32,000 nucleotides of DNA, taken from Methylophaga frappieri (GTDB lineage Bacteria > Pseudomonadota > Gammaproteobacteria > Nitrosococcales > Methylophagaceae). The DNA lies in contig NC_017856.1 of NCBI RefSeq assembly GCF_000260965.1, forward strand, positions 1,680,001 to 1,712,000, given 5' to 3'. The notes beneath the pieces were generated by a model. That model saw only the letters and a list, made by a program, of their open reading frames with translations, was not told the DNA's origin and did not search any database. The translations under genes were made by a program, and so were the position numbers. Below are positions 1-32,000 of the stretch, piece after piece. The first letter of the stretch is position 1. The number at the start of each line of letters is the position of its first letter.

Positions 1-945
1 CCCATCACTCTCAAACCCCTTTTGGAATTCACGCAAGGCAGCTTCCACACCTTGAGTCACCGACAACGTATTCCCTTTATATTGCCCAATCACCATCATG
101 ACGATAGCGGGCTGACCGCTCACGGCGGCACCACCAATCGTCGGTGCCGCCGCCATTGTTATTGTCGCAACATCACCGAGTAGAATCACATTCTCGCCTT
201 GATGTTTAACGACAACCTTGGCCATCTCATCGGCTGAATTTGGCTGGCCAGTGACTGTCAACATAATGCGTTGATTGCTATTTTCTATGTATCCAACCCC
301 ATGTAGGCCGGTAGCCTGTCTGGCTGCCGTCGTAACATCTTGAATAGTTAAACCAAGTTGTTGTAGTGCCGGAAGGTCTGGCTGAATTTGCAGTTGCTTA
401 ACCTCTCCACCGAAGACATTAATATCTGCAACGCCCGGCACAGCAAGAAGTCTAGGGGTAAGGGCATAATCAACAACGGATCGTAATGACATTAAGTCTT
501 GCGAATCTGATGTCAAACCAATCGTCATGATAGTACCCGATGAAGATTCTAACGGTACCATCGCCGGTGTTATAAATTCAGGAACAATGTCTTTTAAGCC
601 CGCTAACCGCTCATCAACTAATTGCCTGTTTCGGTAAATATCTGTTTTATCATCAAAGGTAAGTGTGATGACGGATAGGCCCGGTGTTGATGCAGAATCA
701 ACAAAGTCGACATCCGGTAGACCGCCTAAAACATTTTCCAAGGGCTGAGTAATGAGTGCTTCAACCTGCTTAGCTGTAAATCCTTGAGATTCGGTTTGAA
801 TAATAACTTGCTTGGGGGCGAATTCCGGAAAAATATCCAGACTAGCGCCATTTAGCTGATAGACGCCATAGACCATCATCAACACAGCAAGCACCAGCAC
901 GACACCACGAAAACGAACCGAGAAGGCCACGATTTTGGCTAACAT
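1..945 (-). CDS. RND inner-membrane efflux permease, CusA/CzcA-like (heavy-metal-efflux type). N-terminal 315 codons only; the rest lies beyond the window start.
   Basis: Absent from the ORF track because it runs off the edge. Minus-strand ATG at 945..943. My translation is MLAKIVAFSVRFRGVVLVLAVLMMVYGVYQLNGASLDIFPEFAPKQVIIQTESQGFTAKQVEALITQPLENVLGGLPDVDFVDSASTPGLSVITLTFDDKTDIYRNRQLVDERL..., open to position 1. It shows TM1 followed by the first large periplasmic loop, with the sequence pattern I know from CzcA/CusA N-termini. It starts 47 nt downstream of the adaptor gene on the same strand. Confidence 0.8.
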   Translation of the reverse strand, partial: MLAKIVAFSVRFRGVVLVLAVLMMVYGVYQLNGASLDIFPEFAPKQVIIQTESQGFTAKQVEALITQPLENVLGGLPDVDFVDSASTPGLSVITLTFDDKTDIYRNRQLVDERLAGLKDIVPEFITPAMVPLESSSGTIMTIGLTSDSQDLMSLRSVVDYALTPRLLAVPGVADINVFGGEVKQLQIQPDLPALQQLGLTIQDVTTAARQATGLHGVGYIENSNQRIMLTVTGQPNSADEMAKVVVKHQGENVILLGDVATITMAAAPTIGGAAVSGQPAIVMMVIGQYKGNTLSVTQGVEAALREFQKGFESDG

Positions 946-992
946 AGGAAGTCGCTCAAATTCTCTCTAAATTAAATTCACGTGCTTTAAAG

Positions 993-2072
993 CTAATCAT
1001 CATCGTCATCGTCGTCTTCATCCATGATTTGCCACTTGAATTCTTCTGACAAAAGCGTTTGAGCCCCCCTTATAACCACCTTTTCTTGGGGTGAAATAAG
1101 ATTGTTTATGTCAAACACACCTATAGCTGTAGGTATCATGGACTGCGCTGAAACGCGCTGAAAGTTTTCCAATGAACGCCTTACATAAATCCATTGTTGG
1201 CCGCCATACCAGACAAGCGCTTCCCCCGGTATTGAGACTCCCTTTAAAGCTGTTGGTTGTTTAGGTACCCACACATCCAACCTAAGGCTTTCTGGTAATG
1301 CGGTATCCTTAATTAGAAAGTAATATGATTGACCAAACGCACTCTGATTACCGCTTAATACAGGCGCTATAAAGGTCGCCGTTTTCAGCGCTTTTTCCTG
1401 ATTAGGTAAGACAACGCTGAGAGTTTTCACTTCTGAATTTAACGAAGATCCAACCGGCAAACTCACGCGCAACAAACTATCCTGACGGCTAACAATCCGG
1501 TTTAAAGCCAAACTATTGTCCGCAGTTATCCAGTCTGCAATTGTTTCAGGCCAGTACCCTGCAATCTTGTTTTTTATCAGGTCAAAATGAAGTTGCGCTG
1601 AATCAAACCTTGCTTTTGCTGCTTGCCATTTTGCTTTAGCACTAGCGACTTCCTTATTAGCAATGCTGCCAGCTTGTGTCGCTAACTCTTGCAAGCGTGA
1701 CCACTCTTGGTACATCGCATCCATCACAACTTCCGCTTCTTTACGTTGTGCCTGTTGCTGTACAAGCTCTCCCCGCTGTTCTAACAATGGCTGAACAGAA
1801 TGAACTGAAGCCCAAGCTCGAACTTCAGGAGATAATATGGCTTCTTTTACTATGGCCGTTTTAATTCCGGCCAACTCAATCAAATCCGAATCAAGTTCAA
1901 CGGCCATTAAACTAGGTGCAGACTTCTCACTATCAGACGCAACGACATCATCATCTGAATCAAGCTTATCTAACCAATCTGATGTCAATATATTGGGAGA
2001 CATTAGAATACCTATTGCCAATGTGCTTAATAACACCACACCCCAGAGCCAAAATTGTTTTGCCTGCATCAT
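993..2072 (-). CDS. RND efflux periplasmic adaptor (membrane fusion protein) with a poly-Asp C-terminal tail
   Basis: 359-aa ORF with an N-terminal anchor (MMQAKQFWLWGVVLLSTLAIGILMS). A central coiled-coil-like segment follows (QQQAQRKEAEVV..., AKAKWQAAKARFDSAQLHFDL), then a beta-rich C-terminal half. It lies directly upstream of the RND permease. The call rests on architecture and context rather than on a named motif. Confidence 0.65.
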   Translation of the reverse strand: MMQAKQFWLWGVVLLSTLAIGILMSPNILTSDWLDKLDSDDDVVASDSEKSAPSLMAVELDSDLIELAGIKTAIVKEAILSPEVRAWASVHSVQPLLEQRGELVQQQAQRKEAEVVMDAMYQEWSRLQELATQAGSIANKEVASAKAKWQAAKARFDSAQLHFDLIKNKIAGYWPETIADWITADNSLALNRIVSRQDSLLRVSLPVGSSLNSEVKTLSVVLPNQEKALKTATFIAPVLSGNQSAFGQSYYFLIKDTALPESLRLDVWVPKQPTALKGVSIPGEALVWYGGQQWIYVRRSLENFQRVSAQSMIPTAIGVFDINNLISPQEKVVIRGAQTLLSEEFKWQIMDEDDDDDDD

Positions 2073-2186
2073 ATACCACCAAAAATTCCCGAAATATTAC
2101 CGGAAATATTCCCAATATTATTTTTGTCATTAGACCATGTGATCTTGCTGGCAACAAGTCATGAATATCGTTTTTAAGGTAGGCGC

Positions 2187-2215
2187 TTGACAGCAGCCGG
2201 CTGAACAGGTTTAAT
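2187..2215 (+). promoter_or_regulatory. Sigma70 promoter for tRNA-Phe
   Basis: Perfect -35 TTGACA (2187..2192), a 17-nt spacer, and -10 TTTAAT (2210..2215). A GC-rich discriminator (acgcgacc) follows. The mature tRNA 5' end is at 2229. Confidence 0.7.
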
Positions 2216-2228
2216 ACGCGACCTTATT

Positions 2229-2304
2229 GGCTCGATAGCTCAGTTGGTAGAGCAAGGGATTGAAAATCCCTGTGTCCCTGGTTCGATTCCAGGTCGAGCC
2301 ACCA
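2229..2304 (+). tRNA. tRNA-Phe (anticodon GAA), CCA encoded
   Basis: 76 nt fold by hand into a cloverleaf. Acceptor GGCTCGA/TCGAGCC, D arm GCTC..GAGC, anticodon stem AGGGA/TCCCT with loop TTGAAAA, T arm CCTGG-TTCGATT-CCAGG, then discriminator A and CCA. Confidence 0.93.
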
Positions 2305-2315
2305 CGAATACAAAA

Positions 2316-2346
2316 AGCCCGGCCTGTAATTAGGTCGGGCTTTTTT
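2316..2346 (+). terminator. Rho-independent terminator after tRNA-Phe
   Basis: Stem agcccggcct / aggtcgggct (one G-U pair), 6-nt loop, followed by T6. Confidence 0.8.
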
Positions 2347-2635
2347 GTCTAGCCAGATAAGCATTCCACATCCTGCCACACTTTCCTCAAACCACACCGT
2401 CTGCCGCCAAGACAACGCCTTTATCGCATTGCCTTCTAAAATATCCTTACCTCGCTCAACACTATCTGTGGTAAAAAACACACAAATAAAGGCGATTTTG
2501 CCAAATCGGTAAACTTTTTGTTGTAAAAGTGTTGCAAACGTTTTTTGGATGTGCAAAATAAGCAATAACCGAGAGAGAAGTCCGGTTACGAGAGATACTT
2601 AAAGTAATCTGTTAACAATTAGAAGGTAAACAGAC

Positions 2636-3826
2636 ATGAAAAAAACTACATTAGCGAGCCTGATCGGCGCAGCAGCATTTGCCGTAGCTGGCGCAGCCAA
2701 CGCGACAATCGTTGTTGGTGGCGAAAATGGTTACGAGTTCAGTGTTGACGGTAATATCAACCAATTCTTTATCCACACGGATTCAGATAACCCAGGCATG
2801 GGCGATCAAAAAAATTCTCAAGTTGCCAACGGCCTGTTGCCAACATTCTTTGGCTTCAACGTTTCAGCACCTGAAGTCAATGGTCTGAAAGTAGCCGCAC
2901 GCGTTTCTATCTCTCCATCGACTAATGATGGCAGCTATTTCGGCGGTGCTTTGAACCAAGGCAGTGGCGCAATGGAGCAACGTGAAGCGTTTGCGACTGT
3001 TGACGGTTCTTTTGGTCAAGTGATGTTAGGTAAAGGTCTGGGTCTGTACTCAGCCAACAACATCTTGCTGGATCAAACTTTGTTTGGTGTGGGTGCGACT
3101 GGCTTGGCTGCTGGTGGTGCACAAAACTCTGCTGTTACGACACTGGGTCGTATTGGCTGGGGTTATGAGTACGCAAACTGGCGTTCACAAATCAAGTGGA
3201 CATCAAACGATATGGGCGGCTTTAAAGTTGCTGTTGCGGTATTGGATGCTGACGACTACGAAAATTCGATTTATGGCCGTGGTATTGAAGAAAAAGACCC
3301 ACGCTATGAAGCGTCTATCAGCTATGCGGGTGCTTTTGACGGCGGCAGCATGAAGCTGTGGTTAGACGGCATGTCTCAAAAAGTTGAGTATGTTGGTACT
3401 GACGATCGTTCACACGCTTGGACACTGGGTGGCCAATTAGTATTAGGTGGCTTTGAAGCCGTTGCCGCATACTATGACAGTGAAGGCCAAGGCCTGGCTG
3501 GTTTAGGTCTGGGGGCATTTGATGCTAATGGCGATGCTCGTGAAGGCGATGGTTACTATGCACAGTTAGGTTACCGCTTTGGTGGACAAACTTTCCTTGC
3601 AGCTTCTTACGGTGAATCAACACTTGATAACGCTGGTGCTGCAACGATTTCTGATGGTTTCGGTAACCTCGATAAAAACAGCATGTTTACTGTTGGTGTT
3701 TACCATGACGTTACTTCCAACCTGAAACTGGTTGCTGAATACTCTAAAATGGAAACTGAATTCCATGATACTTCAGCAGAACCAGAAACTGATGTTATCG
3801 CTATCGGTGGTTTCATTAGCTGGTAA
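2636..3826 (+). CDS. Outer-membrane beta-barrel porin
   Basis: Signal peptide MKKTTLASLIGAAAFAVAGAANA. Gly/Tyr/Asp-rich sequence with alternating beta-strand pattern and a C-terminal aromatic residue (..AIGGFISW). SD GAAGG upstream. Codon choice is strongly biased (cgt, ggt, ctg), as expected for a highly expressed gene. Confidence 0.75.
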   Translation: MKKTTLASLIGAAAFAVAGAANATIVVGGENGYEFSVDGNINQFFIHTDSDNPGMGDQKNSQVANGLLPTFFGFNVSAPEVNGLKVAARVSISPSTNDGSYFGGALNQGSGAMEQREAFATVDGSFGQVMLGKGLGLYSANNILLDQTLFGVGATGLAAGGAQNSAVTTLGRIGWGYEYANWRSQIKWTSNDMGGFKVAVAVLDADDYENSIYGRGIEEKDPRYEASISYAGAFDGGSMKLWLDGMSQKVEYVGTDDRSHAWTLGGQLVLGGFEAVAAYYDSEGQGLAGLGLGAFDANGDAREGDGYYAQLGYRFGGQTFLAASYGESTLDNAGAATISDGFGNLDKNSMFTVGVYHDVTSNLKLVAEYSKMETEFHDTSAEPETDVIAIGGFISW

Positions 3827-3870
3827 GACCAGTTAGCTTGAATCCACTGGATTCAGCTTAACGTCTTGAA

Positions 3871-3900
3871 AGCCTCAACCTTCGGGTTGGGGCTTTTTTT
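3871..3900 (+). terminator. Rho-independent terminator after the porin gene
   Basis: Stem agcctcaacc / ggttggggct, ttcg tetraloop, T7 run. A second weaker hairpin plus T-run lies at about 3907..3930. Confidence 0.8.
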
Positions 3901-3962
3901 ATTTTTGGCTTGCACCAAAGCCGTTTTTTTAATAGCTTTTGAGATTCTTTTATTGCTAATTG

Positions 3963-4595
3963 ATGAATATGACTATTGCCATTTCAACCTGCCTGAACGC
4001 CATTACACTGACCTTGCAACAGCATGCTGATGAGGTTGCGGAACTGGATCAGGCCATTGGCGATGGTGATCACCTGGTTAATCTGCAACGTGGCTTGACT
4101 GCCCTCACGCAAGATTCGAGTTCGTTGGATAAGATGGCGTTACCTGAGGCGTTGAGCAAAATTGGTATGACACTGATGTCCACTATGGGTGGTGCGTCCG
4201 GCTCATTGCTTGGATCCATGTTTGTCACCATGGGCAAAACGGCTAAAAACACCCTAGCAGACTTTGCAGGCTTGGTAGACATTTATGCCGCGGGCGTCGC
4301 TGCAGTCAAGGCTCGCGGTAAGGCAGATATTGGCGAGAAAACCATGTTGGACACGCTGATTCCCGCGCTGGTGAGTTTGCAGGCCAGTGTGCGTTCAAAC
4401 GACTCGCTGATGCAAGCAATGCAGTCATTGCAGCAGGCCGCCGAGCAAGGCATGTTGTCAACAAAAGACATGTTGCCGACCAAAGGCCGTGCGTCCTTCC
4501 TGGGGGAACGAGCACGCGGCCATATTGATGCAGGTGCCAGAACCAGTCAGCTCATTCTCAGCGCCATTGCAGACGAAGTTATTCAAAACCAATAA
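3963..4595 (+). CDS. dhaL: Dihydroxyacetone kinase, ADP-binding subunit DhaL
   Basis: All-helical DAK2-type sequence with the nucleotide/Mg motif LDQAIGDGDH and C-terminal GRASFLGERARGHIDAGA. The start is uncertain (TTG 3960, ATG 3963, ATG 3969) and no clear SD is present. Confidence 0.8.
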   Translation: MNMTIAISTCLNAITLTLQQHADEVAELDQAIGDGDHLVNLQRGLTALTQDSSSLDKMALPEALSKIGMTLMSTMGGASGSLLGSMFVTMGKTAKNTLADFAGLVDIYAAGVAAVKARGKADIGEKTMLDTLIPALVSLQASVRSNDSLMQAMQSLQQAAEQGMLSTKDMLPTKGRASFLGERARGHIDAGARTSQLILSAIADEVIQNQ

Positions 4596-4598
4596 GGT

Positions 4599-5591
4599 TT
4601 AACAGCCCCACCGTAAAGCCGCTGTATGCACGGGAGCATCCCAGAGTGCAATGAGTTCTTCATCTAACAGGGTAACCGTGACAGAGCAGCCGATCATGTC
4701 CAGAGAGGTTGTGTAGTTCCCCACTAAACTACGATGAATTTCAATACCTTTTTGTTGCCAATATTTGGCAGCAATATCAAATACCAAATACAACTCCATC
4801 AATGGGGTGGCGCCAAGACCATTGATATGCAGCAATATTTTTTGTCCAGCCTGTGGCGATAAATCCCGATCAATCGTTTCGGTTAATTGCTGAACCAATG
4901 TTTCCGCTGAGGCCATCGGCACAATATCGCGGCCGCGCTCACCGTGAATACCTACACCCATTTCGACTTCATTATCAGCGATCGTAAAAGTTGGCTTACC
5001 CACTTCCGGAACGGTACAACTACTCAGCGCCAACCCCATTGAAGCAGTTTGACGACAGACTTTCTCGCCCAGTGCTTTACAGGCAGCGAGATCCCGACCT
5101 TGTTCAGCGGCTGCACCAACAATTTTTTCGACGATAAGTGTCCCGGCAACACCCCGTCTGCCCGTACTGTGATCTGCTGGCAACGAGACATCATCCGCTA
5201 CCAGCACGGTCGCATTTTCTGCTTCCAACATCTCGGCGGCAATTTCAAAGTTCATCACGTCACCAGCATAATTTTTGACAATGAATAGCACACCAGCACC
5301 GTTTTCAACGGATTCAGCCGCCGCCAGCATTTGATCGGGCGTTGGTGAGGTAAAGACCTGTCCCGGACAGGCCGCATCCAACATCCCCTGACCAACGAAA
5401 CCGGCATGCAGTGGTTCATGACCCGCACCACCACCTGAAACAAGCGCGACCTTAGGGTGATTCGCAATATGCTTTCGCCGAACAAATCTCGGCGACGTTT
5501 CTGCAATGACAATATCGGCATGGGCAATGGCAAAGCCCTGTAATGACTCTGTCAATAATGTGTCCGGTTGGTTCAATAGTTTTTTCATCAA
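4599..5591 (-). CDS. dhaK: Dihydroxyacetone kinase, DHA-binding subunit DhaK
   Basis: 330 aa. DAK1 hallmarks are present: VALVSGGGAGHEPLHAGFVGQGMLDAACPGQVFTSPTP and IVKNYAGDVMNF. It starts 8 nt after the upstream HAD gene. Confidence 0.88.
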   Translation of the reverse strand: MMKKLLNQPDTLLTESLQGFAIAHADIVIAETSPRFVRRKHIANHPKVALVSGGGAGHEPLHAGFVGQGMLDAACPGQVFTSPTPDQMLAAAESVENGAGVLFIVKNYAGDVMNFEIAAEMLEAENATVLVADDVSLPADHSTGRRGVAGTLIVEKIVGAAAEQGRDLAACKALGEKVCRQTASMGLALSSCTVPEVGKPTFTIADNEVEMGVGIHGERGRDIVPMASAETLVQQLTETIDRDLSPQAGQKILLHINGLGATPLMELYLVFDIAAKYWQQKGIEIHRSLVGNYTTSLDMIGCSVTVTLLDEELIALWDAPVHTAALRWGC

Positions 5592-5599
5592 TAGATTCC

Positions 5600-6442
5600 T
5601 TATTTCAGACTAGCTTCCAGCGCAGCAGTAATCGCAGGCAGGTCGGGTAAAATCCAGTCTGGCCCGTAGTCCAAGTCGTCTACTTCCGATGCTGTTGAAA
5701 CACCAGTCAATACCATCAGGCTCCGGATACCTGCATTAACAGCCCCTAATATGTCGGTGTTCAAACGATCGCCAATGGCAATGGTGTTGTGTTTCTCTGT
5801 TCCCAAAATTTCAAAAGCTTGTTGATATAAGATCGGTTCCGGTTTACCAATAACCCTTGGTGCTTTTCCAGTCACACTGGTTAACGCCGCCAAGACGCCA
5901 CCATTGCCCATCACCTCTCCCCGCTCTGTAGGCAAGCTAGAGTCAGCATTTGTCGCATAAAATAGGGCGCCATGATTCAGGTTAAGCGTTGCGGTGGCTA
6001 ATTTATCCCAAGTCAGTTTTCTATCAAGGCCAGAAACAACAACATCGGCCCAGTCAACCGACTCATCAGGGTGCGTGGGTTTTAAATCAATGAGGTCTGT
6101 TAACGAAAAACCCTGTTCTTCAAGGGGGTGCCGTAAGCCAGCCTCACCAATCACAAATACCCGTTTTTTGTCATCTGGCAGATTTTCCTTAAGGTAACGG
6201 GCTGTTGCCATACTCGAAGTTAAAACCTCATCCGCGGATACCTCAACTGACATACTGGCTAATTTGTCGATATATTGTGTTTGGGTAAGACTGGCGTTGT
6301 TAGTCGCCAACACGAACGGCAACTTTACCGAGCGCAATAAAGCAAAAAACTCCGATAGTCCGGGTAACGCGTTATTGCCGTGCCAGAGTACGCCATCCAT
6401 ATCGATGATCAGCCCGCCGATATTTTCAATTTTCGTCTGCAT
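5600..6442 (-). CDS. HAD-IIA family sugar-phosphate phosphatase (NagD-like)
   Basis: Motif I (IIDMDGVLW), motif II (LATNNAS) and motif IV (AIGDRLNTD) are present. I chose the ATG at 6442 by N-terminal length relative to NagD-type proteins. An in-frame ATG at 6475 would add 11 aa. Confidence 0.75.
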   Translation of the reverse strand: MQTKIENIGGLIIDMDGVLWHGNNALPGLSEFFALLRSVKLPFVLATNNASLTQTQYIDKLASMSVEVSADEVLTSSMATARYLKENLPDDKKRVFVIGEAGLRHPLEEQGFSLTDLIDLKPTHPDESVDWADVVVSGLDRKLTWDKLATATLNLNHGALFYATNADSSLPTERGEVMGNGGVLAALTSVTGKAPRVIGKPEPILYQQAFEILGTEKHNTIAIGDRLNTDILGAVNAGIRSLMVLTGVSTASEVDDLDYGPDWILPDLPAITAALEASLK

Positions 6443-6548
6443 GTGAGTTACGTTTGGTCTGAGATAAAAAATCATTTAAGCGTCGCACTTTGCTGTGACC
6501 CTGTCCAGCCCAATCCACCAGTTCACCGAGCCGCTTGATGGCTAAAAA

Positions 6549-6578
6549 TTGACAGCGTTTGAGCAACTGCTTTATAGT
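6549..6578 (+). promoter_or_regulatory. Sigma70 promoter for hps copy 1
   Basis: Perfect -35 TTGACA (6549..6554), 18-nt spacer, -10 TATAGT (6573..6578). It lies about 60 nt upstream of the hps1 ATG, which has SD AGGAG at 6625..6629. Confidence 0.6.
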
Positions 6579-6638
6579 CTTGTGGCGTAAATTCAACGTA
6601 AAACCATAAATTAAATCAAATTTTAGGAGCATGTCAGC

Positions 6639-7280
6639 ATGGCAAAAGCACTTATTCAAATGGCCCTTGATTCTCTGGATTTCGATCAAACTATCGCACT
6701 TGCTGAGCAAGTTTCGCCTTATGTCGACATCCTCGAAGTTGGTACACCGTGCATCAAATATAACGGTCTGGAAATCGTTACTGCACTGAAAGCCAAATTC
6801 CCGAACAACTTGATTCTGGTTGACTTGAAAACAATGGACGCGGGTGAATATGAAGCGACGCCTTTCTATGAAGCTGGCGCTGACATTTGCACCGTTTTAG
6901 GTGTTTCTGACAAAGCAACTATGGGCGGCGTTATCAAAGCAGCCAATGCAAATAATGCTGAAGCACAAATCGATTTGATCAGCGTTAAAGATAAAAAAGC
7001 CGTTGCCACTGAAGCAGCGAAAAACGGTGCGCAAATCATTGGTGTTCACACTGGTCTGGATGCACAAGCTGCTGGCCAAACCCCATTCGCTGACTTGCAA
7101 GCCATTGCTTCACTGAATCTGGGTGTGCGTATTTCTGTTGCTGGTGGTCTGAACAAAGACACTATCCAGAAAACTATCCAAGCTGGTGCTAACATTGTTG
7201 TTGTTGGTGCGGCGATCTACGGTGCGCCATCTCCAGCAGAATCTGCTAAAGAATTGCGTGCTCTGGTTGATGCTGCTTAA
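6639..7280 (+). CDS. hps: 3-hexulose-6-phosphate synthase, copy 1
   Basis: 213 aa of the OMP-decarboxylase-like HPS family: QMALDSLDFD..., DILEVGTPCIKYNG, LVDLKTMDAGEYEA, IGVHTGLDAQA, VAGGLN. It is a paralogue of the ORF at 9137..9772. Confidence 0.92.
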   Translation: MAKALIQMALDSLDFDQTIALAEQVSPYVDILEVGTPCIKYNGLEIVTALKAKFPNNLILVDLKTMDAGEYEATPFYEAGADICTVLGVSDKATMGGVIKAANANNAEAQIDLISVKDKKAVATEAAKNGAQIIGVHTGLDAQAAGQTPFADLQAIASLNLGVRISVAGGLNKDTIQKTIQAGANIVVVGAAIYGAPSPAESAKELRALVDAA

Positions 7281-7303
7281 GCGAGACCATTGAACGAAAC
7301 TAG

Positions 7304-7336
7304 AAAACGAGTGGCACACTGCCACTCGTTTTTTTT
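7304..7336 (+). terminator. Rho-independent terminator after hps1
   Basis: Perfect 10-bp stem acgagtggca / tgccactcgt, 3-nt loop, T8 run. Confidence 0.85.
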
Positions 7337-7402
7337 ATCAGATTCCTTACAGGCTGGTTGAACTTGTCAGGCACGCAGCCAAAACTGTCGGCTAGCTGAG
7401 AG

Positions 7403-7484
7403 TGGTCAAAGACAACTTTGCAGCGCTATAATTTTAATCGCGTTTATGTGTTGGCTTGCCACAAGAAACCTAAAATAGTAATTT
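7403..7484 (+). promoter_or_regulatory. Candidate sigma70 promoters for the repeat-protein ORF
   Basis: Two candidates. First: TGGTCA (7403..7408), 18-nt spacer, TATAAT (7427..7432). Second: TTGCCA (7456..7461), 17-nt spacer, TAATTT (7479..7484). Motif match only. Confidence 0.35.
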
Positions 7485-7555
7485 ACCCGTTGCGCCAACC
7501 TCACTAACCGTTGGGCAGATGGGGTTAGAATAATAAGGTAACAGGGGTATTTCTC

Positions 7556-7861
7556 ATGAGTGACAAAGGACTTTTGGCATCAATTTGCAGCTTCCTGAAA
7601 GGATTGTTTTCCGCCTCTAAGGACAGTGATTGTTGCAACGATAATGCGTCGAGCAAACCGGCAAATGATGGACTGACCAGTGTTGAGCGTTATATTCGTA
7701 ACCAAGCGCAGAATGGTCAGTCTTTGACCGGTGTTGAGCGTTATATTCGCAATCAACTCAGCAACAACCAACCACTGACTGGTGTAGAGAAATACATCCG
7801 TAACAGTGCTGGCACCAAACCACTGACTGGTGTAGAGCGCTATATCCGTAGCAAGTCTTAA
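7556..7861 (+). CDS. Small hypothetical protein with four tandem LTGVE(R/K)YIR repeats and a Cys-containing N-terminus
   Basis: 101-aa ORF with SD AGGGG 8 nt upstream and a strong terminator downstream. The repeat core is conserved at the amino-acid level while codons differ synonymously between units. I recognise no domain. Confidence 0.6.
   Translation: MSDKGLLASICSFLKGLFSASKDSDCCNDNASSKPANDGLTSVERYIRNQAQNGQSLTGVERYIRNQLSNNQPLTGVEKYIRNSAGTKPLTGVERYIRSKS
7673..7858 (+). repeat. In-frame tandem repeat, 4 units of 51/51/48/36 nt
   Basis: The units encode LTSVERYIRNQAQNGQS, LTGVERYIRNQLSNNQP, LTGVEKYIRNSAGTKP and LTGVERYIRSKS. At the DNA level units 1 and 2 are most alike, as are units 3 and 4. 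Confidence 0.85.
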
Positions 7862-7885
7862 AGCGCTACGCAAGCAAACAGCTAC

Positions 7886-7930
7886 ATTACGACGCAGCAA
7901 TGCTCGCATTGCTATGGCGTCGTAATTTTT
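7886..7930 (+). terminator. Compound rho-independent terminator after the repeat-protein ORF
   Basis: Outer stem attacgacgc / gcgtcgtaat encloses inner stem gcaatgc / gcattgc and is followed by T5. A further gccggc-attg-gccggc hairpin lies at 7931..7946. Confidence 0.8.
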
Positions 7931-8008
7931 GCCGGCATTGGCCGGCAATTTTAACTGGGCCGCCCAACCCGACAGACTTTTAAATATTCGTTTAAAAAAG
8001 GTACTCAA

Positions 8009-8992
8009 ATGGCGAACTTACTTGATCAATTGAAGCAAATGACCATTGTTGTTGCAGACACTGGTGATATTCAAGCCATCGAAAAATATACACCACGTGA
8101 TGCGACAACCAACCCATCACTCATTACCGCAGCCGCGCAAATGCCACAATATCAGGCTATCGTAGATGATACGTTGAAAGCAGCGCGTCAATCCCTGGGA
8201 GCAAGTGCGGATGCCAAAGAAGTCGCTACCCTGGCGTTTGATCGTCTGGCCGTTTCTTTTGGTTTGAAAATTCTGGAAATCATTCCTGGTCGTGTCTCAA
8301 CTGAAGTTGATGCGCGTCTGTCTTACGATACAGAAGCAACCATCGCCAAAGGGCGTGAAATCATTGCGCAATATGAAGCAGCGGGTGTATCTAAAGATCG
8401 TATCCTGATTAAAATCGCGTCAACCTGGGAAGGTATTCAGGCTGCTGCGGTGCTGGAAAAAGAAAACATTCACTGTAATTTGACATTGCTGTTCGGTCTG
8501 CACCAGGCAATTGCTTGCGCAGAAAACGGTATCACACTGATTTCACCATTCGTTGGCCGCATTCTTGACTGGTACAAAAAAGATACCGGTCGTGATTCAT
8601 ATGCTTCTCATGAAGATCCAGGTGTACTTTCTGTCACCGAAATCTATAGCTACTACAAAAAGTTTGGCTATAACACTGAAGTCATGGGCGCCAGCTTCCG
8701 TAATGTGGGTGAAATCACTGAACTGGCCGGTGTTGACTTGCTGACCATTTCGCCTGCTCTGTTAGATGAGTTGCAAAAAACAGAAGGCACGCTGGAACGT
8801 AAACTGTCTCCAGAGAAAGCAGCCAATGCCAACATCGATAAAATCAGTATCGATAAAGCCACTTTCGACAAAATGCATGATGAAAACCGCATGGCGGCAG
8901 AGAAATTGTCCGAAGGCATTGATGGTTTTGCTAAGGCGCTGGAAACCTTGGAAGAACTGCTGGCATCACGTCTGGCAGAGCTGGAAAGCTAA
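8009..8992 (+). CDS. tal: Transaldolase (TalB-type, class I)
   Basis: 327 aa. Motifs [41 protein letters not shown] and NLTLLF match classical transaldolase. Confidence 0.92.
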
Positions 8993-9011
8993 TCGAACAT
9001 CATTAGCACCC

Positions 9012-9040
9012 GTCCGGTCGGTTGAACTACCCGACCGGAC
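9012..9040 (+). other. Stable hairpin after tal without a proper T-tract (possible partial terminator or RNA-processing site)
   Basis: 10-bp perfect stem gtccggtcgg / ccgaccggac with a 9-nt loop. A second small hairpin gaacagc-acg-ctgttc lies at about 9054..9070. Neither has a U-run. Confidence 0.4.
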
Positions 9041-9136
9041 AACACAGTCTTTTGGAACAGCACGCTGTTCTAATTGCTGATAAGAAAAACCCGTTAACCA
9101 TAATGGGATCATTTTTTAACTTTAGGAGTAAACAAC

Positions 9137-9772
9137 ATGGCTGAAATTCAAATGGCTCTGGACTCACTGGATTTTGACGCAACAATGGCGCTGGCTGAAC
9201 AAGTCGCTCCTTACGTCGATATTCTGGAAATTGGTACCCCTTGCATCAAATACAACGGTCTGAAACTGGTTAAAGCACTGAAAGCTGCTCACCCAGACAA
9301 GAAAATCCTGGTTGACCTGAAAACAATGGATGCGGGCGAATACGAAGCCACTCCTTTCTTTGAAGCTGGTGGTGACATCACAACTGTTCTGGGCGCTTCT
9401 GATATGGCGACCATGAAAGGGGTTATCAAAGCGGCTAACGCAAACAACGGCGAAGCTCAAATCGACTTGATCGGTGTTGAAGATAAAGCTGCTGTTGCTA
9501 AAGATGCAGCAACTAACGGCGCGCACATCATCGGTGTTCACACTGGTCTGGACGCACAAGCTGCAGGTCAAACACCATTCGAAGATCTGAAAACCATCAC
9601 TGGTCTGGGTCTGAATGTTAAAGTTTCTGTTGCTGGTGGTATCAACAAAGACACTATCCAAAGCTGTGTACAAGCAGGTGCGGCTATCGTTGTTGTTGGT
9701 GCAGCTATCTACGGCGCGCCTTCTCCAGCAGAATCTGCTAAAGAACTGCGTGCACTGGTTGACGCAGCCTAA
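9137..9772 (+). CDS. hps: 3-hexulose-6-phosphate synthase, copy 2
   Basis: 211 aa with SD AGGAG. It has the same motif set as copy 1. My manual alignment gives 40 differences over 208 aligned residues. Confidence 0.92.
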   Translation: MAEIQMALDSLDFDATMALAEQVAPYVDILEIGTPCIKYNGLKLVKALKAAHPDKKILVDLKTMDAGEYEATPFFEAGGDITTVLGASDMATMKGVIKAANANNGEAQIDLIGVEDKAAVAKDAATNGAHIIGVHTGLDAQAAGQTPFEDLKTITGLGLNVKVSVAGGINKDTIQSCVQAGAAIVVVGAAIYGAPSPAESAKELRALVDAA

Positions 9773-9796
9773 GCATAAAAATAAGGAAACTAAATA

Positions 9797-10330
9797 ATGC
9801 ATCGTGATCTACTGTTAAACAAAATCACTGACATTCTTGGCGCGACGGAAGAATCTTATGAAGCCAAACTGGTTTCTATGTGTGATGATGCCAAGCGTAT
9901 CTTCATTACAGGTGCTGGTCGTTCCAAGCTAGTAGGTAATTTCCTGGGTATGAGATTGATGCATAGTGGTTATGAAACCTATGTTCAGGGTGAAGTTGCT
10001 ACCCCAAGTATCCGTAGTGGTGATCTTCTGATCGTCATTTCCGGGTCAGGGGAAACCACTCAACTGGTTTCATTCGCCAATAAGGCCAAGTCAGAAGGCG
10101 CAAAAGTGATTCTGATTTGCTCTAAATCAAAATCCACAATTGGCGATATTGCAGACCAAACGGTTCAAATCGGTAACGATGGCAGCTTTGCAACAACTAA
10201 AGGCCTGCCCATGGGCACCATGTTTGAACTTTCCACATTGATTTTTCTCGAAGCCACAATTTCTTATCTTATCCATGAGAAAGGCATCGCAGAAGAAGAT
10301 ATGCGGTACCGGCATGCCAATATGGAATAA
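9797..10330 (+). CDS. phi: 6-phospho-3-hexuloisomerase (SIS domain)
   Basis: 177 aa with SIS motifs IFITGAGRSKLV and LLIVISGSGET. It starts 24 nt after hps2 and has SD AAGGAA. Confidence 0.9.
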   Translation: MHRDLLLNKITDILGATEESYEAKLVSMCDDAKRIFITGAGRSKLVGNFLGMRLMHSGYETYVQGEVATPSIRSGDLLIVISGSGETTQLVSFANKAKSEGAKVILICSKSKSTIGDIADQTVQIGNDGSFATTKGLPMGTMFELSTLIFLEATISYLIHEKGIAEEDMRYRHANME

Positions 10331-10354
10331 CCACTGTTCCTGAAGTCATATGCC

Positions 10355-10385
10355 AAAAAGGCAGCCTCCGGGCTGCCTTTTTTTT
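10355..10385 (+). terminator. Rho-independent terminator after phi
   Basis: A5, then ggcagcc-tccg-ggctgcc, then T8. Confidence 0.85.
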
Positions 10386-10476
10386 GCTTCAATTTAACGT
10401 CAGTTGATTTGATAATAGAGCGTCTCCATATATCGTTGTATAATGACCTGTTTACTGAAATTTGTAGTACATTACG

Positions 10477-11883
10477 ATGACCGCGAAAACCCTTTACGAC
10501 AAACTGTGGGATCAACATGTAGTGCGTAGCGAGAGCGACGGTACTGCATTGATATATATTGATCGCCATTTAGTTCATGAAGTCACTTCTCCACAGGCAT
10601 TTGAAGGGTTGCGTCTAGCCGGTCGTCAGCCTTATCGATTAAGTGCTATCTTGGCAACCCCGGATCACAATGTACCGACGTCAGATCGCGAGAAAGGCAT
10701 TGCTGATCCGATTTCCCGGTTACAAGTCGAGACACTTGACCAAAATTGCGCGCAGTTTGGCATTACCGAATTTGGCCTGAGCGATATGCGGCAGGGCATT
10801 GTGCATGTGGTGGGTCCGGAACAAGGCGCAACCCTGCCCGGCATGACGGTCGTTTGCGGTGACTCACATACTTCTACACATGGCGCTTTTGGCGCGCTGG
10901 CCTTTGGGATTGGTACCTCGGAAGTTGAACATGTGATGGCCACACAGTGCCTGATTCAACGAAAATCAAAAAATATGCAGGTTCGTGTCGAAGGACATGT
11001 CAAACCGGGTATTACTGCCAAAGATATTGTGTTGGCGATTATCGGTGAAATTGGTACTGCTGGCGGTACTGGCTATGCGATTGAATTTGCTGGCGAAGCG
11101 ATCCAAGCGTTAAGTATGGAAGGTCGTATGACTGTCTGCAACATGACGATTGAAGCAGGCGCCCGCGCCGGTATGATTGCGGTCGATGACACAACTATTA
11201 ATTACCTCAAAAACCGCCCGTTTTCCCCACAAGACGAAAATTGGGACAAGGCGGTAACGGCATGGCGGCAATTACACTCTGATCCCGATGCGTATTTTGA
11301 CAAAGTCGTGGTACTGAAGGCGGAAGACATCAAACCTCAGGTCACCTGGGGCACCTCACCAGAAATGGTCGTGCCAGTCAGCGCTATGGTTCCAGATCCT
11401 TCTGGCGAGGCTGACGCCGTCAAACGCAACGGCATGGAAAAAGCACTAAAATACATGGGATTGAATGCAAACCAAGCCATTACTGACATTCATCTGGACC
11501 GGGTCTTTATTGGCTCATGTACCAATTCGCGCATTGAAGATTTGCGTGAGGCTGCCAGTGCTATACAAGGTGGCCGAGTCGCGAGCAGTGTCAAACAGGC
11601 AATGGTTGTGCCGGGTTCGGGCCTGGTAAAACAGCAAGCTGAGCAAGAGGGGTTGGATAAAATCTTTATTGCGGCCGGTTTTGAGTGGCGTGACCCAGGA
11701 TGCTCGATGTGCCTTGCTATGAATGCCGATCGATTGGAAGCAGGCGAACATTGCGCTTCGACCTCAAACCGTAACTTTGAAGGTCGTCAAGGCCAAGGTG
11801 GGCGAACCCATCTAGTCAGCCCTGCAATGGCTGCCGCCGCCGCAATCGCTGGCCACTTTGTTGATATTACTGATCATTCATGA
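10477..11883 (+). CDS. leuC: 3-isopropylmalate dehydratase large subunit
   Basis: 468 aa, collinear with E. coli LeuC from [16 protein letters not shown] / [16 protein letters not shown] to [14 protein letters not shown]. The Fe-S cysteines are present (GSCTN, GCSMC). Confidence 0.93.
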
Positions 11884-12806
11884 CCATTGATTACGATTCC
11901 GCAACGGTAGAATTAATGACCTTGCGGGATTTTCTGCGCTGGACGACTTCACGCTTTGAGGAAACTGGATTATTTTTTGGTCATGGTACTGAAGATGCTT
12001 TTAACGATGCATCGCAGCTCATCCTACACCACCTGAACTTACCGGTTGGCGAGGTACCTGAATTATTTCTGGATGCCCGACTGACTAGCGCAGAAAAAAC
12101 AGCGCTAATGATTTTAATCAAAAAACGCATAGAAGAACGGGTTCCCGTACCTTATTTAACCCAAGAGGCTTGGTTTCTTGGTCTTCCGTTTTACGTTGAT
12201 GAGCGCGTTCTAATCCCCCGCTCGCCTTTTGCAGAATTGATTTCTGACCGGTTCAGTCCTTGGCTGAGCTCGCCCGATGACACAAGTCATATTCTCGATA
12301 TGTGTACGGGCGGTGGATGTATTGCTATCGCCTTAGCGCATGTATTTCCTGATGCTGACATCGATGCCGTTGATATTAGTGATGCGGCACTTGAAGTTGC
12401 CAAAATTAATCAACACAAACATCAACTGCAAGACAGGCTCCATTTAATTACCTCAGATTTATGGCAAAACCTTGCGGATAAGCAATACGATTTAATCGTG
12501 AGTAACCCACCTTATGTCAGTGATGATGAAATGGCGGATTTGCCTGCAGAATATCGCCATGAACCCGTCGACGCCTTACGTGCTGACGATAATGGCCTTG
12601 CCTTAGTAAGGCAAATTATTATTGGTGCAGCAACGCATCTGACTGAGAATGGTCTGCTGTTTGTCGAAGTAGGCCATAGTGACGTTACCGTGATGGAAAC
12701 ATGGCCAGAAATGGATTTTTTATGGTTAAGTTTTGAGCAAGGCGGCCAAGGCATTTTTATGTTGACCCAACAACAGTGCGTTGACTTCTCAAACCGCTAT
12801 CATTAA
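11880..12806 (+). CDS. prmB: Ribosomal protein uL3 N5-glutamine methyltransferase
   Basis: 308 aa, collinear with E. coli PrmB (LRDFLRW..., [33 protein letters not shown]). Its ATG overlaps the leuC stop (ATGA). Confidence 0.88.
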
Positions 12807-14125
12807 AGCGTTTCGCCCTCTTCTGTTTGATACTGGCGGACACAGTTGCGACCCGCCATTTTTGCTTGATACATTGCCCGGTCCGCTAATTCAAACAGCG
12901 TATTCAAATTATCCTGGGGCTCGTGTCGCATCTCGGCCACGCCAACACTAAGTGAAATCGTCATATTTGCCGGCTTGAAGCGTTGCAGCCGCTTTTGCAT
13001 ACGTTGCATTAATACGACGGCAGCTGGGGCATCACAACCTGGCAATAACATGACGAACTCTTCGCCAGCCCATCGCGCTATCATATCCTCATCACGAACA
13101 TGTCGCTTCAGCCAGTTGCCTAGTTCGGCCAGCACTTGATCCCCTTTGTCATGGCCATATTTATCATTTAAATCACGAAAATGATCTAGATCCAACACTG
13201 CCATAGACAACGTCCGGTTAAATCGATAAGCCTCGCTGAAATACTTACCCGCAAACTCTCTCAGCGCATGACGATTAAATAATTGCGTCAACTGATCGAG
13301 CATAGCGAGGCTATAAAGTGAATTCTGTTGCGCACGCAGTTCACGCACATTTTGATAACTGGTAATGTGATTAAAAACCCGCTGACGTAATTCCTCACGG
13401 TTGATAGGCTTAGAAACAAAATCGTTGACGCCTAACTGAAAAAGCTCAATCTTGCGGGACATATTATCAAAGCCAGACGTTGCAATAATCGGTAAGTTCC
13501 CAGACTCTTCCCGTAATCTGCGGATTTTGCGAACGAGTGTAATGCCACTCATACTCCCTTCCAGCATGATATCGGTGATAACCAAATCATAATCACCACC
13601 ACTAAAAGCGGCCCAAGCCTCTTCGGCAAAGGTGTATGCATCCACATCGAGGCCCATATCGGTCAGCAAATCGATGATGATTGTCTGTAATACCCGAGAG
13701 TCTTCAATGAACAAGACGCGCCCCGATAAATGACGTGTCTCTCGCTCCGCTAGCCGACGAACATATATTTCTAACTCTTGGGTATCATGCTTGTTGAAAA
13801 TATCGGTCGCGCCTGCCAGTAAAGCCTGTTTTAATTTTCTGGCGTTATCATTGTCCGTCATGATTAACACCGCCGCATAATCATAACCATCCAGCGCGCG
13901 GAGCTGACCGCAAAAATCACTGCCCGCGATATCAGGCAAATCATCACTGCAACAAATCAGCCGAAACCGACCGGCACTTGCCAAAGTCAGGGCTTGCTGA
14001 CCATTTTCAGCCACTTCAACGTTGAAGCCTGCTGCCGTTAGAATTGATTTTGCTTGCTCACGAAAGCCAGCCGCCGCATCGACAACAAGCGCAGTTAATT
14101 TTTGCACAGGTGATTCCTTCTCCAT
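12803..14125 (-). CDS. Response regulator with two receiver domains and a GGDEF output domain (active-site motif AGEEF)
   Basis: REC1 spans roughly residues 10-125, with VVDA replacing the usual DD pair. REC2 is canonical (FIEDS..., LVITDIML, IATSG, SKP). The GGDEF domain carries an RDED I-site five residues upstream of AGEEF. Confidence 0.85.
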   Translation of the reverse strand: MEKESPVQKLTALVVDAAAGFREQAKSILTAAGFNVEVAENGQQALTLASAGRFRLICCSDDLPDIAGSDFCGQLRALDGYDYAAVLIMTDNDNARKLKQALLAGATDIFNKHDTQELEIYVRRLAERETRHLSGRVLFIEDSRVLQTIIIDLLTDMGLDVDAYTFAEEAWAAFSGGDYDLVITDIMLEGSMSGITLVRKIRRLREESGNLPIIATSGFDNMSRKIELFQLGVNDFVSKPINREELRQRVFNHITSYQNVRELRAQQNSLYSLAMLDQLTQLFNRHALREFAGKYFSEAYRFNRTLSMAVLDLDHFRDLNDKYGHDKGDQVLAELGNWLKRHVRDEDMIARWAGEEFVMLLPGCDAPAAVVLMQRMQKRLQRFKPANMTISLSVGVAEMRHEPQDNLNTLFELADRAMYQAKMAGRNCVRQYQTEEGETL

Positions 14126-14151
14126 CGCATCATTCTGCCTTTACCAGCAAC

Positions 14152-14844
14152 CTATCGGCAAGCTTTATTGCTATCCAGAATGGCTTTGGTAAAGGCCGGT
14201 CGCAAATAAAACCCTCGCGGGTTAATTTGCGTTTGTTCTCCATCCATGGTTAATCCTGCAACCTGCATCCGACTATTCGCCGCTTTAGGCCGGATCTGTA
14301 ACACTTCACCTTGCCGAGCCGTAACCGATTCTGGTCCCACCGTCAGCAGCATTTCCATTAACTCTTCCCAATCCTGCCTTAGCAAAGCGGCTTGTTGGCT
14401 ATCCGGTGACCATAAAAACCCCATACCGACATACCGATCAATCAAGGGAACCGCTGAAACGCCTTCCACTGGTAACCATAGCACTTTCGCAAGCTTTCGT
14501 CTCAACCAACTCTGTTCCCAGGGCATCTCACCATACTCTGACATGTCTACCGTACAGACATACGTAGATTCTTTGGGCATGCCTGTGGCCGCTAAGGGTA
14601 AGGTTTTCAGTTCAATGCCTAATTGGGTAAAATCTGGCCTTGCCGATGTGCCAGCATCAGCGCCAAGCAATGATTCTAAAAAGCCGCCGACCCACCCCTT
14701 ATGGCGTCGCAAATCTTTGGGTACAACAACGTCCGCTGACGCTGCAAGTTGGCCCAAAGTTTTGCCTGAAATGGCGCGACAGCGCTCCATTAACTCTGAT
14801 TCAGATGCCGGCGGAACTCTTGGCACGAAAATTTGATCTGACAT
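14152..14844 (-). CDS. mutH: DNA mismatch repair endonuclease MutH
   Basis: Collinear with E. coli MutH (HKGWVG, DFTQLGIELKT, LWLPVEG, QDWEELME, LQIRPKAAN, PRGFYL). I chose the ATG at 14844 (MSDQIFVP...) by N-terminal alignment. The track ORF extends 27 codons further upstream. Confidence 0.9.
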   Translation of the reverse strand: MSDQIFVPRVPPASESELMERCRAISGKTLGQLAASADVVVPKDLRRHKGWVGGFLESLLGADAGTSARPDFTQLGIELKTLPLAATGMPKESTYVCTVDMSEYGEMPWEQSWLRRKLAKVLWLPVEGVSAVPLIDRYVGMGFLWSPDSQQAALLRQDWEELMEMLLTVGPESVTARQGEVLQIRPKAANSRMQVAGLTMDGEQTQINPRGFYLRPAFTKAILDSNKACR

Positions 14845-14893
14845 AATGGCATGATAATCTAGCCAGCTCATTTCTGCCCGAGATATAACCATT

Positions 14894-15817
14894 TTGACCG
14901 CACTATCGCTGAATAATTTAAGCAAAACCTACGATAACGGCTTGCAAGCATTGAAAGAGATAAACCTCACCGTGCAGGATGGGGACTTTTTTGCATTACT
15001 AGGGCCGAACGGAGCAGGTAAATCGACCACGATTGGTTTGATTACCTCCCTCGTCACCAAAACAGCGGGGCAAATTCAGGTCTTTGATGCTGATTTGGAT
15101 GAGGATCCTGAACTGGCAAAAAGTTACATCGGTCTGGTACCACAAGAATTTAATTTTAATGGTTTTGAACAGGTCAAACATATCCTGCTAACGCAGGCCG
15201 GTTACTATGGGTTGGCTGCAAATGAAGCGGAACCTCGCGCCGATGCGTTACTGAAACAGTTAGGCCTCTGGGAGAAACGTTTTACCCCTTCTCGCTCATT
15301 GTCGGGCGGTATGAAACGACGTTTAATGATTGCAAGGGCGCTGGTTCATCAACCTAAATTGTTAATTTTGGATGAACCAACCGCCGGTGTTGACATAGAG
15401 TTGCGCCGATCCATGTGGACTTTTTTACGTGACATAAACCGTCAAGGCACAACCATTATCCTGACTACTCACTATCTGGAAGAAGCCGAAAACCTATGTC
15501 GAAACATCGCCATTATCGACAAAGGTGAAATAGTGGAAAATACCGATATGAAGTCACTGCTAAATCGATTGGATAAAGAGACTTTTGTGCTGGACTTGCA
15601 GCAAGAACTCACTGATACCAGTTGTTTGCAAGGTTTGGATTATCACTTGATTGATGCCACAACACTGGAAGTCGAAATCAACCGACGTGACAATTTAAAC
15701 GGTTTATTCCAGTTTCTTACGGCGCGTAACATTCAGGTTGGCAGTATGAAAAACAAGGTCAATCGGCTGGAAGAATTATTCCTGAAACTCGTTAAACCAT
15801 CGGAGCAACCCAAATGA
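14894..15817 (+). CDS. yadG: ABC-2 type exporter, ATP-binding subunit (YadG-like)
   Basis: Walker A GPNGAGKST, signature LSGGMKRRL, Walker B LLILDEPT. Collinear with E. coli YadG. The start is TTG. Confidence 0.88.
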   Translation: MTALSLNNLSKTYDNGLQALKEINLTVQDGDFFALLGPNGAGKSTTIGLITSLVTKTAGQIQVFDADLDEDPELAKSYIGLVPQEFNFNGFEQVKHILLTQAGYYGLAANEAEPRADALLKQLGLWEKRFTPSRSLSGGMKRRLMIARALVHQPKLLILDEPTAGVDIELRRSMWTFLRDINRQGTTIILTTHYLEEAENLCRNIAIIDKGEIVENTDMKSLLNRLDKETFVLDLQQELTDTSCLQGLDYHLIDATTLEVEINRRDNLNGLFQFLTARNIQVGSMKNKVNRLEELFLKLVKPSEQPK

Positions 15818-16596
15818 CGACAACGCGTCACCGCCAGCATTGGATTGCTTTTAGTACCATTGTCATTCGTGAGGTACGCCGGTTTTTGCGTATATGGGCA
15901 CAGACACTGTTGCCGCCGGCAATAACCATGACCCTGTATTTCATTATTTTTGGCAGTCTCATTGGTAGCCGTATAGGCGCGATGGACGGATTTGATTATA
16001 TGGCTTACATCGCGCCCGGCGTGATTATGATGTCAATTATCAACAATGCCTATGCCAACGTAGCCTCATCTTTTTTTAGTGCCAAGTTTCAAAACCACAT
16101 TGAAGAGTTAATTGTGGCGCCCGTACCCAATTATTTGATTCTTGCCGGCTATGTCGTTGGTGGCACAGCTCGCGGCCTGCTGATTGGGGTAATTGTTACT
16201 ATTGTGGCCTTGTTTTTTACCGACCTGTCGGTGCAGCACTGGGGGGTTACGCTGAGCATGGTGGTACTGAGCGCTATCTTGTTTGCCCTTGGTGGATTTA
16301 TTAACGCCGTTTATGCTCGCAGTTTTGACGAAATTTCCATTATTCCGACCTTTGTTTTGACACCATTAACCTATTTAGGAGGCGTGTTTTATTCCATTAG
16401 TCTGTTGCCGGAAGTCTGGCAGAAACTGTCTCTGCTCAACCCTGTTCTCTACATGGTAAATGCCTTCCGCTACGGCTTGTTAGGGACGAGTGATGTACCT
16501 GTTGTCGCAGCATTTGTCATTATTTTATTGTTTATTGCCAGTCTGACTTGGTATGCCTTGCATTTATTAAAAAAAGGAACCGGCCTCAGAAGCTAA
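15814..16596 (+). CDS. yadH: ABC-2 type exporter, permease subunit (YadH-like)
   Basis: 260 aa with six predicted TM segments. Collinear with E. coli YadH (IWAQTLLPP, TMTLYFIIFG, LTPLTYLGGVFYS). Its start overlaps the yadG stop. Confidence 0.88.
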   Translation: MTTTRHRQHWIAFSTIVIREVRRFLRIWAQTLLPPAITMTLYFIIFGSLIGSRIGAMDGFDYMAYIAPGVIMMSIINNAYANVASSFFSAKFQNHIEELIVAPVPNYLILAGYVVGGTARGLLIGVIVTIVALFFTDLSVQHWGVTLSMVVLSAILFALGGFINAVYARSFDEISIIPTFVLTPLTYLGGVFYSISLLPEVWQKLSLLNPVLYMVNAFRYGLLGTSDVPVVAAFVIILLFIASLTWYALHLLKKGTGLRS

Positions 16597-16599
16597 CCG

Positions 16600-17577
16600 T
16601 TAACTAAGCTGTTTTAATGCCTCACGAATGACTCCGGTATCGGCGCCAGACAAGTGAGCATTTTCGCTCAGATGGCGCCGCCAGCGGCGTGCACCAGGTT
16701 GGCCTTGAAATAATCCCAACATATGCCGAGTGATTGATTTTAAAGGCCGACCTTCATCAAGACGTCTCTCGATGTAGGGGATCATGCTCTCTACAACCTC
16801 TGTTTCACTAATGACTGGCGTGTCGTCACCAAAAAGTTTTTGATCAACCCATGCGAGAAGATGTGGTTGATTATAGACCGCTCGTCCAATCATCACCCCA
16901 TCTACTTTTTCCAAATGGCATGCCGCCTGCTCAAGCGTCTGAATGCCGCCATTGATATCGAGATGCAGCTCAGGAAAATCGGCTTTTATCTGATAAACGC
17001 GATCATAATCCAGTGATGGGATTTCGCGATTTTGCTTTGGGCTTAACCCCTGTAACCACGCTTTGCGCGCATGCAAAATCAACGCATCCGCCCCTGCCTG
17101 GTTAACCGCATTAACGAATTGCCACAAAAATGCATAACTATCTTGGTCATCTATTCCTAATCGTGTTTTGACCGTCACGGGAATACGCACTGCGGCTTTC
17201 ATGGCAGCGATGCCATCTGCAACTAATTCTGGACTAGCCATCAAGCAGGCGCCAAATTGACCATTTTGAACGCGATCACTGGGGCAGCCAATATTCAAAT
17301 TTATTTCCTGAAAACCGGCTGACTCAGCCAGCTTGGCACAAGTCGCTAAATCCTCTGGATCAGATCCACCCAACTGTAAAGCCAAGGGATATTCTTGTGC
17401 ATCATGTGCCAAAAAGCGGGCCACATCACCATGCAATAACGCCCCGGTAGTTACCATTTCGGTATACAGCATGGCGCGTTTCGACAATAATCGGCATAAA
17501 TAGCGAAAATCACGATCAGTCCAATCCAGCATGGGCGCGACGGATAATCGATGAGCCAGTTTAAGCGCAGTGTTCAC
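16600..17577 (-). CDS. dusA: tRNA-dihydrouridine(20/20a) synthase DusA
   Basis: Collinear with E. coli DusA ([57 protein letters not shown]). The start is ambiguous. GTG at 17577 has a GGAA SD-like element 5 nt upstream. The track ORF begins at TTG 17616, which has no SD. Confidence 0.88.
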
Positions 17578-17632
17578 AATATTTCCAATGACAAAATATC
17601 TATTTTCGCAAATCAACGGTTAAAATGCGCGG

Positions 17633-18343
17633 ATGTTTCGTAAAAAGACTCACCAACCCCCACAACTTTTCTTTGAAAACCAGCCGGTTTCGATTCGTCG
17701 TGACCGACGTCGAAAATCGGTAGCAATCAAAGTCACTGATAATAGGATCAGCTTACATTTACCCTGGCGTTGCCCATTATCCTTAGGAGAGAAGTTTCTT
17801 GAGCAAAAACAAGAGTGGCTGAAAAACTCGCTAAAAAAACAGCTCAATCAGCCGGTTCGTCGCTATAACAACAACTCACAGCAACCCTATTTAGGCCAGT
17901 CGTTACAATTACGCTTCAAGCCACAATTAACCTCATCCTTTATATTGAACGACGAACAAATACAGTTAAAACTGCCGACAGATTCAGATCAAAGGATCGC
18001 CAAAAATAAATTAAGCGAAGCTTATCAAACATTAGCCACAGATTATCTGCCACAACGCGGTTGGCAGATTGCCAAAAAAACCGGCCTCATGCCAGCCAGG
18101 TTTCGGGTACGTTATTACAAGTCACGATGGGGGAGTTGTCACGCTGGCGGCGAAATTCGGCTGAACTGGCAACTGGTTCAGGCACCGATTTCGGTTATCG
18201 ATTATGTCTTGATCCATGAGCTTTGCCATTTGCAAGAGATGAATCACAGCCCGGCATTCTGGCGATTAGTCGGGGAGCAGATGCCTGATTTTAAAATTCA
18301 GCGGCAATGGCTGAAGCAGCAGGGCCATACGTTACTGTTTTAA
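17633..18343 (+). CDS. DUF45 / M48-like zinc metallopeptidase (YgjP family)
   Basis: 236 aa with the C-terminal motif RWGSC...INLNW-like followed by HELCHLQEMNHSPAFW (HExxH). Confidence 0.75.
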   Translation: MFRKKTHQPPQLFFENQPVSIRRDRRRKSVAIKVTDNRISLHLPWRCPLSLGEKFLEQKQEWLKNSLKKQLNQPVRRYNNNSQQPYLGQSLQLRFKPQLTSSFILNDEQIQLKLPTDSDQRIAKNKLSEAYQTLATDYLPQRGWQIAKKTGLMPARFRVRYYKSRWGSCHAGGEIRLNWQLVQAPISVIDYVLIHELCHLQEMNHSPAFWRLVGEQMPDFKIQRQWLKQQGHTLLF

Positions 18344-18391
18344 CGGCCGGATTTACTTGTAATTTTCCCAAGATGAATTAACATATTGCAG

Positions 18392-18466
18392 TTGAATAAG
18401 GAACGCTGCGACAGACACCGATTCTGCTAGGCTTATTCAATGATGTAGCATAAAACGGCGTTCATT
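18392..18466 (+). promoter_or_regulatory. Putative SAH riboswitch aptamer (SAH_riboswitch class) in the metK leader
   Basis: The sequence is TTGAATAAGGAACGCTGCGAC..TAGGCTTATTCAA..AAAACGGCGTTCAT. From memory, the conserved SAH-element blocks are AGGAGCGCUGCGAC / CAGGCUCGG / AACGGCGCUCAC. Helix 18392-18400 pairs with 18432-18440 (9 bp). Pseudoknot helix GAACGC (18401-06) pairs with GCGTTC (18458-63). Where this sequence departs from the recalled consensus, the changes are compensatory (G to A paired with C to T). Confidence 0.6.
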
Positions 18467-18562
18467 ATTAACAGGTCACTGGTAGTAATGGGCATCGTCT
18501 CTGAACTTTTCTCACCATTCTGCTATCTGTACCTACCCGCCCCCTAACTAAGGATGCAGTCT

Positions 18563-19726
18563 ATGAGTCGTGCTTATCTCTTTACCTCTGAATCTGTTTC
18601 AGAAGGTCATCCAGATAAAGTCGCCGATCAAATTTCTGATGCCATACTTGATGCCATCATTACCCAGGACCCCAAAGCGCGTGTGGCTTGTGAAACGTTG
18701 ATAAAAACGGGGGTTGCCATTATTGCCGGTGAAATCACCACCGAAGCCTGGGTCGATATTGAAGACATCGTTCGCAAAACGATTAAAGACATTGGCTACA
18801 CTAGTTCTGATGTGGGTTTTGACGGTGAAACCTGTGGCGTCATGTCTGTCATTGGCAAACAATCGCCCGATATAAACATGGGCGTTGACCGCGGTAATGA
18901 AGACGAGCAAGGTGCTGGGGATCAGGGCCTGATGTTTGGCTATGCCAGTAATGAAACCGATGTATTAATGCCTGCGCCCATTACTTACGCGCATCGTCTC
19001 GTCAAACAACAATCGCAAGTTCGTCGCTCAGGGGAATTACCTTGGCTACGTCCAGATGCGAAAAGCCAGATTACTTTTGTTTATGAGAACGGTAAACCCG
19101 TTGGTGTTGATGCCGTCGTATTATCCACTCAACACAACCCAGACATCAGCCAGAAAGATCTGCACGAAGCGGTGATGGAACATATCATTAAACCCGTCTT
19201 ACCATCTGAATGGTTAACTTCGCAAACCGCATATCATATCAATCCGACTGGTCAGTTTATTATTGGCGGTCCGGTTGGCGACTGCGGTCTGACTGGAAGA
19301 AAAATTATTGTCGATACTTACGGTGGTATGGCACGTCATGGTGGTGGCGCCTTTTCAGGCAAAGATCCTTCCAAAGTTGATCGCAGTGCGGCGTACGCGG
19401 GTCGCTATGTCGCTAAAAATATCGTTGCCGCCGGCTTGGCTGAGCGTTGTGAAATTCAGATTTCTTATGCTATAGGCGTCGCTGAACCGACTTCGATCAG
19501 TATCGATACCTTTGGCACCGGCAAGATTGACGAAGCCAAATTAGTCCAGCTGGTACGTGAACATTTTGATTTGCGCCCGGTCGGCCTTATCAAGATGCTG
19601 GATCTGGTTAGACCGATTTATCAGGCCACAGCTGCTTACGGTCATTTTGGCCGTGAAGACGTGGCGTTCCCTTGGGAACAAACCAACCTTGCCCCACTGT
19701 TGCGCAATGCGGCTGGCCTCAAATAA
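18563..19726 (+). CDS. metK: S-adenosylmethionine synthase
   Basis: Collinear with E. coli MetK ([29 protein letters not shown]). I chose the ATG at 18563, which has AAGGA 8 nt upstream. The track ORF starts 3 codons earlier. Confidence 0.95.
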
Positions 19727-19747
19727 TTTATTAGGAAATTGAATACT

Positions 19748-21064
19748 ATGACCTCTCATGCTGCTGTCGAAAATCTGACTCCCGATTATAAAGTTGCTGA
19801 TATTAACTTGGCGAAATGGGGACATCAGGAAATTAAAATTGCGGAAAGTGAAATGCCTGGCCTGATGGCATTACGCGACGAATATCAAGGTCAAGCACCA
19901 TTACAAGGTGCCCGCATTGCAGGCTGTCTGCATATGACCATTCAAACTGCTGTACTCATTGAAACATTAGTCGAACTTGGCGCAGAGGTGCGTTGGTCAT
20001 CCTGTAATATTTTTTCGACTCAGGATCATGCTGCAGCGGCCATCGCCGATCAGGGAATTCCCGTATTTGCCTGGAAAGGTGAAACCGAAGAAGAAGCTGT
20101 TTGGTGTATTCGTCAAACGATTCTAGGCCCAGATGGCTGGCGGCCAAACATGATTCTCGACGATGGCGGGGATTTAACCCAACTGATGCATAGCGATTAC
20201 CCCGAATTACTGGAACAAGTGCGCGGACTATCAGAAGAAACCACCACCGGTGTGCATCGCCTTTATGAAATGATGCGCGACGGCAGTCTTAAAGTCCCGG
20301 CTATCAATGTGAACGACTCGGTTACCAAATCGAAATTTGATAATTTATATGGATGTCGTGAGTCCTTGCTGGATGGTATCAAGCGTGCAACCGACGTCAT
20401 GGTTGCCGGCAAAATCTGCGTCGTCTTAGGCTATGGTGACGTCGGTAAAGGTTGCGCTCAAGCTTTTCGCGGTATGGGAGCAACCGTTCTGGTAACTGAA
20501 ATTGATCCTATCTGCGCATTACAGGCCGCGATGGAAGGCTATCGCATCGTGACTCTTGAAGACGTTGCGGATAAAGCCGATATCTTTGTAACGGCAACTG
20601 GCAACATCAATGTGATCAATCATGAGCACATGACGGCTATGAAAAATGAAGCCATTGTCTGCAATATTGGTCATTTTGATAATGAAATCGATGTCGCTTC
20701 CCTACGCCAATACGAATGGGAAAATATCAAGCCTCAAGTTGATCACGTTATCTTCCCTGATGGCAAACGCATTATCTTATTGGCTGAGGGTCGTCTGGTT
20801 AATTTGGGCTGCGCTACGGGTCACCCCAGCTTTGTCATGTCTGCCTCATTCACTAATCAAGTGATGGCGCAAATCGAACTTTGGCAAAATCACCAGAACT
20901 ATGAAAATAAAGTCTATGTATTGCCAAAACGCCTTGATGAAAAAGTGGCAAAATTACATTTAACTCGTATTGGCGCCAAACTAACAGAAATGACCGAAGC
21001 GCAATCACAATACCTAGGATTACCGAAAACCGGTCCTTACAAACCAGAACACTATCGCTATTAA
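19748..21064 (+). CDS. ahcY: Adenosylhomocysteinase
   Basis: Motifs [45 protein letters not shown] site GYGDVGKG and C-terminal YRY are present. I chose the ATG at 19748 (SD AGGAA). It lies 21 nt after metK. Confidence 0.95.
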
Positions 21065-21073
21065 CCCTTAGCA

Positions 21074-21094
21074 GGGGAGCTGAACTTGCTCCCC
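21074..21094 (+). other. Hairpin between ahcY and metF (possible attenuator or processing site)
   Basis: ggggagc-tgaactt-gctcccc. A T5 run begins only 10 nt downstream, so this is not a classical terminator. Confidence 0.3.
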
Positions 21095-21120
21095 ACCAGC
21101 CTGTTTTTGCGAGGAAGAAA

Positions 21121-21975
21121 ATGGCTAAATCCCCTATTATCAGTTGCGAGTTTTTCCCTCCTAAAACAGAGAAAGGCGTCAACACATTTTTGCAGGTGGC
21201 AACAGAACTTGCCGAACTCCAACCGGCTTTTTATTCGGTCACGTTTGGCGCCGGTGGCTCGACACAACACAATACGCTTGATGCCGTGATTGCGATTCAG
21301 CAACGTGCCGCTACAACCGGCATAGATGCCGCGCCGCATCTCTCTTGCGTCGGTTCATCTCGCCAAGGGATTCGCCAGATTTTACAAACATTCATCGATA
21401 ACGACATTTCCAGACTGGTTGCCTTACGTGGTGACCTGCCGTCCGGGATGCGTGATCCGGGAGAGTTTCGCTATGCAAATGAGTTAGTAGAATTCATCCG
21501 TGCCGAAACGGGAGATCATTTTACGATTGAAGTTGCCGCTTATCCTGAGGTACACCCACAAGCGCCGAATGCCAACATTGATTTTGACAACTTCGTACGC
21601 AAAGTCGATGCAGGTGCCGATAGTGCCATTACCCAATATTTTTACAATATTGACGCGTATTTATATTTTGTCGATCGCTGTGAGCAGGCGGAACTGGATA
21701 TTCCCATCATTCCGGGCATCATGCCGATCAATAATTATTCCCAGTTAGCTCGCTTCTCCGCCGGCTGCGGAGCTGAAATTCCGCGCTGGTTGAGTAAGCG
21801 GCTTGAAGCATTTCATGACGACACGGCTTCATTGCAAGCTTTTACAACCGATTTCCTGACTGATTTTACCCAGCAATTGCTGGATCTGGATGTGCCAGGA
21901 CTACATTTTTACACAATGAACAAAACCCAGCCGGTATTAACGGTTTGTGAACGTCTGGGACTGCTTACGCCTTAA
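21121..21975 (+). CDS. metF: 5,10-methylenetetrahydrofolate reductase
   Basis: 284 aa with motifs SCEFFPPKT, SVTFGAGGST, LVALRGD and HFYTMN. SD GAGGAAG. Confidence 0.92.
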   Translation: MAKSPIISCEFFPPKTEKGVNTFLQVATELAELQPAFYSVTFGAGGSTQHNTLDAVIAIQQRAATTGIDAAPHLSCVGSSRQGIRQILQTFIDNDISRLVALRGDLPSGMRDPGEFRYANELVEFIRAETGDHFTIEVAAYPEVHPQAPNANIDFDNFVRKVDAGADSAITQYFYNIDAYLYFVDRCEQAELDIPIIPGIMPINNYSQLARFSAGCGAEIPRWLSKRLEAFHDDTASLQAFTTDFLTDFTQQLLDLDVPGLHFYTMNKTQPVLTVCERLGLLTP

Positions 21976-22050
21976 ATTAATGTGATCAATATCAGCAAAA
22001 CAAGCTGGTTACCTTATTTGCTGTGAAATTTTGATTTGTTGTATAGGCAA

Positions 22051-22066
22051 TGGCAGGAGCTTTGCG
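22051..22066 (+). promoter_or_regulatory. Sigma54-type -24/-12 promoter-like element upstream of rpoN
   Basis: TGGCAG-gagct-TTGCG matches TGGCAC-N5-TTGCW with correct GG/GC spacing. It points toward rpoN, whose GTG lies 43 nt downstream. This is a single motif match. Confidence 0.4.
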
Positions 22067-22108
22067 GTAACATTGACACATGGTCATAACAACTCGTCGC
22101 GCATTTAA

Positions 22109-23569
22109 GTGAAACCATCATTACAGCTACGTGTAGGCCAAAGCCTGTCGATGACGCCGCAGTTACAACAGGCCATTCGTCTGCTACAACTTTCTTCGTT
22201 AGAGCTTCAAGTAGAAATTCAGGAAGTTCTCGAAACGAATCCCCTGCTTGAAGTTGAAGAAGACTTTGATTTCGACGGTGAATCTGATGCGCCTGAAAAG
22301 CGCGATGAAGACCACGATAGTCGAGAAATCAGTGAACTCGAAAATCGTGATATTCCAGAAGAGTTACCTGTTGATAGTCAGTGGGATGATGTTTACGACC
22401 AGACAACCTATACAGCCTCAACCTCTGTAAACACCGCAGAATCAGATTTTGAGCGGGATGGTCACGATGAGAGTGGTGATACCCTGCAACAACATCTTCT
22501 GTGGCAGATGCGCCTGACGCCATTTACTGAAATTGAATATGCCATTGCGACGGCAATAATCGACTCCATTGAAGACGATGGCTACCTCAAATGCACGCTT
22601 GAAGACATTCAACTGACGCTGGGCGATGATTTTGAAGAAATCGAATTAGACGAAATCGAAACTGTCTTACATCGCATTCAACATTTTGATCCGGTCGGCG
22701 TCGGTGCCAGAGATCTGCGGGAATGCTTATTGATCCAACTTCGTCTGTTCGATGCAGATGCCGTCCAGCATCTGGATGTATTGACGGCGTTGATTGATCA
22801 ACATCTGGACACCTTGGCAAAACGTGATTATGTCGCAATCAAACGAGCCCTCAAAGTCAGTGATGACGAACTGACTGATCTGGTGCGTCAGATACAACTT
22901 TTGAACCCGCGGCCTGGCACATTAATCCAGCGGGACAATACCGAATATGTGGTACCAGATATTTATGCACGTAAATATCAAGGCCAGTGGCGTTTGTCTT
23001 TGAATCCTGACAATGCGCCAAAATTACAAATTGCCGACCATTATGCTCAATTAATTAATCGGGCAGATAACAGTGCCGAAAATACTTATCTGAAAAATAA
23101 CCTGCAGGAAGCGCGCTGGTTCCTGAAAAGTCTGCAAAGTCGCAATGAAACGCTACTCAAAGTAACGCAAGCCATCGTCGACAGACAACGCGATTTTCTG
23201 GATCACGGCGATGAAGCCATGAAGCCACTCGTGTTGGCAGACATTGCTGAAACGGTTGAAATGCATGAATCTACGATCTCGCGAGTCACAACCCGCAAAT
23301 ATCTACATACGCCCCGCGGTATTTTTGAGCTGAAATACTTTTTCTCCAGTCATGTCGGCACCGAAAGCGGCGGCGAATGTTCAGCAACGGCAATTCGAGC
23401 TATTATTAAAAAACTGGTCGCAGCCGAGAACCCAAGAAAACCGCTGAGCGACAGTAAAATTGCTGATATTCTCAAAGAACAGGGGATCAATGTTGCAAGA
23501 CGTACCATTGCTAAATACCGGGAAACCTTGTTTATCCCTCCGTCAAACGAGCGTAAGCGACTGGTGTAA
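22109..23569 (+). CDS. rpoN: RNA polymerase sigma-54 factor
   Basis: N-terminal region I (LSMTPQLQQAIRLLQLSSLELQ), an acidic region II, and a C-terminal HTH plus RpoN box (ARRTIAKYRE). GTG start. Confidence 0.95.
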   Translation: MKPSLQLRVGQSLSMTPQLQQAIRLLQLSSLELQVEIQEVLETNPLLEVEEDFDFDGESDAPEKRDEDHDSREISELENRDIPEELPVDSQWDDVYDQTTYTASTSVNTAESDFERDGHDESGDTLQQHLLWQMRLTPFTEIEYAIATAIIDSIEDDGYLKCTLEDIQLTLGDDFEEIELDEIETVLHRIQHFDPVGVGARDLRECLLIQLRLFDADAVQHLDVLTALIDQHLDTLAKRDYVAIKRALKVSDDELTDLVRQIQLLNPRPGTLIQRDNTEYVVPDIYARKYQGQWRLSLNPDNAPKLQIADHYAQLINRADNSAENTYLKNNLQEARWFLKSLQSRNETLLKVTQAIVDRQRDFLDHGDEAMKPLVLADIAETVEMHESTISRVTTRKYLHTPRGIFELKYFFSSHVGTESGGECSATAIRAIIKKLVAAENPRKPLSDSKIADILKEQGINVARRTIAKYRETLFIPPSNERKRLV

Positions 23570-23603
23570 ACCAGTTTTCATCCACCAACAGGAGTGAAGC
23601 ATT

Positions 23604-23930
23604 ATGCAATTAAACTTAAGCGGACAACATTTAGACATCACCGATAGTCTTCGTGATCACGTCAACAAAAAATTTGAAAAACTGACCCGTCATTTTGACC
23701 ATATGACCAACGTTCATGTGGTTTTGTCCGTCGAAAAAGAGCGACAAAAAGCCGAGGCGACGGTCCATGTCAGTGGCGCCGATCTGTTCGCTTCTGATGA
23801 GCAGGAAAACATGTACAGCGCAATTGAAAATCTGGTTGCCAAACTGGATCGCCAGATTATTAAACACAAAGATAAAATCACCAATCACCATCAAGCGGAT
23901 GGTGCCATGAAAAAACATAATGCGAGTTAA
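23604..23930 (+). CDS. hpf: Ribosome hibernation promoting factor (short HPF/YhbH type)
   Basis: 108 aa beginning MQLNLSGQHLDITDSLRDHVNKKFEKL. SD AGGAG. It occupies the conserved position after rpoN. Confidence 0.9.
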   Translation: MQLNLSGQHLDITDSLRDHVNKKFEKLTRHFDHMTNVHVVLSVEKERQKAEATVHVSGADLFASDEQENMYSAIENLVAKLDRQIIKHKDKITNHHQADGAMKKHNAS

Positions 23931-23940
23931 GGGCTGACTC

Positions 23941-24402
23941 ATGCTGATCGCTGCGCTGTTAGTCAATGCCGATAATATTAGTTATCAGGATGAAGCCACC
24001 AGTAAAAAAAGAGTACTGGAAAACCTCAGTCACTTGCTGGCGGCTAACAGCGAAGCGCTGTCTGCCGATAAAGTCTTTCAGGTACTGCTTGAACGGGAAC
24101 GTTTGGGCAGTACCGGACTCGGCAAAGGTATTGCGATCCCCCATGCCCGCGTTCCAGGTTTAACCCATACCATGGCAGCCATGCTCACCTTAAGTGAACC
24201 GGTAGATTTTGAATCTGCTGATGGACAGCCAGTTGATATCGCTTTTGGTCTGCTGGTACCAGAAGATGATTCAGAAAATCATCTACAGCATTTATCACGA
24301 TTGGTGAGTATATTTCGCGATGCCGATTGCTGCGGAAAAATTCGCCATGCAGGCAGTGCTGATGCGATATTTGAGTATTTATTGTCATTAGACGAAGATT
24401 AG
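23941..24402 (+). CDS. ptsN: PTS-Ntr EIIA (PtsN)
   Basis: 153 aa with an EIIA-Fru/Ntr fold signature, GSTGLGKGIAIPHAR, containing the phosphorylatable His. Confidence 0.9.
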   Translation: MLIAALLVNADNISYQDEATSKKRVLENLSHLLAANSEALSADKVFQVLLERERLGSTGLGKGIAIPHARVPGLTHTMAAMLTLSEPVDFESADGQPVDIAFGLLVPEDDSENHLQHLSRLVSIFRDADCCGKIRHAGSADAIFEYLLSLDED

Positions 24403-24406
24403 TCTC

Positions 24407-24889
24407 ATGAGCGCAAACATTACGCGCTATCAACATGGCGTAATGGTTGTCTGGCAACAGACTGGGTTGCTCATTACCGGCCAGCCAGGCGTTGGCAAAA
24501 GCAGTTTGGCGCTCGCCCTGATTGAACTTGGCGGACAATTAGTTGCTGACGATTGTATTGATATCGTGTCCGATAACGATTGGTTAACGGCACGTTGCCC
24601 ACCGAAAATTATCGGCCTGTTACATCATCGTGAACTCGGCTTACTGGATATTCGAGCTATGTTTGGCAGTGATGCGTTTTGTCCAGCTGCCAAGATTGAT
24701 GCTGTAATTTCATTATCATTGACACCGACAGCGTTGCTTGACGAGTCAGCAACTGTCGAAATGCTGGCAGGGAAAGCGCTACCAAAATTATCGCTAACTG
24801 TTAGCAATCCTCTCCCATTACCCTCAAGGGTTGCTTTATGGTTGAAGTCACGATCCAACCCAACGCCTGAAATCGCAGGCTCGGTTTAG
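24407..24889 (+). CDS. hprK: Short HPr kinase/phosphorylase homologue (C-terminal catalytic domain only)
   Basis: 160 aa. [40 protein letters not shown] aligns with B. subtilis HprK [51 protein letters not shown] aligns with LGIINVMTLFG. There is no room for an N-terminal domain, because ptsN ends 4 nt upstream. Confidence 0.8.
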   Translation: [160 protein letters not shown]

Positions 24890-24987
24890 TAATACAGCAA
24901 ACAAAAACAACACTGAAATTTGCGAAATACCCTGATATACATTACATTCAGGCCAATTACCCCGCTTTAGCACAGGTCCCCGCACTA

Positions 24988-25392
24988 ATGACGGTAGGCG
25001 TTTTAATCGTATCGCATAACCATATCGGTACGGAACTTATTAATACGGCAAGGCAAATGCTTTCATGTTGTCCGCTGCCAACCAAAGTCATCTCTATTGA
25101 AGTCAAAGACAATCCTGAGGCGATTCGTAAACAGCTAGATCAGGAGTTACTTGGACTAGATCAGGGACATGGTATTCTCATTTTGACAGATATGTTTGGC
25201 TCTACGCCAAGCAATATTGCGTGTGCTGTTTCAGATCGGAATGATATCCGCATTGTTTCCGGCTTGAATCTTCCCATGTTAATTCGCGTGCTCAATTACC
25301 CGGCACTGTCACTTGATGAGCTTGAAATAAAAGCCATCAGTGGCGGTCAGGAAGGCATTGTGCGTTGCCATCATTCGGGTTATTTATCATGA
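24988..25392 (+). CDS. PTS EIIA component, mannose/fructose family (EIIA-Man)
   Basis: 134 aa. N-terminal VGVLIVSHNHIG contains the active-site His. Motifs LTDMFGSTPSN and VSGLNLPML are present. Confidence 0.85.
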   Translation: MTVGVLIVSHNHIGTELINTARQMLSCCPLPTKVISIEVKDNPEAIRKQLDQELLGLDQGHGILILTDMFGSTPSNIACAVSDRNDIRIVSGLNLPMLIRVLNYPALSLDELEIKAISGGQEGIVRCHHSGYLS

Positions 25393-25658
25393 CTGAGCAA
25401 ACGTTTACCATCATTAACAAGCTTGGTTTGCATGCGCGCGCTGCCGCTAAGTTCGTCACCAAAGCGTCCGAGTTTAGTGCTGATATTCGGGTCAGACGAG
25501 ACAATCGGGAAGTCAACGGCAAAAGTATTATGGGTGTCATGATGCTGGCGGCGGCCAAAGGGACGCAAATTACGGTTGTTGCCGAAGGGGATGATGAAGA
25601 ACAGGCACTGCAAGACATTGGCATCTTGATTAACGATTATTTTGGAGAAGGCCAATGA
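25389..25658 (+). CDS. ptsH: Phosphocarrier protein HPr (His15 and Ser46 motifs both present)
   Basis: 89 aa with GLHARAA (His15) and NGKSIMGVMML (Ser46 region, as in HprK-regulated HPr). The ATG at 25389 overlaps the EIIA-Man stop (ATGA). The track ORF starts 8 codons upstream. Confidence 0.88.
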   Translation: MTEQTFTIINKLGLHARAAAKFVTKASEFSADIRVRRDNREVNGKSIMGVMMLAAAKGTQITVVAEGDDEEQALQDIGILINDYFGEGQ

Positions 25659-27409
25659 CGCTGGAGCTTCAGGGTATTGGTGTCTCTCGTGGCATCGCCA
25701 TCGGGCGTGCACATATTCTGTTTCATAATCAGCCAGATGTCCGAGAATATCTGATTCCTGCTTTTGCAATACAACAGGAAGTTGACCGATTATTAGATGC
25801 CCTGAGTCAAGCAAAACAGCAACTCAAATCTATTCGCAACCATATTCCTGCCAATGCGCCTTCGGACATCACGTCGTTTATCGATACGCATATTTTGATG
25901 CTCAGTGATTCCTCACTGAATAAGGTTCCTGTAGAAATGATTCGTGAGCGTCGTTGCAACGCAGAGTGGGCACTTCAATTACAGCGTGATGCCCTCATTA
26001 ATGTGTTTAACGAAATGGATGATCCTTACCTGCGTACCCGGCGTGATGATATTGATCATGTTATCAATCGTGTGCACCGGATATTGGCCGATCAGGAAGT
26101 GGCCGATCATGAGATTCCAGATGGACGACTCAAAGGCCATATCATTATCGCCGAAGATTTAACACCAGCAGATACGGTTCTTATGCAGCATCAGGGCATT
26201 GCTGCTTTTGTCACAGAACACGGTGGCGCCACCTCGCATACGACCATTTTGGCCAGAAGTCTTGGTATCCCCGCGATTATTGGTGTCGAGTCAGTACGAC
26301 GTTATGTTCAGGATAATGAACCGCTGATTGTCGATGGTGAGGCCGGCATTATGATTGCCGGGGCAGATGAAACCACGACCAATGAATTCCAGCGTCGATT
26401 GCGCGCTTTTGATGAGCATATTTCCTCGCTCAGCCGCTATAAATCTCAACCAACAAAAACCCGGGATGGCAAAGCCATTACTTTACTGGCTAACGCCGAA
26501 TTGCCAGAGGATATCAGTACCATTTCTGCTGCTGGCGCCCAAGGCATTGGCCTGTATCGTACTGAGTTTCTCTATATGAACCGGCTCTCACCGCCAGAAG
26601 AAGAAGAACAGTTGGCAGCCTATCGCGATGTTGTGGAGGGGATGAATGGTCAACCTGTCACTATTCGAACCTTCGATCTTGGTGCCGACAAAACGGTTGA
26701 TGGCGGACGGCAACTGTCACAAAACATTGTCACCAATCCTGCTTTGGGGTTACGCGCCATACGACTGTGTCTGACGCAACCGGCAATGTTTAGGACACAG
26801 CTACGCGCCATTTTGCGGGCTTCTGCCTTTGGCAAAATCAAAATCATGTTCCCGATGATTTCAACGATGAATGAATTATTTCAAGCAAGAAATCTGTTGG
26901 AACAATGTAAAGCAGAGCTGGATCGGGAAGGTCTGGAGTATGACCGACATATTGAAATTGGCGCGATGATTGAAATTCCAGCCAGTGCAGTTTGCGCGGA
27001 GATGTTTGCCCGCCATGTCGACTTTTTATCAATTGGTACCAACGATTTGATTCAGTATACGCTGGCCATTGACCGCATTGATGACCACGTTAACTATCTT
27101 TATGATCCGCTCCATCCCGCCGTATTGAAATTGATTCACATGACCTTGGAAGCTGGCAGAAAACATCAAATACCGGTTTCCATGTGCGGTGAAATGGCAG
27201 GTGATGCCCGCTATACGCGATTACTGCTCGCCATGGGTCTGGAAAACTTCAGTATGCACCCCAATGCATTGCTTGAGGTCAAGCGGATTATCAACGAAAC
27301 CGATTTAGCTCAGTTACCCGCAAACACACTGCAAATCATGGCTGTTTCTGATGCCATAGAAGCGGACATGTTGATTGAACAAATCAACGAGCCAGATCAT
27401 CAAGCCTAG
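25655..27409 (+). CDS. ptsI: Phosphoenolpyruvate-protein phosphotransferase (Enzyme I, no GAF domain)
   Basis: 584 aa with phospho-His motif GGATSHTTILARSLGIPA, and also GLYRTEFLY and SIGTNDLIQY. Its ATG overlaps the ptsH stop. Confidence 0.93.
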   Translation: MTLELQGIGVSRGIAIGRAHILFHNQPDVREYLIPAFAIQQEVDRLLDALSQAKQQLKSIRNHIPANAPSDITSFIDTHILMLSDSSLNKVPVEMIRERRCNAEWALQLQRDALINVFNEMDDPYLRTRRDDIDHVINRVHRILADQEVADHEIPDGRLKGHIIIAEDLTPADTVLMQHQGIAAFVTEHGGATSHTTILARSLGIPAIIGVESVRRYVQDNEPLIVDGEAGIMIAGADETTTNEFQRRLRAFDEHISSLSRYKSQPTKTRDGKAITLLANAELPEDISTISAAGAQGIGLYRTEFLYMNRLSPPEEEEQLAAYRDVVEGMNGQPVTIRTFDLGADKTVDGGRQLSQNIVTNPALGLRAIRLCLTQPAMFRTQLRAILRASAFGKIKIMFPMISTMNELFQARNLLEQCKAELDREGLEYDRHIEIGAMIEIPASAVCAEMFARHVDFLSIGTNDLIQYTLAIDRIDDHVNYLYDPLHPAVLKLIHMTLEAGRKHQIPVSMCGEMAGDARYTRLLLAMGLENFSMHPNALLEVKRIINETDLAQLPANTLQIMAVSDAIEADMLIEQINEPDHQA

Positions 27410-27494
27410 ATTAACGCTATCCAGCAGGTCGACCACAAGCTAAAATAGTGGGACAAATCTATCCCCTTAACCCCGCCGCCCTGTGGAGACGGAC

Positions 27495-28853
27495 ATGTCT
27501 GAACTGGAACAACACAATGCGTTAAACCAGTCGCTGAATACCCTTGCTGAAGCGCTACAAAGCGGACGTTTCATCAGGATGCGGCGATTGTTGTCCAGTT
27601 TACATCCTGCTGAAACAGCACACCTGTTGGAATCTTTGCCTCCAGCAGAACGCAAAGTCTGTTGGCCAATTATTAATCCCGAGCTTCGCGGTGAAGTACT
27701 GTCCTACATCGGTGAAGATGTTCGGACCAGCCTCATGGTCGACATGGATACGGCGGACCTGCTGAATGCGACCGAAGATCTGGATACAGACGACGTCGTC
27801 GACTTGCTGCAAGACTTGCCTGACCATGTTATGCAGGAAGTGCTGCGGGCGATGGACAGTCAACGGCGTCGCAGAATCGAAGTTATTCTCGGTTATGAAG
27901 AGGATACCGCCGGTGGCTTGATGAATACGGACGTAGTCACCGTTCGTTCTGATATTACATTGGAAGTTGTTTTACGCTACTTGCGTATGCTCGGTGAGCT
28001 GCCAGAAAACACTGATAGCCTTTATGTCGTTGACCATAATGACAAATATTTGGGAACACTACAGTTATCTCAAGTCGTCAGTCGAAGTCGTTCAATGACG
28101 GTTCGCGAAGTCATGTCGCATCAGATTGAGCCAATTCCGGCCAATATGTCAGATGAAGATGTCGCGCATCGGTTTGAAAAACATGATCTTATCTCCGCCC
28201 CAGTCGTAGATAAAGATAATCACCTATTAGGACGGATTACTATCGATGACGTCGTCGATGTTATCCGTGATGTTGCCGAGCATTCGATGCTGAGTATGGC
28301 GGGTCTTGGTGAAGATGAAGACACCTTTGCCCCAGTCAAGCGTAGCGTCCATCGTCGCTCGGTTTGGTTAGGGATTAATTTGTTGACCGCTTTTCTTGCC
28401 TCGTGGGTAATTGGGCTGTTTGATACCACCATTGAAAAAGTGGTTGCGCTCGCCGTACTCATGCCTATTGTGGCTAGTATGGGCGGCATCGCCGGTAGTC
28501 AGACGCTTACGCTGGTAATTCGCTCTATGGCGCTGGGACAGCTTAATGACAATAACAAACGCTGGCTACTGCGCAAAGAAATTGCGGTGGGCGCAGTAAA
28601 TGGCATTATTTGGGCTATCGCCATCGCATTTGTCACTTACTTATGGTTCCAGGAAGTCGGCATTGCCGTGCTTATCGGCATTGCGATTATTATTAATCTG
28701 CTGGCCGCCTCGCTGGCAGGCGTCACTATTCCATTAGCACTGAAAAAGGTGGGGATTGATCCGGCGTTATCCGGCAGTGTTTTGCTGACAACGATTACGG
28801 ATGTCATCGGTTTTATGGCTTTCCTCGGATTTGCTACGCTATTTATTGTTTAA
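27495..28853 (+). CDS. mgtE: Magnesium transporter MgtE
   Basis: N domain, two CBS domains and a five-TM C-terminal domain (PIVASMGGIAGSQT, TDVIGF). I chose the ATG at 27495, which has GGAGA 5 nt upstream. The track ORF begins at GTG 27483. Confidence 0.92.
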   Translation: MSELEQHNALNQSLNTLAEALQSGRFIRMRRLLSSLHPAETAHLLESLPPAERKVCWPIINPELRGEVLSYIGEDVRTSLMVDMDTADLLNATEDLDTDDVVDLLQDLPDHVMQEVLRAMDSQRRRRIEVILGYEEDTAGGLMNTDVVTVRSDITLEVVLRYLRMLGELPENTDSLYVVDHNDKYLGTLQLSQVVSRSRSMTVREVMSHQIEPIPANMSDEDVAHRFEKHDLISAPVVDKDNHLLGRITIDDVVDVIRDVAEHSMLSMAGLGEDEDTFAPVKRSVHRRSVWLGINLLTAFLASWVIGLFDTTIEKVVALAVLMPIVASMGGIAGSQTLTLVIRSMALGQLNDNNKRWLLRKEIAVGAVNGIIWAIAIAFVTYLWFQEVGIAVLIGIAIIINLLAASLAGVTIPLALKKVGIDPALSGSVLLTTITDVIGFMAFLGFATLFIV

Positions 28854-28874
28854 CAGATAACCGGAAAAACTTTT

Positions 28875-29966
28875 ATGTCAGGCAACAGCTTCGGAAAACT
28901 CTTCACCGTCACCACTTTCGGTGAAAGCCATGGTTTAGCGCTCGGTTGTATTGTTGATGGTTGTCCGCCAGGCCTCATGTTATCTGAAGCAGATTTACAA
29001 CGGGATTTGGACCGGCGGCGTCCTGGCAAAAGTCGCCATGAAACGCAGCGTCGAGAGCCAGATCAAGTCAAAATCCTCTCCGGTGTGTTTGAGGGAAAAA
29101 CAACTGGTACGCCGATTGGTTTACTGATTGAAAACGTCGATCAGCGTTCTAAAGATTACGGCAATATCGCACGACAATTTCGCCCCGCTCATGCCGATTA
29201 TACGTATCACCATAAATACGGCTTTCGTGATTATCGTGGTGGTGGTCGCTCATCAGCCAGAGAAACGGCGATGCGTGTTGCCGCTGGCGGGATTGCCAAA
29301 AAATTCCTGATGGATCGCTATGGCATTGAAATACAGGGCTATCTGGCACAGTTAGGCCCAATAAAAGGACACAGGCTGGACTGGGCACACCGAGATCAGA
29401 GTCTGTTTTTTAACCCCGACCCTGCTATTGAAAGCGAACTCGAAAAGTACATGGATGCGCTTCGCAAGGAAGGCAATTCAATTGGTGCCCGCATCAATGT
29501 CATTGCCCGGCATGTGCCGCCAGGCTTGGGGGAGCCCGTTTTTGATCGACTTGATGCCGATATTGCGCATGCAATGATGAGCATTAATGCCGTCAAAGGC
29601 GTGGAAATCGGCGCCGGTTTTGATGCTGTGACACAAAAAGGTACGGAACATCGTGATGAAATGACACTGGATGGATTCTTGAGCAATCATGCTGGCGGCA
29701 CCTTGGGCGGTATTTCCAGTGGTCAGGATATTCTGGTCAGCATGGCATTAAAACCCACCTCAAGTTTGCGTATTCCCGGACAAAGCATTGATATTGACGG
29801 CGAACCTGTCGAGGTCGTCACCCATGGTCGTCATGATCCTTGTGTTGGCATCCGTGCAACGCCAATTGCAGAAGCCATGCTGGCATTAGTTTTAATGGAT
29901 CACCTGCTTCGTCATCGCGCACAAAATGCCGATGTGACAACCAGCACGCCGGTTATAACCAAGTAA
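28875..29966 (+). CDS. aroC: Chorismate synthase
   Basis: 363 aa with motifs [22 protein letters not shown] and GRHDPCV. Confidence 0.95.
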
Positions 29967-30072
29967 ATCGGGGTCAAAACTCATCAGCAAGGTTCCTTAC
30001 TGGCGACTGTCCGGTTTCTATTTTTTTTACTTTGCAACGCTTGGTATACAGGTACCGTACCTGAGTCTTTAC

Positions 30073-31137
30073 TTGCAGTGGACTGGGTTTAACGCACGCC
30101 AGATTGGTGAATTAACCGCCATTTTGCTGGCAACCCGTATCATCGCACCCAATGTCTGGGGCTGGCTTGCCGATCATGCGGGAAACCGCATGAAAATAGT
30201 TCGTTTCGCCAGTTTTATTGGCGTGCTGGCATTGAGCGGTATCTTTTTCAACCAAAGCTATCTCTGGATGGCGCTGGTGCTGATGACATTCAGTTTTTTT
30301 TGGAATGCGACCTTACCGCAATTTGAGGTCACAACGCTGCAACACTTGGGTGATCTCAGTCATCATTACAGCAAAGTCAGAGTCTGGGGTTCGATAGGCT
30401 TTATCCTAATCGTGCTGTTACTTGGCTGGCTGACCCAGCAATTTGATCTTGGCATCATTCCCGTCGCCCTATTGATGACGACGACAGGTATCTGGCTGGT
30501 CAGTCTGACCGTACCTGAATCTGCTGCCACAGAACAAAGCCAATATCACATCACGATCGCAAACTTGCTGAAGAGACCGGCGGTGATGGCATTTTTGATG
30601 ATTTGCTTTCTGATGCTGATGAGCCATGGCCCTTATTACACGTTTTACAGTATTTATCTGGAGAGTTACGGCTATAGTCGTGGTTTGATCGGTGTGCTGT
30701 GGGCTTTGGGGGTCGTTGCTGAGGTTGGCGTGTTTCTTTTAATGCATCGCTGGCTGCCTCGATTTGGTCTGCGTAACGTATTGTTGTTAAGTTGCCTGCT
30801 CAGCGCTTTCCGTTGGTTGCTGATTGCCCTGTTCCCCGAAAACCTGACCATGCTGATAATTGCACAAAGCCTGCATGCAGCAAGTTACGGCATGTTTCAT
30901 GCGGCGGCTATCGCTTGGGTACATCATCATTTTACAGGGAGAAATCAAGGCCGGGGGCAGGCTTTATATAGTAGTGTCAGCTTTGGTGCCGGCAGTGCGG
31001 TGGGCAGTTTATTGAGTGGCTATCTGTGGCTAAGCCCAGGTCCGACTGACACTTTTTTACTGGCAGCCGTAGTGGCCCTGTTCAGTTTTTTGATTGGTCT
31101 TATTTGGCTTGAACCTAAAACCCGCGCAAGGAATTAA
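30073..31137 (+). CDS. MFS transporter of the HcaT/3-phenylpropionate-like family. The annotated TTG start probably truncates TM1.
   Basis: Polytopic hydrophobic protein with YSKVRVWGSIGF and LWALGVVAEV, resembling E. coli HcaT (YGKVRLWGSVAF, LWSLGVVAEV). The same frame stays open upstream to 29959 and encodes WRLSGFYFFYFATLGIQVPYLSLYL (family TM1), but with no ATG/GTG/TTG. Confidence 0.8.
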   Translation: MQWTGFNARQIGELTAILLATRIIAPNVWGWLADHAGNRMKIVRFASFIGVLALSGIFFNQSYLWMALVLMTFSFFWNATLPQFEVTTLQHLGDLSHHYSKVRVWGSIGFILIVLLLGWLTQQFDLGIIPVALLMTTTGIWLVSLTVPESAATEQSQYHITIANLLKRPAVMAFLMICFLMLMSHGPYYTFYSIYLESYGYSRGLIGVLWALGVVAEVGVFLLMHRWLPRFGLRNVLLLSCLLSAFRWLLIALFPENLTMLIIAQSLHAASYGMFHAAAIAWVHHHFTGRNQGRGQALYSSVSFGAGSAVGSLLSGYLWLSPGPTDTFLLAAVVALFSFLIGLIWLEPKTRARN

Positions 31138-31272
31138 CCTATTACCCATTTATTCTAGATTGCGCTTAACTTCCCAATATTCACATAAAACCGTTATAAT
31201 TATGAGGTTAAATTTAACTAATAATAACTACTGATGACCGTCTGGTCCCTGTCGTCATAAATCAGGTGAGAT

Positions 31273-32000
31273 ATGCATTTCTCAATTAAGAAAGGGCTAA
31301 CCTTGCCCATTGCCGGTAGCCCGGAACAATCCATTAGTGATGCAAACCCGGTTACCTCTGTCGCCGTTTTGGGCAATGAATACGTTGGTATGCGCCCCAC
31401 CATGCTGGTTGAAGAAGGTGAACAGGTAAAACTCGGGCAGCCATTATTTGAAGATAAAAAAATTCCAGGCGTGTTATTTACCGCGCCGGGTGCTGGTGTC
31501 GTCAAAGCCATTAATCGAGGCGCCAAACGCGCTTTGCAGTCAGTCATTATTGAGCTGGATAATAACGCTGAAGATGCCATCCAGTTTGACGCGCATCCCG
31601 CTGAGAAACTGGCTGTACTGGATCGAGCGGTTGTTGAACAACAGCTTCTGCAATCTGGCCTTTGGGTGGCATTTCGGACCAGGCCTTACAGCAAAAGCCC
31701 GGCCCCGGGCAGTACACCTAAAGCCATTTTTGTCACGGCAATGGATACAAACCCATTAGCGGCGGATCCGGCGGTCGTTATTAAAGAACATGCGACTGAT
31801 TTCCAGTATGGGCTTACCATTCTAAGCCGGTTGACGGATGGCCCGATCAATCTCTGCCAAACACCGCAGTCAGCATTACCGACCCCTGAGCTGACACAGT
31901 TAAAAACCTATACCTTTTCCGGACCACATCCCAGCGGGCTGGTCGGTACCCATATCCATTTCATTGACCCTGTCAGTGCCACTAAATCGGTATGGCATAT
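31273..32000 (+). CDS. nqrA: Na+-translocating NADH:quinone oxidoreductase subunit A, N-terminal 242 codons; continues beyond the window end
   Basis: Absent from the ORF track because there is no stop in the window. My translation is [21 protein letters not shown]...[66 protein letters not shown]...FRTRPYSK...[18 protein letters not shown], which matches the NqrA N-terminus. SD AGGTGA. Confidence 0.88.

Follow-up and report, generated by a model that had tools for sequence, protein, structure and literature searches.

What does a small, repetitive protein do in the middle of a formaldehyde-fixation cluster? The question is raised by Q7C_1680 of Methylophaga frappieri, a 101-aa product annotated as 'hypothetical', whose gene lies in a 32,000-nucleotide stretch of contig NC_017856.1 (hereafter the window). 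An earlier note, made from the letters of the window, had read here a 101-aa ORF at 7556-7861 (+) ending in four repeat units, and both coordinates and units were reproduced exactly; the host is Methylophaga (Methylophagaceae), not a member of Methylococcales. The genes concerned are the following:

6639-7280 (+): hps1, 3-hexulose-6-phosphate synthase, upstream neighbour of Q7C_1680 (Pfam/NCBIfam annotation)
7556-7861 (+): CDS of the TGVxKYL-array protein Q7C_1680, 101 aa (ORF translation, orthologue alignment, selection analysis)
8009-8992 (+): tal, transaldolase, downstream neighbour (Pfam/NCBIfam annotation)
9137-10330 (+): hps2 (9137-9772) and phi (9797-10330) (Pfam/NCBIfam annotation)
10355-10382 (+): terminator after phi (terminator search)

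A protein-level repeat under purifying selection

Q7C_1680 is a real gene under purifying selection. Across 55 orthologues the codon-position entropy is 0.69/0.54/1.30 and the median dN/dS is ~0.26 (with dS saturated), while the antisense ORF that overlaps it (7580..8008) is open in 0/55 and is rejected as the real gene; the earlier claim that selection acts on the sense frame, not on the antisense one, is thus upheld. The four units at aa 40-101 (LTSVERYIRNQAQNGQS / LTGVERYIRNQLSNNQP / LTGVEKYIRNSAGTKP / LTGVERYIRSKS, with motif starts at nt 7676, 7727, 7778 and 7826) differ synonymously at the DNA level, and since TRF detects no tandem repeat in the DNA of the gene, the repeat exists at the protein level only. 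Codon usage scores -0.08 bits/codon, next to phi (-0.10), below hps1/hps2 and tal and above every non-RuMP gene of the window (-0.17 to -0.45), and is thus intermediate, which corrects the proposed resemblance to highly expressed neighbours. In the Methylophagaceae loci the protein evolves much faster than HPS or Tal (identity 46-73% vs 88-99% and 80-93%, respectively), a pace that counts against the adaptor model put forward below.

Searches against Pfam, NCBIfam, PHROG, PADLOC and PDB sequences (with cut-offs for the window annotation of E<=0.01 for Pfam and E<=1 for NCBIfam) returned no significant family for Q7C_1680, in agreement with the initial reading that no named domain could be assigned. 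Sub-threshold matches (U1snRNP70_N, DUF6292, ATP_synth_reg, CdiI_2 and VPg) have no passing stretch and were discarded as repeat noise, and the large eukaryotic matches of the profile search (fish Ki-67, plant R1B-14 and others) are unrelated repeats, such as TTVEEYL or TGVPMYI, whose weak matches add up. By our own estimate the strict motif is expected by chance less than once per proteome; in ~535,000 ORF-like residues from all fetched loci it was confined to this gene family. The literature search found neither the motif strings, nor an account of any hypothetical gene within the RuMP operons of Methylophaga or methanotrophs, nor a mention of Q7C_1680, nor a statement that HPS is membrane-bound. 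The sequences in Table S9 of M. thiooxydans lack the motif, and the proteome and transcriptome tables for that species, which cover selected genes only, yielded neither a transcript nor a peptide of this gene, a result that counts against the adaptor model.

Transcription and translation signals

The flanks of the gene carry the following signals:

7304-7336 (+): intrinsic terminator after hps1, stem ACGAGTGGCA/TGCCACTCGT followed by a T-run (sequence reading)
7403-7432 (+): promoter-like site TGGTCA-N18-TATAAT, 10/12 match, partially conserved (sequence, alignment)
7453-7484 (+): strongly conserved upstream element G..TTGCCAC....AA.CTAAAATAG.AATT (invariant columns of a 12-genome alignment)
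7485-7525 (+): stem-loop in the 5'-UTR, immediately 5' of the Shine-Dalgarno sequence (RNAalifold)
7543-7547 (+): Shine-Dalgarno sequence AGGGG, 8 nt before the ATG of Q7C_1680 (sequence; family-conserved)
7886-7953 (+): compound terminator or attenuator after Q7C_1680 (sequence, hairpin search)

The earlier note had taken Q7C_1680 for an independent transcription unit, and half of this view stands. A terminator-like hairpin is kept in the hps1-Q7C_1680 spacer in 53/54 loci and isolates the gene from hps1 transcription, so that it needs its own promoter. Judging by conservation, the upstream element, which includes TTGCCA (7456-7461)-N17-TAATTT (7479-7484), is a more likely promoter or operator than the TGGTCA-N18-TATAAT site. 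The stem-loop that follows has 12 pairs, 7 of them with compensatory double changes, which amounts to modest support given 12 sequences. The predicted Shine-Dalgarno sequence was found in its place, and ACAGGGGTAT in that region is nearly invariant in the alignment.

Full independence, however, is not upheld downstream. The compound terminator consists of a long hairpin (7886-7926) with a T-run and then a GC hairpin (7929-7948) with another; it is strong in M. frappieri, as had been claimed, but other loci often do without it (present in 39/56, absent in 17/56). Moreover, the tal ATG follows after only ~54 nt; on this spacing tal is probably transcribed by read-through from the Q7C_1680 promoter. 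A weak RyhB-like Rfam match at 7888-7954 (E=0.029, 28 bits vs a gathering score of 55) was rejected, as it corresponds to the terminator hairpins.

Protein architecture

Three regions can be told apart in the protein:

7565-7609 (+): N-terminal amphipathic helix, aa 4-18, KGLLASICSFLKGLF, with conserved C11 (AlphaFold, alignment)
7610-7672 (+): variable low-complexity spacer, aa 19-39, with the non-conserved C26/C27 (alignment, AlphaFold)
7673-7858 (+): four motif units, aa 40-56, 57-73, 74-89 and 90-101 (alignment, AlphaFold)

The amphipathic stretch that had been noticed at the N-terminus is modelled by AlphaFold as a helix (<H>=0.57 and muH=0.39 over 14 residues). At this length it cannot form a TM span, and it is regarded as a putative anchor for peripheral membrane binding or, alternatively, as a helix that binds protein. 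Of the three cysteines singled out previously, only C11, which lies in this helix, proved to be conserved (53/55 orthologues, 114/120 homologues), as opposed to the C26/C27 pair (19/55 and 24/120). From sequence and Kyte-Doolittle hydropathy, a lipoprotein or secreted peptide was rejected, because only 6 hydrophobic residues precede C11, the residue at -1 is Ile and the best 19-residue mean is 0.85.

AlphaFold predicts disorder at aa 19-41 (with pLDDT below 50 at 28-32), and in each of the following units the LTGVE[RK]YIR core forms a short helix; the fourth motif ends 4 residues short of the C-terminus. The models have one helix per motif and no global fold, both for Q7C_1680 (4 units, pTM 0.31) and for an 11-unit relative (pTM 0.18), and a structural alpha-solenoid was rejected on the same grounds. 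With short helices on flexible linkers, the protein looks multivalent, much as the earlier reading of helix-prone cores in a disordered chain had suggested.

A family of array proteins in RuMP clusters

At least 350 proteins form a family with one architecture, in which an amphipathic helix or a true TM anchor at the N-terminus is followed by a spacer and then by the motif x-P-x-[LV]-[TS]-G-V-x-[KR]-Y-[LI]-x-x-Q, present in 2-21 copies; Q7C_1680 is the shortest, minimal member. Membership was defined by [TS]-G-V-x-[KR]-Y-[LI] occurring at least twice, at intervals of 13-20 aa, the final copy being no more than ~6 aa from the C-terminus; this distance is at most 6 aa in 90% of the family and exactly 4 aa in 246/357. 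Q7C_1680 has four copies with 4 residues after the last, preceded by the amphipathic segment and the variable spacer. Where it carries a helix, relatives carry a true TM helix, or a signal peptide and a TM helix, from which it follows that the arrays would face the cytoplasm. Net charge varies across the family from -57 to +22, yet the T/S-G-V-x-K/R-Y-L/I core is kept, which favours specific recognition over electrostatics. No earlier name was found for this family, which is previously undescribed.

The same motif also forms arrays within the inter-Hpt linker of ChpA-like multi-Hpt histidine kinases of Methylophaga, and in a class of Cys/His-domain proteins encoded outside RuMP clusters, adjoining leuA. 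The motif receptor therefore need not be a RuMP enzyme, and these arrays are not obviously explained by one.

The placement in a formaldehyde-fixation cluster, noted from the window, turned out to be a stronger tie than a single genome could reveal. The order hps-Q7C_1680 orthologue-tal-hps-phi, seen in M. frappieri as hps1-Q7C_1680-tal-hps2-phi, occurs in all 55 Methylophagaceae loci. The array gene is likewise embedded among hps/phi/tkt/tal/fba in each of the 11 relatives that were sampled from Methylococcales and related MAGs. A motif search in Methylococcales, proposed by the earlier note together with synteny and repeat number, was thus positive, the genes being RuMP-embedded and the repeat number varying (2-21 copies across the family). 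This embedding spans at least five gene arrangements and two bacterial orders: hps-phi-tkt-orfY-X'-tal-fba (where X' is the array gene, Metal_3461 in M. album BG8) in Methylomicrobium album, Methylovulum, Methylosoma and others, and (with X for the array gene) hps-X-hps-phi-tkt-orfY-tal-fba, X-hps-phi-tkt-orfY-tal-fba and hpsphi-X-hps-phi-tkt, the last with a natural hps-phi fusion beside the array gene. A dak2/dak1/HAD flank is also common to loci, and in two loci with different cluster flanks (L072 and L074) the array genes are still found among RuMP genes. The hosts are marine methylotrophs and methane-oxidising bacteria. The synteny may partly reflect inheritance of one ancestral, possibly horizontally transferred, cluster, which would weaken its bearing on an adaptor role. 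A natural fusion of the motif to a RuMP enzyme was absent from the loci examined, which also counts against such a role.

In methanotroph RuMP operons the array gene stands beside a second undescribed family, orfY (821 members), which is bitopic. Its members carry a signal peptide and a TM helix as well as the periplasmic motif [QK]YPAx[DN]FxPxVV[YF] in one or two copies, features that set them apart from Q7C_1680, but they share with the array family the operon and the cytoplasmic TGVxKYL units, ending in ...TGVEKY[LM]RNxG-COOH. orfY is absent from the Methylophagaceae loci examined. Together, the two families comprise more than a thousand homologues, all labelled 'hypothetical'.

Proposed function

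The conserved architecture inside RuMP clusters makes the Q7C_1680 family a candidate natural tether or scaffold for RuMP enzymes. The reading that we tentatively favour, with a little less than even confidence, is that Q7C_1680 is a membrane-proximal, intrinsically disordered, multivalent adaptor that docks RuMP enzymes, although its membrane binding, partner and physiological effect are all inferred. Specifically, the amphipathic helix would set the protein at the cytoplasmic face of the inner membrane, and the four TGVE[RK]YIRNQ units would act as independent short linear motifs, each folding into a short helix on docking. Four motifs per chain (with a maximum of ~20 in methanotroph relatives) could provide avidity for an oligomeric target, most likely at least one of the RuMP enzymes encoded nearby; HPS and transaldolase are the candidates to consider first. 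Methanol dehydrogenase, which is periplasmic (PMC11611044), produces formaldehyde that enters across the inner membrane, and docking by Q7C_1680 may concentrate or regulate its fixation at this entry site. In M. thiooxydans, hxlA is among the most highly expressed genes (PMC6548844).

A bolder extension, which we consider improbable though worth stating, is that the orfY and array families form a trans-membrane 'formaldehyde metabolon' in methanotrophs, of which Methylophaga keeps a minimal peripheral version in Q7C_1680. The periplasmic YPAxDFxPxVVY motifs of orfY might hold a periplasmic partner, e.g. methanol dehydrogenase, while the cytoplasmic TGVxKYL units of orfY and X' might hold HPS and other RuMP enzymes directly opposite, so that formaldehyde would be captured while crossing the membrane. 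HPS of Methylococcus capsulatus was reportedly described as membrane-associated by Ferenci, Strom and Quayle in 1974 (Biochem J 144:477), which would favour the simpler adaptor reading as well. If real, the metabolon would be the first natural RuMP-cycle scaffold and would account for this report.

Alternative explanations

It is possible, if rather unlikely, that the motif is instead a docking peptide for a lineage-specific, non-RuMP hub, such as a landmark of the FimV/HubP type at the pole or membrane whose TPR-like domain binds peptides, or a protein of cell division or the cytoskeleton. In that case the hub would have Q7C_1680 and its relatives as membrane-anchored clients, competitors or regulators, and co-expression with C1 growth, rather than direct enzyme binding, would account for their position among the RuMP genes. 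Such a receptor would fit the arrays in Methylophaga ChpA-like kinases and in the Cys/His-domain class outside RuMP clusters, and also the fixed distance of ~4 aa between the last motif and the free C-terminus in most members, which is reminiscent of C-terminal docking peptides; a disordered tail that ends in hydrophobic-x-x-aromatic-aliphatic-R/K-x-Q also resembles the FtsZ C-terminal peptide (DIPAFLRKQ). Against this, all 66 of the 66 N-anchored members examined sit among RuMP genes despite rearrangements and different flanks, which co-expression alone hardly explains, and a candidate hub gene is linked in none of the loci.

That the motif helices bind the membrane or each other, organising membranes (e.g. 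the spacing of intracytoplasmic stacks in methanotrophs) or a condensate with no enzyme client, appears quite unlikely. In its favour, the units are modelled as short amphipathic helices, each with K/R and with one face made up of V, Y and L/I, and methanotrophs have long, TM-anchored versions of strongly positive charge (net +16 to +22). Against it, an identical core goes with a strongly negative charge (net -57) in other members, and the gene adjoins hps/tal, not pmo or membrane-biogenesis genes. Methylophaga, moreover, is not known to form intracytoplasmic membrane stacks, yet it keeps the gene.

We give little credence to a formaldehyde sensor or sacrificial sink, in which the K/R-Y pairs, N/Q-rich linkers and helix Cys react to form methylene bridges, so that the protein changes its shape or acts as a buffer for free formaldehyde close to the membrane. 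The location within a formaldehyde-fixation cluster, the near-invariant [KR]-Y, the frequent N/Q and the conserved C11 can be cited in its favour, an argument from chemistry only. But T, G, V and L/I are conserved equally with K/R-Y, which indicates a shape-specific interface, and a stoichiometric sink would be negligible relative to RuMP flux; the architecture is also unlike that of any known sensor.

Finally, a leader or attenuator ORF for tal-hps-phi read-through, or a spurious ORF, as might be suspected from the compound terminator between Q7C_1680 and tal, which leaves tal no space for a promoter of its own, is effectively refuted by conservation at the protein level, since dN/dS is low and the motif is kept with synonymous change, the architecture persists in other orders and at other cluster positions, the stop codon lies at least 25 nt 5' of the first hairpin (so that a terminating ribosome would not reach it) and the terminator is often missing.

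Significance

The RuMP operon is the carbon-assimilation core of type I methanotrophs and of many methylotrophs, and its parts have been transferred to E. coli and other hosts to build synthetic methylotrophs. Such hosts are held back chiefly by the toxicity of formaldehyde and its slow fixation, and artificial Mdh-Hps-Phi scaffolds and fusions were made in response (PMC9214030). In two bacterial orders, this operon holds one or two conserved, unannotated, non-enzymatic genes, whose products have the architecture of membrane-anchored multivalent adaptors. If the array and orfY proteins do tether RuMP enzymes, they would (i) be a missing natural part for pathway transplantation and (ii) help to explain how a toxic intermediate is channelled across a membrane in the cell. 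If they bind something else, TGVxKYL would still be a new short linear motif, common to a chemosensory kinase.

Comparison with known systems

There is a likeness in working principle to CsoS2, CcmM and EPYC1, which are, like the modelled array family, largely disordered chains with several short helical motifs on flexible linkers. These Rubisco linkers are encoded beside the enzyme that they bind, and their repeat number varies between lineages, as it does here (2-21). However, there is no sequence relationship or Pfam match between them and the array family, which is predicted to be membrane-anchored and belongs to the RuMP pathway, whereas CsoS2, CcmM and EPYC1 are not membrane-anchored and belong to the Calvin cycle. 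The 32-kb window contains no carboxysome/BMC shell (PF00936/PF03319) or Rubisco genes, and no BMC shell genes are found among the called genes of related loci. Q7C_1680 was therefore not classed as a CsoS2/CcmM-type linker, since sequence match and carboxysome context are absent and only the working principle appears to be shared.

CP12 is similarly small (~80-100 aa), disordered and associated with carbon assimilation, and the earlier note had seen a CP12-like logic in the cysteine pair. This parallel fails: with C26/C27 poorly conserved, only the single helix Cys is retained, and Q7C_1680 is repeat-based, lacks a CP12 match in Pfam/NCBIfam and an AWD_VEEL-type core, and lies in a RuMP locus and not a Calvin-cycle one, CP12 being a redox-switched GAPDH/PRK regulator. 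Membrane-targeting helices of the MinD/FtsA type and BMC encapsulation peptides also combine a terminal amphipathic helix with a poorly conserved linker, but differ in that Q7C_1680 has its helix at the N-terminus, where relatives have true TM helices instead; a carrier of an encapsulation peptide was rejected because, despite the helix and linker, shell genes do not co-occur.

Engineered Mdh-Hps-Phi assemblies and Hps-Phi fusions are designed to accelerate fixation and to keep toxicity low (Orita 2007; Price 2016; Fan 2018, reviewed in PMC9214030). While these are artificial SH3-ligand or linker constructs and a scaffold role for Q7C_1680 is hypothetical, the two would share the same design logic, i.e. 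the co-localisation of formaldehyde-consuming enzymes.

Coding evidence

The array gene Q7C_1680, whose product matches 'hypothetical protein Q7C_1680' of Methylophaga frappieri at 100% identity in a protein database search, comes from a marine methylotroph and member of the Methylophagaceae rather than the Methylococcales. Its translation is exactly that of the earlier note, with four TGVxKYL-type units reading LTGVE[RK]YIR, and its neighbours are as described there.

6639-7280: hps1 (3-hexulose-6-phosphate synthase, HPS), upstream
7304-7336: strong terminator after hps1
7403-7432: tool-predicted promoter
7453-7484: best-conserved upstream element, containing TTGCCA-N17-TAATTT
7485-7525: stem-loop in the 5'-UTR before the Shine-Dalgarno, with compensatory changes in 7/12 pairs
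8 nt before the ATG: Shine-Dalgarno AGGGG
7556-7861 (+): Q7C_1680, ATG start, 101 codons, units at aa 40-101
7886-7953: compound terminator after the stop codon
8009-8992: tal (transaldolase, Tal), downstream
9137-9772: hps2
9797-10330: phi

A large protein database holds 134 homologues at E<=0.01 (84-114 aa), every one 'hypothetical'. In the alignment, K4, G5, A8, S9, C11, F13, L17, F18 and S19 are conserved in the N-terminal segment, a variable spacer follows, and T, V, E and Y are invariant in the repeat cores. Selection had been claimed to act on this reading frame and not on the DNA or the antisense ORF, and this is borne out by 55 genomic orthologues, among which codon-position entropy is 0.69/0.54/1.30, median dN/dS is ~0.26 (with dS saturated) and 0/55 keep the overlapping antisense ORF (7580-8008) open; a tandem repeat at the DNA level is absent from the gene. 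Judged from this conservation, Q7C_1680 is a genuine protein-coding gene. Four units are present in 48 of the 55 genomes (range 2-6) and the helix cysteine is retained in 53, whereas the C26/C27 pair occurs in only 19, which removes the CP12-like argument built on it.

Transcription signals and neighbourhood

Since the terminator after hps1 has an equivalent hairpin in 53/54 loci, the gene requires its own promoter. The tool-predicted promoter is conserved only in part; the 7453-7525 region, in which TTGCCAC-N7-CTAAAATAGTAATTTA is highly conserved, may combine a promoter/operator with an mRNA-stabilising or regulatory hairpin, and the Shine-Dalgarno, correctly recognised from the outset, is near-invariant in relatives. 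Some 54 nt lie between the end of the compound terminator and the tal ATG (within 7886-8008), with no promoter-like site among them; only 39/56 related loci possess this terminator and 17/56 lack it. The proposed independent transcription unit therefore stands as regards its promoter and not as regards its end: a transcript led by Q7C_1680 and partly terminated before tal is likely, transcription of tal (and hps2-phi) may rely on polymerases reading through from this promoter, which would place expression of Q7C_1680 above that of tal. Codon usage, likened in the earlier note to that of the highly expressed neighbours, falls between that of the hps genes and that of the window's non-RuMP genes. 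Rfam matches the RyhB sRNA only weakly (7888-7954; 28 bits, gathering score 55, E=0.029); this match corresponds to the two terminator hairpins and was rejected as evidence for an sRNA.

Genes for a HAD phosphatase, a DhaK-like (Dak1) and a DhaL-like (Dak2) protein lie directly upstream of hps1 on the opposite strand (3960-6475). The same divergent trio, often with a PfkB kinase, precedes hps at seven loci of relatives (L057, L059, L061, L064, L069, L071 and L073), and is a conserved companion of the RuMP (formaldehyde-assimilation) cluster in both Methylophagaceae and Methylococcales. An aconitase-family gene, probably leuC, lies downstream of phi; elsewhere the window carries housekeeping genes and none for microcompartments. 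A 359-codon ORF adjoining a porin gene (993-2072, minus strand) has no Pfam family at E<=1e-5. The two hps copies of the window are 80% identical; at L069 the array gene lies between two 100%-identical copies (7215-7862 and 9557-10204), suggestive of gene conversion or a recent duplication, and at L064 the copy ahead of the array gene is an hps-phi fusion.

The array family and its motif

As the earlier note had anticipated, the motif belongs to no named domain: sequence searches of Pfam, NCBIfam, PHROGs, PADLOC and PDB gave nothing significant, and full-text literature searches returned no match for the motif strings or for hypothetical genes in RuMP operons. An exhaustive profile search over 1.84 billion representative proteins returned 266 matches. 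Low E-values in repeat-profile searches call for caution, as they can arise from summed weak matches; indeed, eukaryotic giant repeat proteins (P0121, P0125, P0132, P0137, P0167, P0176, P0207, P0223) reach E-values down to 1e-40 as an artefact of many weak matches to unrelated tandem repeats, and were removed as false positives.

The true matches are all built alike: an amphipathic or hydrophobic N-terminal segment, which in many is a genuine TM helix with K/R after it, then a spacer and 2-21 units at intervals of 13-20 aa. The unit consensus (2,687 instances, 357 proteins) is x-P-x-[LV]-[T63/S37]-[G72]-V-[A/E/S/D]-[K55/R30]-Y-[L59/I23]-x-[K/N]-[Q54], where V and Y were fixed by the search pattern and their invariance is no independent finding. 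The last unit lies <=6 residues from the C-terminus in 90% of these 357 proteins, with exactly four residues after it in 246, and net charge ranges from -57 to +22. Named members are Methylococcales (Methylomicrobium album BG8 Metal_3461, Methylovulum, Methyloglobulus, Methylosoma and Methylococcaceae MAGs). Long array proteins (P0274, P0124, P0126, P0222; L073 3628-4797, L064 7001-8872, L069 8001-9326, L071 4366-5856) carry further conserved short motifs, namely 'A.I[IV]ARY[LR]..E' units and, close to the C-terminal third, 'CLEGEFIPAG'.

For Q7C_1680, AlphaFold with the family alignment predicts one helix at 4-18 and one in each repeat (42-52, 59-70, 76-85, 92-100), with a disordered stretch at 19-41 (mean pLDDT 66, pTM 0.31); the model of an 11-unit Methylovulum relative looks alike (pTM 0.18). 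These models speak against a solenoid and agree with the disordered, multivalent, helix-prone protein originally envisaged, in which the repeats would act as independent short helices on flexible linkers. The first 14 residues form an amphipathic stretch (<H> 0.57, muH 0.39) of insufficient length for a bilayer span, whereas relatives have hydrophobic TM segments of 16-19 residues at this position. The amphipathic module recurs internally in two long array proteins (GILGAISSFFIYRE, SFFGAIRAFFVYED), as would be expected of a helix that lies in the membrane plane or binds protein, and less of a signal anchor.

Genomic context

The key result is the genomic context. The order hps1-X-tal-hps2-phi (X being the array gene) is found at all 55 orthologous loci of the Methylophagaceae, which alone is weak evidence because the region is collinear over ~12 kb. 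The suggested survey of Methylococcales for motif, synteny and repeat number extended the family well beyond one lineage: 11/11 sampled N-anchored members from methanotrophs and related MAGs are embedded in RuMP clusters. With X' for the array relative in methanotroph clusters, the arrangements are hps-phi-tkt-orfY-X'-tal-fba (which orfY-X'-tal on a short contig fits), hps-X-hps-phi-tkt-orfY-tal-fba, X-hps-phi-tkt-orfY-tal-fba, hpsphi fusion-X-hps-phi-tkt and hps-X(70 aa)-tal; at L072 and L074 the genes beyond the RuMP set differ. The finding is genuine and goes beyond a single orphan ORF.

The second family, orfY, is encoded in methanotroph RuMP operons after tkt and ahead of tal (L059 7296-7997, L061 7302-7997, L057 7026-7859, L069 12901-13278, L071 9386-9778, L072 6302-6997, L073 8511-9164, L074 6333-6995), and its 821 homologues are all 'hypothetical'. 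Its proteins carry a signal peptide and 1-2 periplasmic [QK]YPAx[DN]FxPxVV[YF] motifs, contain a TM helix, and bear on the cytoplasmic side 2-4 TGVxKYL units that end in ...TGVEKY[LM]RNxG. Over ~535,000 ORF-like residues from all loci, no protein besides these, and not one RuMP enzyme, contains the strict motif. With linear motifs on both membrane sides, orfY may be a trans-membrane adaptor.

Carriers outside RuMP clusters and interpretation

Methylophaga sp. MES2 (L056 3517-9627 (+), NZ_VENF01000004.1) encodes a 2,036-aa ChpA-like hybrid kinase (3 Hpt, HATPase, CheW, REC) with about six TGVxRY[IL] units in an inter-Hpt linker (aa ~825-960), and two further ChpA-like fragments (P0235, P0247) carry the array; the lineage therefore uses the motif in a kinase of the type IV pilus/chemosensory kind as well. 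A third class (L062/L063 7001-7810, P0165; also P0217, P0221, P0228, P0253, P0257, P0258) combines 4-8 units with a 'MAKNLFEQF...' segment at the N-terminus and a Cys/His module (C-x8-C ... C-x2-H, '...KGTQCSR...FAVCSQH..FKP') at the C-terminus, and is encoded upstream of, and adjoining, leuA, outside the RuMP cluster. These carriers point to a portable module whose receptor is not necessarily a RuMP enzyme.

The architecture, the motif, the absence of a fold and the synteny are established. The best-supported model, which we hold tentatively and in which membrane binding, partner and effect are inferred, is a membrane-proximal multivalent adaptor whose motifs would bind enzymes of the RuMP cycle, one or several. 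HPS and Tal would be the first candidates because they are encoded next to the array gene. Ferenci et al. reportedly described the HPS of Methylococcus capsulatus as membrane-associated in 1974, which is a lead only. Such docking could position formaldehyde fixation, or control it, at the membrane that formaldehyde crosses on its way from the periplasmic methanol dehydrogenase (PMC11611044). The main rival, docking to a different, lineage-specific hub, would account for the ChpA and Cys-domain carriers, and we regard it as rather unlikely. Direct membrane binding or self-association by the motif helices is improbable, the wide charge spread of the family arguing against it, and a formaldehyde sensor or sink slightly more so; a leader or spurious ORF, refuted by protein-level conservation, is scarcely credible.

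Comparison with known systems

One of the most-studied operons of C1 metabolism proves to contain two widespread protein families, both undescribed and both based on a new linear motif; the scaffold idea is plausible and strengthened but unproven. Q7C_1680 does not pass as a CP12, given how few orthologues keep the Cys pair. It would resemble CsoS2, CcmM and EPYC1 in working as the multivalent linker proteins of carbon fixation do, but is a member of none, with no sequence match, no carboxysome context and a putative membrane anchor. The nearest functional analogues within the RuMP field are artificial, namely the Hps-Phi fusions and SH3-ligand Mdh-Hps-Phi assemblies that have been built (PMC9214030).

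Follow-up and report, generated by a model that had tools for sequence, protein, structure and literature searches.

SAH riboswitches are said to have been described by Wang et al. in 2008, and in their canonical form they reportedly lie directly upstream of ahcY, metH or metF. In the 32,000-nucleotide stretch of Methylophaga frappieri DNA analysed here (the window, to which all coordinates refer), an element resembling an SAH riboswitch lies instead in front of metK, the first of three genes of the methyl cycle. This raises the questions of whether the element is a true SAH aptamer, whether its position is peculiar to one genome, and by what route the binding of a ligand could be passed on to the genes behind it.

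Operon and aptamer of the metK leader

The promoter, the parts of the aptamer and the genes of the operon lie as follows.

18357..18384, + strand: putative sigma-70 promoter, picked out by eye (-35 TTGTAA 18357-62, 16-nt spacer, -10 TAACAT 18379-84)
18392..18470, + strand: SAH riboswitch aptamer, from Rfam RF01057 and pairing counts over 47 aptamers
18392-18400 with 18432-18440, + strand: helix P1, TTGAATAAG with CTTATTCAA, 9 bp, AU-rich
18412-15 with 18423-26, + strand: helix P2, CAGA with TCTG
18401-06 with 18458-63, + strand: pseudoknot P4, GAACGC with GCGTTC
18407-11 and 18427-31, + strand: aptamer junction blocks UGCGA and CUAGG
18441-57, + strand: variable linker of the aptamer
18550..18565, + strand: metK ribosome-binding region, with SD AAGGA 18550-54 and ATG 18563-65
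18563..19726, + strand: metK, methionine adenosyltransferase (SAM synthetase), TIGR01034, 631 bits against a cut-off of 309
19748..21064, + strand: ahcY, adenosylhomocysteinase, TIGR00936, 660 bits
21121..21975, + strand: metF, methylenetetrahydrofolate reductase, TIGR00676, 316 bits against a cut-off of 294

The profile matches and the coordinates bear out the arrangement described in the initial annotation of this DNA, with the element before metK and with ahcY and metF following their predecessors on the same strand, 21 nt behind the metK stop and 56 nt behind the ahcY stop respectively. These short gaps, together with the conserved gene order, suggest that metK, ahcY and metF are co-transcribed. 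Two starts need comment. For metK the list of open reading frames holds a second in-frame ATG at 18554; the best start is ATG 18563, from which the alignment of MetK to TIGR01034 begins at profile position 1, and which is homologous to the ATGAGT or ATGAGC starts in all related leaders. For ahcY the list gives TTG 19739, and ATG 19748, which is preceded by the SD AGGA, is likelier. The closest MetK proteins are 84–88% identical and all come from Methylophaga species. Look-ups of the exact proteins gave no entry for the window's MetK, taken from either start, or for its MetF.

The operon is flanked by dusA and a gene for a YgjP-like metallopeptidase 5′ of the leader, and by rpoN-hpf-ptsN 3′ of metF. 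The window also holds genes of the RuMP cycle (two copies of hxlA, hxlB and a transaldolase gene), which together with the MetK identities mark the host as a marine methylotroph of Methylophaga type. A GC-rich hairpin is present at 21074-21094, in the gap between ahcY and metF, and could uncouple metF.

The putative promoter scores under the cut-off of the promoter scan in the window. Its -35 (cTTGnn) and -10 (TAAAAT, TTAATAT or TAACAT) elements are kept in all related leaders and end 6–8 nt before P1. Since this conserved promoter abuts P1, transcription would start about 1–2 nt 5′ of P1, and the aptamer would form the very 5′ end of the mRNA. The aptamer ends about 95–100 nt before the metK start, and the gap between aptamer and SD, first given as roughly 95 nt, comes to about 85 nt.

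The family assignment is clear. When cmsearch was run with RF01057 (SAH riboswitch), the check that had been suggested in the initial annotation, leader positions 18392-18470 matched model positions 1–78 of 78 with 40.3 bits, over the gathering score of 37. The E-value is 2.7e-4 when the whole 32-kb window is searched against all 4227 families, and 2.7e-6 for the leader alone. The only other Rfam match in the whole window is one tRNA. Within 18300-18620 no RNA family besides RF01057 was matched at E<=5, and this includes the SAM-class and SAM/SAH models. The consensus blocks given in the initial annotation agree with the Rfam consensus, and the pairings proposed for P1, P2 and the pseudoknot are all present at the positions listed above.

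Placement before metK in relatives

In order to see how the element is placed elsewhere, 80 genome loci around relatives of MetK were scanned with Rfam, and an SAH element was found in 26 of them. In 24 of these 26 it sits between metK and ahcY, immediately ahead of the latter, at a distance from the ahcY start of 3–98 nt (median about 24, usually about 10–40), with one outlier at 265 nt. In the remaining two the element precedes metK, and metK, ahcY and metF follow it in close linkage. One (L001), from a Piscirickettsiaceae MAG, shares the dusA / ygjP-like / metK / ahcY / metF synteny of the window, and the other (L035) comes from a Methylococcaceae MAG. In about 20 further relatives metK and ahcY are closely paired, and Rfam finds no SAH element; a purpose-built covariance model likewise found none before metK at E<=1, and those operons must be regulated otherwise.

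Metagenomes were then scanned with the pseudoknot variant of the window, GGAACGC...ACGGCGTTCA, which returned 30 loci. Wherever enough downstream sequence was available (25 loci), metK follows 100–180 nt downstream of the element in every case, and wherever the contig continues, metK is followed by ahcY and then metF. Two lineages can be told apart among the loci: one shares the dusA synteny found in the window and has MetK identities of 81–88%, and one resembles L035 and has MetK identities of 70–76%. M. thalassica-type and M. thiooxydans-type genomes and M. lonarensis MPL have this element too, with the same synteny and the same pseudoknot variant, at 42–43 bits in Rfam; since the search pattern had no part in choosing these three cultured Methylophaga lineages, they serve as an independent check. 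The placement before metK is thus a conserved subclass, found in Methylophaga and in a second marine gammaproteobacterial lineage. Twenty metagenomic members score 40.5–54.8 bits against RF01057, so that the copy in the window, at 40.3 bits, is the lowest scorer. All members tested pass the Rfam threshold, and the subclass is therefore detectable by routine annotation.

Aptamers of both placements were aligned (n = 47, made up of 23 from before metK and 24 canonical ones from before ahcY). The structure formed by P1, P2 and P4 is 94% paired, against 29–42% in slid controls, which is well above what chance would give, and two-sided changes are seen in 12 of its 19 pairs. P1 (9 pairs, 7 with two-sided changes) is 89.6% paired, and P2 (4 pairs, all four with two-sided changes) is 94.8% paired. 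The six pairs of P4 are paired in 100% of cases, and every one of them is retained by GAACGC/GCGUUC in the window. Covariation among the 47 aptamers therefore supports all three helices. The alignment also supports the earlier view that departures from the consensus are compensatory: one pair of P4, formed by 18403 and 18461 in the window, is A-U in all 23 aptamers before metK, and in the 24 canonical aptamers it is G-C in 23 and G-U in one. All alignment columns that are invariant in the 47 aptamers are kept in the window, including UGC after P4, AGGCU before the 3′ strand of P1, and AC.GCG.

In the crystal structure PDB 3NPQ, the contacts to SAH are made by the junction residues G15 (J4/2), A29, G30 and G31 (J2/1) and G47 (J1/4), and none lies inside P4 (PMC5049679). 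Mapping the crystal numbering by inference, the junction motifs of the window would be those that hold these contacts. As the contacts lie in the junctions and not in P4, the exchange to A-U gives no reason to expect another ligand. Judged by sequence and pairing, then, the element is a genuine SAH-class aptamer and a member of a known riboswitch family, and its family membership and intact junction nucleotides point to SAH as the ligand. No new type of element is involved, and neither a new ligand nor a new fold is implied.

Expression platform

The initial annotation could identify no expression platform between the aptamer and metK. A conserved one is in fact present, and consists of three segments, termed X, Y and W, of which Y can pair with either of the other two. 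They lie as follows.

18455..18498, + strand: alternative hairpin H_alt (X:Y), with 5′ arm X at 18455-18471, 3′ arm Y extending to 18498, and an apical mini-stem CAG/CUG
18474..18493, + strand: segment Y, the switching arm, GGUCACUGGUAGUAAUGGGC, which pairs with X or W and includes the 3′ half of the apical loop
18499..18548, + strand: C-rich, G-poor spacer, with 21 C and 4 G in 50 nt (C/G 5.25)
18514..18534, + strand: segment W, the partner of Y, ACCAUUCUGCUAUCUGUACCU, inside the C-rich spacer

Segment X consists of the 3′ strand of P4, GCGUUC, followed by AUUAUUA, and H_alt and the ligand-bound pseudoknot are mutually exclusive. H_alt is seen in the minimum free energy (MFE) fold of the full leader, and RNAalifold gives it as the sole conserved structure 3′ of the aptamer in both lineages. 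Over 20 distinct sequences it is 92.5% paired, against 31–58% in slid controls, and its central 10 bp are paired in 100% of cases, with only U-A/U-G changes. The changes in this helix are one-sided (U-A to U-G) because the X strand is invariant. A similar sharing of strands is known from the metH SAH switch of D. aromatica, where the 3′ strand of P4 is common to the hairpin of the OFF state (PMC3905868, PMC5049679).

A canonical intrinsic terminator was rejected as the platform. The terminator scan found no such site in the leader, and H_alt is followed by a U-tract in none of the homologues, the richest having 4 U in 8 positions; the window has AUCGUCUC at this point. Some canonical members (L009, L027, L058, L050 and L076, the first three judged by eye) likewise have a hairpin overlapping P4 that is followed by a long C-rich leader, and this type of platform is therefore not unique to the subclass.

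The second pairing, of Y with W, forms a duplex of 16 bp in four blocks in the window, with a predicted energy of -16.0 kcal/mol. Compared with dinucleotide shuffles of the spacer, Y:W has a mean z of -1.85 over the 20 leaders, with z < -1 in 18 of them and p<=0.05 in 10. The position of W is similar throughout, ending 19–31 nt 5′ of the AUG in 19 of the 20 leaders. The signal appears only when the whole arm is used, with the 3′ half of the loop included. When the lower part of the released arm was taken alone against the spacer, it did no better than dinucleotide shuffles (mean z about -0.5).

Y:W is paired at 78.6% in the Methylophaga-type lineage (slid controls 29–61%) and at 75.2% in the L035-type lineage (slid controls 30–49%). 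Within each lineage the pairing is mostly conserved and not co-varying, and does not exceed the shuffle controls. Between the lineages there are two compensatory differences in the core of Y:W, as read off two separate alignments and their pair tables: the Methylophaga-type core has G-R-U-A-G-U in Y and A-C-U-A-U-C in W, and the L035-type core has G-A-A-A-A-U in Y and A-U-U-U-U-C in W. According to the pair tables, one of the changes between lineages breaks an X:Y pair and yet retains Y:W.

Whether Y:W is predicted to form depends on the state of the aptamer. In partition-function folding of the 20 leaders, the probability of Y:W is 0.00 in the free leader; locking P4 raises it to 0.35, and locking all of X raises it to 0.48. 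The corresponding values for the window are 0.01, 0.08 and 0.78. The X:Y and Y:W complementarities are conserved and mutually exclusive.

Output, alternatives and known systems

On the basis of these observations, we hypothesise that an SAH-sensing RF01057 riboswitch heads the metK-ahcY-metF transcript, and that SAH would bring about an exchange from X:Y to Y:W which turns expression on; we put the probability of this reading at about 0.62. The aptamer, formed by P1, P2 and the pseudoknot P4, would bind SAH. When SAH is scarce, X would pair with Y as H_alt, leaving W free to pair with the SD region or to stay single-stranded, and expression would be low. When SAH is bound, X would be held in the pseudoknot, and the released Y would pair with W. 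This would free the SD, or hide the C-rich stretch from Rho, or both, and expression of metK, ahcY and metF would rise. Rising SAH would in this way switch on SAH hydrolysis, regeneration of the methyl group and SAM synthesis together. The SAH class is described as ligand-activated, with P4 as the helix that exchanges strands (PMC3905868, PMC5049679), and it is from this description of the family as ligand-activated (PMC3905868) that an ON polarity appears likely here. The methyl-cycle operon as a whole is thus probably under the control of a conserved RNA strand-exchange relay.

The step from Y:W to the ribosome is less well defined. In the MFE fold of the window, CUGCUAUCU (18520-28), which is overlapped by W, pairs with GGAUGCAG (18552-59), and the target of this pairing includes the 3′ half of the SD. 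Across the leaders W:SD is 70.8% paired, against 26–54% in slid controls. Duplexes between spacer and SD are no better than dinucleotide shuffles (mean z -0.54). The mean unpaired probability of the RBS goes from 0.36 to 0.43, rising in 11 of the 20 leaders and falling in 4; for the window the values are 0.39 and 0.57, the latter only when the whole X strand is locked. A plain thermodynamic relay to the SD, with the aptamer locked only to GCGUUC, gave no consistent unmasking of the RBS and was rejected. W:SD is at best a weak candidate for the last link of the relay, and the predicted effect on exposure of the RBS is small and inconsistent.

With the aptamer and the exchange from X:Y to Y:W unchanged, the output could tentatively be assigned to Rho-dependent termination, instead of or besides masking of the SD. 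The single-stranded spacer would load Rho when SAH is low, and the released, G-rich Y would cover the spacer when SAH is high. We regard this as a possibility to be taken seriously, though not as the expected outcome. By its composition the spacer would suit the loading of Rho, which is suggestive only. Among all 50-nt windows of the 32-kb stretch, counted on both strands, its excess of C over G (+17) ranks within the highest 0.05%, and each of the 17 leaders analysed has a C/G above 1. Against this, the C-rich stretch extends over no more than about 50 nt, and when 78 nt are taken it drops to the top 1.3%; in the second lineage the bias is much less marked (C/G 1.1–2.0), and G-poor leaders are frequent for other reasons. 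The location of W, the partner of Y, inside the C-rich stretch would fit a role for Rho, as would the lack of an intrinsic terminator in the leader, the near-constant exposure of the RBS in the folding model, and the canonical long leaders L009, L027 and L058, in which, by eye, a hairpin overlapping P4 is followed by C-rich sequence. Release of the SD and relief from Rho are mutually compatible outputs, and both give ON logic.

A bolder proposal is that the elements before metK are a functionally distinct subclass, in which a pseudoknot weakened by the A-U pair sets another threshold and a relay of three helices of a type not described before (X:Y, Y:W and W:SD/rut), possibly coupled to Rho, provides SAH feed-forward on SAM synthesis; in its extreme version the element would respond to the balance of SAM and SAH. 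This we consider unlikely. If true, it would put SAM synthesis under SAH feed-forward control in methylotrophs.

It is still less probable that H_alt acts as a weak, non-canonical intrinsic terminator, with SAH causing read-through as in the metH switch of D. aromatica and with Y:W incidental. The topology would agree, in that the 3′ strand of P4 is the 5′ arm of the OFF hairpin in the metH platform as well (PMC3905868). H_alt is also the most conserved structure, and sequences such as UUGUGUC or UUUCAUC follow the arm in many leaders. However, no leader reaches a proper U-tract, as noted above, and such a terminator would leave unexplained both the conserved W block, which co-varies between lineages, and the 85–180 nt that remain of the leader.

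That the subclass has an altered ligand response or polarity, sensing SAM or the SAM/SAH ratio and repressing metK, is hardly credible: SAM-responsive elements do normally sit before metK (PMC2864571), P4 carries its subclass-specific change, and the Rfam scores are 40–55 bits against 39–68 for canonical members, but the change is a compensated pair within a helix, the contacts in 3NPQ are junction residues (PMC5049679) and every column invariant across the 47 aptamers is intact, even at E<=5 there is no match to a SAM-class family, repression of ahcY at high ligand would make no physiological sense for SAH, and repression by SAM would leave the retention of an SAH-type pocket unexplained.

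Returning to the SAH-activated exchange from X:Y to Y:W, it is useful to compare it with systems already described. The canonical RF01057 switch has the same P1, P2 and P4 fold and the same conserved junctions, and in both cases the genes downstream include ahcY and metF; the element described here differs in lying before metK, in having A-U rather than G-C in P4, and in its AU-rich P1 and long relay platform. In the metH platform of D. aromatica (Ceres et al., 2013, PMC3905868), as is proposed here, P4 is in control and shares its 3′ strand with the 5′ arm of the OFF hairpin. That platform is an ON switch, as we infer for the present one. Its OFF hairpin, however, is a terminator with a U-tract, whereas here there is no U-tract and the released arm has a downstream partner, W, near the SD.

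The closest parallel in regulatory logic is a protein. SahR is an SAH-responsive transcriptional repressor of Proteobacteria, and accumulation of SAH raises expression of metK and ahcY together with metF or metH (Leyn et al., 2014, PMC4239095). The same logic and regulon are proposed here, but SahR is a protein that acts at operators, whereas the sensor here would be RNA. The same authors, who set SahR explicitly apart from SAH riboswitches, reconstructed the regulons of the latter in about 200 proteobacterial genomes and reported that SAH riboswitches do not control metK (PMC4239095), in agreement with the remark made when the element was first noticed, that such riboswitches had not been described in this position. 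As metK is excluded from the regulon in that study, its probable inclusion here is new. Literature searches yielded no published SAH riboswitch that controls metK or occurs in Methylophaga, the gene associations and structural details being taken from secondary open-access sources.

Two other RNAs resemble the element in position. The SAM/SAH riboswitch RF01727 of Rhodobacterales also lies before metK and also binds SAH-like ligands (PMC2864571); it is, however, an unrelated small H-type pseudoknot which contains the SD and is thought to be an OFF switch for SAM, and it has no match here at E<=5. The SAM-Chlorobi motif (Weinberg et al., 2010, PMC2864571) is likewise a single leader RNA before a metK-ahcY operon, in Chlorobi, but it differs in sequence and structure, no ligand was demonstrated for it in that study, and it has no match here. 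The features that differ from published descriptions are therefore metK as the first gene, the fixed A-U pair in P4, and the terminator-less relay platform.

The practical impact of these results is modest, in that the aptamer is already found by standard annotation. The leader does provide a defined platform for a terminator-less riboswitch of probable ON type, with three complementary segments and natural compensatory variants of them, and cultured hosts exist in M. lonarensis, M. thiooxydans and M. thalassica. For Methylophaga and the second marine gammaproteobacterial lineage, the finding means that one RNA sensor probably presides over the whole methyl cycle, that is over SAM synthesis, SAH hydrolysis and the supply of methyl-THF, and that the logic which other Proteobacteria entrust to the SahR protein would here be carried out by RNA.

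Platform and linker of the SAH elements

Use of the pseudoknot 3' strand (GCGUUC in the window, 18458-18463) in an alternative hairpin also occurs in canonical SAH elements, which lie after metK and before ahcY. In the long-leader examples among the relatives' metK loci (L009, L027, L058, L050 and L076), this strand is also part of a hairpin, for example GCGCUCGCUGAAC...GUUCAGGCGAGCG. In none of the five is the hairpin followed by a U-tract, and a C-rich stretch of 50–100 nt separates it from the SD. A platform without a terminator, whether a relay by strand exchange towards the SD or a Rho loading site in the C-rich spacer, may be widespread across the SAH riboswitch family.

The elements located before metK, as in the window, also differ among themselves. 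In some of them (L082, L085, L088 and L098) the linker that joins the 3' strand of P1 to that of the pseudoknot contains an extra hairpin of 5–6 bp, as in L088 (GUCGAU-UUUAC-AUCGAU); the window linker has only a 3-bp ATG/CAT stem (18444-18452). The linker hairpin is a variable, optional insertion among these members.

The operon and its surroundings in the window

The ahcY-metF intergenic region (21065-21120; folding energy −20.9 kcal/mol, z −1.8) contains a GC-rich 7-bp hairpin, GGGGAGC-TGAACTT-GCTCCCC, at 21074-21094, with TGTTTTTG about 10 nt 3' of it. This hairpin could be a partial terminator, an attenuator or a processing/stability element, uncoupling metF from metK-ahcY.

Immediately 3' of metF, at 22109-27409, is a conserved nitrogen-PTS cluster (rpoN, hpf, ptsN, HPr-kinase-like, EIIA(Man), ptsI). 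Its HPr-kinase-like gene encodes 160 aa, the size of a C-terminal fragment. Two related loci, L091 and L104, likewise have rpoN after metF, there at a distance of about 1.8 kb.

A methylotrophy and C1-assimilation cluster occupies 3960-10330, from dhaL to hxlB, and has two hxlA copies, one on either side of transaldolase. A tRNA-Phe gene is overlapped on the opposite strand by a 113-aa ORF, which is probably spurious.

Other features of the window
2229-2304, +, tRNA-Phe(GAA) gene
2224-2565, −, 113-aa ORF
3960-4595, +, dhaL
4599-5591, −, dhaK
5600-6475, −, HAD-IIA phosphatase
6639-7280, hxlA (hexulose-6-phosphate synthase), first copy
8009-8992, transaldolase
9137-9772, hxlA (hexulose-6-phosphate synthase), second, separate copy
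9797-10330, hxlB

metK loci with other arrangements

About 20 loci in all carry metK-ahcY without any SAH element, and therefore a different regulator must act there. In four Methylococcaceae/Methylobacter MAGs (L006, L012, L014 and L015), none of which has an SAH riboswitch, metK is preceded at a distance of about 70 nt by a tRNA gene (approximately 2855-2932, local coordinates). A tight metK-ahcY(-metF) cluster is present in L006, L012 and L015; ahcY was not found in L014. Elsewhere, a SAM-I/IV riboswitch (45.4 bits) is directly upstream of metK in a Neisseria MAG (L065, 2708-2818), and a cobalamin riboswitch is about 2.7 kb upstream of metK in a Rhodanobacter locus (L037, 114-333). The metK neighbourhood thus holds differing RNA sensors according to lineage.
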